From positions 244,241 through 308,240 of the forward strand of contig JACKGC010000001.1 of NCBI GenBank assembly GCA_020632135.1: a stretch of 64,000 bases of DNA, in the 5' to 3' direction. Source of the DNA: Candidatus Nomurabacteria bacterium. GTDB taxonomy: Bacteria > Patescibacteriota > Minisyncoccia > Phycocordibacterales > UBA918. A program made the translations under genes and the position numbers. Numbering within the stretch: the first letter of the stretch is position 1; every line of letters begins with the position of its first letter. A model generated the notes under the pieces. It was not told the origin of the DNA. It did no database searches and saw only the letters and a list, made by a program, of their open reading frames with translations. Below, piece by piece: positions 1-64,000 of this stretch.

Positions 1-77
1 CCATGTTCTCCATCAACTTCACTGGACTCAATGAAGCAGCCGTGACGACCATGCTAAGTACGATGTTGGTTGAATAA
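1..77 (+). CDS. 3' end of an unidentified CDS (partial; continues upstream of the window)
   Basis: Frame open from the window edge, TAA at 75-77, followed directly by a terminator hairpin. Confidence 0.3.
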   Translation, partial: MFSINFTGLNEAAVTTMLSTMLVE

Positions 78-108
78 AAAAGCCCGCGGCTTTGCCGCGG
101 GCTTTTTT
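75..108. terminator. Rho-independent-type terminator (bidirectional)
   Basis: aaaaaagcccgcggc-tttg-ccgcgggctttttt: GC stem flanked by an A-run and a T-run, between convergent genes. Confidence 0.65.
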
Positions 109-445
109 ATTCTTCCTCACTAGTTCGACTCTTCCAACCGGCTGCTGGTGCGGTGGAGTTATTTGACTGTATGAACTCAAAACTACGGCGCAAACCTTCA
201 TACACTTCTTGCGCGGCCTGTAGCTCCTGCAGCAAACTCACCAACTGCGTAAGCAACGCAACCTGCAGCAACAACTCCTCGCGGTTTGGCTCTACGTTGA
301 TTGCGACCACATCTGCCACCAACCCTGTCTCTTGCTCCTGCGTCGCACCCTCAGCAAAGCCGATGGCCGGCATCAGAAGCGCCGCCACTAAGAACGGTAC
401 GAGCAGTAGATGTCGTGTTTTTTGGTGCGCCATACGTTTTTCCAT
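107..445 (-). CDS. Hypothetical secreted protein (signal-peptide-like N-terminus)
   Basis: ORF 107-472. Probable start MEKRMAHQKTRHLLLVPFLVAALLMPAIGFA, a hydrophobic signal-like segment. No recognisable domain. Confidence 0.45.
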   Translation of the reverse strand: MEKRMAHQKTRHLLLVPFLVAALLMPAIGFAEGATQEQETGLVADVVAINVEPNREELLLQVALLTQLVSLLQELQAAQEVYEGLRRSFEFIQSNNSTAPAAGWKSRTSEEE

Positions 446-562
446 GTCTGCATTATAGCAAACCGGGCACACTAGGGACGCGACGGTATACCACTACGCT
501 CTCATGCTTGCCCAGGATATACATTCCCATCGTCTTGCCTCCATGTCGCTTGTCCGGCGCCA

Positions 563-1183
563 CTATAGTGCACTTTCTCCTTCAAAATCCGGCGCCACTA
601 CCGCCCAAGTGTTGATCTCGGGGACTATCTTGAGGTACGCACTTTTTCCGACTGAAGGCTGGGTGGTCATTGGCTCACCAGGCGCTCGGTCGGCGTAGTT
701 AAACACCACCACGCGCACGTGGCGCGGGTTTGGGCTGAGGGTCGTCGGCTGTGGCGCAATGCGGTCACCAAGCAAGAAGCCATCGGAGCCAACGTATCCT
801 TCCTCTGTCTGCAGGGCTGCCACGGCGTAGTAGAACGTGCCGGTACCGCCAGTTTCCTGCGTCAACACAAACGCCACGTCTTCATCGCCATCACCGTCGA
901 GGTCGGTCACAAGTTCGTTGCCAAAGTAGCGAGTAATGAGCTTACTCGCCGAGTCAGGCGCTACTTCACTTTCAACGTAACCATCCACGAGCTGCACCCG
1001 CTGCCCTTCGATCAGATACGCTGCATTTTTAGGGTCGTTCCCTGGTGCAGTCTCGAGCTGCTCATCACCAACGCCAACAACATCCTCCACCTCAGTCACC
1101 TCCTCTCCACCGCCCTGCCAAAAGAACAGCACTACCCCAGCAACCAGCATCACAAACAAAACTACAGTGACAAAATTTTTCAT
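563..1183 (-). CDS. Hypothetical membrane-anchored protein
   Basis: 206-aa ORF with N-terminal TM helix MKNFVTVVLFVMLVAGVVLFFW. No recognisable motif. Confidence 0.55.
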   Translation of the reverse strand: MKNFVTVVLFVMLVAGVVLFFWQGGGEEVTEVEDVVGVGDEQLETAPGNDPKNAAYLIEGQRVQLVDGYVESEVAPDSASKLITRYFGNELVTDLDGDGDEDVAFVLTQETGGTGTFYYAVAALQTEEGYVGSDGFLLGDRIAPQPTTLSPNPRHVRVVVFNYADRAPGEPMTTQPSVGKSAYLKIVPEINTWAVVAPDFEGESAL

Positions 1184-1207
1184 AAGATAAGTATAGCAAG
1201 GTGAAAC

Positions 1208-1642
1208 TTATGCTTCACAAATTTCCTTCAGTGTCTTGAGCGCCTGTGGCCACATCTCAGTAAACATCTCCTCGTACTCCTTTGCCATATCTACTTCTAC
1301 CAAAACGTGCGTGCCGCCGTCTGCTTCGGTGAAGGTGTAATTTTCATACGTTGGAAACCAATCCTTGCCTTGTTCACTTGGCTGCCCGTTTTCGATCATG
1401 CCCAGATGTCTGATCGAGATGAATTCTTGGGGGCGATTCTCTGCGATCTCTGCGATCATGCCACCACCCTCTGGACCAAGAAATCGAATCTCGCTTCCCT
1501 CTTCCCACGACCCTTCATAGGTCGAACCTGGAGAAAACACAGCGGTCCACTGTTCGTACGTTCCCTTCTCCAACATCGTACGCCACACCTTTTCAGCAGG
1601 TGCAGCAATGTCAATCTCAAACGTTAGTTTTTTAGTTGCCAT
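1208..1642 (-). CDS. SRPBCC / AHSA1 (Aha1-YndB-like) domain protein
   Basis: 144 aa. The pattern LTFEIDIAAPAEKVWRTM...W...F..G..IRF is typical of the SRPBCC START-like fold. Confidence 0.65.
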   Translation of the reverse strand: MATKKLTFEIDIAAPAEKVWRTMLEKGTYEQWTAVFSPGSTYEGSWEEGSEIRFLGPEGGGMIAEIAENRPQEFISIRHLGMIENGQPSEQGKDWFPTYENYTFTEADGGTHVLVEVDMAKEYEEMFTEMWPQALKTLKEICEA

Positions 1643-1770
1643 TTTTTTAATGATTAGGAGTTACTAAGTAGTTTATCTATCATACGCGCATTCGCTGAAA
1701 TGGGAAGTGCAAGCGTCCCGACGGTACTTTCCCAAACGGACCATAAGGCAACAGCAGTGTAACTTGTATC

Positions 1771-1804
1771 AAAAGACCGGCGCCCTTCGGGCGCCGGTCT
1801 TTTG
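1771..1804. terminator. Rho-independent-type terminator
   Basis: aaaagaccggcgccc-ttcg-ggcgccggtctttt, immediately downstream of the 1813-2583 gene. Confidence 0.65.
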
Positions 1805-1812
1805 TCTTTCTT

Positions 1813-2583
1813 TTACTTCTTCTTCGCCACTTTCTTCGCAGCTTTTTTCGCTACTTTCTTCACCACCTTCTTTGCTGCTTTCTTGGCCACCTTTTTGGCC
1901 GCAACTTTCTTTACCTCTTTCTTAGCCACCGCCTTCTTCAACTTCTTCCCCTTTGCTTCTTTGGCTGGAGCTACCACAACTTCAGTCCCTACACTTTCTT
2001 CAGTCGGTGTCGTCTTTGGAGCTGAAGCACTCTTCAAGATAGCAAGTATTTCATTCACCTTGCTTTCGAGGGTTTGCACTTGCTGCAAAAGCGCTTGGTA
2101 GTCTCCGCTTGACTGACGGTCATTCCGTGATCCATCAAAGCTTCGTTCCGGCTTACGATCACTACGGTCCTGTGAAAAACGATCTCGTTTTCCAGCCCCG
2201 CCACGATCATCTGCCTTTCCGGCAAAGCACTCTCGGCAGAGAACCGGCTTTGAACCGTCTGGGCGAAACGGCACTTCGGCCGCCTTGCCACAGGCAGAAC
2301 AGGTGGTCTTGAATAGTTCCACCTCGCGCCGCTCGCCGCCCCGTTGCCCACCGAACCCACCACGGTCGCCACGACCACCGCCAAATCCGCCTCTATTTCC
2401 TTGACTATTCCGATCTCCCCGTCCACCGCGGTCGCCACGATCTCCCCCGCGATCTTTACTAAAGCCCGACTTCTTGCCGAACTTTTTCTTGGTGCCATAG
2501 TCAGCATCTGACTTTGGTCGTCCACCCACAAACTCGTCCCTATTTCGCAAGCCTCCCGGCCCGCCCTTTCTAAAGTTATCCAT
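1813..2583 (-). CDS. CxxC-x17-CxxC zinc-ribbon protein with RGG-rich N-terminus and Lys/Ala-rich histone-H1-like tail
   Basis: CSACGKAAEVPFRPDGSKPVLCRECF zinc ribbon. N-terminal GGDRGDRGGRGDR...GGFGGGRGDRGGFGG. C-terminal KKVAAKKVAKKAAKKVVKKVAKKAAKK. Confidence 0.75.
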   Translation of the reverse strand: MDNFRKGGPGGLRNRDEFVGGRPKSDADYGTKKKFGKKSGFSKDRGGDRGDRGGRGDRNSQGNRGGFGGGRGDRGGFGGQRGGERREVELFKTTCSACGKAAEVPFRPDGSKPVLCRECFAGKADDRGGAGKRDRFSQDRSDRKPERSFDGSRNDRQSSGDYQALLQQVQTLESKVNEILAILKSASAPKTTPTEESVGTEVVVAPAKEAKGKKLKKAVAKKEVKKVAAKKVAKKAAKKVVKKVAKKAAKKVAKKK

Positions 2584-2698
2584 CCCGCAACACTATGTCA
2601 CATCAGGTGTATTTGCAAGGAGTAGCTTAGGAGGTTAGACCTCTTAAGAAAATGGGGACGGTCCCTATTTTCTTAACTACGAGGTACGAGCGATAGAG

Positions 2699-2722
2699 AA
2701 TCTTATCATGTATGATAAGATT
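2699..2722. promoter_or_regulatory. Palindrome aatcttatcat-gt-atgataagatt (candidate operator)
   Basis: 11-bp arms with a 2-bp spacer, in the intergenic region upstream of the 1813-2583 gene. Shares its core with the 2829-2862 palindrome. Confidence 0.4.
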
Positions 2723-2828
2723 TATTGTGATTAATTTTGCTATGTATTGGAATTACCCATCAGAAAAAGCGGCGGGGTGCCGCATTTTCTGATTTAGAAA
2801 TCAAATTTTCAGATGAAGTACGGGGTGT

Positions 2829-2862
2829 CAGCAGATCTTATCATATATGATAAGATCTGCTG
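2829..2862. promoter_or_regulatory. Perfect 34-bp palindrome cagcagatcttatcata|tatgataagatctgctg
   Basis: Read directly. Contains the same ATCTTATCAT..ATGATAAGAT core as 2699-2722. Confidence 0.4.
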
Positions 2863-2881
2863 CTCTGGAAATTGACACAAG

Positions 2882-2909
2882 AAAAAAGACCCTCGACGGG
2901 TCTTTTTTC
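2882..2909. terminator. Rho-independent-type terminator downstream of rpsG
   Basis: aaaaaagaccc-tcga-cgggtctttttt. Confidence 0.65.
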
Positions 2910-2964
2910 TTGTCGGTGATTTCAGAATTGGATGCTGCGCTTCGTTGCGGCGCCAATTGTGGAA

Positions 2965-3438
2965 TTACCAAGCGAAGTGAGCAAACGCACGGTTGGCCTC
3001 CGCCATCTTGTGCATATCCTCCTTCTTCTTGATCGCCTCACCTTCTTCTTTGGCTGCCATCATGATCTCCTTGGCGAGCGCCTTGTGCATTGGGATTCCC
3101 TTCTGCTTGCGGGCTGCACCGATGATCCAACGGAGTGACAGTGAGACACGACGCTCTGGTCGTACTTCACGTGGTACCTGGTAGTTGGCTCCACCAACAC
3201 GGCGTGAGCGAACTTCCATCAGTGGGCCGGCGTTGCGCAGGGCGGTGTTGTATACCTCCACTGGGTCGTCGCCCGTTTCTTTGTCGTTCTTGATGATCTC
3301 GAACGCTCCGTACACGATCTTACGAGCCGTTTCCTTCTGGCCGCGAAGCATCACGTAGTTGATGAGTCGTTCGACATCTACCTGACCGTAGACGATGTCT
3401 GGTGACACCACTGGTCGTTTTTTGATTGGTCGTCGCAT
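2965..3438 (-). CDS. rpsG: 30S ribosomal protein S7
   Basis: 157 aa. The motifs [10 protein letters not shown] and [12 protein letters not shown] are characteristic of S7. Confidence 0.97.
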
Positions 3439-3845
3439 TATTGATTTTCTTAACGAGCGTAGCGAGTTTTTGAAAATCTGTCGTTCCGAGGAGCGCGCCT
3501 TTCCTAGCGCGCATACCGAGGAACCAGGAGGTCCAAAGCTCGATCTGCTTGTCTTCTTAGTAAGTGACTAAGAACGAGGAGTTGTTATGAAAACAATCTT
3601 CATTCTTCGCATAATGGTCTCTCCTTGCGGATCACCACTCTATGATCTGTAGCGAATATAAACTATTTGTAATGTGATTTACGGATTTCGCTTTCCGTAG
3701 CTTTTTTGCCTTTTTCCAGCAAGCTGAATTTTCTTAACTGAGATGATATGCGAGGAAGACAAAGGAGAAAGTAGGAGACGTACATGCGTACGGTGACTAC
3801 TTTCGAGCCGTAGTCTGACAAAGCAGATCGGTCAGTTTAGGAAAA

Positions 3846-4259
3846 TTATTCGCCTTTTGGTTTTTTGGCTCCGTAGCGTGACCGACCCATGCGACGTTCA
3901 TCTACTCCAGTTGCGTCGTACTTTCCACGTACGATGGTGTAGTTAACGCCGATGTCCTTCACACGACCTCCGCGGACAAGCACCACTGAGTGTTCCTGCA
4001 GTGTGTGCTTGATACCTGGGATGTATGCGGTGATCTCCTGACCGTTACTAAGTCGGACACGAGCGATCTTTCGGATCGCTGAGTTCGGCTTACGTGGAGT
4101 CTTGGTGGTCACACGAGTACATACACCGCGCTTGAACGGAGAGAAGTAGCTGTTTGGCTGGTTCTTGATCTTATTGAATCCAGACTCCAAAGCCGCACGC
4201 TTACTCTTTCGTGCTTTGTCAGTTCGCTTCTTACGGGTTAATTGTTGAATTGTTGCCAT
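3846..4259 (-). CDS. rpsL: 30S ribosomal protein S12
   Basis: Start taken at [12 protein letters not shown] (ATG at 4259). [22 protein letters not shown] and [16 protein letters not shown] are characteristic of S12. Confidence 0.97.
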
Positions 4260-4339
4260 AATTAAGCTCGCATACTGTACTATATTTAGGTTTTTTTGCA
4301 ACCAAACTACGTCTCCTACGCAGCACACTACAGACAAAG

Positions 4340-4372
4340 TATAAAAAAGCTGCCCGGAGGGGCAGCAAAAAA
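4340..4372 (-). terminator. Terminator downstream of the 4466-5377 gene
   Basis: gctgccc-ggag-gggcagc stem with a T-run on the minus strand. Confidence 0.55.
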
Positions 4373-4465
4373 GGGGAGTTCATCGAACAAGTCCGTCAAA
4401 GAAGTGGTGCACAGTCAGATACTCTTTAACGTACCAACATAACTATACGCCCAGTGTCGCAAAAA

Positions 4466-5377
4466 TCAACTCTTGCGGAGCGAACTATATATGCCTACGA
4501 TCGATTTGAAGTTCAGTGGGAACTCCAATACCACATGCAAGAAACTCAAGGAAAGCAACACGATAAAGCCAGTCTGATAGTCGATCAAGTAGACACCAAC
4601 CGCCACGGCATACAAACACCCAATAAGCATCGCCCGCTGCCAGCTAACCTGGTGCCATTCAATGATGGAGGTCTTTGAAAACCAGTTGAGATAGTGATAG
4701 GTATACACGAAGGCCAAGAACGGTGCGATGGTCGTGAGGAGCGTATCCATTGACACCGCCAGGATACTACTAAACGCCACGAGGATCCCGTCCACCAAGA
4801 TGCGGTCTGCACCGAGGAATTCAGGCCATAGATACTCGCGGGCACCCGGCAAGAGTAGGAGAGCCACGCCGCCAAGGAGAAAGAGGGCCGCGTTGTAGTG
4901 GCCGAGCTTGCTCTTGCTCTTGAGCGCACCAAACCACATAAACAAGATGGTAAAGAGGTACACGTGCGCAATGGTAGGTATGAGTAGTGCACCAGCGTAG
5001 CTCAGTGACGAACCCATCCACGGCACTAGGAGCACGATACCGCCAGCTAGGATGAAGAGTCGCTTCCACAAGGAACGTACAAATGCAGTACAAAATGCCA
5101 ACAGCAGCAAGATCCACACGAGCTCGGCCGCACTTGGAAAGAGTGCCACGCCTGAGTAGAGCAAAAAGAGTGAGCCAGCTATGAGATACCACGGGTCTTC
5201 AGGCAAAAGCGTGAAGTACTTGCGGTCGTGTAGCCACGAAATCTCGGTGAGGTAATGCAGTGGCCCAAGGAATGCATACGAAAAAAGCAGTAGCTCAAAC
5301 GGGACAAGCCAAGCTACAACGAAAGAAAAGCCGAGGAGTGCAAGATTGATCTGATCAACCCGGACAGTTGGATTCAT
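4466..5377 (-). CDS. Polytopic integral membrane protein, function unknown
   Basis: Start taken at MNPTVRV (ATG at 5377). About 8-9 hydrophobic helices. Stop of the upstream gene lies 4 nt before the start. Confidence 0.6.
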   Translation of the reverse strand: MNPTVRVDQINLALLGFSFVVAWLVPFELLLFSYAFLGPLHYLTEISWLHDRKYFTLLPEDPWYLIAGSLFLLYSGVALFPSAAELVWILLLLAFCTAFVRSLWKRLFILAGGIVLLVPWMGSSLSYAGALLIPTIAHVYLFTILFMWFGALKSKSKLGHYNAALFLLGGVALLLLPGAREYLWPEFLGADRILVDGILVAFSSILAVSMDTLLTTIAPFLAFVYTYHYLNWFSKTSIIEWHQVSWQRAMLIGCLYAVAVGVYLIDYQTGFIVLLSLSFLHVVLEFPLNFKSIVGIYSSLRKS

Positions 5378-5381
5378 ACAA

Positions 5382-6017
5382 CTAGAGACCGGCGAGAGTG
5401 GCAGCGAGCCAGGTGGTGAAGTTGTACAGTGGGTCGGCCAGCACAAAGAGGAACATGAAGATGATGATCATGAACGAAAGACCAACATTCTGCTCCATCA
5501 CGCGCCGCAAGCCATCATATTTCTGCGCCAACGAAAATGGCAAGACACTCGCCAGGATCTTGGAACCATCAAGCGGTGGAATGGGCACCAAATTGAAGAT
5601 GGCCAAGAAGATATTGAGCACGATGATCATGAAAGACAACTGGTAAAAGGTCTCGCTCAGCGGCAACACGTCAGCACTACGGATCAGGAGCGCAAAGATG
5701 ATCGCAATGAGGATATTCGTAGCTGGGCCGGCAGCAGCGACTATCGCCTCGCCCCACTTTTGGTTGCGGAGGTTGTATGGATTGTATGGCACCGGCTTGG
5801 CAGCCCCGAAAAGGATTGGAGATTGAGTGAGCACAAGCAAACCCGGAATAATGACCGACATGAGCGGATCAAGGTGCGGGATTGGATTGGCGGTGAGCCG
5901 GCCAGCCAGGCGAGCAGTTGGGTCGCCCAGCCAGTTGGCAGCATAGCCGTGGGCCATCTCGTGCATGACTACTGACATGATAAGAGCGACGATAAGTGCA
6001 ATGTCTGTTGGTTCCAT
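5382..6017 (-). CDS. Site-2 protease family (peptidase M50) zinc metalloprotease
   Basis: HEMAHGYAANWLGDPTA (HExxH in a TM helix) and the downstream LVPIPPLDGSKIL motif. Confidence 0.85.
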   Translation of the reverse strand: MEPTDIALIVALIMSVVMHEMAHGYAANWLGDPTARLAGRLTANPIPHLDPLMSVIIPGLLVLTQSPILFGAAKPVPYNPYNLRNQKWGEAIVAAAGPATNILIAIIFALLIRSADVLPLSETFYQLSFMIIVLNIFLAIFNLVPIPPLDGSKILASVLPFSLAQKYDGLRRVMEQNVGLSFMIIIFMFLFVLADPLYNFTTWLAATLAGL

Positions 6018-6127
6018 AGTGTTTCTTATAGTAGCGTAGAAATTTATGATAGCAAAGTTGCAAAAACGAGCCAGAGCCTATATACATATGAGCGGCACAT
6101 GATCCACCACAACCAGAGGAATGACAC

Positions 6128-6463
6128 ATGGAACAAACAAAAGTGGCTATGCAGTTGACCAACATGCAGGCGCTCCTGTATGCCTTGCCGCCACTCCAAG
6201 CCTACGCCCTAAAAAATGGCTGGGATAGCGCTTTCATCACTGCATTGATGCACTGGACCACCGACCGCGAGTCACGCCCACATCCCAGCTTTGCTTTATT
6301 GGGAGACCAGTCAGAAATGGCCGTAAGCTGGCGCGAGTTGGTTGGTGCGACACTTACCGACGCTACCTACTTGACCGACATGCAAATCGCCGCGCTCGAG
6401 CAGATACTTGACCAGGGTGTTGATCATTTTTCGGCTGTGGAGAGCTTGTTTGGTGGCGACTGA
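6128..6463 (+). CDS. Hypothetical protein
   Basis: 111-aa ORF followed by a terminator at 6486-6510. No recognisable motif. Confidence 0.4.
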   Translation: MEQTKVAMQLTNMQALLYALPPLQAYALKNGWDSAFITALMHWTTDRESRPHPSFALLGDQSEMAVSWRELVGATLTDATYLTDMQIAALEQILDQGVDHFSAVESLFGGD

Positions 6464-6485
6464 TCACCTTTTGCTCCTCTGCTGC

Positions 6486-6510
6486 AAACCCGCCGCTTGG
6501 CGGGTTTTTT
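6486..6510 (+). terminator. Rho-independent-type terminator
   Basis: aaacccgcc-gctt-ggcgggtttttt. Confidence 0.65.
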
Positions 6511-6562
6511 CTTGCTATTTATAAATACCATGGTAGTATACCCGCACTAAATACATTTATTT

Positions 6563-6805
6563 ATGGCAAAGCAATGCGACATCACCGGCAAGAAGACCCA
6601 GATCGGAGGCCGATACAGCAACCGCACTCGTGCGACGCAGTTTAATCCTGGTGGCAAAACCAAGCGCCAGCCAAACCTGCAGAAGAAGCGCATCTACGTC
6701 CCTGAGATCGACAAGACGGTGACGGTAAACGTTTCTGCAGCAGCACTGCGCACTATCGCGAAGAACGGTGCGTACGCAACACTGAAGAAAGCTGGACTTA
6801 TCTAA
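6563..6805 (+). CDS. rpmB: 50S ribosomal protein L28
   Basis: MAKQCDITGKKTQIGGRYSNRTRATQ... is typical of L28; 80 aa. Confidence 0.93.
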   Translation: MAKQCDITGKKTQIGGRYSNRTRATQFNPGGKTKRQPNLQKKRIYVPEIDKTVTVNVSAAALRTIAKNGAYATLKKAGLI

Positions 6806-6818
6806 GGTGGAATAACAT

Positions 6819-6849
6819 AAAAGCGCGGCCCTGCGGGCCGCGCTTTTAT
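6819..6849. terminator. Bidirectional terminator
   Basis: aaaagcgcggccc-tgc-gggccgcgctttt, between rpmB and the convergent MBL gene. Confidence 0.65.
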
Positions 6850-7709
6850 TTTTGCCACACTGTTTTTCCGTCCGTTTCAAAGGTGATGGTGCCCTGCGCA
6901 GCCGTGCTCACGATCTCTGCGCCCGCTTCGCGGGCGCGCGTCAGCACACCTTGCTTTGGATGCCCGTACCGATTGTCTTTCCCGGCTGACACTACCGCGT
7001 ATTGTGGCTGTACTGCGGCCAGAAAGGGCGCGCTGGAGGAAGTATCGGAACCGTGGTGGCCGAGTTTGAGGACTTCGCTTTGAAGGCCGGCGCCGAAGGC
7101 GCCGGCCAAATAGTCCTCGATCCCACTCGGCGCGTCGCCAGTGAGCATGAAGGCGATATCACCGTACTGCACTTGCAGGATGATCGATGCTGCGTTATTT
7201 TCCCAATTCGTCGTATCACCTTGCGGCGAAAGAATGCGTACCGTGGTCGACGCACCAAGCCGTATGACCTGCCCCGCTTGGGCGATGATGCGGCGGGCGG
7301 CTTCGCCGCCCGCCGCTCGTTGATACGCAACCGCAGCCGGCGCATCGTGTTCTGCAGCGGTCTCAACGAGTATCCCCACCTCATACCGCTCGAGCACATC
7401 CACCAAGCCCGCCACGTGGTCGGTGTCTGGGTGCGTCGCCACCACCACGTCAATGGATCGATCGAAGAACGAGCGTCCTTTCGCCAACTCACGCAGCACA
7501 CTAGCCGAGGGCCCGCCATCGACCAGCATTTCATACCCATCAGGTGTCATGATGTGAATGGCATCACCTTGCCCCACATCAAGAAAACGCACGGTAAGAA
7601 AACTACCAGCAGGGCCGGCCGCTGTCGCGGCCGGCCACCACACCACCCCCACTGTACAGAGCAGTAACCCAACAATGACTATCCGCGCGCCGATCACTCG
7701 TTCTGACAT
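6846..7709 (-). CDS. MBL-fold metallo-hydrolase, ComEC C-terminal (Lactamase_B) domain-like, membrane-anchored
   Basis: VRFLDVGQGDAIHI...DGG, ATHPDTDHVAG and KLGHHGS motifs resemble the ComEC beta-lactamase domain. N-terminal TM segment. Confidence 0.8.
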   Translation of the reverse strand: MSERVIGARIVIVGLLLCTVGVVWWPAATAAGPAGSFLTVRFLDVGQGDAIHIMTPDGYEMLVDGGPSASVLRELAKGRSFFDRSIDVVVATHPDTDHVAGLVDVLERYEVGILVETAAEHDAPAAVAYQRAAGGEAARRIIAQAGQVIRLGASTTVRILSPQGDTTNWENNAASIILQVQYGDIAFMLTGDAPSGIEDYLAGAFGAGLQSEVLKLGHHGSDTSSSAPFLAAVQPQYAVVSAGKDNRYGHPKQGVLTRAREAGAEIVSTAAQGTITFETDGKTVWQK

Positions 7710-7766
7710 GGCTCCATGATACAATGCGTACTAAGTAATAATTAGCCAGTAACCGCTCTTTTGTGC

Positions 7767-8345
7767 ATGAAATACGAACCTCTAACCTTTGACATCCCGG
7801 ACCTCGAAGGGATATCAGCCGACACGATCGAGAACCACCTTGCGCTCTACCAGGGCTACGTGAAGCACGTTAACCTCATTCGCGACAAGATTGCCGCCTA
7901 CAGCAACGACCCAGACAACAACGCCTTTGCCATCTCCGAGATGCAACGCCGCCTGGGCTTTGAGTTTGGTGGTATGCGCAACCACGAGTACTACTTCGCG
8001 CAGTTTGAAGGTGGCGCTAAGGAGCTACCCGATGATTCCCTTAAGCGTAAGCTTGAAGAGCAGTGGGGCTCTGTTGAGAACTGGCTCACGCGCTTTAAGG
8101 AGGTCGCTAAGACCCGCGGTGTAGGCTGGGCAATGCTCTACCATGATCCGCACACCGACCAACTCGTGCAGACTTGGGTGGATGAACAACACATGGGCCA
8201 ACTCGCCGACCTCGACATCGTCCTCGCGCTTGATATGTGGGAGCATTCGTACATGCGTGACTATGTTTCAGCCGATAAGGGCAAATACGTCGAAGCATTC
8301 TTCAAAAACCTCAACTGGGAGGTGGTGTCGGGAAGGTTGGTGTAA
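7767..8345 (+). CDS. Fe/Mn superoxide dismutase
   Basis: C-terminal DMWEHSYMRDY (D-x-W-E-H signature) and overall Fe/Mn SOD layout. Confidence 0.88.
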   Translation: MKYEPLTFDIPDLEGISADTIENHLALYQGYVKHVNLIRDKIAAYSNDPDNNAFAISEMQRRLGFEFGGMRNHEYYFAQFEGGAKELPDDSLKRKLEEQWGSVENWLTRFKEVAKTRGVGWAMLYHDPHTDQLVQTWVDEQHMGQLADLDIVLALDMWEHSYMRDYVSADKGKYVEAFFKNLNWEVVSGRLV

Positions 8346-8350
8346 CAAAA

Positions 8351-8388
8351 AGAAAATCGGCCGGCAGCTTCGCTGCCGGCCGATTTTC
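8351..8388 (+). terminator. Rho-independent-type terminator after SOD
   Basis: gaaaatcggccggcagc-ttcg-ctgccggccgattttc. Confidence 0.65.
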
Positions 8389-8428
8389 TGCCACGTCATT
8401 GCGAGGAGCGACGCGGCAATCCAGAGGT

Positions 8429-8706
8429 TCAGAGCATCTGTGTCAGATCTTGCCACTGTGGATCCTCTGCTTCAATTAAGGCTACCTTCTTCTTTCTTGA
8501 TCCAACTTTGCTCTCAGGATCGCCTGCTCCATCAGGGCGCACACTTCTGCGTAGACAAGAGTGTGTAGGTGGTATTTTTTTGGTAAAGCTATCTGCCGCT
8601 CCTTGAACATGTTTGGTCACCCGTTTTGCAACATTGCTGGTCACGCCAGTGTATGGGTGCCATTGCGTTTGTTAGTTATGCTGTAGACACAGGGTTGTTT
8701 CACCAT
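8429..8706 (-). pseudogene. GIY-YIG nuclease family (UPF0213-like) gene with at least 3 frame changes
   Basis: The pieces lie in different frames: MVKQPCVYSITNKRNG, YTGVTSNVAKRVTKH, FTKKYHLHTLVYAEV and SRKKKVALIEAEDPQWQDL. Together they rebuild a typical GIY-YIG protein. Confidence 0.72.
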
Positions 8707-8866
8707 AGTTACTTGCAGTATACCCTGGATTGCTTCGCTCCACTCCGTTACGCTCGCAAAGACGGCGGACCTTCGGGCCGCCGTCACAATTCTAGGGACT
8801 TACGAGGTCCCTAGATTTAGGCGGCTTTGCCTAGGGTTGCCCTAGGTGGAGCTAGTCTAGGCGGAG

Positions 8867-10451
8867 CTAGCGGAAAAAGATGGGGAGGTTGTCGGGCTTT
8901 GCTGGCGCACCGCTGAGGCTGGAAGCCCGCGCCGCGCCAGTTGGTTCGTACTCTTCTTCAATGGTCCAGCCGTGGAGAGCATCTTCTCGGCTTGTGCGCC
9001 GACGCCACCCATACCACAAAATCGTCAACGCACCATACATCAGAAACACACCCCAAGCTGAGAACGCGGGCACCGGTACGACTGCCAGTGGCACGGCCGC
9101 AAACCACTTCGCCACTAAAAGAATGTACTGTAGTGATAGCGTTGCCACGTACGCCACCACCGCCCCAAGCGACGGCAACACCAAACCGATCACCCCTGCC
9201 AGGAAGGTGAGCAACATCGCAATCGGCACTACCGGTAACACGAGCACATTTACAATCAGCGCGATCAGGGACACCTGCCCGATGTGATACATGAGAAGTG
9301 GCAAAACAGCGATCTGCGTAGCAAGGGTGGAAAGAAAGAACTCCCGCACGCCGATGCGCGTTTTCCCCTGCGCAACTGTTGATTCAAACTGTGGCAACAC
9401 CAGCACCAAACCCAGCGTTGCCATAAAGGAAAGTTGGAAGCCGATGTCGTAGATGAGCAAATAAGGATTGATAAGGAGCATGAGGACTCCCGCAAACATA
9501 AGCGCCCGCAGCACATCGTACTGCCGGCCGAAATACTGCGCCAAGAGTACGAGCGCAGCCATGAGGGTAGCGCGCACCACCGTCGCAGAGAGACCAACAA
9601 TGAACGCGAAGGCAGTGATCGCCACAAGCGCAGCTACGATGCGCCAGCGCAGACGCAAAAAGAATGAGAAACAAAAAAGGATAAACGCTACCACTAGCAT
9701 GACGTTGTACCCAGAAAGCACCACGATATGAATGATGCCAGTGCGGCGGAAGTCTTCCTCGATGTCGGTACCCAGCGCCGACTGCACACCAAGGAGAATA
9801 CCGGCACCAAGGCCAGCGGCCGGCTCGGGGATGAGATTTTTTAGGCTCGTGAGGAAGTGTTGCTTCGCAGAGAGGAGCGCAGTCAAGAGTGGGTTTCCCG
9901 CCCCCGAGCCGGCCACCTCTACCTCCGCAAAGGAGATACGGTACTCCACCCCACGTGCCTTGAGATACCCTGCGTAATCGAACTTGCGCCCCAACTCAGT
10001 GGTAAATGCCTCAGGAATCTCGAGCGTACCTGTCACTACCACTTCATCACCGTACGCTACTGATGTGAGTCGGTCGGTACTTACTAATACTTTGTCAGTT
10101 TCTGTTTGTACATACAGCTGTACGGTACGCTCGCGCTGATCAGGCTCCCGCACCACCACACCACTCAGGACTACTTCCCTCCCAACTGACTCAGCTAGCA
10201 TTGAATGACCAAACTGATCGGAGGCCCATTCCGCACGCAGAAGCCCAACTCCAAACGCGAGGAGTGAAACACTTGCAAAGAGAAGGTGTGGCGCCGAAAA
10301 AAGCAAAGCTTTTTCGGCGCCACACCAACCCAACTCCAAACGCCAGCACCAACACCCACAACACCACCTCACGCGGCAGTACCCACACAGTTCCTACCCC
10401 GATCCCGAGCGCACATAACACTAGTGCACCGTACCACAACATAGTTTGCAT
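8867..10451 (-). CDS. comEC: ComEC/Rec2 DNA-uptake channel (DUF4131 + Competence domains), apparent 1-nt frameshift near 10296-10313
   Basis: Polytopic, with the IIHIVVLSGYNVMLVV core. The N-terminal TM helices (MQTMLWYGALVLCALGIGV..., ORF 10191-10451) lie in another frame and rejoin if one A is removed from cgaaaaagc. Confidence 0.8.
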
Positions 10452-10506
10452 GCGCTCTAGTGTAGCAAGAGAAAAGCCACCAATCGGTGGCTTTTACTGT
10501 GCAGCA

Positions 10507-10698
10507 CTAGTCCCCAAGCTGCCGCTGGATGCGAAACGCGGCTAAACGCAACGAACGACGCTGGGACTCCAGTCGAGTGATCTGGTATGAGGGCGCCCCC
10601 ACACTGCCCGACTGCTGTTGCTTCAGTCGCAGTAATTCCTGCATCACTTCGTTGTACGCCAGGTCACTCCGCAACTGTTTGTCTGGATCAGACATCAC
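10507..10698 (-). CDS. Hypothetical small protein
   Basis: 63-aa ORF, helical/charged. No motif recognised. Confidence 0.3.
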   Translation of the reverse strand: MMSDPDKQLRSDLAYNEVMQELLRLKQQQSGSVGAPSYQITRLESQRRSLRLAAFRIQRQLGD

Positions 10699-10818
10699 AC
10701 TCCCTCATGAAAAGAAAAGAACGGTGAATTTTCTGGATTACTGTACTGAGTTTTTTGGTAATGGTCAAGTAATGCTAAAAGAAAACCGGCCACATGGCCG
10801 GTTGGTCTATTGAAGGGA

Positions 10819-11121
10819 CTAGCCCCACTGCTCCGCAGCGTATGAAGGGATCACTCGATCGGGAACGTCCGACACAGTCACCCCTGATTTTGGCCACTCA
10901 ATGACCGACGTAGTGACCGCAAGAACCTCAGCCTCAACGAAGCGCTCAAGCTCTGCAATCTCATCTTTGATGCGCAACTTGTGCTTTTTGATGCTGATGA
11001 TCTCTTCCTGGACCGAACCGTTGTGACCCACCTGCAACACCTCAAGTCAGTGCTCAAGGGCCACATGCTGGGCCTGCAAACACTGCAGTCGAACCTGTGC
11101 CTTCTCGATCGTTTGTGCCAT
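10819..11121 (-). CDS. Hypothetical coiled-coil protein interrupted by an in-frame TGA (11047-11049)
   Basis: Strong RBS (aggaga) 8 nt before the ATG at 11121. MAQTIEKAQVRLQCLQAQHVALEH-TGA-LEVLQVGHNG... continues in frame to 10819. Confidence 0.4.
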
Positions 11122-11201
11122 GCGGTATTTCTCCTCTATTCGGCTTGGGAACTGACGCGTTCACGCTGCGCCTCTAAAGCACTACGGTACTGTGTCTTTT
11201 C

Positions 11202-11618
11202 TTACACGTCAAGCGCTTCATTCACGAGCCGGTCAGCCCCTTTGTTGAATTCACGCCTGACGTGCGTGAGCACGAGATTGGGAAAGTGTGCCACACGTAG
11301 ATTGTGAATCTCAATAAAGAACGGCACCAGGCCAGGATCCTTGATCTGATACTCTGCGTTAAGCTGTTTTTTCACGAGCTCACTGTCGAGCTTCAGTTCA
11401 AACAGCATCTCCTTGGTCTTTTTTTCAAACAGCTCTTTTGCAGCCATAAGTCCGCTCACCACTGCCTGATACTCAGCGAAGTCGTTGGTCGCGTTGCCAA
11501 TGGCCTGCGAAACCTCCTTTAGTACGGTTCCTTCTACATTGACCAGCTGTGCGCCAATAGCGGCTGGCCCCGGGTTCCCTCGCGAAGCCCCGCGAATGAA
11601 AATAGTTACACGTTCCAT
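11202..11618 (-). CDS. RNase H-like protein (RVT_3 / RNase HI-type fold)
   Basis: IFIRGASRGNPGPAAIG...EYQAVVSGL...NKGADRLVNEAL matches the RNase H catalytic-core layout. Confidence 0.78.
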   Translation of the reverse strand: MERVTIFIRGASRGNPGPAAIGAQLVNVEGTVLKEVSQAIGNATNDFAEYQAVVSGLMAAKELFEKKTKEMLFELKLDSELVKKQLNAEYQIKDPGLVPFFIEIHNLRVAHFPNLVLTHVRREFNKGADRLVNEALDV

Positions 11619-11672
11619 ATTCTCAGCCTAACACACAAAATCACCCTCCTCACAATAGGGGACAGTTCTTTC

Positions 11673-12371
11673 TTATGTAAAATCTGCGATGATCGCCTGC
11701 TCTTCTTGAGCCGACAAGGCTTTCTTGAAACGTACTCCCTGTTTTCCCGTCACCCGCGCTTCGCACTCTGCCCAAGTCTGGTGTGTTTCAATCTTTCCAT
11801 CCACCTTACTCACGTAGGAGTAGGCCTTTTGTGCACTGCGCTTGCGCGCGGCACTCCGCTCGGCCGCCTTTGCTTCATCGAAAGACACATTTTCAATCTC
11901 GTATGTATACCCTTCCCTCGGCCCACAGTATAACTCTACCGTTTTCCCCTCGCCTAAGTCTGAAGCGATCTTGTCTGCCCGCTCGTTACCAATGATACCC
12001 ACGTGCCCAGGCACCTTATGCCACTCGACTGTTACTTTTTTGAGTAAGCTGATCAACTCCTGCCACACTTCCTTATGCAACACCTCGCTGCCGGCTTTGG
12101 TCTGCCAGCCATTTTTCATCCAGCCAAAGATCCAACCCGTGGCCCCCTCGACCACATACTTGGAGTCGGTATATATCGCCGCGCTCGTTACTTCTTCTGG
12201 CAAATGTTGGAGCGCTGCCACAACCGCCCGCAGTTCCATTTCGTTGTTGGTCGTCAGCTTCTTCCCCTCACCCAGCTCTGTCACGTGACCGTCATATGAA
12301 ATGACCGCCCCATAACCACCCGGGCCCGGATTACCTTTCGCTGCACCGTCGGTGAAGATTGTTGCTTTCAT
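11673..12371 (-). CDS. rnhA: Ribonuclease HI with C-terminal hybrid-binding (Cauli_VI/HBD-like) domain
   Basis: TDGAAKGNPGPGGYG, NNEMELRAV, YTDSKYV and GNERADKIA form the RNase HI core. The C-terminus AYSYVSKVDGKIETHQTWAECEARVTGKQGVRFKKALSAQEE resembles the RNase H1 HBD. Confidence 0.82.
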   Translation of the reverse strand: MKATIFTDGAAKGNPGPGGYGAVISYDGHVTELGEGKKLTTNNEMELRAVVAALQHLPEEVTSAAIYTDSKYVVEGATGWIFGWMKNGWQTKAGSEVLHKEVWQELISLLKKVTVEWHKVPGHVGIIGNERADKIASDLGEGKTVELYCGPREGYTYEIENVSFDEAKAAERSAARKRSAQKAYSYVSKVDGKIETHQTWAECEARVTGKQGVRFKKALSAQEEQAIIADFT

Positions 12372-12547
12372 AATTACGTTTAGACTAACATACACAGGCT
12401 GCTGTAGTAGAAAAATTACCTACCCTAACATTCGTTGGGGTAGGTAATTTTCTGAAAACCCTACCAACTTTCAAGCAAAGATTCAAAGCTAGATAAGGCT
12501 GGGGAGTATGAACTCCCCAGTAACATGTCATCCGTGACAAGACTGAA

Positions 12548-13657
12548 TCAGACCGAGGCGTATAGCCGGCCACCAAACTGTGGTGCTTGTACGTGCCGCC
12601 GCTTCTTCACCTCAGCCTCGACCCGTTCCATGAAGCCACGATCATCAACCCGATCGGGGTGGATGGTGTAGACATGGAAACGGTCGTCGACCGGCAGGGC
12701 GACGGTCACCAGCTCTTCCGGCCGGTTGGCCTTGAGCTGCTCCAGTTGTTTCGCGGTCACGTAGTACGCGACTGTATCCGACTCGTCTTCCTTCCGCTTA
12801 CCTTCCGGCCGACGGAAGGTACCGAACTTACTAAGCTTCGATGTGGCCGCATTCGAACGCTGACCGTTCGAAGCAGCTTTGCTTTGCGAAGCACCAAAAG
12901 TGCTGGCAAGCTTCAGCTCATCGAAAGTCACACGGCCATTGCTACGATTCTTGTGAACCACCAGCACCCGCTCGACTTGCCTAGCCACATTCAGAAATAC
13001 GGCCCGGTCGCGATCTTCGAGCATCTGAGCTTCTTGCTCATCTGCTACCACAAAGCCGTTCCACGGCTTGCCACCAGCAGTGGTGAATGTCCGTGTGTTG
13101 GCGGGCAATCGCAACTGCTGCTTCCGACGATCACGCTCGGCACGAGCCTCCGCCCGCTTCGCTGCCTCAACCGACTCTGCTTCACGCTGCTTGCGCAACG
13201 TTTCGGCACGAGCCGCTTCGGCCTGGTGCTCCTGTGCCCGCTGAAACAGCGTTTCGGCGAAACTGAGCGTCACCTGACAGCCTTCGATGGATGCAATGGC
13301 TGTCTTGAGCGCAATCGCCTGTTCCGCACCAGGGTACGAGACCCCCGTTTCGGCAATAGTCCACACCACATCAACACTGGCGTTGCGTGGCAGACCGATG
13401 AGACGATAAATGGCCCACACATTGTCGATCTCCCGCAAAAAGATCAGCGTGCCGTGACCAGCGTGATGTTCCCTAGCGTGAAACAGCTTATCGCCATTTG
13501 GCAGCTCAACACGATTCAGCACTTCACGTGCCTCGTGGTAATGCGGCAAAAACCGGACGATGGTGAAAGCCACCTCCGGGAAACGCAGCTGGTAGCTGTA
13601 AAAATTCCCAGCGCTTGTTTCGCTGGGACCACCGACTTGCTTCAGGGTTGCTTTCAT
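12548..13657 (-). CDS. Hypothetical protein (orphan, high GC, central Arg/Glu/Ala coiled coil)
   Basis: 369 aa with RBS aaaggagaaaagg before the ATG. Own hairpin terminators at 12411-12452 and 12491-12517. No recognisable domain. Confidence 0.6.
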   Translation of the reverse strand: MKATLKQVGGPSETSAGNFYSYQLRFPEVAFTIVRFLPHYHEAREVLNRVELPNGDKLFHAREHHAGHGTLIFLREIDNVWAIYRLIGLPRNASVDVVWTIAETGVSYPGAEQAIALKTAIASIEGCQVTLSFAETLFQRAQEHQAEAARAETLRKQREAESVEAAKRAEARAERDRRKQQLRLPANTRTFTTAGGKPWNGFVVADEQEAQMLEDRDRAVFLNVARQVERVLVVHKNRSNGRVTFDELKLASTFGASQSKAASNGQRSNAATSKLSKFGTFRRPEGKRKEDESDTVAYYVTAKQLEQLKANRPEELVTVALPVDDRFHVYTIHPDRVDDRGFMERVEAEVKKRRHVQAPQFGGRLYASV

Positions 13658-13775
13658 CCTTTTCTCCTTTGTTTCAAATGAGATAGTTCATCATCGGTAT
13701 CACGAATAACTTGTGAAGAACAAAAGAACATCCATAGGATAGAATCCTACTTAAGTTAAGTTTATATAATATTTA

Positions 13776-15464
13776 TTACATTATGTCAATGATCCGTAAT
13801 CGGATCTGCCGGCGGCCCATGAAGAAGGATTGCTCGGCGTGAGCAATGAGCGTGCAGGGAACATCGGCTTTTGGCTCCTTCGTAAATTGCTCAGGGGTTT
13901 TGAAAAAACAGATCGCCTCGAGGCGGCCATTCTCAGTAGCAAAGGTGAGTTTGGTGTGTTCTTTGGTCTTCCCAAACAGTTCGACATTGCCGGGTGTGAC
14001 GTCGCGAAACACGAAAAGCGGCTTCGGGTTGCCACAGCCGTAGGGAGCAAGGGTGGCGAGGTCGTTCATGAGAAGCTGATTGACGTCGTCGAGGCGGAGC
14101 TCGGCGTCCACTGAGATCGGTTCATCCACTGACGCACCAGCGCCGAGCTCCGCCATCGCCTCATTGAGTCGTTCTCCAAAAGTGAAGATGTGTTCTTCCT
14201 TCACAGAGAAACCGCCTGAAGCATGGTGCCCGCCTGATTCAATGAACACTTCTGGGATCGCTTGCATGAGTTTCACCACACTAACCGTGCCGCCGGAGCG
14301 ACAAGAACCCTTGTACACTCCATTACCATCAGTACCCCACAGAAACGCCGGGCGACCGTACTCTTCAGCAAGCTTGTTCGCTGCCAGTCCAACCAAGGAC
14401 GGTCGCCAATCGCTATGTCCCATCACAAGAACGGCCGGTACTTCTTCAAGGTTCTTAAGTCGCTTATGGAGATCCTTGGTCATGAGCGCCACCTCCGTCT
14501 TACGTTGTGTATTGAGTTTCTCTAAATGCTCCACGCGCTCACCCGCTTTCGTCATATCTGTCTCACTCAACATATGGAAGGCGTCTTCCGGAGTATCCAT
14601 TCGTGAGGCAGCGTTGATGCGCGGCCCGATCGTGAAACCAATATCTTCTTCAGTGAGATACCGCTGGTCGATACGGTTTTTCTTCAGGAGTTGCTGAAGG
14701 CCGGGTCGGCGTGACTTTCGCAGCACCTGCAGACCATAGTGCGCGAGTACACGATTCTCACCCCGCAGTGGCACCATGTCAGCAATAGTCGCCACACCCA
14801 CCATATCGAGCCACCATTTTTCCCAGCCAGGAGTGAGCTCGTGCTCCACCTTGCTCAGCACTGCTTGCGCGAGTTTAAACGCCACCGCTGCGCCACAAAG
14901 GTCCGAGAATGGATACTCGCCTAACTTCGGATTTACCACCGCGACCGCCTCCGGCAGGACAGCTTCTGGTTCGTGGTGGTCAGTGATAATGATGTCTACA
15001 CCCTTTTCGTTGGCGTAGGCAACCTCAGCCACATTCGAGGTACCACAGTCAATGGTGATCGCGAGTGTTACTCCATCTGCTGCAAGCTTGTCGATCGCCT
15101 CAGTACTGAGACCAAATCCTTCGTAGTGGCGATGCGGTATGTAGTTTATAAAATTGTCATACTGCAGTGCCCTGTAGAGATCATGGAGCACCACTGCGCC
15201 AGGGATGCCATCACAGTCGTAGTCGCTGAAGATGGCGATGCGCTCATTTTTTTCCATGGCAGTTACAATGCGCGCAACGGCTAATGCCATATCGTTGAGT
15301 AAAGCTGGGTCGTGAAGATGTCCATCATAGTCGGGCGTGAGGAAGCCTTCGGCTTCCTCACGCCCGATGTTTCGCCGGTAGAGGAGTGTATTTACGAGCG
15401 TCGATACCCGCTCTGAAACGGTCGGGATCTCTTCAGAACTATCCGGAAAAACATACGCTGCCAT
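13776..15464 (-). CDS. recJ: Single-stranded-DNA-specific exonuclease RecJ
   Basis: DHH motifs (FSDYDCDGI, ITDHHEP) and a DHHA1-like region GGHHASGG. Confidence 0.9.
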   Translation of the reverse strand: MAAYVFPDSSEEIPTVSERVSTLVNTLLYRRNIGREEAEGFLTPDYDGHLHDPALLNDMALAVARIVTAMEKNERIAIFSDYDCDGIPGAVVLHDLYRALQYDNFINYIPHRHYEGFGLSTEAIDKLAADGVTLAITIDCGTSNVAEVAYANEKGVDIIITDHHEPEAVLPEAVAVVNPKLGEYPFSDLCGAAVAFKLAQAVLSKVEHELTPGWEKWWLDMVGVATIADMVPLRGENRVLAHYGLQVLRKSRRPGLQQLLKKNRIDQRYLTEEDIGFTIGPRINAASRMDTPEDAFHMLSETDMTKAGERVEHLEKLNTQRKTEVALMTKDLHKRLKNLEEVPAVLVMGHSDWRPSLVGLAANKLAEEYGRPAFLWGTDGNGVYKGSCRSGGTVSVVKLMQAIPEVFIESGGHHASGGFSVKEEHIFTFGERLNEAMAELGAGASVDEPISVDAELRLDDVNQLLMNDLATLAPYGCGNPKPLFVFRDVTPGNVELFGKTKEHTKLTFATENGRLEAICFFKTPEQFTKEPKADVPCTLIAHAEQSFFMGRRQIRLRIIDIM

Positions 15465-15496
15465 AATCGTAACGCCTATGGTACCATCTTCAACAT

Positions 15497-15895
15497 ATGA
15501 GCACTATTTTCAGCAAAATCATTAACCGTGAGATTCCCGGGCAATTCGTGTATGAAGATGATGTGTGCGTGGTCCTAATGGACAAATTCCCTTCTGTGCC
15601 CGGGCAGTCGCTGATCATTCCGAAACAAGAGGTTAATTATGCTTTTGATCTCGATGATGAAACTCTTTCACACCTCTGGCACATTGCAAAGCAAGTAGCA
15701 CTTGCCTCAGATAAGGTATTTAACACGGTACGCACCTGCGTTGTGCTCGAAGGATTTGAAGTCCCGCATGCACATATAAAACTATACCCAGTCACCAATC
15801 CCGAGGGTGGACTCCCCAAGATACTTGCATCCACTGAAGAAGTTGATAACGACACCTTGGAGCAGCAAGCACAGGAGATCAGAGCGCAGTTGTAA
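15497..15895 (+). CDS. HIT (histidine triad) family protein
   Basis: MSTIFSKIINREIPG... and VPHAHIKLYP histidine-triad-like motif. Confidence 0.88.
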   Translation: MSTIFSKIINREIPGQFVYEDDVCVVLMDKFPSVPGQSLIIPKQEVNYAFDLDDETLSHLWHIAKQVALASDKVFNTVRTCVVLEGFEVPHAHIKLYPVTNPEGGLPKILASTEEVDNDTLEQQAQEIRAQL

Positions 15896-15930
15896 AAAAT
15901 GGCCGGCCCCTTCGGGGCCGGCCATTTTTT
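15894..15930. terminator. Bidirectional terminator between HIT and pgk
   Basis: aaaaaatggccggcccc-ttcg-gggccggccatttttt. Confidence 0.7.
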
Positions 15931-15936
15931 ACATTC

Positions 15937-17055
15937 TCACTCTCGAAACAGATCAACCACCGACGTACTACCATGCTCCAGGAACGTGAGCATGGCGCCA
16001 CCAGCAATCGAGACAAACCCAAAACATTCATTAATATGTAACTTCTCAACTGCCGCCACTGTGTCACCACCACCAATCACTGAGTACGCGTCGGCACCAG
16101 CCACATGACGTGCGGTGATCTCTGTACTCTGCGTGTAGCCGATCTCGTACGCTCCAAATGGTCCGTTCCAGAGGATCGTCTTGGCTTTTTCAATGTACGT
16201 CGCCAGCATGTCGATAGTCATTGGACCACAGTCCATAATCTTCTCTTCTTTGGTCACTTCCTCCGGCCGCTTCACTTGCCTACCATCTGGGCCATCGACG
16301 ATCACATCGATCGGCACCAAAAGTTTCTTGTCATGCAAAAACGGCGCATCGGCCAAAGAGACATCAGATACCATTGACCGCCCCACTTCAAGGCCACGCG
16401 CCTTAAAAATATCGTTCGCCAGGGCCCCACCAATGAACACGTGCTCGTAGATCTCCAGGTACTTCTCCACTAGCGGCATCTTGGTTGCGAACTTCGCCCC
16501 GCCCAAGAGAAAGAGGGCTGGTGCTTGTGGATCCATGACCTTTTGTAGCTCAGTCACCTCCTCGATGAACGTAAGTCCCGCGTAGGCTGGGAGCATCTGT
16601 GCCACCCCAAAGGTCGAAGCGTGCTCACGGTGCGCAGCTGCGAAGGCATCATTCACATACACTTCAGCTACGCTAGCCAGGTGCTCCACCAGCACTGGAT
16701 CATTTTCCGTTTCACCGGCATGCTGGCGAATATTTTCCGCCAGCAGAATATCTCCCTCGCCCATCAACTCGCGTCGGGTAGCAAATTCCTCACCGAGCAC
16801 GTCCCCACCCCAATGCAGTGGCAAGTACTTCTCAAGCGCAGCAAAGACCGGCTTAAGCGTCTCTTCCGGTTCGCGGCCAATGTGCGCGATCACAATGGTC
16901 TTAGCACCCTGCTCTTTGAGGTAGCGTAAGGTAGGAAGCGCCCGCTCCAGACGAAAGTGGTTTTGCACCTGGCCCTCCTTGAGCGGAATATTGAGTGACG
17001 CGCGCAAGAGTACGTACTTCCCTCGTAAGTCACCCGCTTTTGTAACATCTTTCAT
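15937..17055 (-). CDS. pgk: Phosphoglycerate kinase
   Basis: 372 aa. VLLRASLNIPL, IAHIGRE and GGGDTVAAV are typical of PGK. Ends in TGA directly before the terminator. Confidence 0.95.
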   Translation of the reverse strand: MKDVTKAGDLRGKYVLLRASLNIPLKEGQVQNHFRLERALPTLRYLKEQGAKTIVIAHIGREPEETLKPVFAALEKYLPLHWGGDVLGEEFATRRELMGEGDILLAENIRQHAGETENDPVLVEHLASVAEVYVNDAFAAAHREHASTFGVAQMLPAYAGLTFIEEVTELQKVMDPQAPALFLLGGAKFATKMPLVEKYLEIYEHVFIGGALANDIFKARGLEVGRSMVSDVSLADAPFLHDKKLLVPIDVIVDGPDGRQVKRPEEVTKEEKIMDCGPMTIDMLATYIEKAKTILWNGPFGAYEIGYTQSTEITARHVAGADAYSVIGGGDTVAAVEKLHINECFGFVSIAGGAMLTFLEHGSTSVVDLFRE

Positions 17056-17059
17056 GTGT

Positions 17060-17818
17060 TTAGCTTACCGCGTTGATAATCGCCGCAAAATCATCGGCCT
17101 TGAGACTGGCTCCACCCACGAGGAAGCCGTTCATATCACCCTCAGCATGGAGTGCCGCGGCATTGCCCGGCTTGACCGAGCCGCCATAGAGGAGTCGCAC
17201 CGCCTTGGCGGTCGGTCGGTCGTACAGTTTAGTGAGCACCGTCTCGATAAAAAGCTGCATTTCTTTCACATCATCAACTGTAGCCGTATTGCCGGTGCCA
17301 ATCGCCCAAATTGGCTCGTAGGCAATGACCACCTTTTTCATCACTGCAGCTGGTAGCACCTCTGCCAGACTGCGCAGCTGTGCTTCTACAAATCCAAAAA
17401 AGTTTCCTTGCTCATCGCGCTCACGCTCACCAACGCAGACGATCGGTGTAAGGCGGTGCTTCAGTACTGCCTGCACCTTTTTCCGCACCACAGCATCACT
17501 CTCACCCATAGCTCGTCGCTCAGAGTGACCAATAATGACGAATGTGGCACCCAAGTCCTTCAGCTGCGCTGCAGACACCTCTCCGGTAAACGGACCGATC
17601 GGTTCGTAGTGTACATCTTGAGCCGCCAATGCCACCGCGCTCTTCGCGATCTTCTTACCCACTTCAGCCAAATATGGAAATGGTGGTGCAATCGCCACAT
17701 ATGGTTCCGGGGTGGTCTTGTGCTTGCGCGCGACAGCGCTTGCAAGGTAAGCGGCGTCAGACAGGGTGATCGGATTGAGTTTCCAATTGCCGATGATCAG
17801 TGGTACGGATCTTTTCAT
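17060..17818 (-). CDS. tpiA: Triosephosphate isomerase
   Basis: Start taken at MKRSVPLIIGNWKLN. IIGHSERR, AYEPIWAIGTG and YGGSVKP motifs. Confidence 0.95.
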   Translation of the reverse strand: MKRSVPLIIGNWKLNPITLSDAAYLASAVARKHKTTPEPYVAIAPPFPYLAEVGKKIAKSAVALAAQDVHYEPIGPFTGEVSAAQLKDLGATFVIIGHSERRAMGESDAVVRKKVQAVLKHRLTPIVCVGERERDEQGNFFGFVEAQLRSLAEVLPAAVMKKVVIAYEPIWAIGTGNTATVDDVKEMQLFIETVLTKLYDRPTAKAVRLLYGGSVKPGNAAALHAEGDMNGFLVGGASLKADDFAAIINAVS

Positions 17819-17939
17819 ATGGAAAGATTGTAGCACGAGCACTGGTCAGGGACGTAAACCAACTAAGTTTCGCAAACGTGTATCACAGTCCGGTTTGAGT
17901 GTTTGTTCAGTGGAGGAATATAGTTGCCTGGGGTACAGA

Positions 17940-17968
17940 AACGGGGCGGCCTTCGGCCGCCCCGTTTC
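17940..17968 (-). terminator. Terminator downstream of the pilus operon
   Basis: aaacggggcggcc-ttcg-gccgccccgttt. Confidence 0.6.
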
Positions 17969-17976
17969 CACTCCAC

Positions 17977-19401
17977 CTAGTCCTGTTCTCGCCAATCACT
18001 CAGCACGTAGTTTGAAGAGGTGTTGGGTACGAGTGGTGGCGGATTATCAACGAGGTTACGATCGTACGTGTTGTATCGGTTTTCAAAACCAGAAACGTAC
18101 GTGCCACCGCTTGTCCACTTAGTACCGACACTGCCCTTGGAGACGACCGTCCCGTTCATGGTAAGCGAGTCACGTTTGTAGTACGATCTGAAGTCCAGCG
18201 GACCGGACGGGTTGGGGAGATTGCCATAGGTGTAGTAGTTGCGACCAAAGTGACCCTGCTGGGCGATGAATATACCGTTGAGTGTCATATCATCTGGGAC
18301 ATCAACGCCCACGAGCACATCATCGTCAGCAATGGCAAGCAAGCCATCCTCACTCGGATCCTCATACTCAATATCTCCCTGCAAGATGATGGTTTCAGAG
18401 GAGACAATACTAATGAGGTCATCGAGGTCTTCCCCCGCCTCTGCTTCAAGCCAGACCTTGTCGTCGATGAACACGACCGGGCAATCTGGATTAATTGTCC
18501 ACACTTCGCTTGAACCAAGCTCATCAATGATGTGCCGCTCCCAGTTGTTGTGCCCATCGCGGTAATTGTAGGTATCCTCCACCTCAGTCACGCGGATCTG
18601 GTGGTTCCCAATAAACTGCACCAAGTACCCGTAGTAGCTTGACGCGTCTTTATGATACCCACCATTATCCTCCGCCGCTGTTTCAATGTCATCGAGATCA
18701 TTAACGAACGTGCCAAAACTCACCGGCGTGGTTGGGAATACGAACAGGCTCGGATCAGCGTTTGCCGTAGTAGTAAACACTCCATCAGCGTCATCAATAT
18801 CAGGACTGCACTGGTCTTCACAATCCCACGTTTCTAAGCCGCTACTTACGACCGAGTGATTTGTGCCGTCCATGCGAATTCCACCGTTGGAGTGGTACGG
18901 CCCGTAGATCTGTCGATCGGGTCCTGCCCAAACGTTCGCATCCAAGATGTATGAGTAGCTTGCTACTGTTGGGCGGATGAAGCGTGCGCTTATCGTCCGA
19001 GTGAGCGCTGGGTCAATGTAGGAGTGGCCAGTCGAAATGACTTCAATAGAAGAAATAGCACCGCAGTAGGTCGTGCTCGCAACGGTGAGCACAAACTCGC
19101 CAATGTCACCGTCCTCTGGGTGGGTGTACACGTGTGTTTCAGAACCAGACGATGGTAGAGCTGCATCAATATCCACCGTGTTGTGGTGCAGGTACCACTT
19201 GTAGTAATTAAGTCCCGCCTCGGCGATCTCGGCGGCCTGGTTGAGCACGTACCGTTGAGTAACGATCTGACTCTGGGTAATGATGTAGCCGATGTAACCA
19301 CTCATGATAGTAAAGAAGATGGCTCCAAACATGAGTACTAGGATCAAGAGTGTACCCTGCTCAAATAGTTTTCTTTTTTTTACCTGGCCAACAAAGAACA
19401 T
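17977..19401 (-). CDS. PilX-N-like pilus-associated protein (putative minor pilin / tip protein)
   Basis: N-terminus KKRKLFEQGTLLILVLMFGAIFFTIM resembles the PilX N-terminal segment. Last gene of the pilB-pilC-pilin operon. Confidence 0.5.
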   Translation of the reverse strand: MFFVGQVKKRKLFEQGTLLILVLMFGAIFFTIMSGYIGYIITQSQIVTQRYVLNQAAEIAEAGLNYYKWYLHHNTVDIDAALPSSGSETHVYTHPEDGDIGEFVLTVASTTYCGAISSIEVISTGHSYIDPALTRTISARFIRPTVASYSYILDANVWAGPDRQIYGPYHSNGGIRMDGTNHSVVSSGLETWDCEDQCSPDIDDADGVFTTTANADPSLFVFPTTPVSFGTFVNDLDDIETAAEDNGGYHKDASSYYGYLVQFIGNHQIRVTEVEDTYNYRDGHNNWERHIIDELGSSEVWTINPDCPVVFIDDKVWLEAEAGEDLDDLISIVSSETIILQGDIEYEDPSEDGLLAIADDDVLVGVDVPDDMTLNGIFIAQQGHFGRNYYTYGNLPNPSGPLDFRSYYKRDSLTMNGTVVSKGSVGTKWTSGGTYVSGFENRYNTYDRNLVDNPPPLVPNTSSNYVLSDWREQD

Positions 19402-19406
19402 ATGAT

Positions 19407-20018
19407 TTAGAGATTGTCTTTAATATTACGTGGTGCCACCGCGGTTCGCAACATGAATTCACCTGGTGATCGCACCGGATCGATGTTCACGATGATCTGC
19501 GCCCGAATGTACCGCACATCGGTCAATAGTGCGGTCGCATCAAGCTCTGTTCCCACTGAATCGTAGTAAAAGAAAGTTGAGGTACCCTGAGAAATATTCT
19601 GCACGTACTCTGAGACGATCTCCTCGGTGTCTGGATTGTTGTAATCATACACAGGAGGTGAACCGGTAGGATCATGGGAGCGTCGATACAGAGTCGTACC
19701 TGATAACTCATACTCTATGTATTCAACAAGGTCATCTTTATCAACGTCACTGTAGAAACCAATGAGATGTTCTTCGATCTCGGCCACGGGGAACGTGCCG
19801 TTCTCAGCGTACGTCATTTCGCGCAAGTCACGTGTTAGTTTGGTGACGCCTCGACGAGCGTTATCAACCTCTCCTGCTTGGGCAGTGAGGTACGAGTTGG
19901 TCTGGTAAAACGACTGGGCAAACCCAAAGACCATACCAATGAGCAATACCCACAGACCAATGACAACCAACATCTCGATGAGCGTCATCCCTTTCTGATG
20001 CAAGTTAATCATGATCAT
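19407..20018 (-). CDS. Prepilin-type N-terminal cleavage/methylation domain protein (minor pilin/pseudopilin)
   Basis: KG|MTLIEMLVVIGLWVLL is a canonical class III signal. 4-nt overlap with the upstream gene. Confidence 0.75.
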   Translation of the reverse strand: MIMINLHQKGMTLIEMLVVIGLWVLLIGMVFGFAQSFYQTNSYLTAQAGEVDNARRGVTKLTRDLREMTYAENGTFPVAEIEEHLIGFYSDVDKDDLVEYIEYELSGTTLYRRSHDPTGSPPVYDYNNPDTEEIVSEYVQNISQGTSTFFYYDSVGTELDATALLTDVRYIRAQIIVNIDPVRSPGEFMLRTAVAPRNIKDNL

Positions 20019-21775
20019 AGTTCATGTAAGACAACACTAAGCCTGGTGTCTCCATTGATCTCGTACGAACTGTTCGTGTAGGTGTCATACCCCAGGCGAG
20101 ACACTTCAACCGTGTAATCAACCTGCACTCCGTCGGTGTTACTGAAGAAGCCTTGGCCGCACGCGTCGGTAGTGGTCGTGGCACCATAACCAGAGCGTGA
20201 CAACACTACGACCGCCCCTGGCAGGAGTACACCATCGTTGGTCTTTGCCACTACAAGGAGCGTGTCGTCAGGGGTGTTTTCAAGTACCAGTTCCAAAGCG
20301 GTGTCGACCCCTGCCTGATGGTCAAGCAGTACATCTAGCTGCTGAAAATTCAGGTCGGCATTCGCGCAGGCTCGAGTTAGGGTCAGCCCGTCACCATTAC
20401 TGATCATGTACTCATCATCAAACTCCATGTCAGGAAGCGAAACAACCGCACCAACCCCTGAGCTGTGGACGGCATCATATTTGTATACACCAGTACCAAT
20501 AGTCTTCTTGCTGCGTACGGTCAGATCTACATTTGAACGAGCCGTTTCGCTCTCGCGATAGTACACCGCGAGATCGTCGATGTGCGGAGTGTCAGTGGTA
20601 TCGCCGGTGAGATCTAGCTCCACAGTTAGGTCTGGGTACGCGACCACATCAAGCGCACTGAGATCAACGATACGATCCGTAAACCCAGCCGCGTTTCCTG
20701 GGAGGTCGGTCTCAGCAACCAACTCGTACCCGGTGGTAGTGCCAGTATAGAAATGCACACGGTACGCGGTATTCAGGGGGGCAGTGCCGACGATGACCGC
20801 TGACTCCCAGCGCTCCAAGGACGCCGGCTCGATCTGCTGCAGTCTGGCGCTGCCGCTTGCCTCGAATACTCCGAGACTCTCTTTGAGTTCTAAACGACCA
20901 ACGTTTAGAGTCACGCTGCTGCTTGCTTGGATCTCAGCAGTATCAGCAAAAGCAACCGTGGAAGAAGCATCGGTGATACCACTAAACGTACTGATCTCTA
21001 GGTCGCTTAGCGCTCCGATCTGAAACCCCTGATCGGTGATCAGCGCTTCTGCCACCGTGAATGAGCCCGGGCTTGGGTTGGGATTGCCTCCAGTGGCAAC
21101 GTACGTCCCATCAGTCGAGTACCCTGCCATGGTGGCTGACGCGTGGTAATTACTGCTGGCTGGAACAATGAATGCTGCCACCCCTGCTGGGCCAGTGACA
21201 CGCGTGACGTCAATGGTTGGGCCTGTGGTGTCATTTGTCACCTGCACTGTTGCGCCGGCAAGTGGAGAGCCGTCAGCGTCTGTCACCGCTACGTTGATGG
21301 CGCCACCACCTTCGTTGGTTTCCACTGAGACAGGTACGATATTACTGACGTAGGAAATGCTCTTGGTCTCCCCGTGAGTGACCCAAGAGATCTCGATTTT
21401 GAGCTTTTTGTAGTCGGTAATGATGCCGTTGGAATCTACACCTAGCTCATCGTCAGCCGGGTCATCAATGTAATCAACCAAGACCCGTTCGGAAAACGCA
21501 ATGCCATTCAACGTGATTGTTCGGTTCTGCGGAATGACTCCCGATGGGAACCCGGATATCGTACCTACGTCGTTATACGAGAGCGACCGGAAGTACTCCA
21601 TACGCTCACTCGCCAACGACATGGCGGCCAAACGTGCGCTCGAATCAGCGGAGAGGCGCAGGGAGTACTCAATCGCGGAGTACAACGCCATGAAGATCGT
21701 CGTTGCAACTGCAATGGTGATGAGGATCCCCACCAGAGTCATGCCGCTATGTGATTGAACTGGTCGGTGCGGCAT
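20015..21775 (-). CDS. Large pilin-like protein with non-canonical prepilin N-terminus
   Basis: SHSG|MTLVGILITIAVATTIF has Gly in place of Glu5. Carboxypeptidase-regulatory-like beta segments (GATVQVTNDTTG..., LPGAVVVLSRSGYG...). Confidence 0.55.
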   Translation of the reverse strand: MPHRPVQSHSGMTLVGILITIAVATTIFMALYSAIEYSLRLSADSSARLAAMSLASERMEYFRSLSYNDVGTISGFPSGVIPQNRTITLNGIAFSERVLVDYIDDPADDELGVDSNGIITDYKKLKIEISWVTHGETKSISYVSNIVPVSVETNEGGGAINVAVTDADGSPLAGATVQVTNDTTGPTIDVTRVTGPAGVAAFIVPASSNYHASATMAGYSTDGTYVATGGNPNPSPGSFTVAEALITDQGFQIGALSDLEISTFSGITDASSTVAFADTAEIQASSSVTLNVGRLELKESLGVFEASGSARLQQIEPASLERWESAVIVGTAPLNTAYRVHFYTGTTTGYELVAETDLPGNAAGFTDRIVDLSALDVVAYPDLTVELDLTGDTTDTPHIDDLAVYYRESETARSNVDLTVRSKKTIGTGVYKYDAVHSSGVGAVVSLPDMEFDDEYMISNGDGLTLTRACANADLNFQQLDVLLDHQAGVDTALELVLENTPDDTLLVVAKTNDGVLLPGAVVVLSRSGYGATTTTDACGQGFFSNTDGVQVDYTVEVSRLGYDTYTNSSYEINGDTRLSVVLHEL

Positions 21776-21780
21776 ATGCG

Positions 21781-23010
21781 TTAGTTGAGTCCATCACTGA
21801 TCGAATAAATCGGCGCAATGAGTGCGAGCGCAAAGAAACCGACCGTACCACCAATCACCACCATGAGGAGCGGCTCGACAATCGTAGAGAGATCCTTGGT
21901 TTTACGCTCCACCTCCGTCTCGTAGAAGATCGCCAGTTCGCCGAGCATACCGGCGATCTGGCCCGTCTCTTCACCCACGAGGATCATTTCACCAACCAGA
22001 ATGGGGTACAGGTCTTGTCGTTCGATGAACGTCTCAGAGAGCGCTGTTCCCTTCTCAACACGCGTCGCGGCCTCACGCAGAATCTCTTTGTAAAACACAT
22101 TTTGCAGCACCTCTTCAGTGATGGTGATCGACTGGAGCACGTCCACCCCAGAATTAAGCAGTGAAGAAAGTGTCCGCGCAGTTCGAGCTGCGTTGGTCTC
22201 CTTCGCCATCTTGCCGATAACCGGCAATCGCACCACCACAAAGGAGGACACGATGTGTCCCCACCTGGTCTTTAAGAAATAGATGAAGCCAGCGACCACA
22301 GCAATGAGGCCACCAATCGCCAGCAGGGTGTATTCGACCAGAAAATTACTCGTTGCAATCAGGATCTTGGTGGTAGCTGGCAGGTCTTTACCCATATTTT
22401 CAAACACTCCCGTGATCTGAGGCATCACGTAGATCATCATGAGGATACCAATAATGACCATCACCGTAATGACGATCGAAGGGTAGATCATAGCACCCTT
22501 GATCTTTTTCTTGAGTGTCGTTGATCGCTCCATCTGGACGGAAAGCGTTTGGAGTGAGCCAGCGAGGTTACCGCTCTCCTCACCAGCTCGAATCATGGCG
22601 ACGTAGAGATCGTTGAAGGTTTCCGGAAATTCCTTCAAAGTTTCATAGAATGGATCACCTTGATTGATCCGCTCCAGAATCCGCGTAATGGTACCTTTAA
22701 GGCGCGGGTTCTTACTCTGTCGCTCAATCACCGAGAGGGCACGCGAAACGGTCAGGCCTGCCACCAACATGGAGCCAAGGTTTCGCGTAACCATCACCAA
22801 CTCATCATCCTTGACCCGACTCAAGTGGTAATTGATCTTCTCCATGTCGAAGAAGCGGTGCATGCTGAATTTGGTTGACTCCGCGATCGAAGTTACCGTA
22901 TGACCCTGGTTACGCGCGATGGCATAGACAGCAAAACGGTCCTTGGCCTCAACAGTATTAGTGACTTTGTTTCCCTCACCATCTTCCCCTTTGTATGTGA
23001 ATGTGGGCAT
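21781..23010 (-). CDS. pilC: Type IV pilus / T2SS platform protein PilC (GspF family)
   Basis: 409 aa with two T2SSF repeats and 3 TM segments. Lies directly after the pilB-like ATPase. Confidence 0.9.
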   Translation of the reverse strand: MPTFTYKGEDGEGNKVTNTVEAKDRFAVYAIARNQGHTVTSIAESTKFSMHRFFDMEKINYHLSRVKDDELVMVTRNLGSMLVAGLTVSRALSVIERQSKNPRLKGTITRILERINQGDPFYETLKEFPETFNDLYVAMIRAGEESGNLAGSLQTLSVQMERSTTLKKKIKGAMIYPSIVITVMVIIGILMMIYVMPQITGVFENMGKDLPATTKILIATSNFLVEYTLLAIGGLIAVVAGFIYFLKTRWGHIVSSFVVVRLPVIGKMAKETNAARTARTLSSLLNSGVDVLQSITITEEVLQNVFYKEILREAATRVEKGTALSETFIERQDLYPILVGEMILVGEETGQIAGMLGELAIFYETEVERKTKDLSTIVEPLLMVVIGGTVGFFALALIAPIYSISDGLN

Positions 23011-23012
23011 GA

Positions 23013-24761
23013 TTATTCGTTGATGACTCGGAGCACTTCTTCGATGCTCGTGAGGCCCTGCGCAGCTTTAACGATCCCGTCCTCGATCATGGTGAGCATC
23101 CCTTCAGTAGTAGCTTGCGCAGCAACCTCATCACCGGTTTTATTGGCCATGACCATATCTTTGATGGTTGGCGACATCTGCAAGACCTCGTGGATACCCA
23201 TACGACCTTTAAAGCCATCTTCTGTCTCACCCTTTTCTTTCGGATGATAGAACGGAACATCGTTCCAGGTTGCGTCTGACTTCACCACACCTTCCTCCTT
23301 CAGGCACGCCATGACACGATCGAGGTCGACCTTTTCAGCGAGTTTTTCGCGCTCATCTTTCGAGAGCGTATACATGATCTTATCGTCAGCCAGACGCCGC
23401 ACCAAACGCTGACCAATAGCAACTCGCAAAGTGGACACCAACAGGAACGATTCTGCTCCCATGTCGATGAGACGCGCAATAGTACCGGCAGCCGAGTTGG
23501 TGTGGAGTGTCGCCAACACTAAGTGTCCGGTTAGCGCAGCATTAATGGCTAGACTGGCCGTTTCTTGGTCACGGATCTCTCCCACCATGATAATGTCCGG
23601 GTCTTGACGCATAAGCGAGCGAAGGCCAGCCGCAAAAGTGAAGCCGATATCGGGCTTTACTTGCGATTGGTTGACTCGTGCCATTTGGTACTCGATCGGA
23701 TCTTCAACAGTAGAGATATTGACCTCTGGGGTATTGAGAATATCGAGGATGGTATAGAGCGTGGTCGACTTACCAGAACCCGTTGGTCCGGTAACCAAAA
23801 TGATTCCTGTTGTTGCGCGTGTGGCACGGTGAATACGCTCTAGAGTCTCGCCGTGAAAACCGATGCCTTCGAGTGAGAAACCGCTGCGATTCTCACGCAA
23901 GAGACGCATCACCACTTTTTCGCCATAGAAGACTGGCAAGATCGAGACACGAAAGGCGACCTTCTGACCGTCCATCTCCATTTTGAAACGACCATCCTGC
24001 GGCAAGCGCTTCTGGTCAAGCTTGAGGTTGGAAAGGACCTTGAGGCGCGCCACGATACTATCCGCAGCGATCTTCGGTAGCTTCATAGCATCGTGCAAGA
24101 TACCGTCGGTGCGGTACCGGACCAACACCTCCTCTTCCATTGGTTCGATATGAATGTCTGACGCGCCTTGAATGATAGCGTGACGTAAAAGTGTATCAAC
24201 GATCCGAACGACCGGCAGGTCTTCAGCCATTTGCTTCAACTCCTTTTCGCTCATCTCCTCCCCTTCTTCATTAAGGACCTTAAGTTCTGAAGCATCCTTC
24301 ATGATGAGGTCACCGAACTCATCTTTGAGAGTTTTCTGATATTGGCGAAGAGCCAACCGCATAGACTCGGTGTCAGTGAGGCGTGGCTGGATACGCAGCT
24401 CCACCTTCTTCTTGATGAAGTCAATGGCTGGTAGATCAGCTGTATCGAGCATCGCAACCTCGAGCGAGTCTTCTGATTCCTTGTACGCAATGATGTTGTG
24501 CGCACGGGCCACCGGCTCGGGAATGAGAGTGAGGGTCTCAAAATCAATCTTCATGTTCTTGAGCGATACGAATGGAATACCGAGCACGTAGGACTCAACC
24601 CGACGCATGTCGTCTTCCGACATATGACCATGCGCAATGAGCGCTTCACTGAGCGTGCGCTCCTCTTCCTTGGCGACCTTTTCCGCGGCGGCAATATCAG
24701 CCTTAGTAATAAGGCCAGCATCGAGGATGAATCGCTTAAGTTGTTCGTCTTGAATACGCAT
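23013..24761 (-). CDS. pilB: Type IV pilus assembly ATPase PilB (GspE family)
   Basis: Start taken at MRIQDEQLKRF (ATG at 24761). Walker A GPTGSGKSTT, Asp box, MRQDPDIIMVGEIRD, His box. Confidence 0.92.
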   Translation of the reverse strand: MRIQDEQLKRFILDAGLITKADIAAAEKVAKEEERTLSEALIAHGHMSEDDMRRVESYVLGIPFVSLKNMKIDFETLTLIPEPVARAHNIIAYKESEDSLEVAMLDTADLPAIDFIKKKVELRIQPRLTDTESMRLALRQYQKTLKDEFGDLIMKDASELKVLNEEGEEMSEKELKQMAEDLPVVRIVDTLLRHAIIQGASDIHIEPMEEEVLVRYRTDGILHDAMKLPKIAADSIVARLKVLSNLKLDQKRLPQDGRFKMEMDGQKVAFRVSILPVFYGEKVVMRLLRENRSGFSLEGIGFHGETLERIHRATRATTGIILVTGPTGSGKSTTLYTILDILNTPEVNISTVEDPIEYQMARVNQSQVKPDIGFTFAAGLRSLMRQDPDIIMVGEIRDQETASLAINAALTGHLVLATLHTNSAAGTIARLIDMGAESFLLVSTLRVAIGQRLVRRLADDKIMYTLSKDEREKLAEKVDLDRVMACLKEEGVVKSDATWNDVPFYHPKEKGETEDGFKGRMGIHEVLQMSPTIKDMVMANKTGDEVAAQATTEGMLTMIEDGIVKAAQGLTSIEEVLRVINE

Positions 24762-25006
24762 GCAAAAAACAAAAGACCAATACCTCCGGTTCTTCTTGCT
24801 ACCCATTATAACATCGACTCCTCGATGCAGCGGGCAGATGTACACGGTAAATATGCCCGTCAATAGAATTTTGACTTTTTTACCAGGCAGGAGTATAGTT
24901 TTTTTCATCTGATGAATGACTGCTCGGCCAAAGGCCGAGCAGTCTTCGTAGGACGGGGCCATAGGTCCCGCCCTACCGGATACCTGAAACACTAACAAAT
25001 CACATA

Positions 25007-26458
25007 ATGTTTGACCTCAAAGTAATCAATTCGGTCCTGACCGAAATGGAAGAAGAACGCGGCATTCCTCGCGAACGCATGCTTGATGCGATCGAGCAGT
25101 CTTTAGCGACTGCCTACAAAAAGGAATTTGGTAAGCGCGGGCAGATCATCACGTGTAAATTCGACATGAACAGCGGCACGACCGAGTTCAATCAAATAAA
25201 GATCGTGGTCGACGAAAGTATGTTGAAGCCAGAACCAGAACTCGACGAAGATGGCAACCCGATCGATGAGGAGGTGGAAGAGACCACTGAGGGTGCTGAA
25301 GAAGATACCCGAGTGCGCTTCGACGAAGAGAAACACATCATGATCAACAACGCACGCATGATCAAGAAAGATGTGGAGCGTGGTGAAGAGCTTATTTTTC
25401 CGCTGGAACCAAAGGATGATTTTGGACGCATCGCTGCTCAAACCGCCAAACAGGTGATCATGCAAAAGATCCGCGAAGCAGAGAAGGATTCTGCACTCGC
25501 AGAATTTGGCCAGAAAGCAGGCGATATTGTCATTGGCCATGTCCAGCGCTTTGAGCGAGGCAATCTCTACGTTGACCTCGGCCGTGTTACGGCGATTATG
25601 CCGTACGACGAGCAGATCCCCGGTGAGCGATTCAAGCCCGGTGAGCGAATTCGCGCTATCTTGCTCGCAGTGGAAGAAACTCCGCGTGGCATCTTCCTGA
25701 AACTCTCTCGTTCACACCCTGACTTCCTCGTTGCTCTCTTTACCATAGAAGCACCTGAACTCCAGACCGGTGCAGTTGAAGTAAAAGCGGTCGCTCGTGA
25801 GGCTGGCGCTCGCAGCAAGATCGCTGTCTACGCCCACGACGAGCACATCGACCCGGTTGGTTCACTCGTTGGTCAGCGTGGCGTGCGTGTATCGACCGTT
25901 ATGAGTGAGCTTGGGGGTGAAAAGATCGACATCATTGAGTGGTCACCAGAGAATGTTGAATTCATTGAGGATGCACTTTCACCAGCTCAGGTCATGGAGG
26001 TTCGCATTGAAACAGAGCCTGATGCAGAGGCTGGCGAGCGCGGCCATGCGGTAGCCGAGGTTGCTTCTGACCAACAATCACTTGCCATCGGCCGCGGTGG
26101 TCAAAACGTTCGTCTCGCTGCCAAGCTGACTGGCTGGAAAATTGATATCGTCTCTGCCAACACTGGCGAAGACCTGGCTGAGGCTGATGCCGATGGCGAG
26201 GTAAATCTTGAAGCGCCAGCTGATACCGAAGCCGGCACCGATGACGAAGTGCTTGAAAGTGAAGACGCCACTACCACTAAGCCAGACCTTGAGGAAGTCC
26301 TCGAAGAGGCTGAAGATACCAGTGACCGTGATATGACTCCCGGTGCTGAATCTGAGGGCGAGGACGAGATCGACACGCCAGAAGAAGCTGAAGCAGAGCT
26401 GGCCCCGGCAGTCGATGAGGAGATTGCAGAGGAGGCTGAAGCAGAGGAGAAAAAGTAA
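25007..26458 (+). CDS. nusA: Transcription termination/antitermination factor NusA with long acidic C-terminal tail
   Basis: N-terminal domain, S1 (GDIVIGHVQRFERGNLYVDLG), KH repeats (SLAIGRGGQNVRLAAKLTGWKIDI), then an Asp/Glu-rich tail. Confidence 0.93.
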   Translation: MFDLKVINSVLTEMEEERGIPRERMLDAIEQSLATAYKKEFGKRGQIITCKFDMNSGTTEFNQIKIVVDESMLKPEPELDEDGNPIDEEVEETTEGAEEDTRVRFDEEKHIMINNARMIKKDVERGEELIFPLEPKDDFGRIAAQTAKQVIMQKIREAEKDSALAEFGQKAGDIVIGHVQRFERGNLYVDLGRVTAIMPYDEQIPGERFKPGERIRAILLAVEETPRGIFLKLSRSHPDFLVALFTIEAPELQTGAVEVKAVAREAGARSKIAVYAHDEHIDPVGSLVGQRGVRVSTVMSELGGEKIDIIEWSPENVEFIEDALSPAQVMEVRIETEPDAEAGERGHAVAEVASDQQSLAIGRGGQNVRLAAKLTGWKIDIVSANTGEDLAEADADGEVNLEAPADTEAGTDDEVLESEDATTTKPDLEEVLEEAEDTSDRDMTPGAESEGEDEIDTPEEAEAELAPAVDEEIAEEAEAEEKK

Positions 26459-26461
26459 AAT

Positions 26462-26487
26462 AAAAACAGCGGCATTGCCGCTGTTTT
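26462..26487. terminator. Terminator after nusA
   Basis: aaaaacagcggc-attg-ccgctgttttt. Confidence 0.65.
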
Positions 26488-26826
26488 TCATTTTCTCTTC
26501 CTCTTGATCCCGAACTGGAGTTCCAGATCGATCTGGAACTGATCTACTCGATCAACAAACTTCATCCGTTGTTTGTCGGTCAGCTGTTCGCGATGCCGGC
26601 ACAAGAAGGTAATGAGTGTATTTCTTGCCAGTGGACCAAGCGGAGCTTTGCTCTTTAGCCCGAGAGCCTTGAGCGCCACCCGAAGCACTCGTCCTTGCCG
26701 CTTAAGGTCGTCGGTCTCGACCCACTCTTCAAGCACAGCATTAATTTTGCTCACAGATGACTGGTCAGGGTCCCCTTTCAACCACTTGAATATCTTATTC
26801 CCGAGCTTGGTACTTTTCTTACCCAT
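26488..26826 (-). CDS. Hypothetical basic protein
   Basis: 112-aa ORF. No motif recognised. Confidence 0.4.
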   Translation of the reverse strand: MGKKSTKLGNKIFKWLKGDPDQSSVSKINAVLEEWVETDDLKRQGRVLRVALKALGLKSKAPLGPLARNTLITFLCRHREQLTDKQRMKFVDRVDQFQIDLELQFGIKRKRK

Positions 26827-26951
26827 TGGCTTTCCTCGCGGCGGTGATTTGTACTACTTCCTGCATCATGCCTGAATTTAATTGGTGTTTCAAGAGTAAA
26901 AGCGGCGGGCCCACTTCGTGGACCCGCCGCTTTTACGTACACACAAAGACT

Positions 26952-27482
26952 CTACTGCTCTCCAAACCGCTTGATACAGTCATTGATGACTGCCACAGCT
27001 TCTTTCGCGTCACCATACCCGAGCACCTTGGTCGTGCCTGGCTTCTTGAGGTCTTTGTAGGTGTTGAAATGGTACTCCACCTTGCGCTTCCACTGCTCTG
27101 GCAGGTCTTCGAGGGTCTTGATGGCGTTACCACTATCGCGCTCATCCGCCGGCACACAGATGACCTTATGATCCATCTCACCATCGTCTTCGAAATTCAG
27201 CACACCAATGATACGTGCCTCAACCACTACTCCAAGCGGCAATGACTCTGGGCAGACCAAAAGAGTGTCGAGCTCATCACCATCTTCGTCGAGTGTACCG
27301 GGAATGAAACCATAGTTCGTTGGCTTGGCGAAGATCTCCGGCTCAACCCGATCAAGTTCGAAAGTACATTTCTCCCGATTGTATTCGACCTTCAGCATCG
27401 AACCTTTTGGGATCTCGACCACAGTATTGATAAGGCCGTTTTCAAGGTCACCAGGAGTGTAGAGTTTATTGTAATCAGTCAT
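26952..27482 (-). CDS. ppa: Inorganic pyrophosphatase (family I)
   Basis: Start taken at MTDYNKLY (ATG at 27482). NYGFIPGTLDEDGDELD and EDDGEMDHKVI are typical of PPase. Confidence 0.93.
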   Translation of the reverse strand: MTDYNKLYTPGDLENGLINTVVEIPKGSMLKVEYNREKCTFELDRVEPEIFAKPTNYGFIPGTLDEDGDELDTLLVCPESLPLGVVVEARIIGVLNFEDDGEMDHKVICVPADERDSGNAIKTLEDLPEQWKRKVEYHFNTYKDLKKPGTTKVLGYGDAKEAVAVINDCIKRFGEQ

Positions 27483-27660
27483 AGTATTTGTTTGGTTAAC
27501 GAGCGGATTATAGCACGCAAAAATCATTTGAAAATCCTTTATTTTAAAGCTCGATACACGTAACTGTGCATAGCGCCGCTGGGGCCAGTGCCGGAGCAGC
27601 GCTATACTTACCCTATCTACCAGGCGGTAGGGATGTTCGTATAAATTTACCCATACTCTT

Positions 27661-28404
27661 ATGAAGACCGTTACACACATTATCATCACTCACGCGCTAT
27701 TCCTGGCCCTGTTTGGTGGCGCAGCACTCGCGTTAGCCCAAGAAGATACAACAGTGGAAGCTGAGGCAACCATTGAAACCACCATTGAACTTGAAACCGA
27801 CACTACTCGCGGTAATGGTGCCGCACGCGCCAACGCCGAAGCGGAGATCAATGCACGACGAGCGGAGATCCAAGAGAGTGTTGCTGAGCGGCAAGAAGCC
27901 CGAACGGAGCAGCGCGCCGAGATCCAAACCAACATTGCAGAGCGTCGGGTGCAGCTACAGGCTCAGGGTAAGGAGCGTATTACAAATCTCGCTGCCAACA
28001 TGAGCAACCGCATGGAAGCAGTCATCGCTCGTCTGCAAAACATCATTGACCGCATAGATTCACGCATCGACAAACTCGCAGAGCGTGGCATTGACACCAC
28101 CGCTGCTGCACAAGCTTTGGCTTCTGCGCAACTGTCAGTGAACACCGCTGCACGTGAGATCGCAACCATTGATGCTGACGTGGCAGTCGCAGTTAGCGCG
28201 GAAGATGTCCGCACTGCCTGGAGCACCGTAAAAGCTAAATATCAGACCATCCGCGACCATCTCAAGACCGCCCACACCGAACTCCGCGCTGCAGTCACCG
28301 CTTTAAAAGAAGCCGTTGCAAATGCTGAAATGAGCGTACGTGCCACAACCCCAAGCGAAACCTCACTCGAAGCTACTGCCGGCGCTAATGAAGCTGGAAA
28401 TTAA
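27661..28404 (+). CDS. Secreted alpha-helical (Ala/Glu/Arg-rich) protein, function unknown
   Basis: Signal-like ITHALFLALFGGAALALAQE followed by long helical, low-complexity sequence. Confidence 0.5.
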   Translation: MKTVTHIIITHALFLALFGGAALALAQEDTTVEAEATIETTIELETDTTRGNGAARANAEAEINARRAEIQESVAERQEARTEQRAEIQTNIAERRVQLQAQGKERITNLAANMSNRMEAVIARLQNIIDRIDSRIDKLAERGIDTTAAAQALASAQLSVNTAAREIATIDADVAVAVSAEDVRTAWSTVKAKYQTIRDHLKTAHTELRAAVTALKEAVANAEMSVRATTPSETSLEATAGANEAGN

Positions 28405-28475
28405 TCAACCTAGTGCACAACTGTATGAATGGAGACCAACACAACATCAAGACCCCTGATTTTGAAGGTGAAGAG

Positions 28476-28835
28476 ATGAAGATGCCAGAAAACACTGACA
28501 TGCAACCACCCGTCCATGACGAATCACGACTTCTCAGTGGTCCGCTCCTCCTGGTACTGGCACTACTCCTCGTGGCGATCTTAGCTGGACTCTACTATTG
28601 GTTTACCACACTGGAATCAAACACTCAGCCACTACCAACGATCGAGCGTCCGACCCGCGAAGCGAACAACGAACCTGAGAGCACTACTGCCGAGGCTCAA
28701 GCAGACACCATGATGGCTACCAGCCCATCAGACGAACTCTCTGCCATCGAAGCAGACATCGAAGCCACCGATCTTGAAAGTCTCGATGCTGAACTCAATG
28801 CCATTGAAGCTGAGTTTGACGCTGCCGTCGAATAG
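28476..28835 (+). CDS. Small membrane-anchored acidic protein
   Basis: MKMPENTD... with RBS aaggtga. One TM helix LLLVLALLLVAILAGLYYWF. The ORF is open from 28413. Confidence 0.45.
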   Translation: MKMPENTDMQPPVHDESRLLSGPLLLVLALLLVAILAGLYYWFTTLESNTQPLPTIERPTREANNEPESTTAEAQADTMMATSPSDELSAIEADIEATDLESLDAELNAIEAEFDAAVE

Positions 28836-28845
28836 CACACAAAGG

Positions 28846-28879
28846 GACCGGCCGGCGCCTTTGGCGCCGGCCGGTTTTT
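28846..28879 (+). terminator. Rho-independent-type terminator
   Basis: gggaccggccggcgcc-tttg-gcgccggccggttttt. Confidence 0.6.
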
Positions 28880-28919
28880 GGTTGCATTTTTCGCTAAGGT
28901 GCGTACACTAGCGGGCACT

Positions 28920-30071
28920 ATGTCTAAATCACATTCTCACGCACACGCAGTAGATTTTAAAACCGCGTTCACAATTGAAAAGCTGGATGGTTCACAGGTA
29001 AAAATCACCGGTGAACTGCCTTACGTAGAACTTGCAAGCGAGCGTAATGCAGCCGTCGTCGCCCTCGGCAAGAACGTCGAGCTTGATGGCTTCCGCAAAG
29101 GCCATGTCCCTACCCCCGTGCTTGAAAAGCACCTCGGAGAAATGACCATTCTCGCTGAAATGGCCGAACGAGCTATCGCACACGCGTACCCGCATATTGT
29201 TGAAGAACACCAGATCGAAGCTATTGGCCAGCCGCAGATCGAAGTCACCAAAATTGCTCCCAACAATCCACTTGGACTTACCATCACCGTCTCGGTCGTA
29301 CCAGAATTCACCCTGCCTGACTACGAACAGATCGCAAAAGATATAAATAAAGAACGTCCGAGCGATGAGGTGACCGATGCAGAACTGATCGCCAAGATCG
29401 AAGAGATCCAAAAGCAGAAGCGTGCCTACGAGCGCATGCAGGAACTTGCACAACAGCAGTCAGAAGAACCGAAGGACGACACAGACCTCCCGACTCCTGA
29501 GTCAGAAGCAGCGAAGGCTACGGAAAAAGAAGCTGAGGGAGCACCACTGCCAGAACTCACCGATGAATACGTGGAGACACTCGGCCAGCCCGGGCAATTC
29601 AAGACCGTTGACGATTTCAAAACCAAGCTTCGCGAACATCTTGAGATTCAGAAGAAGCAAGACAACGCCGCACAGCACCGTGCCAACATCACCGACGCGA
29701 TCATTGAGAAGACCGACATGATCCTGCCACAGATCCTCATCGACTCTGAGATCAATCAGATGTTTGCGCAAATGGAGGAAGACATCAAGCGTGCCGAGCT
29801 GAAGATGGATGATTACCTCGCACACATCAAGAAGACCCGTGAGGACTTGAAGAAGGAGTGGGTTCCTGCCGCTGAAAAGCGTGCCAAGCTTCAGCTCATT
29901 CTCAACGAGATCGCCAAGCAAGCTGAGATCGTCCCGGATGCTGACGAAGTGAAGAAGCAAACCACTGAACTTATGGAACGCTTCAAGGATGCAGACGAAC
30001 ACCGTGTACGCCTATACGTCGCATCAGTCCTTCTCAATGAAGCGGTGATGAAGAGCCTCGAGGAGAAGTAA
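28920..30071 (+). CDS. tig: Trigger factor lacking the PPIase (FKBP) domain
   Basis: GFRKGHVP ribosome-binding signature. N- and C-domains are recognisable, but the PPIase position holds a ~40-aa acidic linker (QQQSEEPKDDTDLPTPESEAAKATEKEAEG). Confidence 0.82.
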   Translation: MSKSHSHAHAVDFKTAFTIEKLDGSQVKITGELPYVELASERNAAVVALGKNVELDGFRKGHVPTPVLEKHLGEMTILAEMAERAIAHAYPHIVEEHQIEAIGQPQIEVTKIAPNNPLGLTITVSVVPEFTLPDYEQIAKDINKERPSDEVTDAELIAKIEEIQKQKRAYERMQELAQQQSEEPKDDTDLPTPESEAAKATEKEAEGAPLPELTDEYVETLGQPGQFKTVDDFKTKLREHLEIQKKQDNAAQHRANITDAIIEKTDMILPQILIDSEINQMFAQMEEDIKRAELKMDDYLAHIKKTREDLKKEWVPAAEKRAKLQLILNEIAKQAEIVPDADEVKKQTTELMERFKDADEHRVRLYVASVLLNEAVMKSLEEK

Positions 30072-30087
30072 TATAGAGATGGAGAAA

Positions 30088-30122
30088 AAGCCGGCGGGGC
30101 GCGAAGCGCCCCGCCGGCTTTT
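30088..30122 (+). terminator. Terminator after tig
   Basis: aaaaagccggcggggcgc-gaa-gcgccccgccggctttt. Confidence 0.65.
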
Positions 30123-30182
30123 CAATTCTAGATTTAGTGCTATTAATACTAGTAGCTCTTAATCGGCTAACCTCATTTGCTT

Positions 30183-30677
30183 ATGGATATAAAAGAACAC
30201 ACCACACCAGAGCAACTTGAACGCTATGCGTTCGTCTGGTCACTGGCTCGTTTGGTTATTGCTGCTGTTTCACTCTTCTTCGGTGCCATGCCAATTGCGT
30301 ACAAACTTGGCATTTCCTACGGTTTGTTGTCAGTCTTTTGGCTTGTTTCGGGAATTGCAGCCATCTACCTACTCTATGTATGGCACCAAAATGATCGGTC
30401 GCTCTTTGGACGTGACAACCAACTCGATAAATGGCTGTTTCTCATTATGGCCATTACTGGTATCAATCTTGGCCTCGTGACCGTAACCGATTCGAATATT
30501 GGCTTCTCCATTGCCTGGAACTTGGGACCAACCATGGCAATGCTCCTCATGAAAGCCACTGCTCTCTTGTATCTCTTTGTGGCCTACCACCTCTGGCACA
30601 CCTGGAAAGCTAACGGCGAATCACTCTTCACTGAAACACCAACTCCAGTAAAGGGTCCTACAGCAACACCACACTAG
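30183..30677 (+). CDS. Integral membrane protein (4-5 TM), function unknown
   Basis: MDIKEHTTPEQLERYAFVW... followed by hydrophobic helices. Terminator follows at 30694-30728. Confidence 0.5.
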   Translation: MDIKEHTTPEQLERYAFVWSLARLVIAAVSLFFGAMPIAYKLGISYGLLSVFWLVSGIAAIYLLYVWHQNDRSLFGRDNQLDKWLFLIMAITGINLGLVTVTDSNIGFSIAWNLGPTMAMLLMKATALLYLFVAYHLWHTWKANGESLFTETPTPVKGPTATPH

Positions 30678-30693
30678 TAGCACCAGTGCGTTT

Positions 30694-30728
30694 GAAAACG
30701 GGCGGGGCCTTCGGCCCCGCCCGTTTTC
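30694..30728 (+). terminator. Terminator; identical 35-mer recurs at 33900-33934
   Basis: gaaaacgggcggggcc-ttcg-gccccgcccgttttc. Confidence 0.65.
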
Positions 30729-30785
30729 ATTTTCAATAATTCTGCTACTATGGCGAAGTACTAATCATTGCATTTTGAAACCATT

Positions 30786-31394
30786 ATGAAAAAAGACACC
30801 CCGCACACATCGCCTGAATCAACTCTGGTCCCGATGGTCATCGAGAAGACCGTTGGTGGCGAACGTGCCTTCGATATCTATTCTCGTCTCTTGAAGGAGC
30901 GCATTATCTTCATCACCGGCCCGATTGAGGACTACATGGCCAACCTTATTGTGGCTCAGCTGCTTTTTCTTGAAGCGGAAGACCCCAAGAAAGACATCTA
31001 CCTCTACGTTAATTCGCCAGGCGGCAGCGTCACAGCCGGCCTCTCGATCATCGATACTATGCACCACATCAAGCCTGATGTTGCGACCGTCTGTGTCGGC
31101 ATGGCTGCTTCAATGGGCTCGCTTATCCTCTCGCAGGGTGCGAAGGGCAAGCGCTTTATCTTGCCAAACGCCGAGGTGATGATCCACCAGCCATCCGGCG
31201 GCGCCTACGGCCAGGCCACCGATATTGATATCACTGCCAAGCATATCCTCAAGACTCGCGACCGCCTCAACAAAATGCTTGCCAAGGCCACTGGCCAAAA
31301 GCTCACCAAGGTCCAGCAAGACGTCGACCGCGACTTCTTTATGGACGCAGATGAGGCGAAGGCCTACGGTATCGTTGATAAAGTGTACTCTTAA
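30786..31394 (+). CDS. clpP: ATP-dependent Clp protease proteolytic subunit
   Basis: [25 protein letters not shown] (active-site Ser) and MIHQPSGG motifs. Confidence 0.95.
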
Positions 31395-31549
31395 GACACT
31401 CTATCAGGATCTTAAAAAGCGCGACCGTTCCGGTCGCGCCTTTTTCGTATAATGTACCACTATTGCTGCCACAACTTTCGTACCGATCGATCACTGAGGC
31501 GATAATTCGGCTGGATCGAGCCCTTTGGCGCTACATCTTCGATCTGCCC

Positions 31550-31789
31550 CTACTTGACCAGCTGCTCAAACTCCGCTTGCTCAAGTGCGCTCAGGCTACC
31601 TTTTTTCTGTCGCTTGATCAGGCTGGTTGCATAGCGATTTCGTTCCCACTCGGTAAGTTTCGTGCGCCAAATTGCAGCTGCAGCCAACAGCAATACAGAC
31701 CCAACGGCAACACATAGAATGACCACTCCCGCTTGCATGACGGTACTCATCGGCAAAGAACTCCTCTGTAATTTCTCTGACAGTACCAT
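31550..31789 (-). CDS. Small membrane protein, function unknown
   Basis: RBS ggggagagg before MVLSEKLQ. One TM helix VVILCVAVGSVLLLAAAAIW. Confidence 0.35.
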   Translation of the reverse strand: MVLSEKLQRSSLPMSTVMQAGVVILCVAVGSVLLLAAAAIWRTKLTEWERNRYATSLIKRQKKGSLSALEQAEFEQLVK

Positions 31790-31884
31790 CCTCTCCCCTG
31801 TTTTACAAACCTCAAAATCTCCTGTACAGTGCAAACGTACAGACACGAGCTTGTAGAAGCATTTATTGAAATAAGGGAGAACAC

Positions 31885-33417
31885 ATGCCACCACCAATTG
31901 TCTTTGCGGTGTTGCTGGTTGGGGCTTTGTTACTCGGGATCATTGCTGGCTATGTCGTGCGTTACCTGCACGCACAATCAAAGACGAATTCGATTGAGCT
32001 ACGACTAAGGGAGAAAGAGATCACAGCGGAAAAGAAGGCTCTATCAATCGTTGAAGAAGCGGAAAAGAAAGCGGAAAAGATCGAGAACGAAGCCAAAGCA
32101 GAGCGAAAGCACCTGGAAGAGAAGCTAGAACAAAAAGAAGAGCGCCTCGATAAACGAGAGGAGGTGCTGGATGAACGACAGATTGACCTTGAGTCACAAA
32201 AAGAAGACGTCCGTGAGAAGATCGAGCAAGTAAAAGCGATCAAAGTCCAGCTTGATGAGCGAAAGAACGAAATCGAGCAAAAGATCGAGGAGGCGGCCGG
32301 ACTTTCAAGAGATGAAGCGTATGGGCAGCTGATTGCGAAGGTGGAAGTGGAACGTGAAGAAGATCTGCGCGCCCGACTCGAAAAGATCAATCGTCTTGGT
32401 GAAGAGCGGTATGAAGCGAAAGCGCAGAATATTCTACTTGCAGCCATTCATCGGCTTGGCAACACCATGGCGCCGAGCTTAATGACCGCTCACGTAGAGA
32501 TTCCGAGTGATGACCTCAAAGGAAAAGTCATCGGTAAAGAAGGACGCAACGTCCGGGCCTTTGAACGTGCCACCGGCGTTGATGTACTTATCGATGAATC
32601 ACCGGGCTACATCGTTCTCTCCAGTTTTGATCCGATCCGGCGCGAGATCGCTCGCGTAGCGCTCGAGAGCTTACTTAAAGACGGCCGTATCCAGCCGGCC
32701 AAAATTGAAGAATCGGTTGAAAAAGCGCGCAGTGAAGTAGCGAAGGTAGTGAAAGCGATGGGTGAAAAAGCGTGCTACGACGCCAACGTACCAAACCTCC
32801 ACCCCGACCTGGTCACTATCCTAGGCCGCCTGCACTTCCGCACCAGCTACGGACAGAATGTGCTGTGGCATTCAGTTGAGATGGCACACATTGCGAGCAT
32901 CATTGCTGAAGAGGTGGGTGCCGACCCAGCCATCGCACGCGCTGGCGCGCTCCTGCATGACATCGGCAAGACGGTGAGTCACGAAGTGGCCGGCACCCAC
33001 GTCGAGATCGGTATTCGTATCCTTGAGAAGTACGGTGTTGATGACCGGGTCATTCTTGCAATGCGGGCGCACCATGAAGAATACCCATATGAAACGCCTG
33101 AGAGCATCATTGTGCAAGTGGCCGACTCCATTTCAGGTGGCCGCCCGGGTGCACGCCGAGACTCTCTTGAAAACTACATCAAGCGCCTCTCCGACCTCGA
33201 GCACATTGCGACGAGCCTGGCTGGCGTTGAAAAAGCCTTTGCTATTGCAGCGGGGCGCGAGATCCGTGTCTTAGTGAATCCGACCACACTCAATGACTTC
33301 GAAACGAACGACCTCGCACGTACCATTGCCACCAACATCGAAGCACAGCTGCGCTATCCTGGTGAGATAAAAGTCCACGTTATTCGTGAGACAAGAGTAG
33401 TGAGTTACGCTCGGTAG
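31885..33417 (+). CDS. rny: Ribonuclease Y
   Basis: N-terminal TM, long Glu/Lys coiled coil, KH (GKVIGKEGRNVRAFE) and HD domain (LLHDIGK). Confidence 0.93.
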   Translation: MPPPIVFAVLLVGALLLGIIAGYVVRYLHAQSKTNSIELRLREKEITAEKKALSIVEEAEKKAEKIENEAKAERKHLEEKLEQKEERLDKREEVLDERQIDLESQKEDVREKIEQVKAIKVQLDERKNEIEQKIEEAAGLSRDEAYGQLIAKVEVEREEDLRARLEKINRLGEERYEAKAQNILLAAIHRLGNTMAPSLMTAHVEIPSDDLKGKVIGKEGRNVRAFERATGVDVLIDESPGYIVLSSFDPIRREIARVALESLLKDGRIQPAKIEESVEKARSEVAKVVKAMGEKACYDANVPNLHPDLVTILGRLHFRTSYGQNVLWHSVEMAHIASIIAEEVGADPAIARAGALLHDIGKTVSHEVAGTHVEIGIRILEKYGVDDRVILAMRAHHEEYPYETPESIIVQVADSISGGRPGARRDSLENYIKRLSDLEHIATSLAGVEKAFAIAAGREIRVLVNPTTLNDFETNDLARTIATNIEAQLRYPGEIKVHVIRETRVVSYAR

Positions 33418-33614
33418 GAGTAAAAATGGCCGGCACCCGAAGGGTGCCGGCCATTTTCTTTTCCAAGCAAAAATCATTACGACACAAAATTATCCCTTGT
33501 GTAGTCGTTGCAGGTAAAAGGTGTTGCTATATAATGATTTGCAAGCCAATTACGGCACGTGCTTGAGTAATTACTCACCACAAACTTTACCCATTCAATA
33601 GAAAAATCTGATCT

Positions 33615-33887
33615 ATGAATAAAGCAGACATCATCAGCAAAGTGCACGAGGTTCTCGACACTACCAAAGCTGACGCAGAACGCGCCGTCGACGCAGTGTT
33701 CGACAGCATCGAAGCAGCCATGAAGGATGGTAGCCAGGTATCAGTCGCAGGATTTGGTATCTTTGAAGCTAAGATGCGTGCCGCTCGTGAGGCTCGTAAT
33801 CCACGCACTGGTGAAACCGTTAAGGTACCTGCAATGCGTGTACCAAAATTCCGTGCTGCTAAGGCTCTCAAGGACGCAGTTAAGTAA
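33615..33887 (+). CDS. hup: HU family DNA-binding protein
   Basis: MNKADIISKV...VAGFGIFEAKMRAAREARNPRTGETVKVPA is typical of HU/IHF. Confidence 0.93.
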   Translation: MNKADIISKVHEVLDTTKADAERAVDAVFDSIEAAMKDGSQVSVAGFGIFEAKMRAAREARNPRTGETVKVPAMRVPKFRAAKALKDAVK

Positions 33888-33899
33888 TTCTCTCCACCT

Positions 33900-33934
33900 G
33901 AAAACGGGCGGGGCCTTCGGCCCCGCCCGTTTTC
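33900..33934 (+). terminator. Terminator after HU (identical to 30694-30728)
   Basis: gaaaacgggcggggcc-ttcg-gccccgcccgttttc. Confidence 0.65.
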
Positions 33935-34246
33935 TAATAACCTCAAATCAATAAACGCCAGTGGGTGTGTTTTATTCACTTGTTGCAACTGTGGTATACT
34001 GTTCATGTAGCGGAGGTAATACGCTATGAACGGAAATACGAAGAGTATTCCTTTGCTATTTCCCACCACAACAAAAGCCCCGACGGGGGCTTTTGTCTTG
34101 CTTGCGCAATTCCCCAAACCTGCTACCATGCGAGCACATGATTAACACCCTTGCCATCACCATGATGATGGAGCACGACTAGCGCGGGCGTGTTTATCTG
34201 TATTACAGTTACCAACACCCCGCCATGGGGCCTTTTTATTTTCAAC

Positions 34247-35062
34247 ATGTTTGCAACAATCATCAACGACTGTCGTGACGACAATGCGCGCGCTCGCCAA
34301 ACGAGCCGGCTTGCGTCGCTCCTTTCAGTCAACGTTTCTTTTATCGGCGTCGAGTCAGACCTCGAAGCCGGTATGCAACTCATCGACATCCTTGATGCGA
34401 CCGAGGGTCGCCCTGGCGTGATCCTCGTCAATGTTGCTCCCCGCGGAGGTCATACAACTAAGTGGGAAAATGGCACGCCGTTTGCCTACTTCCACTACCG
34501 AGAAACGTTGGTTATCTCAACCGTCGACGGCTTTGCGCTTGCAGGCGTTAAAAAGCTCGGCCTCATCAGTGAAGTAAACCTGCTCGATACGCATACCGCC
34601 TCAGAAGCAATGCAACAAGCAGGTTTCATCGTTGACGATGCAGCAGCACGTATTCCAAACTCACAGTTTCGCAGCTTTGATTTCTCACCACGAGTGGCGG
34701 CCTTTCTCCTCGACGGCCACGAGGTACCACATACCACCTACTCACTTAACGAGACTCCAGACCTCCCTCCAGCCGTCTGGCACATCGACAACTTTGGCAA
34801 TTGCAAAACCACACTCACCGTTAGCGATCTTTCTGGCCGCACTGAGCTTACCACTCGCTTTGGTACCCTACCCCTCATTACGCACTTGCGTGATGTCCCA
34901 GATTCTACCCCCGCCGTTACCGAAGGCAGCTCTGGCCTTGGCGATACTCGCTGGCTTGAGCTCGTTTGCCAACGCTGTCCATTTGCGAAGAGTCATACTG
35001 TAGCTATAGATGACGATATCTTCACAGAGAGATCGTATCTTCTCACTGCAACGAGTTTGTAA
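34247..35062 (+). CDS. Hypothetical protein (weak resemblance to SAM hydroxide adenosyltransferase/DUF62 layout)
   Basis: Start taken at MFATIINDCRDDNARARQ. The pattern ...GVILVNVAPRGG...VISTVDGFALAG only loosely recalls DUF62 and is not conclusive. Confidence 0.45.
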   Translation: MFATIINDCRDDNARARQTSRLASLLSVNVSFIGVESDLEAGMQLIDILDATEGRPGVILVNVAPRGGHTTKWENGTPFAYFHYRETLVISTVDGFALAGVKKLGLISEVNLLDTHTASEAMQQAGFIVDDAAARIPNSQFRSFDFSPRVAAFLLDGHEVPHTTYSLNETPDLPPAVWHIDNFGNCKTTLTVSDLSGRTELTTRFGTLPLITHLRDVPDSTPAVTEGSSGLGDTRWLELVCQRCPFAKSHTVAIDDDIFTERSYLLTATSL

Positions 35063-35109
35063 GTGTTACAGAAAAGGCCGGCCCCTTCGGGGCCGGCCTT
35101 TTCTGTTTC

Positions 35110-35511
35110 CTACGTCAAATCCATAAACGGATTGTATGCCACCTCCCACAGGTGACCATTGGGGTCAACAAAGTACCCTGAATAGCCGCCCCAGAACACT
35201 TCCTCTGGTTCTTTTTTGATCTCTACTCCCCGCTCCCGCAGCTCAGCAAACAGCACATCAACAGCCTCTCGGCTCGGTTCATTATGCGCCAGGGTCACTC
35301 CCCGAAAGCCACTCCCTTCCGGCGCGACTTGCGCATCGACTGCCAGCGCCTCCCAGCCAAAAAGTCCAAGCCAAGCACCGCCCATATCGTAGAACGCCAC
35401 TGACTCATTGGTCTCAGCCGCTGGCACAAGCCCGAGCACATCCTCATAAAACAACCGCGCAGCTGCAAGGTCAGCCACCCCGAGGGTTACTAGTGATAGT
35501 TTTTGTTTCAT
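35110..35511 (-). CDS. VOC (glyoxalase/bleomycin-resistance/dioxygenase) family protein
   Basis: LSLVTLGVADLAAARLFYEDVLGL...GGYSGYFVDPNGHLWEV. Confidence 0.85.
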   Translation of the reverse strand: MKQKLSLVTLGVADLAAARLFYEDVLGLVPAAETNESVAFYDMGGAWLGLFGWEALAVDAQVAPEGSGFRGVTLAHNEPSREAVDVLFAELRERGVEIKKEPEEVFWGGYSGYFVDPNGHLWEVAYNPFMDLT

Positions 35512-35590
35512 ATGTACAGTGTAGCAAGGATGAGTTGTAATATCAGCCTGCTGTGCTAGAATCGTTTCACTTTGAGCTGATATTCAAAGT

Positions 35591-35615
35591 GCAGGTGTAT
35601 CTTCGATACAACTGC
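35591..35615 (+). repeat. Acceptor-stem-like hairpin unit G1 (gcaggtgta-tcttcga-tacaactgc)
   Basis: Read directly. Related to units at 35705-35730 and 54136-54183. Confidence 0.5.
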
Positions 35616-35704
35616 TCATTCGCCGGAGATGGCTCCGTGCGTATGCACGCAAAGCGTGCAGCGGAAGATTATAAAACGGAGTTTTGCGAGCACTCCAACA
35701 TTTC

Positions 35705-35730
35705 GCGGGTGTATCTGTCGATACAACCGC
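35705..35730 (+). repeat. Acceptor-stem-like hairpin unit G2 (gcgggtgta-tctgtcga-tacaaccgc)
   Basis: The first 9 nt are identical to the 5' end of tRNA-Gly(UCC), which starts 52 nt downstream. Confidence 0.5.
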
Positions 35731-35781
35731 TTCGCTCGTAAGGCTACTGCTCAAGCAAGCTTGGCAGTATCTTACTCGCTC

Positions 35782-35852
35782 GCGGGTGTAGTTTAGTGGT
35801 AAAACGACTGCCTTCCAAGCAGTAGTCGGGGGTTCGATTCCTCTCACCCGCA
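35782..35852 (+). tRNA. tRNA-Gly (anticodon UCC), no encoded CCA
   Basis: Cloverleaf by eye: gcgggtg/cacccgc acceptor, anticodon loop cTTCCaa, T-arm ggggg-ttcgatt-cctct. Confidence 0.9.
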
Positions 35853-35980
35853 CAAAATTTAACTTCGTCAGAATTAAGGCGAGATGACCGCCGCCGCGAA
35901 GCGGCGGCGGGAGGTAGAAAACCCCGTCGCGTAGCGACGAAATGGCTGGGCGAGGGCACGGAAAAGTGGGCGGTTTTGTT
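35850..35980 (+). repeat. 131-bp inverted repeat, left copy (IR-a)
   Basis: Reverse complement of 37402-37532 with 3 mismatches. GC-rich, contains the ccgccgccgc-gaa-gcggcggcgg hairpin. Confidence 0.9.
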
Positions 35981-37365
35981 ACGAACCGAATGGTTCGTTC
36001 CGATTTTTTGGACGAAGTCGGCAATTTCGGAGAAATTGTCAGACGAGGACAAAAAAGCAGCTTGTTTCGTATCCAAAACCCACTCCCGCAAGGGTTCGAC
36101 CCAAGTATTTCCCCGACGTTCAAAATCTTTCTTCTTCTCGTTCAAAGTGGCGAGAGAGCGCATAGTGATGTCTTTTTTCTTAAGATAAATCTCCTTTGGT
36201 ATATCGCCGTCCAAATACGCAGACACCAGTTTTTCCATGCGCTCCTCGTCCGCTTTGATTCTATCGGAAAGATTTTGAACATCACTTTGCGATGAGTTAG
36301 TTTCTTCGTGCTCCCATTCGTCAATTTTCGCCAACATCCAATCAGCATACTCATCGCAAAGTGATGTTGTTTGAAGCCGATCCTTGATTTGTGCAACAAG
36401 GTCTTTTCTTGCACATAGCCTTGCGAGCAAGCGCCGTGCTTTTTGGTACAACGGTAATAGCGATAGATACCGCCATTGCCTTTCGCATGTTGCGCCGTGA
36501 ACATACCACCACACTCACCACAACGGAACAGACCTAAAAATGGAAAATCATGGCGATTTCTTCGCTTCGGCGCACGCGCCTTGCTCGCAAGAACTTTTTG
36601 CACGGCTTCAAACAATGTCGGGGGAAATAATTGGTTCAAATGTGCCGTCAAACCATTCTCCGTTATGGCGCACAAAACCGAGATATGCTCGGTTGCTCAA
36701 CATATGTTTGACGGCACATTTGGCAAGTGGCTTTCCTTTCGAACTGGTAACGCCTAAATCCGCCAAAAACTGCGACAGAGAAACCAGTCCATGAGTACCT
36801 TTCACATACTCCTCAAAAGCGCGCTGCACAATCTTCGCATTCACCTCATGTGGTTCTATCTGCCGAGTGCGTGGATTGTTCACATACCCAAATGGCGCTT
36901 TGGTGAGCCACTCGCCACGTCGCAGTTTTTGGCGGATGCCTCTTTTTACATTCTGCACCAGATTGTCTGAATAGTATTTACTTTGCCCAAAAGCCACTTG
37001 CAACATAAAGAGCCCTTGCGGAGTGGGTTCAAACCAAAGGTCGGAAAGCGCAAAGACACAATTCTCTCGGTGTCTACTGCGTAAATGACGCGCCCGCCGT
37101 CAATGCTATTTCTTGCCAAACGGTCGGGGTGCCACGACAAAATCCCGCTTGCTTCTCCCACCTCAATGCGCGTCATCATTTCATTAAAAATCGGACGACC
37201 GGGTGTCTTTGCGCTTTTCGACTCTTGAAACTCCGCTAGGATTTCAAGATTTTCTTTACGCGCAAACTCTCGCAATTCAAAAAGTTGTGCCTCAATGGAC
37301 ATGACTTGTTTATCATCATCTTCAGTACTCTTGCGAGCGTAGAGAAAATATTTTGGTTTGTTCAT
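35981..37365 (-). pseudogene. Large serine recombinase, disrupted by at least 3 frameshifts (3' end uncertain)
   Basis: Four overlapping frames give MNKPKYFLYARKSTEDDDKQVMSIEAQ (catalytic Ser domain), a recombinase domain (GYVNNPRTRQIEPHE), a zinc ribbon (RCGECGG...YYRCTKK) and a coiled-coil tail. Confidence 0.8.
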
Positions 37366-37401
37366 AATTTTGAAAAAATTATTTTTGGATACGAAACAAG
37401 A

Positions 37402-37532
37402 AACAAATCCGCCCACTTTTCCGTGCCCTCGCCCAGCCATTTCGTCGCTACGCGACGGGGTTTTCTACCTCCCGCCGCCGCGTCGCGGCGGCGGTCATCT
37501 CGCCATAATTCTGACGAAGTTAAATTTTGTGC
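37402..37532 (-). repeat. 131-bp inverted repeat, right copy (IR-a')
   Basis: Pairs with 35850-35980. Its outer 5 nt (tgtgc) are shared with the start of the 570-bp repeat. Confidence 0.9.
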
Positions 37533-38097
37533 AGAAATACTGACCTTTGCTCGAACCCATTTCGAGAAAGGACAATGATCGCAACGCGCGGAGCGCGAGG
37601 TGATGCGGACGCGAAGCGTACGCATTGGAGTCCGTATGCGCCTCGGTCGCGCTCCGCTTCGCTACGCGCGAGCAACCCCAAAAATTTCCTTGCCATTTTT
37701 TGCGGCTCCTCCCCCGACCCCTCCGCCGAAAGGCGAAAAAGAAGAAAGGAAATTTTGGGTTGCGCCGTCGGGTACACATAATTATAAACTATGATGGTAT
37801 ATTCTACAATCGGTTATATTCTATTATTACGGTCATGGCAAACAAATACAGAATTAAATATCAAAAATTCATCCAACAGCTTCGCAAAGCTCGCCTTGAA
37901 GCTGGGTTTACTCAGGTTGATGTTGGCAAGAAGTTAAAGAAGCCACAGGCGTATGTGTCAAAGATTGAACGAGGCGAGCGTAGAGTTGATGTTGTTGAGC
38001 TAGAGGAGTTTGCGAAGCTATACAAAAAAAGACCTCGAATATTTTACAAAATAGCCCATTAATCAGTGTTGGCTGTGGATAACTATTTCTTAAATTT
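37528..38097 (+). repeat. 570-bp inverted repeat, left arm
   Basis: Reverse complement of 40713-41281. The only difference found by eye is A7 versus A6 at about 38025. Confidence 0.9.
37835..38062 (+). CDS. XRE-family HTH regulator (RM controller C-protein-like), copy 1, C-terminus altered by the A7 run
   Basis: MANKYRIKYQKFIQQLRKARLEAGFTQVDVGKKLKKPQAYVSKIERGERRVDVVELEEFAKLYKK, then a frameshifted tail relative to copy 2. Confidence 0.7.
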   Translation: MANKYRIKYQKFIQQLRKARLEAGFTQVDVGKKLKKPQAYVSKIERGERRVDVVELEEFAKLYKKRPRIFYKIAH

Positions 38098-38208
38098 TTT
38101 CATATGCCAAATAAGCTAGAAGAATCTCTCATATTTTGGGAACTTTCAAAATTAATTTTATGTGCTAGAGAGCTTTTCTTTTAGGTCGAGAAATGTTCTA
38201 ATTTAGAT

Positions 38209-40714
38209 ATGAAAGACGGATACATAAAAGATTATTCAACAGATAAGCTGGTCGATCTCCGAAAGCCGGAGGAGATTGTTCGGCAGAATTACGAAAAGGA
38301 GTTGCATGAAGACTACGAATATGCCAAGGAGCAAATGGATATTGAAGTCCCCATACAACGCGGCGAAAAAAACTCAGCCAAAAACAAAAAACGAGCGCGC
38401 TGACATTGTTGTGTACGAAACCACAGACAAAAACAAAAAGAAGTCAGTCGGCTGACATATTGGGTATTGTAGAAACCAAGCGCCCCACTCGAAAAGAAGG
38501 AATCAAGCAATTGATGAGCTACATGACTGCAAGCTCTGCACTTTGGGGAGTTTGGACTAATGGAACTGATATTGAATATCTATTCCGCGACCCCAAAGTG
38601 GCAAAATCAAACAGGATTATATTTTTTCAAATTCCTAAGAATGGAGAAACGTTTGAAGATATTGGGCGAATCTCTAAGAAGAACCTGCAACCTGCCAAGA
38701 GTTTGAAGTCAGTATTCCACCGATTGCTAAATATCTTGTACGCAAATACAAACATCAGCCGTAAAGAAAAACTTGGGGCAGAGATGATTCGTCTCATTTT
38801 CTGTAAAATCATTGACGAGAAATACGACCAAGAAGCTCTGCCGAAGTTTAGGGTTGGTTTTGAAGAAAACCCGAAAGACGTTGCAAAGCGCATCAAAGAA
38901 TTGTTCCAACAAGCAAAAGACGAATTTGGGCATGACGGGGTGTTTGAAAAGAACGAAGAAATTACTCTCGATCCAAAGTCGATTGCTCTTGTAGTCGGGC
39001 AGCTCGAAAAATATAGCCTAATGAAAACTGAAAAAGACGTCGTTGGTGACGCTTTTGAGGTTTTGCTGAAAGCAAACTTGTTGGAGAGAAAGGAGAGTTT
39101 TTACACCAAGGAAATTGTGAAAATGGCAGTAAAGGTTATTGACCCAAAGCCAGAAGAAACAATAGTTGACCCTGCTTGTGGTAGTGGTGGTTTCTTAATT
39201 TTGCACTCGAACATGTTTGGTCTGAAATGAAAAAACAAACCAAATACAGAGGAATGACTGAATCGCAGTTTGATATTGCCAAGAAAAACATGGCAGAGCG
39301 TTGTGTCTTTGGAATTGATAAGGAAAGCGACTTGGTAAAATTGCCAAAGCGTATATGGCGATAATTGGAGACGGTAAAAGTGGTCTGGTCTCAGATAACA
39401 CACTGCACTTACCTGAGGATTACAATCAGAAAGCAAAGGAGCTCTTCGTCGAAGACGAAGAGACAAACACCCTAAAAAGTTTGACATCGTTCTAACCAAT
39501 CCTCCGTTTGGAAGCAAAATTAAGGTTGTAAAAGAAGACTCAAAGCAATTTGATTTAGGACACACTTGGAAAAAGAGGGTGATACTTTTGTAAAACGGAT
39601 AAAGTAAAACCAACCGAACCGCAGGTTCTGTTTGTAGAAGCGTTGTTTAGAAATGTTGAAAGACGGAGGTAAGCTCGCATTGGTATTGCCTGAGACATAT
39701 TTTCATGCACCGTCAGTAAGATACGTGCTTGATTACTTAATCAAAGGAACAATATAACTTCAATTATCGACCTGCCTCATAACACGTTTCGTCCGTATTG
39801 TAATGCAAAAACACTTCTTATTACTCTTGAAAAAGGCGTGCCACAGCAGGAAGAAATTACTATGGCGGTGTGTGAAGAAATGGGACACGACCATAATGGA
39901 CAGCCAATTTATCGTTACGACGAAGATAAAATGAGTTTACTGATGAGATATGGAATGATAGCGATAATATTTTGAAAGAGCTAGACAATCCGTCCGATCC
40001 AAACAATGAGTACGTGTTCAAAGTGAACGTAAACGACATACAAGGAAGTGTTTATGTTCCAAGATATTATTGGAAAAAGCGTATTTCTGACGTAGAAAAG
40101 GAAGCCAAAAAGAGGGTTTGAATTAGTGCCCGTAAAAAATTGATACAAGAAGGAGTCATCAAAAGCTTCTCGGGACATGGTTCTCCAAAATCTCATTTCA
40201 AGGGCGTGGCGAAGTGCCGTATATCCGCGTAGCTGATATCGTAAACTGGGCAGTCTACAAAAACCCGACTGCGTTCATTCCAGAATTTGAATATGAGCGC
40301 GTTAAAGGTAACCAGTTTGATTTGCAAGAAAAGGATGTGCTTTTGTAAGACGTGGTAGTTACCGTATAGGTAGTGTCGCAATCGTCTCAGAATTTGATAC
40401 GGATGTTCTTTTAACAAAGAGATACAAACTTTCCGTGTCGTTGATGAGGATAATAAATACGGCATTGATGCGTTCTATTTGCTTTATTTATTCTCACACA
40501 TTCTTACTCAAAAGCAGTTGTACGGAAAGATTTTGATTGATACGACATTGCCAAATATTGGTGACCGTTGGAAAGAGCTCAAACTACCTATTGCAAAAGA
40601 TCCAAAAAGGTTGAACAGATGAAAACTCAACTGCGAAATGTGTTTGAGAAAAAATGGGAAGGTCAAAAAGGAATTGAGGCACTAACTAAAGAATACGGAA
40701 GATTCACTACTTAA
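38209..40714 (+). pseudogene. Type IIG-like restriction-modification fusion (PD-(D/E)XK HsdR_N-like nuclease + N6-adenine methylase + TRD), many frameshifts and stops
   Basis: Fragments: ADIVVYE...GIVETKRP; methylase motif I DPACGSGGFLI; motif IV DIVLTNPPFGSKI; HsdS-like TRD (VPYIRVADIVNW...RRGSYRIGSVAIV). At least 10 frame breaks. About 38% GC. Confidence 0.75.
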
Positions 40715-41281
40715 ATTTAAGAAATAGTTATCCACAGCCAACACTGATTAATGGGCTATTTTGTAAAATATTCGAGGTCTTTTTTGTATAGCTTCGCAAA
40801 CTCCTCTAGCTCAACAACATCAACTCTACGCTCGCCTCGTTCAATCTTTGACACATACGCCTGTGGCTTCTTTAACTTCTTGCCAACATCAACCTGAGTA
40901 AACCCAGCTTCAAGGCGAGCTTTGCGAAGCTGTTGGATGAATTTTTGATATTTAATTCTGTATTTGTTTGCCATGACCGTAATAATAGAATATAACCGAT
41001 TGTAGAATATACCATCATAGTTTATAATTATGTGTACCCGACGGCGCAACCCAAAATTTCCTTTCTTCTTTTTCGCCTTTCGGCGGAGGGGTCGGGGGAG
41101 GAGCCGCAAAAAATGGCAAGGAAATTTTTGGGGTTGCTCGCGCGTAGCGAAGCGGAGCGCGACCGAGGCGCATACGGACTCCAATGCGTACGCTTCGCGT
41201 CCGCATCACCTCGCGCTCCGCGCGTTGCGATCATTGTCCTTTCTCGAAATGGGTTCGAGCAAAGGTCAGTATTTCTGCACA
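40713..41281 (-). repeat. 569-bp inverted repeat, right arm
   Basis: Pairs with 37528-38097 and ends in GCACA at the island edge. Confidence 0.9.
40756..40974 (-). CDS. XRE-family HTH regulator (C-protein-like), copy 2 (72 aa, probably the intact version)
   Basis: Same sequence as copy 1 up to ...EFAKLYKK, then DLEYFTK. Confidence 0.75.
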   Translation of the reverse strand: MANKYRIKYQKFIQQLRKARLEAGFTQVDVGKKLKKPQAYVSKIERGERRVDVVELEEFAKLYKKDLEYFTK

Positions 41282-41502
41282 GCCAACATGAAAAGTCGTC
41301 CCGAAAGGGATGGCTTTTCTGTTGCTGCGGTGCGGAGTGAAGAAAGTGCCTTGAGGCACTTTCGTGAGGAATCGAACGCCGGAATGATGTGAGGAGTTTA
41401 CGACGAACGAATGAGGCGTGTCCCGCGGCACCTGCTAATTTATGAGGTACGAAATAAATTAGGTTGGTGACCGTCAGGACGATTCCTCTCACCCGCACAA
41501 AA
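41282..41502 (+). other. tRNA-linked element A: terminator hairpin + hairpin + 63-nt conserved core + hairpin + copy of the tRNA-Gly(UCC) 3' 18 nt
   Basis: cgattcctctcacccgca(caaaa) at 41480-41502 duplicates 35835-35857. Core 41369-41431 is 55/63 identical to 54465-54527. Confidence 0.6.
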
Positions 41503-41731
41503 CGTTAAGAAGAACAGTCCCTGCGGACTGTTTTTTAGTTTTGTGAAGCGGAGCCATGTTTTCTGCGCCTTTCCTAGCGCAGAAAACAGGCGAGCTGGGG
41601 CAGCAGGTACTTAGTGCTCACAGCTAGCGAAGCTAGTGAAAACACTTAGTAACCTGCGCCTGACATGGCCTTATCTAACCGCGAACAAAATAGTGATGCG
41701 AAGGTGACCGATTCCTCTCACCCGCACAAAA
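41503..41731 (+). other. tRNA-linked element E: second tandem unit ending in another copy of the tRNA-Gly(UCC) 3' end
   Basis: Terminator at 41508-41536. Hairpin 41558-41587 with loop ctttccta. cgattcctctcacccgca(caaaa) at 41709-41731. Confidence 0.55.
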
Positions 41732-41753
41732 GAAAGACCAGCTTACGCTGGCC

Positions 41754-42065
41754 TCAATCATCATCAAAGAGCTCCTTAAAGTACGCTTCTTCATTGGCAA
41801 TGGGCAGCCGCGGACCGGCCTGGGTCAGCAGGTGGTCTTGGTATCCTTCACAAACGTGAATGGCCTCAATTCCCGTTGCAACGTCACATGTTTGGTCCTC
41901 TCGAAGGCTACTACAGCAAGTGCACGTCGCTCCGAGAAAGACACGGTAGCTCTCAGCCCAGTGAGCACCAGCACACCTTCCACCGCCAATGCGATGCGAA
42001 AAGTCATACGCTCGGCACCAACAGGTGACTTGTGGCAGCCGCTTTCGTTTTCGTTTCTTGGTCAT
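41754..42065 (-). CDS. Small Cys-rich basic protein, function unknown
   Basis: RBS gagggg before MTKKRKRKRLPQVTCWCRAYDFSHRIGGGRCAG...CTCCSS...C...C. 103 aa. Confidence 0.45.
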   Translation of the reverse strand: MTKKRKRKRLPQVTCWCRAYDFSHRIGGGRCAGAHWAESYRVFLGATCTCCSSLREDQTCDVATGIEAIHVCEGYQDHLLTQAGPRLPIANEEAYFKELFDDD

Positions 42066-42199
42066 TTTAAGACCCCTCAATCTTTTGTCCGTGATGAGAG
42101 TATCAATGGGGCGCGGTGGTGTCAAATGAGCCTGGTCGGTGAAGTAGCATAAAAATTCAGCCCGGCACACTTCGTGTGCCGGGCATTCTGCCATTCAGA

Positions 42200-42385
42200 T
42201 CAGCTGCGTTTTTTCTGCTCCTGCTGCTGTCTCTGTTGCAGTTGCTGGAACTGCTGTAAGTTGTGCGAGGTCACCCGACAGAGTGACGCCGGGGTACCAA
42301 AGAGCAACTCAGCCCAGTACCGTTGCCAAACCTGCGGTGAGAACAATTCGTACATCATGTCCTTCTCCTCGAGATTGAGTGACAT
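42200..42385 (-). CDS. Hypothetical Gln-rich small protein
   Basis: 61-aa ORF with no clear RBS. Confidence 0.25.
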   Translation of the reverse strand: MSLNLEEKDMMYELFSPQVWQRYWAELLFGTPASLCRVTSHNLQQFQQLQQRQQQEQKKRS

Positions 42386-42415
42386 CGGAAATTATACAAC
42401 TATCTTACTATTTGT

Positions 42416-44251
42416 CTAGCTTTCTGGGGACTGCAAGAAACTGAACTTACTCCACTCGATACTCTCCACGAAGGTTGCTTCATTACTCTGGTACGCTTGG
42501 CCGGTATTCTCATCGCTACGTAGAAAATACACAAACTGAAGTTGTTGCACTGCAGTGCCGCGCTCAGTCACATATTTAGTAGCTATATCAAACGGTGACA
42601 CGATCGGCCGGCCATTGACGAGTGAGGTCTCCAGGTGAAGACCAGCCTTTTCTGGCAATCGTTCGTAGTACGCGTCGTACACAAGCTCAGAGCAGACCAT
42701 TGCATCGCGCGTATTGAAGTCAAAGTTGAAATCGTAGGGTTTGCCGGTATTGGCAAAAGCTCTCATAAGAGCGAGCATTTTGTCGCGCTTGGTGAGTTCT
42801 GGGCGGAGCACCACCACGAAGTCGGCGTCGGCTGACACCGGCAGCGTTTGCGCGACCACACCTGGCTCGATAGCTTCGATCACCGCTGGCATATCACCCG
42901 AATCATCTAGCACCTCATACGCCGCAAACGCTGCTGGTGTCTTAGCTGCCATGTACGCAGACATACTCTCGTAGCTTTCATACGGAAACTCGCTCGCAAA
43001 GTACGCATCCATCTCTTCGAGCGTGCCGGTGTAGAGCGCCGAGTGGGTCCAGAAGCCAGGGATACCCACGTTGCTCACGTGCCAGTTACGCCGCTGGAGC
43101 ATGATGTCGCCCGGGATCATCGCTTCCCCCATCGTGCGCGCCTGCGCTTCGGTGATGAGCCCTTCCTTGCCGCGGGTAGAAATGATCGCACGACCCATTG
43201 CCGTCGCGACACCCTTTTGGATCGGGAACCACGCCTCAAACATTCGCTGCTCAGCGGTGTTGGCCAAAGCTTCTGGGGCGCGCAACACTGTCGTTCCCGC
43301 GCCAGCTCGCAAGTACCGGTAACTCCCTACTGCCTTATCGCGCAAGAGTGTAAATGACACGTCCGCCCGTGGCCGGTTGCCAACAAAAAGCCATTGGTAT
43401 ACGTACCCGCCCGTGAGGCGCACGCGGGTTTTTGGCTCATAGAAGCGCCACACCATTTCATTGTAGACATTCGCGCGGCCGATCTCAGGGATGAATTCAT
43501 TCAAGGCGGTTTTCTTATGCTCACTCCCATCGACCGCAATCATGAGCCGATGCACCAGCTCGTATTTCTTCGCATAGAGGCTATTGGCGATCAAAAATGA
43601 CTGTAGACGTGTATCCTGGTATGCATATGAAATGGAAGCAAAGTATCGGTGGGTATCAGTTAACGATTCTGAGTATGCGACTGCATCTAGGAAATCAGTG
43701 AAAGCCGCGGTGATGGCCTCGGTTTGATTAGAGCCGCTCTCCTCCTTCGCGAGCACCGCTATGAGCTCATTACCACTACTCTCAAGATAATCCATCGCCG
43801 TGACCGAACGGTACAGATCGTCTCGCACCAGTTCTGCCACCGCCTCATCGCTCATCCCAGCAAAGGGCCGATCGTCCATCGGTCGCAGCCAGAAGAATAC
43901 CGCTACCGCAATGAGTATAAGTACAGCCATGAAGAGTCGGCGTCGCTCTTTCCTTACAAAACCACTCGTTAGCTTGTATGCATGGTACTCGCGCCAGGTG
44001 TCACGACTGAGGTAGACACGCCGCACAAATGGTATGTATGACAACACATACACCCCGACCCCAATTAACACATGAAACGGATACAGCAGCTGCGTGCCTA
44101 CAATGGCTAAACTGAAGAACGTGAGCCCAACGGAGAGCAAGCTCAATCTGATGAGCTGACGACGTCGTTTTTTAAATGACTCGAGCACTGCAGAGGATGC
44201 TTCTGTAGCACCTTGTACATAGTGTTCGTGTTGTGTAAACCAACCTTTCAT
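42416..44251 (-). CDS. Membrane protein with C-terminal permuted papain-like (YiiX/YaeF, C92-type) domain
   Basis: N-terminal TM helices. PGDIMLQRR...GFWTHSALYTG (His) precedes MVCSELVYDAY (Cys), the order expected for permuted NlpC/P60-like enzymes. Confidence 0.55.
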   Translation of the reverse strand: MKGWFTQHEHYVQGATEASSAVLESFKKRRRQLIRLSLLSVGLTFFSLAIVGTQLLYPFHVLIGVGVYVLSYIPFVRRVYLSRDTWREYHAYKLTSGFVRKERRRLFMAVLILIAVAVFFWLRPMDDRPFAGMSDEAVAELVRDDLYRSVTAMDYLESSGNELIAVLAKEESGSNQTEAITAAFTDFLDAVAYSESLTDTHRYFASISYAYQDTRLQSFLIANSLYAKKYELVHRLMIAVDGSEHKKTALNEFIPEIGRANVYNEMVWRFYEPKTRVRLTGGYVYQWLFVGNRPRADVSFTLLRDKAVGSYRYLRAGAGTTVLRAPEALANTAEQRMFEAWFPIQKGVATAMGRAIISTRGKEGLITEAQARTMGEAMIPGDIMLQRRNWHVSNVGIPGFWTHSALYTGTLEEMDAYFASEFPYESYESMSAYMAAKTPAAFAAYEVLDDSGDMPAVIEAIEPGVVAQTLPVSADADFVVVLRPELTKRDKMLALMRAFANTGKPYDFNFDFNTRDAMVCSELVYDAYYERLPEKAGLHLETSLVNGRPIVSPFDIATKYVTERGTAVQQLQFVYFLRSDENTGQAYQSNEATFVESIEWSKFSFLQSPES

Positions 44252-44257
44252 ATCAAT

Positions 44258-45169
44258 CTATTCAATATTTTGTATCTGCGTACGCATATCAGCGGTGTAC
44301 GTTGGACTGGTGACATCAAGCGCATCGTTATCAAGCAGGTGTGCTGCCTTCACCTCTGCAAAAGAGCCTGAGGTGTCAATCAGCCCAAGCTCGTAAAGGA
44401 TCTCATCGAAGTAACCCGGCAGGATCGTCTTCCAAGTGATCGGGAAATCAACATCCGAAATGTGCTCAACTGGCCGCGTCAGCTCGTTGGTACAATTGTG
44501 CGTAAGTGTGTTGTACATGCGCGGTTGCGCGTATACATCGTTTATATTGCTGGCTAATTCATTGAAAAGCTGCCGGGCTCGTTCTGGCGTAGCGGTAGTT
44601 GGATAGAGGTAGACGCGCTCATCGCGGTGGCCCGTACGCACACCCACGATGTCTTCCTCTGAACCAACGACGTAGATGATCTCAAACTGCCTCAATACTC
44701 CCAAGAGCGGCGAGAAAGACTCGTCTGATTCACGCCGGGTCTCAAGCGACACCACCACCCGCTCACCTTCCGCAAACCCGAAACTCAGGAAGATGTGCGC
44801 CAGCCCTTCAAAATCATCGAAGTGGGAAATAAACACGTCTACTCTCTCAAGTTGATCGAGATCGAAGGTACGTGTCTCGTACTGCGCGTTGGCAGTATTT
44901 ACATTGGTCCACTCGAAGTTGCGGTAGTTCTCGATGGTCACGAGCGAGCTCGTTGCAGAGTACACGATCTGTGGCAGCGCTTCGTGCCCAAGCTCCCAGT
45001 CGCGATCATGCGATGGTCGAAATACTACCCACAAAATAAGATACGTCAGCAACCACGCTCCCCAGAGCCACAGCAGTCCCCTGCCGATCTTTCGCCAAGT
45101 CATGACTACATTGTACTGCACGAGCACTCCTAGCAGTGGTGCTATATACAGAAAAAGGCCGGCGCGCAA
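44258..45169 (-). CDS. DUF4105-like membrane-anchored protein
   Basis: RPSHDRDWELGHEALP...VTIENYRNFEW...HIFLSFGF matches the DUF4105 pattern as remembered. The start may be the internal MTWRKIG. Confidence 0.5.
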   Translation of the reverse strand: MRAGLFLYIAPLLGVLVQYNVVMTWRKIGRGLLWLWGAWLLTYLILWVVFRPSHDRDWELGHEALPQIVYSATSSLVTIENYRNFEWTNVNTANAQYETRTFDLDQLERVDVFISHFDDFEGLAHIFLSFGFAEGERVVVSLETRRESDESFSPLLGVLRQFEIIYVVGSEEDIVGVRTGHRDERVYLYPTTATPERARQLFNELASNINDVYAQPRMYNTLTHNCTNELTRPVEHISDVDFPITWKTILPGYFDEILYELGLIDTSGSFAEVKAAHLLDNDALDVTSPTYTADMRTQIQNIE

Positions 45170-45211
45170 GCGCGCCGGCCAATGTATATCAACTGTGGGT
45201 CAGTCGATCAG

Positions 45212-45391
45212 TCAGTCCTGACCCAGGATGTATGCCCGATCAGCAAGCTCCTGGCTTGACAGCCCGAGAGCATCAATCGACTCAGAGTCGGTTGGGTTGT
45301 GTTTTTTCTGTGCGCTGCAGTGCAGGTCATAAACCTCCTTGCACTCAGCTACCACATCATTGGCTGGTTTTTCGGGATGTTCACCAAACAT
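45212..45391 (-). CDS. Hypothetical 59-aa protein (below the ORF-track cutoff)
   Basis: Strong RBS ggagaaggaaga directly before the ATG at 45391. MFGEHPEKPANDVVAECKEVYDLHCSAQKK... Confidence 0.35.
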   Translation of the reverse strand: MFGEHPEKPANDVVAECKEVYDLHCSAQKKHNPTDSESIDALGLSSQELADRAYILGQD

Positions 45392-45533
45392 CTTCCTTCT
45401 CCCCGTCGTAAATAACCATGATCACTGCCGTACGTGCGACATTACCGAGAATATAGCGTGAAACAGCCTTATTTATCAAGCTGTTTTTGCACCATTTTAT
45501 CACTCAAATGAGATTATACAACTTCTCTTCTTT

Positions 45534-46685
45534 GTGTCAATGGTTTCCCCACTCTCGGGTTTTTGGTTGGTTTGGCAATGCTATACTTTTCCTAACATGC
45601 ACATTGTGACCGACCTGTTGATTGCCGTTATCTCTGCGTACTTAGCGTTTACCAGTACCCTTGCGAGCGGGATAGAATCCCTTTTCGCTACGGCTGAACC
45701 TGCTCACGAAACGACCAAGCCAGCGGAAACTACTGACCACACCCTCTCTGCACTACCAAGTCGGCTGAGCAGTCTCATTCCCGATGTACTTTTGCGCAGC
45801 GCCGACTACCAACAAGCCGCTGCCGTAGCAGAAGCGGGCCTAAGTGGCACAACAGTTGACGATCCCCTTGATGCGGTGGTCAACATTCTCTGTACCTACA
45901 CCACCGAAGAGTACATTCGCACCACCACCGGCACCGGCTTCTTCATCGACCCAGACGGTGTCATCATGACCAACGCGCACGTGGCCCAATTCCTCCTCCT
46001 TGAAGCTACCCACGAAAACGGAGAGACCGACTGTGTAGTACGCACTGGCAATCCGGCCGCTCCCACCTACCATGCAGGGCTACTCTACATTTCCCCAGCT
46101 TGGGTGGTCACCAATGCTGAAATGATGACGGCTGCCGTGCCAATGGGCACTGGTGAACGCGACTATGCCCTACTCTATGCCAGCGAACGGGTAGATGGAG
46201 AGCCCTTGCCAGCAGTTTTTCCCGCCTTAACGTTTGACCCCGACCTGCTCGCTCTCTCCACCCGAGAAGCTGAGGTGCTAGCTGCGGGCTATCCTGCCAC
46301 CAGCCTCCTGGAACGTGGCCCGCATGTCGATCTGATTCCGCAAAAAGCGTACACCACTGTCTCTGAGCTCTACACCTTTGGTTCTAATTATGCTGACGTT
46401 ATCTCCATTCGCGGGAGCGAAGTGGGGGCCGAGGGTGCTTCCGGCGGTCCGGTACTTAATAGCGCCGGTGAGGTGATCGGCGTGATCGTGACCCGTGGCG
46501 ATGATACCACTGATGGTACTGGCAGCTTGCGTGCCATCACCGTCTCACATATTGACCGAACCATCCTTGAAGAAACAGGTTTTACTCTAGCCGAAAATGT
46601 CGGCGGTAACCTCGCCTACCGAGCCGATATCTTTGCACAGACTCTCAGCCCCTTCCTGCTCACGATCTTGCAGCAAGCGAATTAA
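45534..46685 (+). CDS. Trypsin-like (S1/HtrA-type, no PDZ) serine protease, membrane-anchored; start uncertain
   Basis: GTGFFIDPDGVIMTNAHV (His), ERDYALL (Asp) and GASGGPVLNSAGEVIGV (Ser). Confidence 0.8.
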   Translation: MSMVSPLSGFWLVWQCYTFPNMHIVTDLLIAVISAYLAFTSTLASGIESLFATAEPAHETTKPAETTDHTLSALPSRLSSLIPDVLLRSADYQQAAAVAEAGLSGTTVDDPLDAVVNILCTYTTEEYIRTTTGTGFFIDPDGVIMTNAHVAQFLLLEATHENGETDCVVRTGNPAAPTYHAGLLYISPAWVVTNAEMMTAAVPMGTGERDYALLYASERVDGEPLPAVFPALTFDPDLLALSTREAEVLAAGYPATSLLERGPHVDLIPQKAYTTVSELYTFGSNYADVISIRGSEVGAEGASGGPVLNSAGEVIGVIVTRGDDTTDGTGSLRAITVSHIDRTILEETGFTLAENVGGNLAYRADIFAQTLSPFLLTILQQAN

Positions 46686-46718
46686 GAAAAGCGGCGGCCC
46701 GAAGGGCCGCCGCTTTTT
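46684..46718. terminator. Bidirectional terminator
   Basis: gaaaagcggcggccc-gaa-gggccgccgcttttt. Confidence 0.65.
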
Positions 46719-46728
46719 CGTACCAGCT

Positions 46729-47841
46729 CTAACGCATCGCCTTCGAGTAGATAGTCTGTGTCGGATACGCAAAGTCGATACCAAGTTCAGCAAAGCGCTG
46801 CATCAGGTCAAAATTGAATGCCTGCTGGATATTCAGGTACTGGGTGTAGTCTGAAGAATCAACGTAGTACACTACCTCAAAGATAAGTGCAGAGTCGCCA
46901 AAAGAGGTGAAGTGTACCCGGTCGAGCCGTGCTCCATCAAGCGCCTCAAAGATACGCGTCACGATCCCCGGCACTTCTTTCACGAGTTCCTGTGACGTCT
47001 CATAAGTGATGCCAAACTGAGTTGAAATGCGCCGTTCCTGCATTTTCTTGAAATTCTGTACCCGGGCTGAGGTCAGCTCCGTGTTAGACACCACGAGCTC
47101 CTCACCCTGGAGCGTGCGGATCCGCGTCGTCTTGATGCCGATCCGCTCGACCGTTCCCTTATCGTTGCCGATGACAATAAAGTCACCGATCCGAAATGGC
47201 TTGTCAAAGTAAAGTGAAAATGAAGCGAACAGGTCACTCAAAACACCTTGTAGTGCAAACGCCACCGCAATACCACCAATACCGAGCCCAGCTAGAAGTG
47301 AGGTGACTTCAATACCAAGATTAGAGAGCACAAAGAGCATGCCTAGGGACCACAGGACGATCCGCGCGATCAGCGTGACCATATGAGAGGCAGTAGCAGC
47401 ATTTGGATCAACCACCCCGTCACCATCTTCATCTTTCTCCAGGAAAGTGGCCACAAAATAATTGAGGAAGATGGTCGCCACCTCAATGATCTGCCACACA
47501 ACCGCAAAGAAGAATACCCCGGTCAAGACAGAATCGAGCAGCTCAGGCACCGTGAAGTACTGCAGTGCTGCGTAGAGTGCCACCAAGGTGTACACCCACG
47601 CGCGGATACTCTCAACCGCATGCACGACGGTATCGTCAAAGAAGCCGGTAGTCTTCTCTGCTAGTACTTTTGCCCGCACCAAGACCACCTGTCGGATCAC
47701 CCAGAACACTGCAGTGAGGGCCAGAAATGTCAAACCAGAAGCGACAAACAGTCGGATATCTGTGTCACCAATAACGGGGATGGCATAGACCATTTCAGGC
47801 AACATAGCGGTGATGGCGCTGGCGGAAAATTGTTCAAACAT
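46729..47841 (-). CDS. Mechanosensitive ion channel (MscS family)
   Basis: Start taken at MFEQFSAS (ATG at 47841). TM helices, then FRIGDFIVIGNDKGTVERIGIKTTRIRT, typical of the MscS beta domain. Confidence 0.88.
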   Translation of the reverse strand: MFEQFSASAITAMLPEMVYAIPVIGDTDIRLFVASGLTFLALTAVFWVIRQVVLVRAKVLAEKTTGFFDDTVVHAVESIRAWVYTLVALYAALQYFTVPELLDSVLTGVFFFAVVWQIIEVATIFLNYFVATFLEKDEDGDGVVDPNAATASHMVTLIARIVLWSLGMLFVLSNLGIEVTSLLAGLGIGGIAVAFALQGVLSDLFASFSLYFDKPFRIGDFIVIGNDKGTVERIGIKTTRIRTLQGEELVVSNTELTSARVQNFKKMQERRISTQFGITYETSQELVKEVPGIVTRIFEALDGARLDRVHFTSFGDSALIFEVVYYVDSSDYTQYLNIQQAFNFDLMQRFAELGIDFAYPTQTIYSKAMR

Positions 47842-48100
47842 GAGTATACATCTTAGCGAATATGCCCCTACCCTACCAAAATCATTCAATTGAGCAATAT
47901 GCACAGGAGAGAACTTGAGCGAGATGGTAAGTGGCAGTATGATGTTCGTTCCTCGGTGGGAAAATAACCAACCATGACCGAGGAGGAATAGTTCTTTCGC
48001 TAACGTTAGTGGAGAAAGCCGCTCGGGTGGGACCGCGCGGCTTTTCTCGTGGTGGTAGAAAAGGGGCGCGGCCGAAGGCCGCGCCCAATACAAACTTTCC

Positions 48101-48298
48101 TCACAACTGCTGCATCCATCCCACCTTTGCGCGTACTTTCACAAAGTAGTTGTAAAACTGCTGTAACAACATGCACGTGTCATCCCGCTTCAGGAGAGAC
48201 CAAGCACGTAGCTGCACCGGGACCGTGAACTGCCGCTCGACCACCTCACCATGCTGGTTGGCGATACTGATCGTGACCGTATACTCAGAAGCTTCCAT
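48101..48298 (-). CDS. Hypothetical small protein
   Basis: 65-aa ORF. No motif recognised. Confidence 0.3.
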   Translation of the reverse strand: MEASEYTVTISIANQHGEVVERQFTVPVQLRAWSLLKRDDTCMLLQQFYNYFVKVRAKVGWMQQL

Positions 48299-48423
48299 GA
48301 TCGCACCTCACTCAAGAACTAAACCCGCTTACGAAGCGGGTGCCACATACTTACCACGAGTGGTGTAACTACGCAAAACCCGCCACATAAGCTGCGCTCG
48401 GACGCCACCAGATAGAAAGGCAG

Positions 48424-49203
48424 TTACACATATACTTGTTCTGTTACTGCCGACTCCATTTGGAGGGAAACAAATTTACCGAAATTCTGCAAGATCTTAT
48501 TAGAATTTGGATCATCCTTAAAGATCTCTTCGGCCACCGTCCCTTCTGGCAAGTAGCCCGGTGACTGTTTGATCCGTTCTGCCATATCGTGAAAGTTGAG
48601 CTCAGGATGAAATTGAGTGGTATAGATATTGTTTTTGTATTTTAGCGCAGACACCCGACACTGTTCACCACCATTCATAAGGAGAACCGCGCCGTCTGGC
48701 ACCCGATCAAGGGTATCTTTGTGCCCGTAGTGTGCCATAAAAGAATCAGGTAGGTCAGAGAATAGGAAGTAGTCGTGCTGATCGACCATCAACTTGACCT
48801 CATGTGAGCATGATTTTGCCTGAGTAGTGTCGCAGCTCACTTGTGCACCTGCGAATGCACCAAGAAGCTGATGTCCAAAACAAATGCCGAGCGTGGGTAT
48901 GTCGTTATCAAACAGATATCGGAATAGCGGTTGAAAGCGTTCCATAAACAGAGCCGTCTGCTGGCGCGCCTCATCAGTCTCTGGCTTACCGCCATCGAAG
49001 TAGAATTCACTCGAGCCACCAATAATGACCCCGTGGTACGATGCCATGAGTGCCGCTGGATCGTTCCAATCGAACGTAGCATCAAGCGCGTTGATGAACT
49101 CAATGTCCGCATACACACCAACCTCCCGCTCCAAACAAGCACGCTCCTGCGCCATTGCCGCCGCGCGTTCGCGGAATTGAATACCAAGTATCTTTGCTCG
49201 CAT
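48424..49203 (-). CDS. Class I glutamine amidotransferase-like protein
   Basis: GICFGHQLL (nucleophile elbow) and QFHPE. Confidence 0.8.
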   Translation of the reverse strand: MRAKILGIQFRERAAAMAQERACLEREVGVYADIEFINALDATFDWNDPAALMASYHGVIIGGSSEFYFDGGKPETDEARQQTALFMERFQPLFRYLFDNDIPTLGICFGHQLLGAFAGAQVSCDTTQAKSCSHEVKLMVDQHDYFLFSDLPDSFMAHYGHKDTLDRVPDGAVLLMNGGEQCRVSALKYKNNIYTTQFHPELNFHDMAERIKQSPGYLPEGTVAEEIFKDDPNSNKILQNFGKFVSLQMESAVTEQVYV

Positions 49204-49328
49204 AGTTAGATTATAAGCTTAGATTCAGCGCTCAAACGAGAAATGCTGTGCATTTCCAGGCTGAGTACTGAAGACAGGCGAACCTGTCATAGCAATAAAA
49301 GAACACTTAGAAAGGACGACTTGCTGGC

Positions 49329-49375
49329 GGGGGGGGGGGGGGGCGGGGCGCGCGGGGGGGGGGGGCGCCCCCCCC
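49329..49375. repeat. G15-c-G4-cgcgc-G12-cg-C8 homopolymer block
   Basis: Read directly. Lies 8 nt 3' of the stop codon of the 49383-50372 gene. Confidence 0.95.
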
Positions 49376-49382
49376 GTCTCTA

Positions 49383-50372
49383 TCACCGCAACAACAACTC
49401 CCGCCACACCTCAGCAGTCAGGGGCCGATTGGGTATGTACCCCGAGCAGCGTTGCCCAAGCTCGAGATACGCGTCCCACGCCTGGTGCCGATCCGAAACC
49501 GGCTGTCCACGATTCGAGCCGTGGAACCACTCGAGTAGGAATTCCACCATGCGGACCATCAAGTTGGCATACTGCTCCGCTGCTACCAACGGCATCGACG
49601 GCATCAGTCTGATCTCTAGATACGAGCCATGCTCACTCACTTTGGCGCGGGCAAACCACCAGATCAGCCCCAGATCGAGCCGACAGTCAATCCGCTGCAT
49701 CTCTCCTGGCAACGGCACATACACATTACTATTCGGCGCTGTTTCCTTAATGAGCTTCGGTGTTGATTCAATGTAGCGGACCATATCGCTGCCTGACAAA
49801 AACCAGCGACCAGCTGCAGGGAGTCGTTCCGCCCGAGCAAATCGTTGCCAGATCTGCAAATGCCCCTTCCCGCTACCAAGTTCGTGATGGATCATCGCAG
49901 CAACAAATGGTGCAAGGTCATTGAACACATTGATCAGGAACGCCCCCTCGTCACCAAAGGGATCGAAGTCGCCGCCAACATTCACTTGCAGTGCCGCTTG
50001 GTTGGTCATTTGGTGCACTACATGCCACTCAGATGACTCACGACGCAGCGCCTCTAAGATACAACGATAGCGAGCCTTTTCGTGCCACTGATCTGCAGCT
50101 CCTTGAAGTGATGCTGGCCGAAATGGTGTAAAATCGATATCCGGATAACGAGCCGACATCTCTTTTAGTACCGCGATTGCAGCTGATACCGAAGTCTGTA
50201 CGTGCGTCACAAGCTCCCAAAGATGGTGACCCGCATCATCAATAAAGAATCCCCCTGGTACTGGCTCCACATCAGCACAGCTAATCCCCGGCGCAAAACC
50301 TTCCTGCTCCACCCCGATACTACGAATGAAGGCCGGGGAGCGTTGCTGTAACACAGTTTCTGTTTTAGCCAT
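49383..50372 (-). CDS. Hypothetical enzyme, possibly glutamate-cysteine-ligase family 2 (carboxylate-amine ligase)-like
   Basis: RBS gaggagg before MAKTETV. IGVEQEGF recalls the GCS2 N-terminal GxExE motif. Weak, motif-level call. Confidence 0.4.
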   Translation of the reverse strand: MAKTETVLQQRSPAFIRSIGVEQEGFAPGISCADVEPVPGGFFIDDAGHHLWELVTHVQTSVSAAIAVLKEMSARYPDIDFTPFRPASLQGAADQWHEKARYRCILEALRRESSEWHVVHQMTNQAALQVNVGGDFDPFGDEGAFLINVFNDLAPFVAAMIHHELGSGKGHLQIWQRFARAERLPAAGRWFLSGSDMVRYIESTPKLIKETAPNSNVYVPLPGEMQRIDCRLDLGLIWWFARAKVSEHGSYLEIRLMPSMPLVAAEQYANLMVRMVEFLLEWFHGSNRGQPVSDRHQAWDAYLELGQRCSGYIPNRPLTAEVWRELLLR

Positions 50373-50771
50373 GCGGCCTCCTCTCTCAAGATATGAATGA
50401 ACAATGCAGGCTTCCGTTGTATCGGTCCTGCGTCTGCGACGCAACCACCGTTTGGTGGCCTGCAACCCGCGACTGGTACTGAAGTCAGACTTCAGTACCA
50501 GTAGCGAGCTGAAGTGTCGCGCGGCCTGTGGTTCAGGCCGGCGGAAAAATTGAATACTTCAATTTTTCCGCCGGCCAACACCCCGTTCCCCGAAACAAAA
50601 CCGGCTCGCCATAGGCGAGCCGGTTTTCTGGAGTTTGTGTACGTCTACCTACATCCCAACCGACCCGCCATACGCGAGAAAACCAAACATAAACAGCATA
50701 AACCATGACCAATTTAGTGCTTCTATGCGGTTGGTTGTAGCAATAGATTGCATGAATTTGAATATACGCTA

Positions 50772-52271
50772 TTACAACGCGGTGTCAATGCTACCGCTGG
50801 CCACACTGTCAATTTCTGTTTCTGGCAAGACCTCGCTTGAGGAGGTAGCAGAATCGATCAAGTCAAATTCGCCATTGATACTTTCAGTAGTGGTCGTAGT
50901 TTCAGTGGTGCTAGTTGCTTGTTCTCCCACCACCTCTGTTTCGGTACTCGTAGCAGTACTTGTGGCTGATGCCGGTTCTGCTGGCAGTTCGACTGGTAAC
51001 TTTTGGGCTTCAAGTAACTTAAGCACATCATGTACCAGCGCCACCGTTTCTGCTTCCATGGCCTTGAAGGCTCGGTACTCAGTCGAGCTAGCCTTCATAC
51101 CAATCAACACACCTGAGATCTGCTCCTGTGCCGTCAGTACTTTTTCTGCGACCCCCTCATCTTCAATAGCAGGCAACAACACATCGATAGTCATTAGATT
51201 TTGCTCGAGCTCGGCGATCACCTGTGCTCGTTCGGTCTGCTTCTCAGCGTCAGTGAGTACGACTGGTACGAGCGTCTCAATATCCACGGTCTTGGTCACC
51301 TCAAGCTCAGCAATAAAGACGATCAATTTTTGTGTCCGCTGCAACACCTCCACCAGGCTCTGACGAGCCATCATCTCATCTGCTTCAACCACAGCTACCG
51401 CTTCGGCCACCGATCGCTCAATGTCCTGAATCCGACGCGTCACTTCAGACAACTCTGCCTTGGTTGCTACCTCACTCAGCGATTGGCGTAGTTCGTAGAT
51501 ACGAGTGGTATTTTGTTCGATCCGGGCCATGAGTTTTGCGTAGGCCGGTAAGGTCGAAGAAGCAGCTTGTTCAAACATGGTTACCTCCCGTGACTCATCA
51601 ATTGCCGTCGCTATCAGGCTCGTACTACGTGAACTCATTACCGCTTCATCATCGGCCGCCAACTTCTCCTCGTCACCTTTCAGTGCGTTTGACTGGACCT
51701 CTAGCGTGGTATCGAGTGCGATTGAAGCGATGGCTGCGTCATCGGCATCTTCACCACGCAAAACCTCGATCTCCCGTTTGGCATTCTCGGTATGCTCTCG
51801 CACCGCCGCCGCCACCTCAGCCTCAACCTCCTCGGTCAAACGGCCCTCACTCGCCAATAGACGTGCCTCAGCGATCCGACGGTTGAGCCGCTCAGTCTCC
51901 CACTCTACTTTTTGGTAACTATCAAATGTTAGGGTACTGCGAAGCTCCTCATTGAACTGCACCTTCACGGCATACAAAGTATCACCTGGCACTGCACGCT
52001 CAGCCAAGAACGGCACTGCCACCAGTATCACAGCAGCAGCCACTGATCCATATTTAAAGAAAGTTTGAAACGGCACCTTTACGGTGGTAAAGGCCTCAGT
52101 AGCCAGCGTTTTTACAGCAGACTGCGGCACTTGCGTAGGCTTTGATGCAGTCGGCAACGGATGGTACTCCATATACGCAACTACGCGCTCACGCAACTCA
52201 CGCTTTTCAGCCGCCTGCATTTTGACTGCAGTGGTAGCTTTTTTATGAAGTTGTTCGGTAAATCGTTTCAT
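50772..52271 (-). CDS. Membrane-anchored DUF5667-like protein (putative anti-sigma/sigma partner)
   Basis: Immediately downstream of the ECF sigma gene. One TM helix (SVAAAVILVAVPFL), then PGDTLYAVK... and long helical repeats. Confidence 0.55.
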   Translation of the reverse strand: MKRFTEQLHKKATTAVKMQAAEKRELRERVVAYMEYHPLPTASKPTQVPQSAVKTLATEAFTTVKVPFQTFFKYGSVAAAVILVAVPFLAERAVPGDTLYAVKVQFNEELRSTLTFDSYQKVEWETERLNRRIAEARLLASEGRLTEEVEAEVAAAVREHTENAKREIEVLRGEDADDAAIASIALDTTLEVQSNALKGDEEKLAADDEAVMSSRSTSLIATAIDESREVTMFEQAASSTLPAYAKLMARIEQNTTRIYELRQSLSEVATKAELSEVTRRIQDIERSVAEAVAVVEADEMMARQSLVEVLQRTQKLIVFIAELEVTKTVDIETLVPVVLTDAEKQTERAQVIAELEQNLMTIDVLLPAIEDEGVAEKVLTAQEQISGVLIGMKASSTEYRAFKAMEAETVALVHDVLKLLEAQKLPVELPAEPASATSTATSTETEVVGEQATSTTETTTTTESINGEFDLIDSATSSSEVLPETEIDSVASGSIDTAL

Positions 52272-52277
52272 TTGATG

Positions 52278-52871
52278 TTACATTGCTCGTTTCGCTTTTG
52301 CCTTGCGACGCTCCTCAGCATATTCATCTCCCGCTTCGATCTTCTGCCGCAGGAGTTTCAGGCCCCGATAGATCCGTACTGAAATGACATTCTCACTCTC
52401 CTCGATTAGTTCGCTGATCTCTCGTGGCCCGAGTTGATCGATGAAGCGATACACGATCACTTCACGGTATTGGTCTGGCAGCTCAGCCAGAAGCTCGAAG
52501 GCCTTGCGCCCATCGATCGTCGCCGCCAGCATCTCGACCGTACTCTCGGACAATTCATCAAAGGAACCTTCATCAACCCCCTCGATCTCCATCAGTGCAT
52601 CAAGTGAAGTTTCTTTGCGCTTACGGTACTCATCAATGATCAAGTTGTTCAGCACTTTGTATAAAAACGGCCGAAAAGTATCGATCTCATACCCTTCGCG
52701 GATGTACGACCAGACCTTAGTGTAGGTATCATGCACTAGGTCGATCGCCTTTTCACGATTACTCACCCGCAAAAACGCATGCCGGAATAAAGCGTCGTTA
52801 TACTCATCGAAAGCTTTCAAAAAACGCGTTTCGTGGTCACTTACATTGTCGGTCGAGTCCTTCCCTGCCAT
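52278..52871 (-). CDS. ECF-type RNA polymerase sigma-70 factor
   Basis: Region 2 (DLVHDTYTKVW...) and region 4 HTH (REISELIEESENVISVRIYRGLKLL). Confidence 0.9.
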   Translation of the reverse strand: MAGKDSTDNVSDHETRFLKAFDEYNDALFRHAFLRVSNREKAIDLVHDTYTKVWSYIREGYEIDTFRPFLYKVLNNLIIDEYRKRKETSLDALMEIEGVDEGSFDELSESTVEMLAATIDGRKAFELLAELPDQYREVIVYRFIDQLGPREISELIEESENVISVRIYRGLKLLRQKIEAGDEYAEERRKAKAKRAM

Positions 52872-53011
52872 GTAATGACCATTATATACGTAGACGGACG
52901 AAACAGCACTTTCTTACCCGATGATAAGTAATTGGGAGGGTTTGCCACACTTTAATTCGCTATTAATAACAGCAGGGATTTTCCTTCGGAAAATCCCCGC
53001 CCCCTTACCAT

Positions 53012-53629
53012 CTATGACACTTCTCTGATTTTTTCCAAAAGTTCTGGAAACTCCTCAATCAAGAAGTGGTTCTTGTCTTCGAAAGTGACGAGTTCGGCTC
53101 CTGGTAACAGCTCTTTGTACTTAAGCGCCTGATCATACGGCACAATCGGGTCGTCTTTGGAGTGGTAGATATAAATGCGGTCAGTTTTGTTCGTAAGCTC
53201 CCCCACTTTTTCGTAGTCAAACTGAAAATCAGCCCCGTCTTCCCCATTATCATTATGGGTCATGAGCGGTGCAGCGAGCAGGAAAAGAGCTTTGATCGTA
53301 AACGGAAAATCATTCTCAGTTAGATATTTTGCAAAGAAGTACCCACCCTGCGACCAGCCAACCAAAATAATGTCATCGCGCAGGTACTCAAAATGCCGCT
53401 CAAACCAAATTTTCCATTCGTCATACTTTGCGTTATCTGCGCACGGCATGGAGGGCTTAAACACTTCGTACTCCTCTCCTAGATCTTCTACGAAGGTACC
53501 CGTCCACTTTTTAAGAGGCTCGGTCCAGGGCAATGTTCTAATTTCCCTTGTTTTCAATGACTCCAAGAAATCCCCCCTTTTGCTATACGCATCTCCCCCA
53601 TGAATATAAAACACTTGCTGTTTTTCCAT
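53012..53629 (-). CDS. Alpha/beta hydrolase (YdeN/RBBP9-type serine hydrolase-like)
   Basis: 205 aa. ILVGWSQGG nucleophile-elbow-like motif, and late D and H residues (DDPIVP, NHF). Confidence 0.65.
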   Translation of the reverse strand: MEKQQVFYIHGGDAYSKRGDFLESLKTREIRTLPWTEPLKKWTGTFVEDLGEEYEVFKPSMPCADNAKYDEWKIWFERHFEYLRDDIILVGWSQGGYFFAKYLTENDFPFTIKALFLLAAPLMTHNDNGEDGADFQFDYEKVGELTNKTDRIYIYHSKDDPIVPYDQALKYKELLPGAELVTFEDKNHFLIEEFPELLEKIREVS

Positions 53630-53633
53630 AGCC

Positions 53634-54041
53634 TTACTGTAAATTCCTGATCGCTATCGCAGCATCTTCCATCACGGCATATTTTTCAATGTCTGTTTGA
53701 TCCACCCATGCATGTTCGTCATGGTCTTTGCTGAGCACTATTTCCTGCTTAGTTGTTGTACACGCAAAGTAGATTCGCACCACATGCGCCTTCTCACCCT
53801 TAATTTCAGGGAAATTATCAGCCGCATATAGCACCTCCCCCACTTCTACTTCTAACCCGGCCTCTTCCTTCACCTCCCGAGCCAAACCAGCAAGCAAGGC
53901 TTCATCGGCCTCGATCCGGCCACCAGGCACATCCCATTTCCCGATGTTTGTTCCTTCTTCATAGGCACTCCCTTCCCGTACAATTAGCACCTTGCCGTCA
54001 GAACGCTGTATCACCGCCTTCGCTCCCACAAAAAGTTTCAT
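53634..54041 (-). CDS. NUDIX hydrolase
   Basis: Nudix box GGRIEADEALLAGLAREVKEEAGLEV. Confidence 0.9.
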   Translation of the reverse strand: MKLFVGAKAVIQRSDGKVLIVREGSAYEEGTNIGKWDVPGGRIEADEALLAGLAREVKEEAGLEVEVGEVLYAADNFPEIKGEKAHVVRIYFACTTTKQEIVLSKDHDEHAWVDQTDIEKYAVMEDAAIAIRNLQ

Positions 54042-54135
54042 AATTCACAGTATAGCAAACCTAAACTCGCATTTTTTGGAAGGAGATGGTATATTTTGCG
54101 GACTTAAATGACGTTCGTGGTTTAAGTCCAATGAT

Positions 54136-54183
54136 CGGGGTGTATCTTCGCCTGTGCACCAGCTTCGGCTCGATACAACCCTG
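54136..54183 (+). repeat. Acceptor-stem-like hairpin unit P1 (cggggtgta-...-tacaaccctg)
   Basis: The first 9 nt are identical to the tRNA-Pro 5' end. Same tct(t)cg...cgatacaacc frame as units G1 and G2. Confidence 0.5.
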
Positions 54184-54220
54184 CTTCACTCGGTCATGCC
54201 GTGCTGCAAGCAAAGCTTGC

Positions 54221-54283
54221 GTTGATGAATTTTTATAAAGAAACAGCGAGCAAGCTCTCTTTTCTTTATAAAAATTCATCAAC
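54221..54283. repeat. Perfect 23-bp AT-rich inverted repeat with 17-nt spacer
   Basis: gttgatgaatttttataaagaaa ... tttctttataaaaattcatcaac. Confidence 0.9.
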
Positions 54284-54310
54284 CTTCGCACGTCACGACT
54301 CTCGCTGCAT

Positions 54311-54381
54311 CGGGGTGTAGCATAATGGTAGTGTACACGGTTTGGGACCGTGCGGCCCGGGTTCGATTCCCGGCTCCCCGA
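54311..54381 (+). tRNA. tRNA-Pro (anticodon UGG), no encoded CCA
   Basis: cggggtg/ctccccg acceptor, anticodon loop tTTGGGa, T-arm ccggg-ttcgatt-cccgg. Confidence 0.9.
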
Positions 54382-54597
54382 CAAAATGTAATAAGTCCTG
54401 GCTTTTTGCCAGGACTTATTACATTTGGAGCGGGAGAGCAAGCAAACAGTTTTGCTTGCATCGGGGATCAAACGCCGGAACAATGTGAGGAATTTATGAC
54501 GAACGAGTGAGGCGTGCCCCGCGGCACTACGTATCTTTGCAAATACTTGGAGCAAAGTACGTTAGTGACTGTCAGGACGATTCCCGGCTCTCCGACA
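54382..54597 (+). other. tRNA-linked element B: terminator hairpin + hairpin + conserved core + hairpin + copy of the tRNA-Pro 3' 18 nt
   Basis: cgattcccggctctccga(ca) at 54578-54597 (1 mismatch to the tRNA). Core at 54465-54527. A terminator follows at about 54600-54635. Confidence 0.6.
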
Positions 54598-54666
54598 TCG
54601 CTAGAAAGGCGCCAGCATAGCTGGCGCTTTTTGTAGTTTGTATCCGATCATAACTACAATTTATGC

Positions 54667-54690
54667 ATTGTGTTTCACGTGAAACACAAT
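54667..54690. promoter_or_regulatory. Perfect 24-bp palindrome attgtgtttcac|gtgaaacacaat
   Basis: Read directly. The core GTTTCACGTGAAAC recurs at 55226-55239. Confidence 0.45.
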
Positions 54691-54784
54691 GCTTAGTTAC
54701 ACATGAAACAGTACTGTTTGCATCACGACAACAAGCAAAGTACAAGATTAACAGTAACTATCCAGCGATACACGAAACAAGAAA

Positions 54785-55207
54785 CTACAGGACAACATTT
54801 GGTATGTATTTTATAGAGGCGTACTTTTCACGTGGAACTATTCGGACCGCAACGACGTCAATTTCCCACTCTCCATCATAGTTATTCTCCATGATCCAAC
54901 TTTCAATCGCTCGATTAAGTCTTTGGATCTTATTGTGGTGTACATTCTCTTCAGGACGCCAGGTTCCACGTGAAATGGCTTGTTCTAGATCCTGCTTTGT
55001 TTCATATGAAACAGTCTTTACTTCCACAAAACGTACTATTTGGCCTGATCTACCTGTTCCACGTGCAACAATGTCAATCTCACCCCATTTCTTAAGGTAA
55101 TTTGTATCTATAATGACAAAACCCTGCTTCTTAAGGTGTGTGGCGGCAATCTCTTCACCCCAGGCACCAGTTTGGTTTCTTTTGCCTCTTTTTTGACTCT
55201 GTTTCAT
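54785..55207 (-). CDS. YraN family (UPF0102) endonuclease-like protein
   Basis: GAWGEEIAATHLKKQGFVIIDTNY..GEIDIVA...VRFVEVKT is typical of YraN. Confidence 0.85.
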   Translation of the reverse strand: MKQSQKRGKRNQTGAWGEEIAATHLKKQGFVIIDTNYLKKWGEIDIVARGTGRSGQIVRFVEVKTVSYETKQDLEQAISRGTWRPEENVHHNKIQRLNRAIESWIMENNYDGEWEIDVVAVRIVPREKYASIKYIPNVVL

Positions 55208-55225
55208 GTGTAACAGTTGCAATAT

Positions 55226-55239
55226 GTTTCACGTGAAAC
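55226..55239. promoter_or_regulatory. Palindrome GTTTCACGTGAAAC 19 nt upstream of the yraN-like start (candidate operator)
   Basis: Exact repeat of the 54672-54685 core. A half-degenerate copy gtttcatgtgaaaa lies at 55249. Confidence 0.45.
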
Positions 55240-55584
55240 GTAATAATAGTTTCATGTGAAAATTGACCTTAATTATAGCACTATATTATAAAGGACATTT
55301 CTACTTTAGACCTGTGGATTGTCCTTTATCCACATATCCACTCGTTTATCCCCAGTTTTAAGCAGTCTTGGAGCAAGGTTATGTGGAGTTTGATAAGTGT
55401 GCTTCTGTGAAGGTGAGCAAGGATTGCTCAGTAATCATATGTTTAGCGTAAGTCAGCTGTTCCTAGCTCTAGGAATGGAGCTAGGAACATGCTTCCGGCT
55501 CACAAACGGGCACGAGACTGAAGCAGTTCAGTTTCTAAAGTAAAAGCTGGATTCTTAAAAATCCAGCTTTTACTTTACCTGTTT

Positions 55585-55751
55585 GTGCGGCCAGGGAGAA
55601 TCGGTCAGGAGTCAGTTATTTTCATAGTCGCAAGCTCCTTGAAAATATACTGCTCACGACCCTGACTCCTTCCGCTTCGCTCCAGTCCGTCTTTCGATTC
55701 TCCCGCACTCCTACTCAAAACGGGCGCAAGGCCCGTTTTGAGTACTCGTAG
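55585..55751 (-). other. tRNA-linked element C downstream of tRNA-Gly(GCC), ending in a copy of its 3' 18-19 nt
   Basis: gtgcggccagggagaatcg at 55585-55603 repeats 55751-55769. Terminator hairpin at 55711-55745. Internal complement cgattctcccgcac at 55695-55708. Confidence 0.55.
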
Positions 55752-55822
55752 TGCGGCCAGGGAGAATCGAACTCCCGACTAATCCTTGGCAAGGACTCAT
55801 TATACCACTTAACCATGGCCGC
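55752..55822 (-). tRNA. tRNA-Gly (anticodon GCC), no encoded CCA
   Basis: Minus-strand gcggcca/tggccgc acceptor, anticodon loop tTGCCaa, T-arm cggga(g)-ttcgatt-ctccc. Confidence 0.9.
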
Positions 55823-55827
55823 ATATT

Positions 55828-56496
55828 CTACTGTGACAGCTCTTCGGTCGATAATTCGATCCAACGGCGTAGCTTACGCTTCAAAACTGTGCTGCCGATT
55901 ATAGTATTTCCAACGCCATAATGCAATGGCTTCTTGTTGGCGGAGCCATTTACAAATTGGCTCTTGTAAAATTGTACGTACGGGAGGGAAGTGAGGCGCT
56001 GCCACTTCTTCATGCATACCGCTTCGCTATGTCCTCCGTATAGTTGCAGCCATATGCGAAACTGTTTCTTCTCTACTCCAAGATACTCAAGTGCAAAACG
56101 TATAAACATCCTATGTACTTCCATCTGAGCTGAGGAGATTCTGATGGTGCGTTCGTTCACGAGGTCTCCGAGACACAAGTAGAGCGTCAAACCAGCTGTA
56201 AAGAGGGCATCTTTCTTGTAGTGTTTATACTCAACCTCAGCACTACGAGCTGCTTCGCGGTAGCGCGCAATCCGTTCACCACCACGAGCTTTATTGACTA
56301 ACTGCAGTCGTTTCGCATTCTCTGTGCCAGCTCGCTTCTTGTTCTGTCTGGTTACATGAGCTGAAAAAGCTTTATTTTGCAACCATTTTGAGGCGGTTGA
56401 CTTCGAGATCTCACAGTACTTTGCGATCTCCTCTAAGGTGAAGCCCCGCTTGCGTAAACCAAGTGCCTGCTCGTATTTCTCCTGATTTCGAACCAT
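55828..56496 (-). CDS. HTH-domain protein, function unknown
   Basis: N-terminal RGFTLEEIAKYCEISKSTASKWLQN (HTH). The rest is unassigned. Stop lies 5 nt from the tRNA. Confidence 0.5.
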   Translation of the reverse strand: MVRNQEKYEQALGLRKRGFTLEEIAKYCEISKSTASKWLQNKAFSAHVTRQNKKRAGTENAKRLQLVNKARGGERIARYREAARSAEVEYKHYKKDALFTAGLTLYLCLGDLVNERTIRISSAQMEVHRMFIRFALEYLGVEKKQFRIWLQLYGGHSEAVCMKKWQRLTSLPYVQFYKSQFVNGSANKKPLHYGVGNTIIGSTVLKRKLRRWIELSTEELSQ

Positions 56497-56615
56497 ATTG
56501 TGTGTATATTATATACTACTTATGCATGTTCGATTACAACTGTACACACCGTCGTATCGTGTAAGCGTCGTTGCATAATCAGCTTATTCGACGTATGATG
56601 TTCGCACTCGCAACC

Positions 56616-56687
56616 GCGCCCATGGTGAAATGGATATCACAACTGACTTCGGATCAGTCGTTCTGGGTTCGAGTCCTGGTGGGCGCA
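56616..56687 (+). tRNA. tRNA-Arg (anticodon UCG), no encoded CCA
   Basis: gcgccca/tgggcgc acceptor, anticodon loop cTTCGGa, T-arm ctggg-ttcgagt-cctgg. Confidence 0.9.
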
Positions 56688-56717
56688 CATAAAGTACTTC
56701 TGGTAAAATAACCAGAC

Positions 56718-58190
56718 ATGGTGATAAAACCCACTGACATTCCAATTGAAGTAAAGCAAGTCGCAAAAGCCTTGGAAGACAAGGGTTTTGAAGCGTATGT
56801 GGTTGGTGGCTGCACCCGCGACCTCATGCTCGGGAAGAGCCCAAAAGACTGGGACCTCACCACCAACGCGCGGCCAGAAGAGATCCAAGCTATATTTCCA
56901 GAGCATTATGCCAATAATGACTATGGCACGATCGGGGTGAAAACTGAGTCGGAAGATTTGTCACTACAGATCATTGAGGTTACACCCTACCGCACTGAAA
57001 GTGGCTACAGTGACGCCAGGCGGCCAGATGAAGTGACTTTCGGCGTATCCCTTGCGGAAGACCTTAAACGACGTGATTTTACGGTTAATGCCCTCGCGTA
57101 CCGCATCTCAACCGAGGAGTTGGTCGATAACTACGGCGGGGCAGAAGACCTGGCCGCGAGGCGCCTACGAGCTGTTGGTGACCCAGATGAACGTTTCGGC
57201 GAGGATGCCCTTCGTATGATGCGTGCGGTGCGCCTTGCGGCCGAGCTCGACTTCGTGATCGACCCAGAAACCATGACGGCCATCGCCCGACATAGCCAGC
57301 AGTTAAGCCGTATTTCCACCGAGCGCATCACCAGTGAATTCATTCGCACCATCATGTCACCGACCCCAATGCAGGGTATTATTTTCATGGAAAAACTCGG
57401 TTTACTCGAGCAATTTCTGCCTGAACTACGTATAGGAATCGGGATAGAGCAAGGTGGAGCACATCTATATGACGTGTACGAGCATCTTTTGCGTACTATG
57501 CAAGCTGCGGCCGATAAAAACTACAAACTCTCGATGCGTTTGGCGGCACTTTTTCATGACATCGCCAAGCCCCAAACTCGCCGTACCGGAGGCAAAAACA
57601 AGCAGTACACCTTCTTCGGCCACGAGGTAGTTGGTGCCAAAATGACCTTGCAAATTATGGATAGAATGAAGTTCCCACGGGAACTGACCGACGAAGTGGT
57701 GAGCCTGGTGCGTTGGCACATGTTTTTTGCGGACCCAGATGAGATAACCTTGGCAGCGGTACGCCGTACTATTGTTCGAATTGGGGAGGATCATATTGAA
57801 GACCTGCTTAATCTGCGTGTCTGCGACCGTATTGGCATGGGCCGCCCCAAGGAGCAGCCGTTTCGCTTCCGTAAATATAAAGCTATGGTGGATGAGGCGC
57901 TCCGCGACCCGATCTCGGTCAAGCTACTGAAGATCAACGGTGATCGTATCATGCAGCTCACCGATGAGAAGCCAGGGAAGCGTCTTGGCTATGTTTTACA
58001 TGCTCTTTTGGAGGAAGCGCTTGATGATGCAAGCAAGAATACGGAGGAACATATGGAAAAGCGTGCCCTTGAATTACTACAATTACCTGAAAATGAACTC
58101 CTTGAGCTGGCAGAAGCGGGGAAGCGCCGCCAAGCCGAGGAAGAGGCTACTGCTCTAAAGGACATCAAGCGCGAGCACAAAGTTGGATGA
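56718..58190 (+). CDS. cca: CCA-adding tRNA nucleotidyltransferase with HD domain
   Basis: GGCTRDLMLGKSPKDWDLTT and RRDFTVNAL (PolyA_pol head), plus HD (LFHDIAKP). Confidence 0.9.
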   Translation: MVIKPTDIPIEVKQVAKALEDKGFEAYVVGGCTRDLMLGKSPKDWDLTTNARPEEIQAIFPEHYANNDYGTIGVKTESEDLSLQIIEVTPYRTESGYSDARRPDEVTFGVSLAEDLKRRDFTVNALAYRISTEELVDNYGGAEDLAARRLRAVGDPDERFGEDALRMMRAVRLAAELDFVIDPETMTAIARHSQQLSRISTERITSEFIRTIMSPTPMQGIIFMEKLGLLEQFLPELRIGIGIEQGGAHLYDVYEHLLRTMQAAADKNYKLSMRLAALFHDIAKPQTRRTGGKNKQYTFFGHEVVGAKMTLQIMDRMKFPRELTDEVVSLVRWHMFFADPDEITLAAVRRTIVRIGEDHIEDLLNLRVCDRIGMGRPKEQPFRFRKYKAMVDEALRDPISVKLLKINGDRIMQLTDEKPGKRLGYVLHALLEEALDDASKNTEEHMEKRALELLQLPENELLELAEAGKRRQAEEEATALKDIKREHKVG

Positions 58191-59334
58191 GTCCACACAG
58201 AGGACAAAACACTAAAAACGGCTTTGTTGAGCCGTTTTTAGTTTATGTACTCGATGACAGTTAGCATTCCAATGCAGACTCGCTGTTCCACTTCGTTTGA
58301 ATTTGGCAAATGCGTACCAAAATCAATACCAATACATTCATATCCAGAGTTATTGGCGCTGTTCCACGGAATGCTGTAAATGTGAGTGTTCAGAACAATG
58401 ATTACCAAGACTAGCCCAACTGCAGAGATCGATAGCCACCGTTTTTGTTCATGATGTAATTTTAACACAGAGCAGACAATGAAACTGTCACCCTGATAGT
58501 CTTTTCTAATTCTCGAGATGAAGGTCGAAGGAATTGAGAAAGTGCGAAGGAGGTGCACCTGGATGTACAGTGACTGAGCACTTTCGAAAATTCCTGAAGA
58601 GATTCGCTCGAGTAATAGAAAAGACCTGAAGGTATCGGGAGCCAATCGTGGTGGTGATCAGCTGCCGGTGCCTTCAGGCCTTGTAAAAAATGAGCTTGTT
58701 GTGGAGGATTATGGTAATCCAAGTGGGCGTTTGCTTTTGAAACTAACCCGGTCCGAAGCTCTACGTTTTTGAAAGAAAACTTTTGTTGGTAGTCACTTTG
58801 TAGAGGAGTGGTACCTTGTAATCTTTCTAGATAGGGTGGGATGTTATGAACGTTTTGAGTAAGAGCTAATGCTCTTGGAGGTAATACTCAATTGTGTTTT
58901 GGAAGATCTCTTTAAGGGTGACTTCCAGGGGAGTGGAGAGGAACCGGTTGGTTCCTGTGCACTACTCTGGAAGTTACTGCTCGCCCTCTCTGGGCCTGTC
59001 ACTATAGTACTCCTTGTAAAGGACATGGTAAAGGACAGCTGTGCGCATACGTGGGGATAAGTGTCTTTTATAGATTTTGTTTGACAGATTTGATCTTCGT
59101 GTGATTGTATGTCTTCATCATGCTAGCTAAACTAGCATTTATTTATACTGTTTTTTTGCGTAAGTTATCACCTGCAGTCGTCTCATACCTCTTTGTTCAC
59201 TCAAGTTTTGACATTTCTGTATTCTGTGTTTTTTTGTTACGCATAGCGGCAAGAGAAAACCGGCTGTGTGTAGTTGAGACTCACATCCTCGCTGCGGGAT
59301 GTTTGCCTACAGGCACACTCGCCGGTTTGTGATC

Positions 59335-60135
59335 CTACAGCTCAACCCCCAACTCGATCGAGACAGGGCAGTGATCTGACCCGAGCACATCTGGATGTAT
59401 CTTGGCATTTTTGAGAACCGGTGAAAGCGCACCTGAAACCATCACGTAGTCGATCCGCCAGCCGACGTTCCGCTCACGTGCACCACCAAAGTGACTCCAC
59501 CAAGTGTAGAGCTCTGGCGTATCGGGGTGAAAGTGCCGGAGAGTATCGATGAACCCCTTCTCGATCATGGCATCAAAGCCTGCCCGTTCTTCTTGCGTAA
59601 AACCCTTCTTGCCCTCGTTGGGCTTTGGGCGTGCTAGATCGATCGGTTGGTGGGCCACATTGAAGTCGCCGCAGAAAATAACGGGTTTTTGCTGTTGGAG
59701 GCGATCCATATACTCCAGATAGGCAGGGTCCCACTGTTGGCGCATAGGAATACGGGAAAGATCGTCTTTAGCGTTAGGAGTATAGACCGTACTGACGTAA
59801 AATGGCTCAAATTCAGTGGTTATAACCCGTCCTTCCTCGGTCGTATCGCCATAGCTGTCTTCGAGCGTGTATTTGGCCATTATGTCCTTAGGAAGGCCAT
59901 TTATAACGTCAATTGGGGAATGTTTGGTAAAAATGGCCGTGCCTGAGTAACCCTTTCGCTCCGCCGAGCACCAATATTCTTCATACTGAGGCCAATCAAG
60001 ATCAATCTGCTCATGATTTGCCTTGGTTTCTTGCAAACAAAGAATATCTGGATCGTGCTTCTCTAAAAATGGCGTAAACAAGCCTTTACGCTCAACAGCC
60101 CGAATGCCGTTGACGTTCCATGAGTAGATCTTCAT
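59335..60135 (-). CDS. xth: Exodeoxyribonuclease III
   Basis: MKIYSWNVNGIRA, LCLQETK, WRIDYV and SDHCPV are typical of ExoIII/APE. Confidence 0.93.
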   Translation of the reverse strand: MKIYSWNVNGIRAVERKGLFTPFLEKHDPDILCLQETKANHEQIDLDWPQYEEYWCSAERKGYSGTAIFTKHSPIDVINGLPKDIMAKYTLEDSYGDTTEEGRVITTEFEPFYVSTVYTPNAKDDLSRIPMRQQWDPAYLEYMDRLQQQKPVIFCGDFNVAHQPIDLARPKPNEGKKGFTQEERAGFDAMIEKGFIDTLRHFHPDTPELYTWWSHFGGARERNVGWRIDYVMVSGALSPVLKNAKIHPDVLGSDHCPVSIELGVEL

Positions 60136-60188
60136 GGGTCTAGTCTAGCGCATTATGTGTCAGTGGGGAAACTAGGCAGTCGCGCGCC

Positions 60189-61205
60189 CTACTGATGCAG
60201 CGTTTCGTAAATGATCTGTGACACCGAAGAGATGGCGACCTGGGCAGCGAGCACATCGGCGGTCTTGGTCATCACACACAAGATATAAGGATTTGGTTCA
60301 TCATACACTACACCACAGTCATGCAGCTGCAGTCGTTGTTGCGCTTGCTCGGTATCATCAATCCCAAATTTGTTAGCAGTAACTGTTCCTTCTGGCACCC
60401 CATTAACAATACCGCTGTCATACGAGGATTCAGCAAGGAGCGCAAGCGCCCTTTCTGACATGGCTTCGGAAAGATACGTTGCGTTGTAAAGAATGCGGAA
60501 TACGCTTGCGTAATCAATCGGTGTGATCTCATATTCATCTCCCTGTTCATAATTGGCCGGGATAAGAGTCATGGATTCTTCCGCTAGGCGGTTATGGGTC
60601 TCCGGTGTGACCCGCGTTTCAAGGTAATCAGACAAAATGCCGCGAGACACGTTGTCGGAGTGCACGATCATGTGGTAGATGAGCTCGTCTATGGTATAGG
60701 TCTTGCCGAGTGCCAATCATTGTGCCGGCGGCAAGTTAGCCTCCGCTGCATGCTCGCCGTTATATACGATCGTTTCCTCAAGCAAAGTAGGCTTATACTC
60801 AGCCAATTTATAGTACACGACCATAAGCGGCACCTTCATGAGGCTGGCGGGAGCAAACTGCGCCCGTTCGTTGATACCAAACCATTTGCCGGTTTCAAGG
60901 TCCTGAAAATACACTGCGACGGTTGATACCGATTGCTTGGCAATTTGCGCTGCAATCTCTGCCTCTAAAGGCACCTTCAGTGCTGCGTAGCGATCATTGG
61001 TCTCATTGGTGCCAGCGACATCAATGAGGGGGTTAGTGAAGCTGATCCGACCTAAATGGCGTTCTGGTATGGATTCAACCGCCGCCGGTGCAGGGTTTCC
61101 AAGCCAACTGTGCCCCAGCCCAAAACCGATCCACCCGGTCGCACAAACACTTACTAGCCACCAGAGTGGCTTGAGCCGTACCATATGATCAAATACTGCC
61201 TTCAT
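60189..61205 (-). pseudogene. Class A beta-lactamase-like serine hydrolase interrupted by an in-frame TGA (60717-60719)
   Basis: SLMKV (SxxK), SDN and KFG (KTG-like) are spread over two ORFs that share one frame: ...NLPPAQ-TGA-LALGKTYTIDEL... Confidence 0.7.
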
Positions 61206-61314
61206 TGGGGTGCGCAAGGCCAAAGATATGCGATTGCATAGCATGATTATAGCCAAGGTGAACAACAATGAGAAGCGTCACACCGAGAATCACCAAAACG
61301 AACGAAAATCAGTT

Positions 61315-61503
61315 ATGTGTCATGAGATTGGAGCTCGGCTACTCATCGATGATGCGTGGCACCACGTGGCTGATGCAGCCGCTGCGGGCTTGCCGGCAAT
61401 ACTGCTTGACCGGCCATGGAACCAGGAACCTGTGCCACCAGGAGCAATTCGCACCCACAACTGGCCTGATACCGTAACGAGGGTATTGGAGCACCTACGG
61501 TAG
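61315..61503 (+). pseudogene. 3' remnant of a 5'(3')-deoxyribonucleotidase (NT5C/HAD)-like gene
   Basis: ...IGARLLIDDAWHHV...AILLDRPWNQ...IRTHNWPDTV matches the NT5C C-terminus. The DxDxT N-terminus is absent. Confidence 0.45.
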
Positions 61504-61607
61504 GGATGGCTGGGCGCACTTCGCGCGCCCAGCTTTTTTGTTACCGTATACAAAAACCAGCCCAGAAGTAAAACTTCTGAGCTGGCCTATCAAATACCAT
61601 CCAACTA

Positions 61608-62009
61608 TCACTTACTCTGCTTAAAGCACTCAATACACTTGAGATTCTCGGTGCTCCGCGGCTGAAAGGGAAGTGACGCAATCGTGGCACCACAGATGGC
61701 ACAGGCCCAGTCACCGGTGAACTTTGGTTTTTCTCCCGGCGTTACCGGCGTTGCACCCATACCTGCAAAGGCATCTTCCTCAGGCATCGGCTCACTCGCC
61801 AAGCCAGCATCCATGGGAATATCATCTGGCGCAGCGACACTCTCTGCTGCTTGGGCCGAAGGCTGTACACCGGCCCCTTTACCATCCTTAGCGTCTTTCT
61901 GCCTTTTCCAACACTCACGACAGGTCAATCCTTCTTCACTCCTTGGTTCAAATGGTAATTCGGTGATGGTGCCACCGCACACACTACATTTCCAGTTTCC
62001 TTGGTACAT
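61608..62009 (-). CDS. Protein with two CxxC-x17-CxxC zinc ribbons
   Basis: CSVCGGTITELPFEPRSEEGLTCRECW and CAICGATIASLPFQPRSTENLKCIECF. Confidence 0.75.
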   Translation of the reverse strand: MYQGNWKCSVCGGTITELPFEPRSEEGLTCRECWKRQKDAKDGKGAGVQPSAQAAESVAAPDDIPMDAGLASEPMPEEDAFAGMGATPVTPGEKPKFTGDWACAICGATIASLPFQPRSTENLKCIECFKQSK

Positions 62010-62164
62010 ACTTTATGAAATCACAATTATTTGGAAATACAGTATACCGCAGAGCGACACTATCTCTCTAATATGATCGCGATTCTCATCTTTCCATGTC
62101 AGGTAGAGGTTGACAATTATAATATATATTTTATGATTGTTGTGGTTGTAGAGGAGGTACACCT

Positions 62165-62347
62165 ATGTTCTGGGACAGCAAAAAAGACGACAAGGTCGTC
62201 GAGCTTGATTCGTTTCGCACTGAACATCGTGCGCAAAACAATCACTCTATCGAATCTATCGATAACATTCCCGACTGCTATCGTTCGCTTCTGTTTAACG
62301 CAGACAAGAACGGCGGCATCGGCGTTGATGACAATCTGTTCTCGTAA
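62165..62347 (+). CDS. Hypothetical 60-aa protein
   Basis: RBS gaggagg 7 nt before the ATG. Terminator aaacccgccc-ttcg-gcgggttt at 62362-62388. Confidence 0.45.
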   Translation: MFWDSKKDDKVVELDSFRTEHRAQNNHSIESIDNIPDCYRSLLFNADKNGGIGVDDNLFS

Positions 62348-62402
62348 GACCAAACATCCAAACCCGCCCTTCGGCGGGTTTCTTTTTTGCTATACTCACG
62401 AT

Positions 62403-63047
62403 ATGCAAATCACTACATACGGCCACTGTTGCCTGCTCATCGAGCTAGCAGGGAAGCGAGTCTTGACCGACCCGGGTACGTTCAGTAGCGGTTTTGAGGA
62501 CCTCACCGACATCGATCTAATTCTCATCACCCACGAACACGCCGACCATCTGCACACCGAAGCGTTGCAGGCACTCATCGAGCAAAATCCTGGTGTACAC
62601 GTCGTTACCAACGGCAGTGTCGGGAAGATCTTGGCTGAGCTAGAAATACCTTTTGCCGTGTTGGCGCATGAGCAAAAAGAGCAAGTGGCCGGTATACACC
62701 TGAAGGCATACGACGGACCGCACGAAGAAATATTTGAGGAATTTGGCTTGGTGCAGAACACCGGCTTTCTGCTCGAGCATGGTGAATTCTTTTACCCTGG
62801 CGACTCATATATAGTACCTATTGAATCAGTGAACGTGTTGGCTGCACCAGTGGCAGGGCCGTGGTGTAAGGTGGCAAATGCGATCCGCTATGTACTCAAG
62901 GTTGCACCCAAGACCATGATCCCCGTGCATGACGCGGGACTCTCGAAAGCCGGAAAGGCTGTGGTGTATCCACACTTTGAACGGGAGCTTATGAAGCAGA
63001 ATATCACTTTCACTGCTCTAAAAAGCGGGGAGACGGTGGAGTTGTAA
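62403..63047 (+). CDS. MBL-fold metallo-hydrolase
   Basis: MQITTYGHCCLLIE...ILITHEHADHL (HxHxDH). Confidence 0.85.
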   Translation: MQITTYGHCCLLIELAGKRVLTDPGTFSSGFEDLTDIDLILITHEHADHLHTEALQALIEQNPGVHVVTNGSVGKILAELEIPFAVLAHEQKEQVAGIHLKAYDGPHEEIFEEFGLVQNTGFLLEHGEFFYPGDSYIVPIESVNVLAAPVAGPWCKVANAIRYVLKVAPKTMIPVHDAGLSKAGKAVVYPHFERELMKQNITFTALKSGETVEL

Positions 63048-63119
63048 AAGCAATGGGCGCCGGCTTCGCCGGCGCCCATTGCTTTTACATTTTTATAATG
63101 TTTTAATTTCTGCCACACT

Positions 63120-63200
63120 GCTGGAGTGGTGAAATTGGTAGACACGTACGCTTCAGGTGCGTATGTCGCAAGACGTGGAGGTTCAAGTCCTCTCTCCAGC
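63120..63200 (+). tRNA. tRNA-Leu (anticodon CAG), long variable arm, no encoded CCA
   Basis: gctggag/ctccagc acceptor, anticodon loop tTCAGgt, variable arm tgtcgcaagacgt. Closely parallels E. coli tRNA-Leu(CAG). Confidence 0.9.
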
Positions 63201-63399
63201 ACAAAGAAACCCCGCGTCCCTGCGGGGTTTTGATTGCTGGAGAAGCAAGGTGCCGGCGCACCTTGCGTGAGGGCTTGAAGCCGCGGAGCATGTGCTGAGC
63301 TGGCGAAGCACGGCGAGCGGCCGTCCAAGAACGCGAGGCATTTCTAGAGTGTGCGAATAGAAATGTCCGCGATTCTGGGACAAGTCCTCTCTCCAGCAC
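63201..63399 (+). other. tRNA-linked element D ending in a copy of the tRNA-Leu 3' 18 nt
   Basis: Terminator at 63203-63230. gctggaga (63235-63242) pairs with tctccagc (63390-63397). caagtcctctctccagca(c) at 63381-63399. A terminator follows at 63405-63440. Confidence 0.55.
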
Positions 63400-63571
63400 C
63401 ACAATCCAGGCCGGCGCGCGAAGCGCGCCGGCCTTTTCTTGCCCTTACTTTCCAAACCCCTTGCCTTTTTGCCCCCCTATGCTTTAATGCTTCTAACGAA
63501 ACCGCGCTCTTGAAGTTGTTGTAGATTTGAAGAAGTGACGTTTTGTTTATACATAAAAGCAATATATATTT

Positions 63572-63826
63572 ATGAAGGGTTCAGTTGTACGCAAGCGTGA
63601 CGAAGGTTACGGATTTATTAAGCCAGAAGAAGGTGAGAAGGATGTATTCTTCCACGCTTCATCAGTGGTTGACATCACTTTCGATGATCTGAAGGAAGGT
63701 GACACCGTCACATTCGACGTTGAGGAAGGACCAAAGGGTCCAGCCGCAGCAAACGTTACTAAGGCGGGCAGCACTGCAGCAGCAGAGGCTCCAGCTGACG
63801 GTGATGATGATGCAGACGCTGCGTAA
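63572..63826 (+). CDS. Cold-shock domain protein with acidic C-terminal extension
   Basis: GYGFIKPEEGEKDVFFHAS (RNP1/RNP2-like), then GSTAAAEAPADGDDDADAA. Confidence 0.92.
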   Translation: MKGSVVRKRDEGYGFIKPEEGEKDVFFHASSVVDITFDDLKEGDTVTFDVEEGPKGPAAANVTKAGSTAAAEAPADGDDDADAA

Positions 63827-64000
63827 GTAACGCACTGAAAATGGCGCAGGGGCAAAGCCCCTGCGCCATTTTCATATACTCACATCGATCCCCAGCCAGC
63901 TTACCCGCGCGGCATCCACGAAGTGGATGCCGCGCTTTTACATACATATGTCATAATACAGATACCATGCTCTTTCTTTCGTTTGTGCATCACTATTTAC

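Follow-up and report, generated by a model that had tools for sequence, protein, structure and literature searches.

Why should an integrated element carry within itself, in inverted orientation, a copy of its own joined ends? The question is raised by positions 35850-41281 of a 64,000-nucleotide stretch of a Candidatus Nomurabacteria genome (the window), where a small integrative element, now dead, sits at tRNA-Gly(UCC). A first-pass annotation had described an island placed there by a serine recombinase, with attL/attR hybrids as its ends, and its coordinates and junctions proved exactly as quoted: the left site (S1) reads ...CTCTCACCC GCACA AAATTTAACTTCGTCAG and the right site (S3) reads GGTCAGTATTTCT GCACA GCCAACATG. 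The internal site (S2) reads GGTCAGTATTTCT GCACA AAATTTAACTTCGTCAG on the minus strand, which bears out, base for base, its description as right end, GCACA and left end in inverted orientation. We find that this internal attP-type site is the conserved standard layout of an element family, and not an accident of one genome. Our best overall explanation, to which we assign a probability of roughly 55%, joins this family design with S2 as a built-in recombinase-binding, regulatory site, that perhaps recombines on rare occasions.

The features of the element and its surroundings are collected in Table 1. The reading frame of the large serine recombinase (LSR) continues through arm A up to the crossover, and the window copy is 92% identical to its nearest relative, the intact protein P0001. 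Three 1-nt indels, at ~37039, ~36624 and ~36407 (mapped against L001, L012 and L013), break the recombinase frame, in contrast to the host genes of the window, which are intact, and from the two together we conclude that the decay of this copy is real. The restriction-modification (RM) gene of the cargo survives in at least nine ORF fragments, and the C-terminus of the distal HTH copy is altered by a single indel in an A-run. Beyond position 41281, where the native trailer had been thought to resume, lie instead two miniature units of ~200 nt, which include 23-nt tRNA 3'-end copies (CGATTCCTCTCACCCGCACAAAA) at 41480-41502 and 41709-41731; an analogous miniature unit follows tRNA-Pro at ~54383-54600.

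Table 1. Features of the integrative element at tRNA-Gly(UCC) and of its flanks, in window coordinates
Feature	Position	Strand	Evidence or remarks
tRNA-Gly(UCC), integration target	35782-35853	+	ARAGORN and Rfam; final nucleotides GCAC are the crossover core
S1 (attL)	35826-35875	+	tRNA T-arm/acceptor half (GGTTCGATTCC...GCAC), core and element half-site P' (AAAATTTAACTTC...)
IR-A distal arm (A)	35850-35980		core, P' half-site, variable hairpins, last ~43 recombinase codons
LSR pseudogene	35850-37366	-	Resolvase, Recombinase and Zn-ribbon domains (Pfam)
Conserved hairpin ACGAACC-GAAT-GGTTCGT with T-run	35981-36008	+ (tRNA strand)	starts exactly at inner edge of arm A; terminator scan
Coding segment (V/I)LDTKQ	36061-36078		exact complement of 37383-37400
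18-nt element CTTGTTTCGTATCCAAAA (recombinase strand)	37383-37400		17 nt upstream of recombinase ATG; second part of IR-A
IR-A proximal arm (A')	37402-37532		directly upstream of recombinase gene
S2 (internal attP-type site)	37505-37577	-	P half-site (..CTCGAAATGGGTTCGAGCAAAGGTCAGTATTTCT), GCACA and P'
IR-B proximal arm	37528-38097		outer ~250 nt are the family's conserved B arm
Candidate recombinase promoter TTGTAG-17-TATAAT	37782-37810	-	consensus scan; would transcribe B arm, S2 and A' ahead of the gene
HTH gene, proximal copy	37838-38062	+	inside IR-B arm
Fused RM gene remnant (HSDR_N-like and N6 methyltransferase)	38209-40714	+	ORF list; Pfam on largest fragment
IR-B distal arm	40713-41281		carries second HTH copy
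HTH gene, second copy	40756-40980	-	inside distal IR-B arm
S3 (attR)	41237-41300	+	P half-site, GCACA and non-element DNA
Two miniature units of ~200 nt	41282-41731	+	outside LSR element; hairpin start; ..GTCAGGA/..GTGAC and 23-nt tRNA-Gly 3'-end copy

Two pairs of inverted repeats meet at S2, where they overlap at TGTGC (37528-37532), and they bracket the recombinase and the RM remnant just as had been annotated. IR-A is 131 nt long with three mismatches (at 35877, 35900 and 35974) and is bipartite, the extra 18-nt complement following after an 80-nt bulge on the 3' side of the gene. IR-B, of 570 and 569 nt, is free of mismatches, its arms differing by a single 1-nt indel within an A-run near 38024; in the window copy the repeat has been lengthened to 570 nt and covers the promoter region as well as the HTH gene. 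Elsewhere in the family the B arms range from 164 to 273 nt among clade-1 elements, and one clade-2 element reaches 434 nt. Repeats of 131 and 570 nt with 98-100% identity are far above chance. The local anatomy, together with the decay of this copy, might suggest that a circular copy once recombined with an integrated one in this genome, as had been proposed, or that the assembly is at fault. Comparative data already refute both, and we leave them practically no probability: the layout is present in intact relatives from dozens of species, including a complete chromosome (CP060229.1, with L013 and L024) and contigs of >600 kb, it is shared by a second LSR clade that is ~40% identical, and 46 S1/S2 pairs obey the junction logic exactly. 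The first-pass annotation had named single arms in an intact relative as a check, and the outcome is the opposite, the intact relatives carrying two-copy arms.

The family to which the window copy belongs is very large, consists of small mobile elements and, as far as we have seen, appears confined to Patescibacteria (CPR). We found 6384 related LSR protein clusters and no description of the elements in the literature, i.e. the family is apparently undescribed. No phage or plasmid relatives were found, the family being chromosomal. The same architecture recurs in relatives L001-L006 and across a survey of 80 one-per-species loci, of which 60 were informative for IR-A. A convergent tRNA adjoins the recombinase in 63/70 loci, and an IR-A of at least 100 nt (commonest alignment length 131) is present in 55/60, with at least 95% identity in 50 of them. 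Both B arms adjoin A' in 22 distinct elements, and the regulator (HTH) gene stands beside the proximal arm in all eight complete elements. The initial impression of a non-standard layout holds for islands in general, but not within the family, where this layout is the standard.

Across the family we aligned 73 S1, 69 S2 and 22 S3 sites. We are highly confident that S1 and S3 are the attL and attR of the LSR and that the three-site layout is the canonical architecture of the family. Crossover occurs within the last 4-5 nt of the tRNA gene, here GCAC(A), and the tRNA stays intact. Among the tRNAs targeted are those for Ser, Glu, Arg, Gly, Ile, Leu, Ala and Val, and the core changes in step with the 3' end of the tRNA (CCGCA with Ser, TCACA with Glu, GCACA with Arg, Gly, Ile and Leu, CCACA with Ala). 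The P half-site of S2 is invariant across the B-arm alignment, and the flank side of the 22 S3 sites is without conservation. From GTTCG to the identity block there are 18 nt on the tRNA side (S1) in 39 of the 46 pairs and 24 nt in the P arm (S2) in 37, and the difference, P arm minus tRNA, is exactly 6 nt in 41. This offset matches the shift of the zinc-ribbon domain between attB and attP, that is reportedly seen in the structure of the A118 integrase.

In these respects the family resembles the large serine integrases (A118/LI, SPbeta SprA, phiC31, Bxb1, TP901-1), with which it shares the Resolvase, Recombinase and Zn-ribbon domains and a coiled-coil region, hybrid attL/attR sites around a very short common core, and a half-site motif offset between attP and attB of about half a helical turn, although the nearest solved structures, SprA (9dxh) and A118 integrase (4kis), are distant (E 6e-17). 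It differs from them in targeting the extreme 3' end of many tRNA genes, including the universal T-loop sequence, in the lack of conservation in the far half of attB, in the long-armed second attP-type site that lies inverted inside every element, and in the re-use of occupied sites, through which tandem arrays build up. A directionality factor is not evident either, e.g. in L005 and other elements whose cargo is a single ORF. Tyrosine-integrase tRNA islands (Islander/TIGER type) likewise target the 3' part of a tRNA, preserve the tRNA and stack serial insertions, but they duplicate tens of nucleotides of the tRNA as direct repeats, whereas the LSR element shares just 4-5 nt with it; the 23-nt tRNA-end repeats in the window are part of the neighbouring miniature units, outside the LSR element.

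Inverted sites with a shared core are a substrate for serine invertases, and inversion of either module had been suggested for the window. Under such a scheme, comparable to a shufflon or to phase variation, the recombinase would routinely flip its own module and/or the RM cargo in a freely reversible manner, and thereby switch expression. Flipped configurations do exist, at ~1%: the recombinase module is flipped in L041, 17 of 19 metagenome contigs were verified as flipped, and the sole difference between L003 and L001/L002/L004 is a flipped 6-kb cargo block. However, orientation is nearly fixed: a single one of the 80 species loci has a flipped recombinase, in the others it is convergent with the tRNA, the HTH gene is proximal in 8/8, and independent assemblies of the same element agree (5/5 and 2/2). 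The cargo flip in L003 keeps the proximal arm variant, and its switch falls away from the core, in the stretch where the arms are identical. None of the flipped metagenome contigs that reach the gene runs past the far arm into S2 or cargo; they end inside the gene or at the far arm, and could be explained equally well by assembly paths induced by the inverted repeats, so that inversion is not demonstrated by them. Moreover, the cargo ends are identical, so flipping would alter nothing there, partial gene copies of the kind found in hsdS invertons are lacking, and the enzyme is an LSR, not a small invertase. Routine inversion therefore retains only a slim chance in our judgement. The serine DNA invertases (Hin, Gin, Cin, Pin; Min) do offer a parallel, with inverted sites and a shared core bracketing a segment, which for Hin holds the recombinase gene itself, but they are proteins of ~190 aa that depend on an enhancer and Fis, act on 26-bp sites and leave both orientations common, whereas the family has an LSR, arms of 131-570 nt and a near-fixed orientation. 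The yeast 2-micron plasmid, with FLP/FRT in 599-bp inverted repeats, is similar in that the excised circle would consist of two unique segments split by an inverted-repeat pair, each repeat holding the recombinase target internally. It is unlike the family in its tyrosine recombinase, its autonomous replication and its use of inversion for copy-number amplification, the family element being integrated, without replication genes and without plasmid or viral relatives.

If the arms are not there for routine inversion, they might be a neutral legacy, i.e. a single inverted duplication of the attP region in an ancestor, since then homogenised by gene conversion and without present function. Arms that are mostly 98-100% identical within an element and different between elements are the signature of gene conversion, the growth of the window repeat to 570 nt is what converting repeats do, and diverged arms are tolerated in some elements, with 68-84% identity despite an intact recombinase (~77-80%, depending on the method, in L013, ~83% in L022 and 68% in L059). 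Against this, the arms have been kept with conserved boundaries at 55 of 60 loci and in the ~40%-identical clade, all in very compact genomes, and their edges coincide with a terminator, a likely transcription start and a start codon. The mismatches are also non-uniform: across 13 diverged-arm elements they amount to 5% in the 20 nt beside the core and ~13% in mid-arm. Since the tips beside the core stay conserved where the arms have diverged, we consider S2 to be under direct selection, and we give the neutral account little credence.

At the inner edge of arm A, the hairpin ACGAACC-GAAT-GGTTCGT is found in 38/39 distinct elements and missing from A'; its stem is invariant even though it is coding sequence, and the four stem variants are G.U-compatible only on the tRNA strand, antisense to the recombinase. 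It likely terminates transcripts that read through from the tRNA, although the GGTTCG palindrome might instead be bound by a protein. In the window, the -35 of the candidate recombinase promoter is weak, and the candidate scores under the cut-off of the tool used for the terminator scan. Across the family, promoter-like sites (consensus matches only) that face the recombinase occur just inside the cargo in 14 of 23 elements, vs 4.5 expected from shuffles, and inside the B arm in none of the 23. Relative to the arm edge, the -35 hexamer lies at -37 to -48 nt in eight of the 14; in seven of these it belongs to the top-scoring site, and the eighth element, L040, has another at -33. If transcription begins there, S2 would stand between promoter and start codon, in a transcribed leader of the recombinase made up of the B arm, S2 and A'; the B arm is likely the 5' leader of the mRNA.

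A leader of this kind invites the idea that the arms act solely as RNA, with S2 as a by-product. The leader segment beside the start codon, made up of A' and the 18-nt element, would pair with the end of the coding region in its own mRNA and shut off translation initiation, and in the integrated state tRNA read-through would yield a discrete RNA of ~150 nt, antisense to the 3' end of the gene and identical in sequence to the leader segment, that tunes or silences the recombinase. This fits the 18-nt complement, which lies 4-40 nt from the ATG, retains at least 12 complementary nucleotides in 39 of 69 distinct elements and in several shows matching variants on its two sides; the 40 innermost nucleotides of the non-coding A', which stay like the coding arm in diverged elements; the conserved terminator exactly at the arm edge, with its strand-specific G.U compatibility; the start of the B arm about where transcription would begin; and arm hairpins with GNRA- or UUCG-like loops (judged by eye). 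It does not account for IR-B, whose two copies have the same sense in different transcripts and cannot pair, nor for the keeping of the P and P' half-sites and the core at S2 in diverged-arm elements; mid-arm is free to diverge, and the arms match no known RNA family. We regard a device of RNA only as unlikely.

Alternatively, the arms might act as a splint in single-stranded DNA. As S2 is an inverted copy of the joined ends, any single strand that spans the element could fold, with A pairing to A' and B to B', such that the ends are brought together on S2, where flap nucleases and ligase of the host might close an exact circle and no excision by the recombinase would be needed. The elements would in this way be adapted to spreading through natural transformation among bacteria without conjugation, and Patescibacteria are naturally competent. 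One idea would cover the inverted orientation, the long arms, the within-element identity despite between-element divergence, and both arm pairs; a chromosomal family without phage or plasmid relatives, and the lack of an evident directionality-factor gene in the single-ORF-cargo elements, would also suit it. However, a splint of this kind has no precedent, intact-recombinase elements with arms 68-84% identical exist, and the terminator, the 18-nt element and the promoter-aligned arm boundary would go unused. The resulting circle would still have two identical junctions, predicting both orientations, and about 1 in 70 is observed flipped. We hold the splint to be highly improbable.

We return to S2 as a built-in regulatory site, for which we put forward a specific role as a tentative proposal, whose odds we would set somewhat below even. 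In the family design the recombinase module is bracketed by ~131 + 18 nt and the cargo by ~250 nt, and S2 would lie between the recombinase start codon and a promoter just inside the cargo, beside the divergent HTH regulator. S2 would serve as a resident attP-type binding site through which the recombinase throttles its own gene, on the model of transposase or resolvase sites that overlap their own promoters. The res site of Tn3/gamma-delta with its resolvase, and IS promoters within a terminal repeat, work alike in placing the own site between promoter and gene, and autoregulation by binding would be carried over to the family element by analogy only. They are otherwise unlike, res having three subsites, standing in direct repeat between two transposon copies and resolving cointegrates, whereas the family has a single attP-type site, inverted relative to the element ends. 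Several observations sit poorly with the proposed role. A binding site needs ~50-70 nt, which leaves the arm lengths (131 + 18 and ~250 nt), the conserved boundaries and the duplication of the B arm unexplained, and diverged arms exist alongside intact recombinases in L013, L022 and L059. A circle with two identical junctions should also integrate either way; the observed bias of ~70:1 needs an extra assumption, e.g. selection against the flip, or a palindrome beside one junction only.

S2 as a regulatory site could, in addition, occasionally recombine with attL, because the occupied tRNA end still offers a tRNA-type half-site. To our knowledge, canonical LSRs (phiC31, Bxb1) without a directionality factor carry out attP x attB recombination only, and attL x attP would therefore be a departure from them. 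Such an event would flip the recombinase module. As long as the module keeps its usual orientation, read-through from the tRNA would be antisense to the gene and halted by the conserved terminator at the inner edge of the arm, whereas after a flip the gene would stand directly behind the tRNA promoter without a terminator, in what may be a rare, self-reversing state of high recombinase. Gene conversion would keep the arms alike, with direct selection on the tips and the innermost part, and the inverted orientation would be the only stable way for these elements to have the site on each side of an essential gene.

The island beside tRNA-Gly(UCC) is built around three copies of a short crossover sequence, one at the tRNA-side junction (S1), one at the far junction (S3), and one in an internal, inverted site (S2) at which two pairs of inverted repeats meet, the first (IR-A, with distal arm A and proximal arm A') bracketing the gene of a large serine recombinase (LSR) and the second (IR-B, the B arms) bracketing the cargo. 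The first-pass annotation had read the three junctions, both repeat pairs and two copies of the tRNA 3' end as they stand in the window; its native trailer after 41281 was a misreading, the DNA beyond S3 consisting of two units of approximately 200 nt, and the order at the locus is tRNA, LSR element, unit 1, unit 2 and native DNA. The LSR gene lies on the minus strand between the A arms, and a fused restriction-modification (RM) gene, broken into at least nine fragments, lies between the B arms. Each 570-nt B arm also holds a 75-aa HTH_3 gene, the two copies differing solely by a 1-nt indel in an A-run that alters their C-termini (..LYKKRPRIFYKIAH and ..LYKKDLEYFTK); in relatives this gene is single and outside the repeat, indicating that IR-B of the window grew by approximately 320 nt. 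A tRNA island of the tyrosine-integrase type has direct repeats of the tRNA 3' end at both of its ends, whereas here the ends of the LSR element share GCACA only, the 23-nt tRNA-end repeats border the adjacent miniature units instead, and no tyrosine integrase is present in the ORF list for 35850-41731.

Coordinates of the features of the island and its surroundings in the window
Feature	Position	Strand	Description
tRNA-Gly(UCC)	35782-35853		Integration target
S1			tRNA end + GCACA + AAATTTAACTTCGTCAG
IR-A	35850-35980 / 37402-37532		131 nt, inverted; 3 mismatches (35877, 35900, 35974)
Arm-edge hairpin	35981-36008		On the tRNA strand ACGAACC-N4-GGTTCGT, then a T-run
Palindrome in the hairpin	35981-35998		Perfect GGTTCGT palindrome
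(V/I)LDTKQ codons	36061-36078		Complementary to the 18-nt upstream sequence
Indels in the recombinase gene	~37039, 36624, 36407		1 nt each
18-nt upstream sequence	37383-37400		CTTGTTTCGTATCYAAAA, just upstream of the start codon
S2		minus	GGTCAGTATTTCT + GCACA + AAATTTAACTTCGTCAG
Overlap of IR-A and IR-B	37528-37532		TGTGC
IR-B	37528-38097 / 40713-41281		570 versus 569 nt; 0 mismatches, one 1-nt A-run indel
HTH gene copies	37838-38062 / 40756-40980	+ / -
S3			GGTCAGTATTTCT + GCACA + GCCAACATG
Miniature unit 1	41282-41502
Miniature unit 2	41503-41731
tRNA-Gly 3'-end copies	41480-41502; 41709-41731		23 nt, exact
tRNA-Pro	54311-54382
Comparable unit after tRNA-Pro	~54383-54600

Once corrected for frame, the recombinase shows Resolvase, Recombinase and Zn-ribbon domains (Pfam PF00239, PF07508 and PF13408) within a length of 510-530 aa, and its PDB matches, SprA and the A118 integrase, make SPbeta SprA and A118 its closest solved relatives. 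It is 92% identical to the closest intact relative, protein P0001, and in comparison with the intact genes at loci L001, L012 and L013 it carries exactly three 1-nt indels and no nonsense codon. Sequencing error was ruled out as the source of these frameshifts, since host genes over the 64-kb window are intact (ORFs of up to 661 aa, 80% coding density) despite approximately 200 homopolymer runs of at least 5 nt, so that the decay is genuine and confined to the island. The copy in the window is dead, its recombinase being neither intact nor active.

The same arrangement recurs throughout a large family. In a search for the recombinase, 6384 clusters were scored among 8000 candidates, the best 120 listed all being at least 68% identical, and the named source organisms were almost always Patescibacteria. 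The anatomy is shared by the closest intact relatives, among them L001 (at tRNA-Ile, 149-nt IR-A) and L005 (at tRNA-Arg), in which a 131-nt IR-A with 100% identity and a 257-nt IR-B go with just one cargo ORF. Scanning one genome per species, with scripted counts, yielded 80 loci, and a convergent tRNA adjoins the 3' end of the recombinase gene in 63 of the 70 in which that flank is present. Targets in this set were Ser (four anticodons), Glu (two), Arg (five), Gly, Leu, Ala and Val, with tRNA-Ile contributed by L001-L004 from outside it. IR-A reaches at least 100 nt in 55 of the 60 loci with both sides on the contig (at least 95% identical in 50 of those 55), and its commonest length is exactly 131 nt. 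Both B arms could be seen in 22 distinct elements, the proximal one abutting A'; in clade 1 they span 164-273 nt and are mostly 98-100% identical, with more diverged arms in L092 (97%) and in L006 (approximately 80%, beside an IR-A of 131 nt), and one clade-2 element reaches 434 nt. This second LSR clade, approximately 40% identical, has the same layout (IR-A 120 nt, IR-B 235-434 nt; L055, L040). Of the 80 contigs from metagenome-assembled genomes (L012-L091), 33 have an end no more than 330 nt upstream of the recombinase gene, many of them inside A', and such repeats would cause contig breaks at that place. We put the probability that the three-site layout is conserved family-wide at about 0.9. 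Intact relatives carry each arm in two copies, the opposite of the single-copy arms that the first-pass annotation had named as evidence against its reading, and its suggestion of a rearrangement between a circular and an integrated copy is excluded by the comparative data. The broader idea of a one-off rearrangement or artefact, which would account for the local anatomy only, is excluded by those same data and is almost certainly wrong.

Cargo across elements includes RM genes, toxin-antitoxin-like genes, regulators and unknowns, and all copies are chromosomal, at tRNA genes. An origin from phage or plasmid was rejected, as relatives were absent from viral contigs and plasmid matches fell below 30% identity. 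Tandem arrays of up to three LSR elements at one tRNA were seen in L055 (3058-14316), L040 (7567-17834), L120 and L121, and these arrays mix the two recombinase clades (approximately 68% and 40% identity to P0001). One element of L040 sits in the P-arm site (attR) of another, and in L055 the attL of the inner element uses the tRNA-end copy of a miniature unit.

The recombination sites were compared by aligning 73 S1, 69 S2 and 22 S3 sites, together with the B arms. On one side of the core, the P half-site is conserved as CTCGAAATGGGTTCG(A/C)GCAAAGG..TC.C followed by the core; on the other, P' reads core, approximately 8 nt and ACTTC before variable hairpins; the 22 S3 sites show no conservation on the flank side. 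The 4-5 nt to the left of the crossover covary between element and target (CCGCA at tRNA-Ser, TCACA at Glu, GCACA at Arg, Gly, Ile and Leu, CCACA at Ala). GTTCG, which is universal in the tRNA T-loop, stands 18 nt away from the identity block in the tRNA (39/46 pairs) and 24 nt away from it in the P arm (37/46 pairs), the two spacings differing by exactly 6 nt in 41 of the 46 pairs, in keeping with LSR half-sites, whose distal motif lies at different distances in attP and attB. Structures of the A118 integrase reportedly show a comparable shift of about half a helical turn (about 5 bp) between attB and attP half-sites, and we infer that GTTCG is the contact of the zinc-ribbon domain. The alignments and the 6-nt shift identify S1 as attL, S3 as attR and S2 as a complete attP-type site, one that the window and nearly all relatives contain. 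Integration thus occurs by LSR at the tRNA tip and leaves hybrid attL and attR sites that share only a short, target-matched core, as seen in S1 and S3 of the window, in the 46 S1/S2 pairs and in the 22 S3 sites.

Inverted sites with a shared core invite the reading of a free inversion switch, and the first-pass annotation had proposed that either module inverts. Flipped contigs do exist. In L041 the 3' end of tRNA-Glu leads into arm A and from there directly to the recombinase start codon, a pattern matched by only this locus among 106, and by 19 metagenome contigs, 17 of which were verified as flipped. However, every flipped metagenome contig that reaches the recombinase stops inside the gene or at the far arm and none reaches S2 or the cargo, so that an assembler path through a collapsed repeat explains them equally well. 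For the cargo, L003 equals L001 at 100% identity except for a 6-kb block that is reversed; this pair was rejected as proof of site-specific inversion, because the single arm mismatch of the L001 group shows the proximal arm of L003 retaining the proximal variant, which places the switch among the ~110 identical nt on the inner side of the arm instead of at the core. Orientation is otherwise essentially fixed: the recombinase is flipped in 1 of 80 species loci, a homolog of the HTH gene, where there is one, is always divergent from the recombinase and placed 65-178 nt inside the proximal arm (8/8 elements), and independent assemblies of two other elements agree (5/5 and 2/2). Inversion, if any, is rare or strongly biased, and free switching, which the fixed orientation contradicts, is a very doubtful account of the layout.

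Several flipped loci have features of their own. Just upstream of the flipped module of L041 (~2080-2330), the 5' part of tRNA-Glu(CTC) and ~20 nt upstream of it are doubled, approximately 160 nt apart. Three flipped-state metagenome contigs (L114, L121, L124) belong to one sub-clade, at 63-66% identity to P0001, with tRNA-Ala(GGC) and tRNA-Val(CAC) as targets and CCACC as core, in which the co-directional orientation might be the fixed state and not a minority. L125 (Ga0136558_1002236), also in the flipped configuration, holds at 8689-8765 a 77-nt stretch, the 3' half of tRNA-Gly(UCC), that is 100% identical to window 35781-35857; its element is a different variant, with P' = AAAAAAGGACTTCGG and a recombinase fragment at 92% identity to P0001, and its host flank is unrelated to the window, the tRNA alone being in common.

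The arms carry further constraints close to the recombinase gene. IR-A is bipartite: an 18-nt stretch just upstream of the start codon is complementary to the (V/I)LDTKQ codons on the 3' side of the gene, with a match of at least 12 nt in 39 of 69 distinct elements and with variants matched on both sides in L006, L021, L038, L043, L045 and L061. On the 3' side of the gene the two parts are separated by 80 extra nt, and these contain a hairpin that directly adjoins arm A at its inner edge. The hairpin recurs in 38 of 39 distinct elements; its stem is invariant though coding, and its four variant positions are G.U-compatible on the tRNA strand only. It would be expected to halt read-through from the tRNA where the arm ends; alternatively, its GGTTCG palindrome could be a protein-binding site beside the end junction, not S2. 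The palindrome, also found at the equivalent positions elsewhere, shares its hexamer with the T-loop and the P-arm motif and lies approximately 137 nt from the crossover, and it could serve as an accessory recombinase-binding site that tells two otherwise identical junctions apart.

On the other side of the gene, 14 of 23 elements have sigma-70-like boxes facing the recombinase within the 150 nt of unique sequence just inside the cargo, versus 4.5 expected from shuffles, and none lies inside a B arm. For eight of the 14, the -35 hexamer is positioned -37 to -48 nt relative to the arm edge, in seven as the top-scoring site, the eighth (L040) having another at -33. A promoter thus seems to be located immediately upstream of the B arm, with transcription predicted to start at the arm's inner edge, and B arm, S2 and A' probably form a recombinase mRNA leader of ~400 nt. 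The bipartite IR-A, the arm-edge hairpin and this promoter position would all fit a device made of RNA only, in which the leader pairs with the 3' end and the tRNA drives an antisense RNA of ~150 nt that would end at the hairpin; such a device leaves both IR-B and the conserved half-sites of S2 unaccounted for, and we regard it as unlikely. No known RNA family was matched in the arms. A gene spanning S2, as the 143-147-aa ORFs of L001 and L005 might suggest, was rejected, as no frame is open for at least 300 nt in more than 9 of 66 elements. The recombinase frame is open to the crossover in 33 of 34 elements, and other frames across this GC-rich stretch are open in 22-30 of 34, making read-through of the crossover weakly supported as a selected feature.

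Where the arms have diverged (13 elements, 68-97% identity), mismatches amount to 5% in the 20 nt beside the core, ~13% at positions 20-89 and 3-11% innermost, with a possible edge bias of local alignment at the first few positions; only four elements qualify for such a profile of the B arms, too few to be informative. The unevenness in the 13 elements points to direct selection at the tips of the site and in the innermost stretch, with drift in the hairpin-rich middle. A neutral legacy kept by gene conversion would account for the pattern of arm identity and the expansion of the repeat in the window, but the arm edges coincide with functional landmarks and the layout is kept in the clade of 40% identity, which together make neutrality quite improbable.

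The role of S2 that we favor, tentatively and at somewhat less than even odds, is that of a binding and regulatory site that may rarely recombine. It would be a resident attP-type site for the recombinase in the recombinase's own leader, limiting its expression; in Tn3 and many insertion sequences recombinase-binding sites limit recombinase expression. As the tRNA-type half-site survives in attL and the tandem arrays show re-use of occupied sites, S2 may occasionally recombine with attL, which would turn the recombinase module around. Normally, transcription from the tRNA would run antisense to the gene and end at the arm edge, while in the flipped state the gene would lie behind the tRNA promoter with no terminator. 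The outcome would be a recombinase burst, rare and self-reversing, in line with flipped forms at ~1%. The inverted orientation would be the only stable way to hold two copies around an essential gene, and gene conversion could account for the arm identity and for the growth of IR-B to 570 nt in the window. This regulatory role leaves unexplained the arm length, the fixed boundaries and the duplication of the B arm, as well as the near-single integration orientation of a circle with two identical junctions, for which the palindrome, being beside only one junction, is a candidate discriminator. A single idea that would cover orientation, arm length and arm identity is a same-strand splint, in which an imported single strand folds and S2 aligns the element ends for host trimming and ligation, giving a precise circle via natural transformation without recombinase-mediated excision in the donor. 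It predicts both integration orientations, and we hold it to be very unlikely; if true, it would be the first mobile element built to spread by transformation, in a phylum that to our knowledge lacks conjugation.

Beyond S3, each miniature unit begins, immediately behind the tRNA-type end, with a terminator-like hairpin and ends with a 15-23-nt copy of the resident tRNA 3' end that starts inside the T-loop, the intervening conserved core of ~120 nt reading ..AAACGCCGGAA..GACGAACGA.TGAGGCGTG.CCCGCGGCAC..GTGAC.GTCAGGA. The unit after tRNA-Pro is similar (79% identity between 41368-41486 and 54464-54584), and a like layout beyond S3 occurs in L019 (~6590-6960), L055 (~8277-8453) and L067. There was no Rfam match for these units. 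They have the look of a second family of insertions at tRNA tips, this one non-autonomous, or else of a small RNA gene, with the tRNA tip duplicated in either case. A 121-nt stretch of unit 2 (41540-41660) is 90% identical to L013 12278-12397, beside tRNA-Phe in the complete Nomurabacteria chromosome CP060229.1, which suggests a conserved small non-coding element common to genomes.

By enzyme and att logic the element in the window is an LSR integrative element, a class with strict attP x attB selectivity in which excision needs a recombination directionality factor; no gene could be assigned as a candidate for such a factor, and some elements, L005 among them, have one cargo ORF only. LSR elements have one attP and no internal att site, in contrast to this element and its relatives, which carry S2. 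The likeness to Hin-type switches is one of geometry only: Hin and Gin are invertases of ~190 aa with a C-terminal helix-turn-helix, unlike the 510-530-aa protein with LSR domains found here, and their switches use a Fis-bound recombinational enhancer, which is not expected for an LSR. In populations with such a switch both orientations of the bracketed segment coexist; for the elements here, a flipped recombinase is seen in 1 of 80 species loci and in the metagenome contigs described above. The 2-micron plasmid has two unique regions split by target-bearing inverted repeats, a geometry that a hypothetical excised circle would share by construction, but it is an autonomous replicon with an origin and partition genes, while this is a chromosomal element with cargo of other kinds. 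An RM phase-variation inverton was likewise rejected: type I epigenetic invertons have their repeats inside alternative hsdS segments, and here the repeats lie outside the RM gene, with no second partial copy. A full-text literature search returned no description of the family or its layout; the sole matched paper naming Saccharibacteria and serine recombinases is about tyrosine-recombinase hsdS invertons, and the RM-inverton literature concerns other recombinases. The family thus appears to consist of LSR elements with a three-site design that is undescribed in the literature searched.

These elements are very abundant, with thousands of protein clusters at 65-92% identity across the classes of Patescibacteria, and they combine the targeting of tRNA gene tips with a conserved three-site design. 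They look like a main vehicle for restriction-modification and other small cargo in CPR, and contigs of Patescibacteria metagenome-assembled genomes seem often to break because of them (33/80). An integrase that reads the universal T-loop and a programmable core of 4-5 nt could find natural landing sites in nearly every genome. If S2 is functional, the family breaks the one-attP rule of serine integrases, and may represent a new form of regulation, or of directionality without a separate directionality factor.

Follow-up and report, generated by a model that had tools for sequence, protein, structure and literature searches.

The 3' ends of tRNA genes are classic landing sites for genomic islands, and integrase proteins are believed to read them. 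At both tRNA and tmRNA genes the island regenerates the end of the gene and leaves a displaced 3' fragment at its far end, the repeat often starting from the T-loop, and arrays of islands occur (PMC4383910). The units described here, in a 64,000-nt stretch of DNA (the window) and in related genomes, share with tDNA islands and CIMEs the insertion at tRNA and tmRNA 3' ends and the direct repeat formed by a displaced 3' fragment. Islands of this kind contain an integrase or come from a parent that had one there, whereas the units of the window and of L016-L022 show neither; the units also differ in being only 130-230 bp long and gene-less, with a covarying core, the att sequence repeated internally in antisense, and one and the same core at many tRNAs.

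In CTX attP(+) and integron attC sites, imperfectly complementary arms on either side of a variable region fold into a duplex mimic of the chromosomal site that has bulges and extrahelical features, with structure kept over sequence; these sites mimic dif or carry R'/R'' boxes of the form GTTRRRY, and the enzymes are XerCD or IntI. The units likewise have imperfect inverted arms, the antisense segments (g1 and g3) on one side and the terminal copy on the other, which are interrupted by a bulge in mid-helix and by an inserted hairpin (P2), but the tRNA end that they mimic varies among units, and a conserved multi-helix core lies between the arms. No GTTRRRY-type box or dif-like site is visible in the unit sequences that we read. 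IS200/IS605 elements and PATEs are short and hairpin-bearing, and insert strand-specifically 3' of a flank that is recognised by an internal guide near the left-end hairpin; in IS200/IS605 the guide has 4-5 nt and uses non-canonical pairs, the element end holds no target copy, and a Y1 HUH transposase is required. The units, in contrast, have a guide of 10-28 nt and an end that repeats the target, and no HUH transposase gene, Y1 included, was found among the window ORFs scanned. The primer-binding site of retroviruses and LTR retrotransposons is complementary over ~18 nt to one particular host tRNA, at its 3' end, whereas the complementarity in the units is split by a hairpin and enters the gene trailer rather than the CCA tail, and a primer-binding-site reading was rejected because of this match to the trailer. 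A survey of 95 complete genomes found no group II introns in Patescibacteria, and that source of reverse transcriptase therefore appears to be lacking (PMC13011429). The tRNA introns published from Patescibacteria sit in the anticodon loop and are unrelated to the units (PMC13011429).

In IS110/IS1111 elements the insertion site is set by a bridge (seek) RNA of ~150-200 nt, which the element encodes and which pairs with both DNAs, target and donor (PMC11208160). A structured non-coding RNA-like part is common to both, and in the units it is predicted to pair with target and donor as well. IS110/IS1111 elements have a DEDD-type recombinase beside the RNA, two loops with separate guides and a 2-nt core, whereas the units have no recombinase gene, a single antisense region and repeats of 6-25 nt, and no sequence or Rfam similarity between the two was found. 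Neither Rfam nor the literature yielded anything similar to the units: Rfam 15 at gathering score returned tRNA and tmRNA matches only, and at E <= 10 over 54300-55830 no credible ribozyme, group I intron, Y RNA or other family.

Units in the window and their covarying core

According to the original prediction, made from the letters of the window, elements follow four of five tRNA genes and end in a copy of the 3' end of the respective tRNA. All five genes were found by ARAGORN at the positions given, and the duplicated ends are borne out: the tRNA-Gly(UCC) end CGATTCCTCTCACCCGCACAAAA is present at 35835, 41480 and 41709 (repeat search; 0.17 matches expected by chance), and copies of the tRNA-Pro, tRNA-Gly(GCC) and tRNA-Leu ends lie at 54578-54597 (one mismatch), 55585-55603 (minus strand) and 63381-63399. 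At these last three genes a unit of 150-215 bp directly adjoins the tRNA. At tRNA-Gly(UCC), however, a 5.4-kb island (35855-41276) with a fragmented large serine recombinase separates the gene from the units A and A2, and because of it element A actually lies 5.4 kb downstream of the gene that it was said to follow. Nothing was found 3' of the tRNA-Arg of the window, as had been predicted.

Read 5' to 3' in the tRNA sense, a unit has first a terminator hairpin of its own (T1), then the antisense segments (one or two, g1 and g3, usually split by hairpin P2), then a conserved multi-helix core, and last a sense copy of 6-25 nt of the tRNA 3' end. The total length is about 130-230 bp, and no protein is encoded. 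The core comprises P4, with GGA/GA and GA/GA internal loops, followed by P5', P5 and P6, and both the g3/P4 boundary (TCGAA-GCCGGA) and a GTGAC motif are conserved among units. The genes and units of the window are as follows.

35782..35853, plus strand: tRNA-Gly(UCC), target gene (ARAGORN, Rfam); proximal repeat copy 35835-35853
41282..41502, plus strand: element A, type 1 (sequence, fold, pair counts; covariance-model hit 185.8 bits); T1 hairpin 41285-41323, antisense g1 41330-41340, hairpin P2 41342-41363, antisense g3 41366-41377, P4 domain with GA-rich loops 41376-41419, P5'/P5/P6 domain 41420-41479, terminal copy of the tRNA-Gly 3' end 41480-41498, with identity extending to 41502
41503..41731, plus strand: element A2, type 4 (repeat search; homologues in UBA3466, L013 7725-7922, and in L022); T1 ~41511-41536, conserved block GTGAAGCGGAGCC...GGCGAGCTGGGGCAGCAGGTACTTAGT, then GGTGAC, terminal copy 41709-41731
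54311..54382, plus strand: tRNA-Pro(UGG), target gene (ARAGORN, Rfam)
54383..54597, plus strand: element B, type 1 (sequence, fold, pairing; covariance-model hit 165.8 bits); T1 54384-54426, g1 54431-54438, P2 54438-54459, g3 54462-54473, P4 domain 54472-54515, P5'/P5/P6 domain 54516-54577, terminal copy 54578-54597
54604..54632, plus strand: terminator-like hairpin 3' of the distal copy of element B (terminator scan)
55585..55750, minus strand: element C, short type 2, without P2 (sequence, fold; weak covariance-model hit, E = 8e-4); T1 55714-55742, unbroken antisense GTGCGGGAGAATCGAAA 55693-55708, core 55604-55692, terminal copy 55585-55603
55751..55822, minus strand: tRNA-Gly(GCC), target gene (ARAGORN, Rfam)
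63120..63202, plus strand: tRNA-Leu(CAG), target gene (ARAGORN, Rfam)
63203..63399, plus strand: element D, Leu type (sequence, fold; covariance-model hit 72.5 bits, E = 1.5e-18); T1 63207-63230, g1 TGCTGGAGA 63235-63243, P2 63245-63266, g3 GAGGGCTTGAA 63269-63279, core 63280-63380, terminal copy 63381-63399, then CCA
63409..63437, plus strand: G+C-rich hairpin and T run 3' of the distal copy of element D (sequence reading)

The core shared by elements A and B recomputes to 55/63 identity, exactly as had been predicted, the motif GTGACYGTCAGGA is present before the tRNA copy, and the two hairpins said to occupy equal positions with unrelated sequences in A and B correspond to P2 and P6. In L017, where tRNA-Pro has no unit, the terminator of this gene resembles the T1 of element B. 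Both of the tandem units claimed for tRNA-Gly(UCC) are present, but A2 is of another subtype, in which we looked for a clear antisense segment and found none evident; it is not picked up by the covariance model, and is 76% identical, over the stretch compared, to the UBA3466 copy at the same locus. Units with 82-84% identity to element D are found in L017 and L019.

Covariation gives strong support to a folded single strand in the tRNA sense. In nine type-1 sequences 92.9% of cells are paired, compared with 28-47% in slid controls, double changes occur at 19 of 39 pairs, and none of 500 shuffles reaches the observed score. A covariance model of the kind proposed with the prediction was built and scanned over relatives, and this one model recovers most subtypes, with A2 missed. 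Its 23 hits give 92.5% paired cells (37-45% in slid controls), double changes at 45/47 pairs and a covariation score of 0.516 against 0.159 for shuffles, with pair counts that are inflated because the alignment was fitted to the model. The fold has a plus-strand bias, with 37 G.U pairs against 17 A.C in the helices. When all subtypes were aligned jointly with MAFFT and folded with RNAalifold, the helices P1 and P3 were not recovered because the pairing registers differ, and the structures therefore come from hand-drawn helices, the covariance model and duplex folding.

Two structural proposals fared less well. The small hairpin gtgYc-ccgc-ggcac is probably not the true fold, as covariation prefers a long-range helix, CGGCACC/GGTG(A)CCG (P5), which becomes CGGCTCT/AGAG(A)CCG in L018 such that the local hairpin is broken and the long-range pairing is kept; we rejected the former in favour of P5. 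Of the proposal that these are RNAs closed by a tRNA-like acceptor helix, the structured tRNA-sense strand with its strong covariation stands, but as mimics of an acceptor stem the closing helices are not faithful: P1 passes the discriminator into 1-6 trailer bases, the T-loop is only half copied in types 1, 2 and D, and the units do not show the helix ending at 1-72, free discriminator and T arm of a tRNA-like substrate for RNase P, RNase Z or CCA addition.

Distribution, filled and empty sites, and neighbouring genes

Across nine related genomes or contigs the units found number about 30, hosted by seven tRNA species and tmRNA, and at the loci examined about 40-50% of tRNA genes are followed by a unit. 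In the pattern scans of genomes and metagenomes (19-22-mers) most hits were chance and only those adjoining a tRNA or tmRNA were kept, and viral contigs scanned with the core pattern gave only two matches, both chance occurrences in coding sequence. Cores of 82-100% identity are spread over the seven tRNAs and tmRNA, with each core type found at 3-5 different tRNAs, and core exchange at the g3/P4 boundary is observed. Combinations of core type and tRNA could also come from gene conversion of cores among resident units.

Orthologous tRNA loci were compared among relatives, as suggested with the prediction, and both filled and empty sites were found; the units are discrete insertions. At tRNA-Gly(GCC), four relatives have ~205 bp to the next gene with a native CACCTGC..GCAGGTG terminator, and in L018 T1, the unit and the copy are inserted ahead of this terminator. 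The presence of a unit varies among relatives at Pro, Gly(GCC), Arg and Leu, although at tRNA-Pro and tRNA-Arg the flanks are rearranged and a clean comparison of filled and empty sites was dropped for this reason. Tandem and nested units occur in relatives; in L017 two copies differ at 1 nt over about 130 nt, which indicates a recent duplication. For one and the same strain, neither an excised form nor a read across an empty site was seen. In L022 a native-looking terminator lies between tRNA and unit, a placement that does not fit simple insertion inside the repeat. Distal copies are decayed in L013, at L018 Pro and in L016.

In UBA3466, unit A adjoins tRNA-Gly(UCC) with an uninterrupted junction, cacccgcaca^gccaacatg, and is 92.8% identical to element A of the window. 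Between the two genomes the neighbouring protein is 81.5% identical, and the 100 nt that precede the tRNA, with only about 50%, are essentially unalignable. The serine-recombinase island is absent from UBA3466, and is a separate insertion at the tRNA/element junction. We rejected its recombinase as the mobiliser of the units, as the gene is broken across three frames, the insertion is independent, and such enzymes make no long repeats. No integrase or remnant of one adjoins a unit in the annotated or ORF-scanned loci (the window and L016-L022), and the Xer-like integrase gene that is present in L018 and L022 adjoins none. The units contain no conserved ORF and their neighbours are housekeeping genes, with no DEDD-type recombinase; a small core peptide was rejected by eye, its shared MRR(V/A)PRH start diverging at once, with stops. 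A conventional integrase acting in trans would likewise yield tRNA-end repeats.

Accretion at tRNA 3' ends, one of the readings originally offered, is upheld as a description by the filled and empty sites, the tandems and the native terminator after the distal copy. The copies are, however, complete 130-230 bp units of uniform architecture and not decayed ends of integrase-bearing islands.

Antisense segments and tRNA ends

The complementarity of g1 and g3 covers about 20-28 nt, which take in T-loop bases, the 3' strand of the acceptor and the first bases of the trailer. In element A the helix P3 is GAGGAATC/GATTCCTC and P1 is GTGCGG(A)GTGA/TCACCCGCAC; in element B they are CGGGGATC/GATTCCCG, with one G.T, and CGG(G)AGAG/CTCTCCG. 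The core-adjacent complementarity of each unit to its own tRNA copy that had been predicted is real, and larger than first noted since it takes in P3 and P1, but the register differs: by fold and duplex results, the pairings gtgagga/tcctc..tcac and tcgggga/tccccga are not the best. A degenerate tRNA pseudogene was rejected as a source, the antisense being complementary to the 3' strand including T-loop bases and trailer, and not a copy of the 5' strand.

The antisense segments track tRNA identity, the cognate tRNA end being the best partner in 16 of 20 elements. The acceptor of tRNA-Gly(GCC) varies between L018 (CCTACCCGCA) and L021 (CCAAGCCGCA), and the g1 segments match accordingly (TGCGGGTAGG and TGCGGCTTGG, respectively); in Arg units, CCAATGTGCA and CCTTGGTGCA pair with TGCAC^ATTGG and TGCAC^CAAGG; and the tRNA-Val and tmRNA units have cores that are identical except for the P6 loop (the hairpin tip), with different g3. 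A guide-like segment matched to the tRNA, as one of the original readings held, is thus a fact of sequence (the 16/20 elements and the Val and tmRNA units), while its proposed choice of target would be a further step, in which guide pairing selects the insertion site. Type-4 units (A2) and some Arg units have little or no antisense segment.

Which sequence the guides fit best differs in detail. For g3 the tRNA T-loop is a better partner than the terminal copy of the same unit in 8 of 12 comparisons, and g1 pairing extends into the proximal trailer, whereas the Leu guide of L019 fits, at one position, the unit's own copy and not the host tRNA. In minimum-free-energy folds of tRNA-to-g3 transcripts, the tRNA 3' half pairs with the guide across T1. 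Guide-target duplexes contain G.T pairs (four in L011, for example); tolerance of G.T does not separate RNA from ssDNA.

A possible guided insertion and its alternatives

The explanation that we favour, with a confidence somewhat short of even, is that the units belong to an undescribed superfamily of small, protein-less, non-autonomous insertion modules of Kaiserbacteria-like Patescibacteria, in which a single strand pairs with the attachment site for a putative recombinase. The tRNA-sense single strand would fold, and its antisense segments would pair with a tRNA-end sequence, either the copy that closes the same unit or, across T1, the end of the tRNA. The folded strand would most likely be RNA rather than ssDNA, made by read-through from the tRNA promoter. 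Read-through is preferred because the single stretch scanned for promoters, around elements B and C, contained no promoter-like site (54200-56000; 0 sigma-70 sites against 3.0 expected). Guide pairing may mark the attachment site for an enzyme supplied in trans, presumably a recombinase, with the insertion site set largely by nucleic-acid complementarity, and the units may still be mobile. One guide could read both the target (the tRNA end) and the donor end (the terminal copy), which would explain the direct-repeat look, variable length and imperfect identity of the copies. That this amounts to a programmable tRNA-end insertion system, with a hairpin-split guide reading target and donor and a compact host- or helper-encoded recombinase acting on the complex, is possible, and we put it forward tentatively.

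The units could instead be CIME-like mini-elements, in which recombination between a tRNA-end attP and attB is carried out by a tyrosine integrase encoded elsewhere, on a helper element or phage. The folded RNA would then be cargo, and the antisense-to-copy pairing would do no more than close or stabilise this RNA or give processing signals. The classic signature of a tDNA island comprises what is seen here, namely a displaced 3' fragment starting at the T-loop, tandems, tmRNA among the hosts and a native terminator beyond the distal copy (PMC4383910), and the L019 Leu guide with its fit to its own copy points the same way. We nevertheless find this somewhat doubtful: no integrase or remnant lies beside about 30 units (at loci with called genes or scanned ORFs), cores of 82-100% identity at seven tRNAs and tmRNA are unusual for protein-read att sites, and neither the preference of g3 for the T-loop nor the run of g1 into the proximal trailer is needed for plain closure of an RNA. 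That the units are non-functional debris, either decayed distal arms of ordinary islands or chance repeats, is very improbable. Some distal copies have indeed decayed, but the architecture is uniform, the strong covariation and a conservation far above that of the flanking DNA contradict such an origin, and the repeat counts are far over chance.

Two further explanations keep the fold but change its nature or its role. A ssDNA fold, whose antisense segments and copy rebuild a duplex tRNA-end site in the manner of CTX attP(+) and integron attC, or which carries an IS200/IS605-like guide for the flanking target, with a host Xer-type or HUH enzyme, would account for the imperfect inverted repeat of the site with its mid-helix bulge or mismatch and inserted hairpin, for the strictly strand-specific orientation, for a guide that spans the junction of the tRNA end and the element's left end, and for the lack of a promoter-like site in the stretch scanned. 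We consider it unlikely, as many short helices with conserved GA-rich internal loops are more typical of RNA, no HUH transposase was seen among the window ORFs scanned, and the Xer-like gene of L018 and L022 lies apart from any unit. Host-serving or domesticated tRNA-linked sRNAs or cis-regulators, with antisense pairing to the pre-tRNA 3' half in read-through that affects maturation or termination, the distal copy as competitor, and spread by local duplication and gene conversion rather than transposition, are quite unlikely in our estimate. The folds across T1, the 93% identity of same-locus units across genomes with diverged flanks, and guides that follow acceptor-stem changes of the host tRNA are as expected for regulators, whereas close relatives differ in the presence of a unit at a given tRNA, tandem and nested units exist, one core is found at unrelated tRNAs and tmRNA, and most tRNAs have no unit.

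If pairing sets the insertion site, as in the guided insertion that we favour, the units would represent a second natural route to base-pairing-programmed recombination, after bridge RNAs, in organisms that have few enzymes and genomes smaller than 1 Mb. Should the programmable system be correct, it would constitute a new class of site-specific recombination, guided by nucleic acid but different from that with IS110 bridge RNAs, and it would be abundant in the ultra-small Patescibacteria. Even without guidance, the units would constitute a new and abundant structured-RNA superfamily; they shape tRNA loci, replace tRNA terminators and the ends of tRNA genes, and can confuse the annotation of Patescibacteria genomes.

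Copies of tRNA 3' ends and the units that carry them

ARAGORN and Rfam both place five tRNA genes in the window, and the positions of the repeats bear out the original prediction that four of these genes have their 3' end repeated further downstream:

35782-35853: tRNA-Gly(UCC)
54311-54382: tRNA-Pro
54578-54597: copy of the tRNA-Pro end, 1 mismatch
55585-55603: copy of the tRNA-Gly(GCC) end
55751-55822, minus strand: tRNA-Gly(GCC)
56616-56688: tRNA-Arg
63120-63202: tRNA-Leu
63381-63399: copy of the tRNA-Leu end

The tRNA-Gly(UCC) end (CGATTCCTCTCACCCGCACAAAA) is present at 35835, 41480 and 41709, with 0.17 matches expected by chance. The copies close protein-less units with the order, in tRNA sense, of a terminator hairpin (T1), an antisense segment (g1), a hairpin (P2, usually present between the antisense segments), a second antisense segment (g3), a core (helices P4 to P6) and the terminal copy. 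Elements A and B (at tRNA-Pro) are of type 1, C (tRNA-Gly(GCC)) is a short type 2 without P2, D (tRNA-Leu) is of the Leu type, and A2 is of type 4. The 63-nt core shared by A and B gave the predicted 55/63 identity on re-comparison, and both elements have the motif GTGACYGTCAGGA and two hairpins at the same positions with unrelated sequences, as claimed.

The distal copy of the tRNA-Leu end (63381-63402; ~14987-15006 in the syntenic locus L017) is followed by CCA and the functional gene ends without it, an arrangement that is reversed at tRNA-Gly(GCC) of L018, such that insertion alters whether CCA is gene-encoded. A CCA-adding enzyme gene lies directly after tRNA-Arg (56718-58190); its product assigns the source to Candidatus Kaiserbacteria, and proteins 75-90% identical to it are present in many relatives. 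Conserved palindromes (GTTTCACGTGAAAC, TTACACATGAAACA) flank the UPF0102 gene (54785-55222) in the window and in L016-L022:

54664-54712: palindrome
54993-55015: palindrome
55218-55244: palindrome

A conserved block (CTGTGGATAAA...GGATAAAGGACAATCCACAG) lies between this gene and tRNA-Gly(GCC) in 7/7 relatives; palindromes and block probably represent a small RNA or regulatory sites. At 49323-49367, within a region of overlapping ORFs, there is an extended stretch rich in G, with runs of 12-14 G.

Element A (41282-41502) had been placed directly after tRNA-Gly(UCC), which is incorrect, as a 5.4-kb island (35855-41276) intervenes. A large serine recombinase gene lies on the minus strand of the island (35900-37440), split over three frames and with the domains Resolvase, Recombinase and Zn_ribbon_recom; the island also contains methylase gene fragments and an inverted repeat of ~570 bp, perfect except for one 1-nt offset, with a copy of an XRE-type gene in each arm. 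The arms (37528-38097 and 40713-41281) encode the same XRE-type HTH protein and enclose 2.6 kb with HSDR_N_2 and N6_Mtase fragments, an arrangement that reflects either an artefact of the assembly or a segment able to invert. The recombinase gene is itself bracketed by another inverted pair (35850-35980 and 37402-37532), GCACA is found at 35850 and 41277 and inverted at 37528, and the inverted internal junction (tttctgcaca followed by aaattt) looks like an intact attP. In UBA3466, a member of the Patescibacteria found in the genome-collection scan, element A directly follows the tRNA (cacccgcaca joined to gccaacatg, the site without the island), and the window island thus inserted later and independently, precisely where tRNA and element meet. 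In L017, the stretch that immediately precedes an orphan Leu-type unit (17330-17485, ending in caggttcgagcatggttaaataaagacaca) shares homology with the right end of the window island (ending in gggttcgagcaaaggtcagtatttctgcaca), indicating that related islands, in two genomes and at two tRNAs, enter directly behind the GCAC(A) of either a tRNA end or its copy.

The second, tandem unit at this locus, A2 (41503-41731), differs in subtype from A and has homologues in L022 and in UBA3466, where identity is 76% over the stretch that was compared. Comparison of two genomes gave 92.8% identity for element A, versus 81.5% for the neighbouring protein and ~50%, essentially unalignable, for the 100 nt upstream of the tRNA, and the element is therefore either under selection or recently exchanged.

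A conserved fold on the tRNA-sense strand

The fold of the units is conserved. In nine type-1 sequences, with helices drawn by hand, 92.9% of cells are paired versus 28-47% with slid partners, both sides have changed in 19 of 39 pairs, and the observed covariation score was reached by none of 500 shuffles. A covariance model built from these nine units gave 23 units at E <= 1 in a scan of 232 kb. Among these matches 92.5% of cells are paired (37-45% slid), 45/47 pairs have double changes, and the covariation score is 0.516 versus 0.159 for shuffles, all of which is supporting rather than independent evidence because an alignment fitted to the model favours structure. The Leu type is recovered (63226-63407, 72.5 bits), as are several units with a terminal copy too short or decayed for the repeat search; element C is recovered weakly (E = 8e-4, the E-values being rough), and A2 is not. 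No Rfam family matches the units, and a full-text literature search found no description of such elements.

A 2-bp helix within P4 is AT/AT, AC/GT, GC/GC, CT/AG or GA/TC depending on the unit, and P5 changes from CGGCACC/GGTG(A)CCG to CGGCTCT/AGAG(A)CCG in L018, which breaks the small local hairpin gtgYc-ccgc-ggcac proposed earlier. An apical motif, stem-GA-G-loop-C-GA-stem, can be read from the sequences of types 1, D and 3. The excess of G.U over A.C pairs in the helices (37 vs 17), together with repeated use of G.T in the guide-target duplexes, points to the tRNA-sense strand as the one that folds. Strict tRNA-like structure is ruled out, as the closing helix ignores the discriminator boundary.

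Antisense segments and their tRNAs

The complementarities originally proposed for gtgagga and tcgggga are in the wrong register, and the whole terminal copy is paired. Its T-loop/T-stem part pairs with g3 in elements A, B, C and D, and its acceptor part with g1:

Pairing of the terminal copy
Element A: g3, GAGGAATC/GATTCCTC; g1, GTGCGG(A)GTGA
Element B: g3, CGGGGATC/GATTCCCG, with one G.T pair; g1, CGG(G)AGAG
Element C: g3, GGGAGAATCG/CGATTCTCCC
Element D: g3, GAGGGCTTGAA/TTCAAGTCCTC; g1, TGCTGGAGA

When 20 elements were compared with 10 tRNA ends, the cognate end was the best partner in 16. The tRNA-Gly(GCC) acceptor strand differs between L018 (CCTACCCGCA) and L021 (CCAAGCCGCA), and g1 differs complementarily. 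Units at tRNA-Val and at tmRNA have the same core except for one hairpin tip, with different g3 segments that each fit their own neighbour. Two Arg units have terminal copies of only 6-7 nt, and their post-P2 segments (CCAATGTGCA, CCTTGGTGCA) match the tRNA end and trailer (TGCAC followed by ATTGG or CAAGG, respectively). Because g3 also spans GTTC of the T-loop, its match to the tRNA is in most cases stronger than that to the terminal copy of its unit (8/12 comparisons), and g1 pairing often extends into the tRNA-adjacent trailer, with 15 perfect pairs on TCTCCAGCAC and the following TAGAA in L019. Consistent with this preference, in minimum-free-energy folds of tRNA-to-g3 transcripts the tRNA 3' half pairs with the guide across T1. 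L019 also provides a counter-example, a Leu guide that at one T-loop position fits its own copy and not the host tRNA, and the guide is not clear in several subtypes (A2/type 4 and some Arg units).

Insertion in relatives and a possible mechanism

All sequences analysed are from metagenome assemblies. The metagenome scan, like that of the genome collection limited to exact 19-22-mer patterns, located units after tRNA-Val (L011) and tRNA-Glu (L015), after a Glu-like repeat (L012), and after a gene that Rfam confirms as tmRNA (L010). At seven syntenic loci from relatives (L016-L022), 12 of 30 tRNA genes have a copy of their own 3' end within ~400 nt downstream, tandem units are present, and occupancy of the Pro, Gly(GCC), Arg and Leu loci varies among genomes. 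In four relatives tRNA-Gly(GCC) and the gene after it are ~205 bp apart, with a native terminator (CACCTGC...GCAGGTG) in this interval, and in L018 a T1, unit and copy are placed between the tRNA and this terminator. The units are discrete insertions, and T1 travels with its unit, as the Leu-type unit has the same T1 at the head of an array in L019 and in second place in L017. Two L017 units differ by 1 base over ~130 nt of core and copy with unrelated 5' modules, and the T1-g1-P2-g3 part of element A recurs in the L019 Gly(UCC) unit in front of a different core; the units are thus modular, with the conserved g3/P4 boundary as the exchange point. Core gene conversion between resident units, without retargeting, could be the source of much of this combinatorial pattern.

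Several arrangements are more complex. In L018 (3701-3800) tRNA-Pro is followed by an 83-nt spacer, a longer duplicate of 29 nt with the whole T arm, which is another kind of remnant inside the same array, and a type-1 unit. A composite in L021 (7230-7470, minus strand), in which a type-1 terminal copy breaks off after GGTTTCGATTA and is followed by a type-3 core whose g3 (GGGAATCGAAA) fits a different tRNA, with TTTACCCCAAGCCGCA at the end of the whole, is either a nested insertion or a recombinant. The 5' half of the element B T1 (54384-54403; AAAATGTAATAAGTCCTGGC) is close to the terminator of the L017 tRNA-Pro (6872-6910; AAAATGAAATAAGTCCGGCT), which lacks a unit, and in L022 tRNA-Gly(GCC) is separated from a type-4 unit by a native-like terminator; neither fits simple insertion inside the repeat. 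In the window (55223-55584), ~230 extra bases absent from relatives separate the element C terminal copy from the conserved intergenic block, and with two strong hairpins (55536-55577 and ~55456-55500) may be remnants of further units.

The units resemble tDNA islands (PMC4383910) in their position at tRNA ends, and bridge-RNA elements (PMC11208160) in that their RNA is complementary to target and donor alike. The defining features of both are absent: neither within the unit nor next to it is there an integrase or a DEDD recombinase, a single antisense region takes the place of two loops, and the repeats are 6-25 nt long. An ordinary integrase acting in trans, with the folded RNA as cargo, would account for the repeats and arrays but not for the same core at eight kinds of target or for the reach of the guide into T-loop and trailer, and we consider it rather unlikely. 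A folded single-stranded DNA site, like that of CTX phage, integron attC or IS200/IS605, fits the strand specificity and the inverted arms with a mid-helix bulge, although a GA-rich multi-helix core suits it less well, and it is improbable. Slightly more improbable still is a host-serving tRNA-linked RNA or cis-regulator, which matches the conservation and the predicted pairing with pre-tRNA, but not the presence/absence pattern or the arrays. That the units are debris is contradicted by the covariation and is most improbable of all.

Three things are established: the units are gene-less insertions at tRNA and tmRNA ends, it is the tRNA-sense strand that has the conserved single-strand fold, and the attachment sequence has an antisense copy inside the unit that varies according to the tRNA. 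The most economical model to draw on all three, and the one we prefer, is that the guide would pair with the tRNA-end sequence to define a recombination site for an enzyme supplied in trans, with one guide reading the target as well as the end of the unit itself. The folded strand is probably RNA from tRNA-promoter read-through, since the one scan for sigma-70-like sites, over the stretch around elements B and C, gave none. We propose this guide-defined site tentatively, at somewhat below an even chance, and infer the enzyme, the transcript and current movement; that the units represent a new guided-recombination mechanism is less likely but a real prospect. We file them as a new form of site-specific tRNA-end insertion element and a new structured-RNA superfamily.
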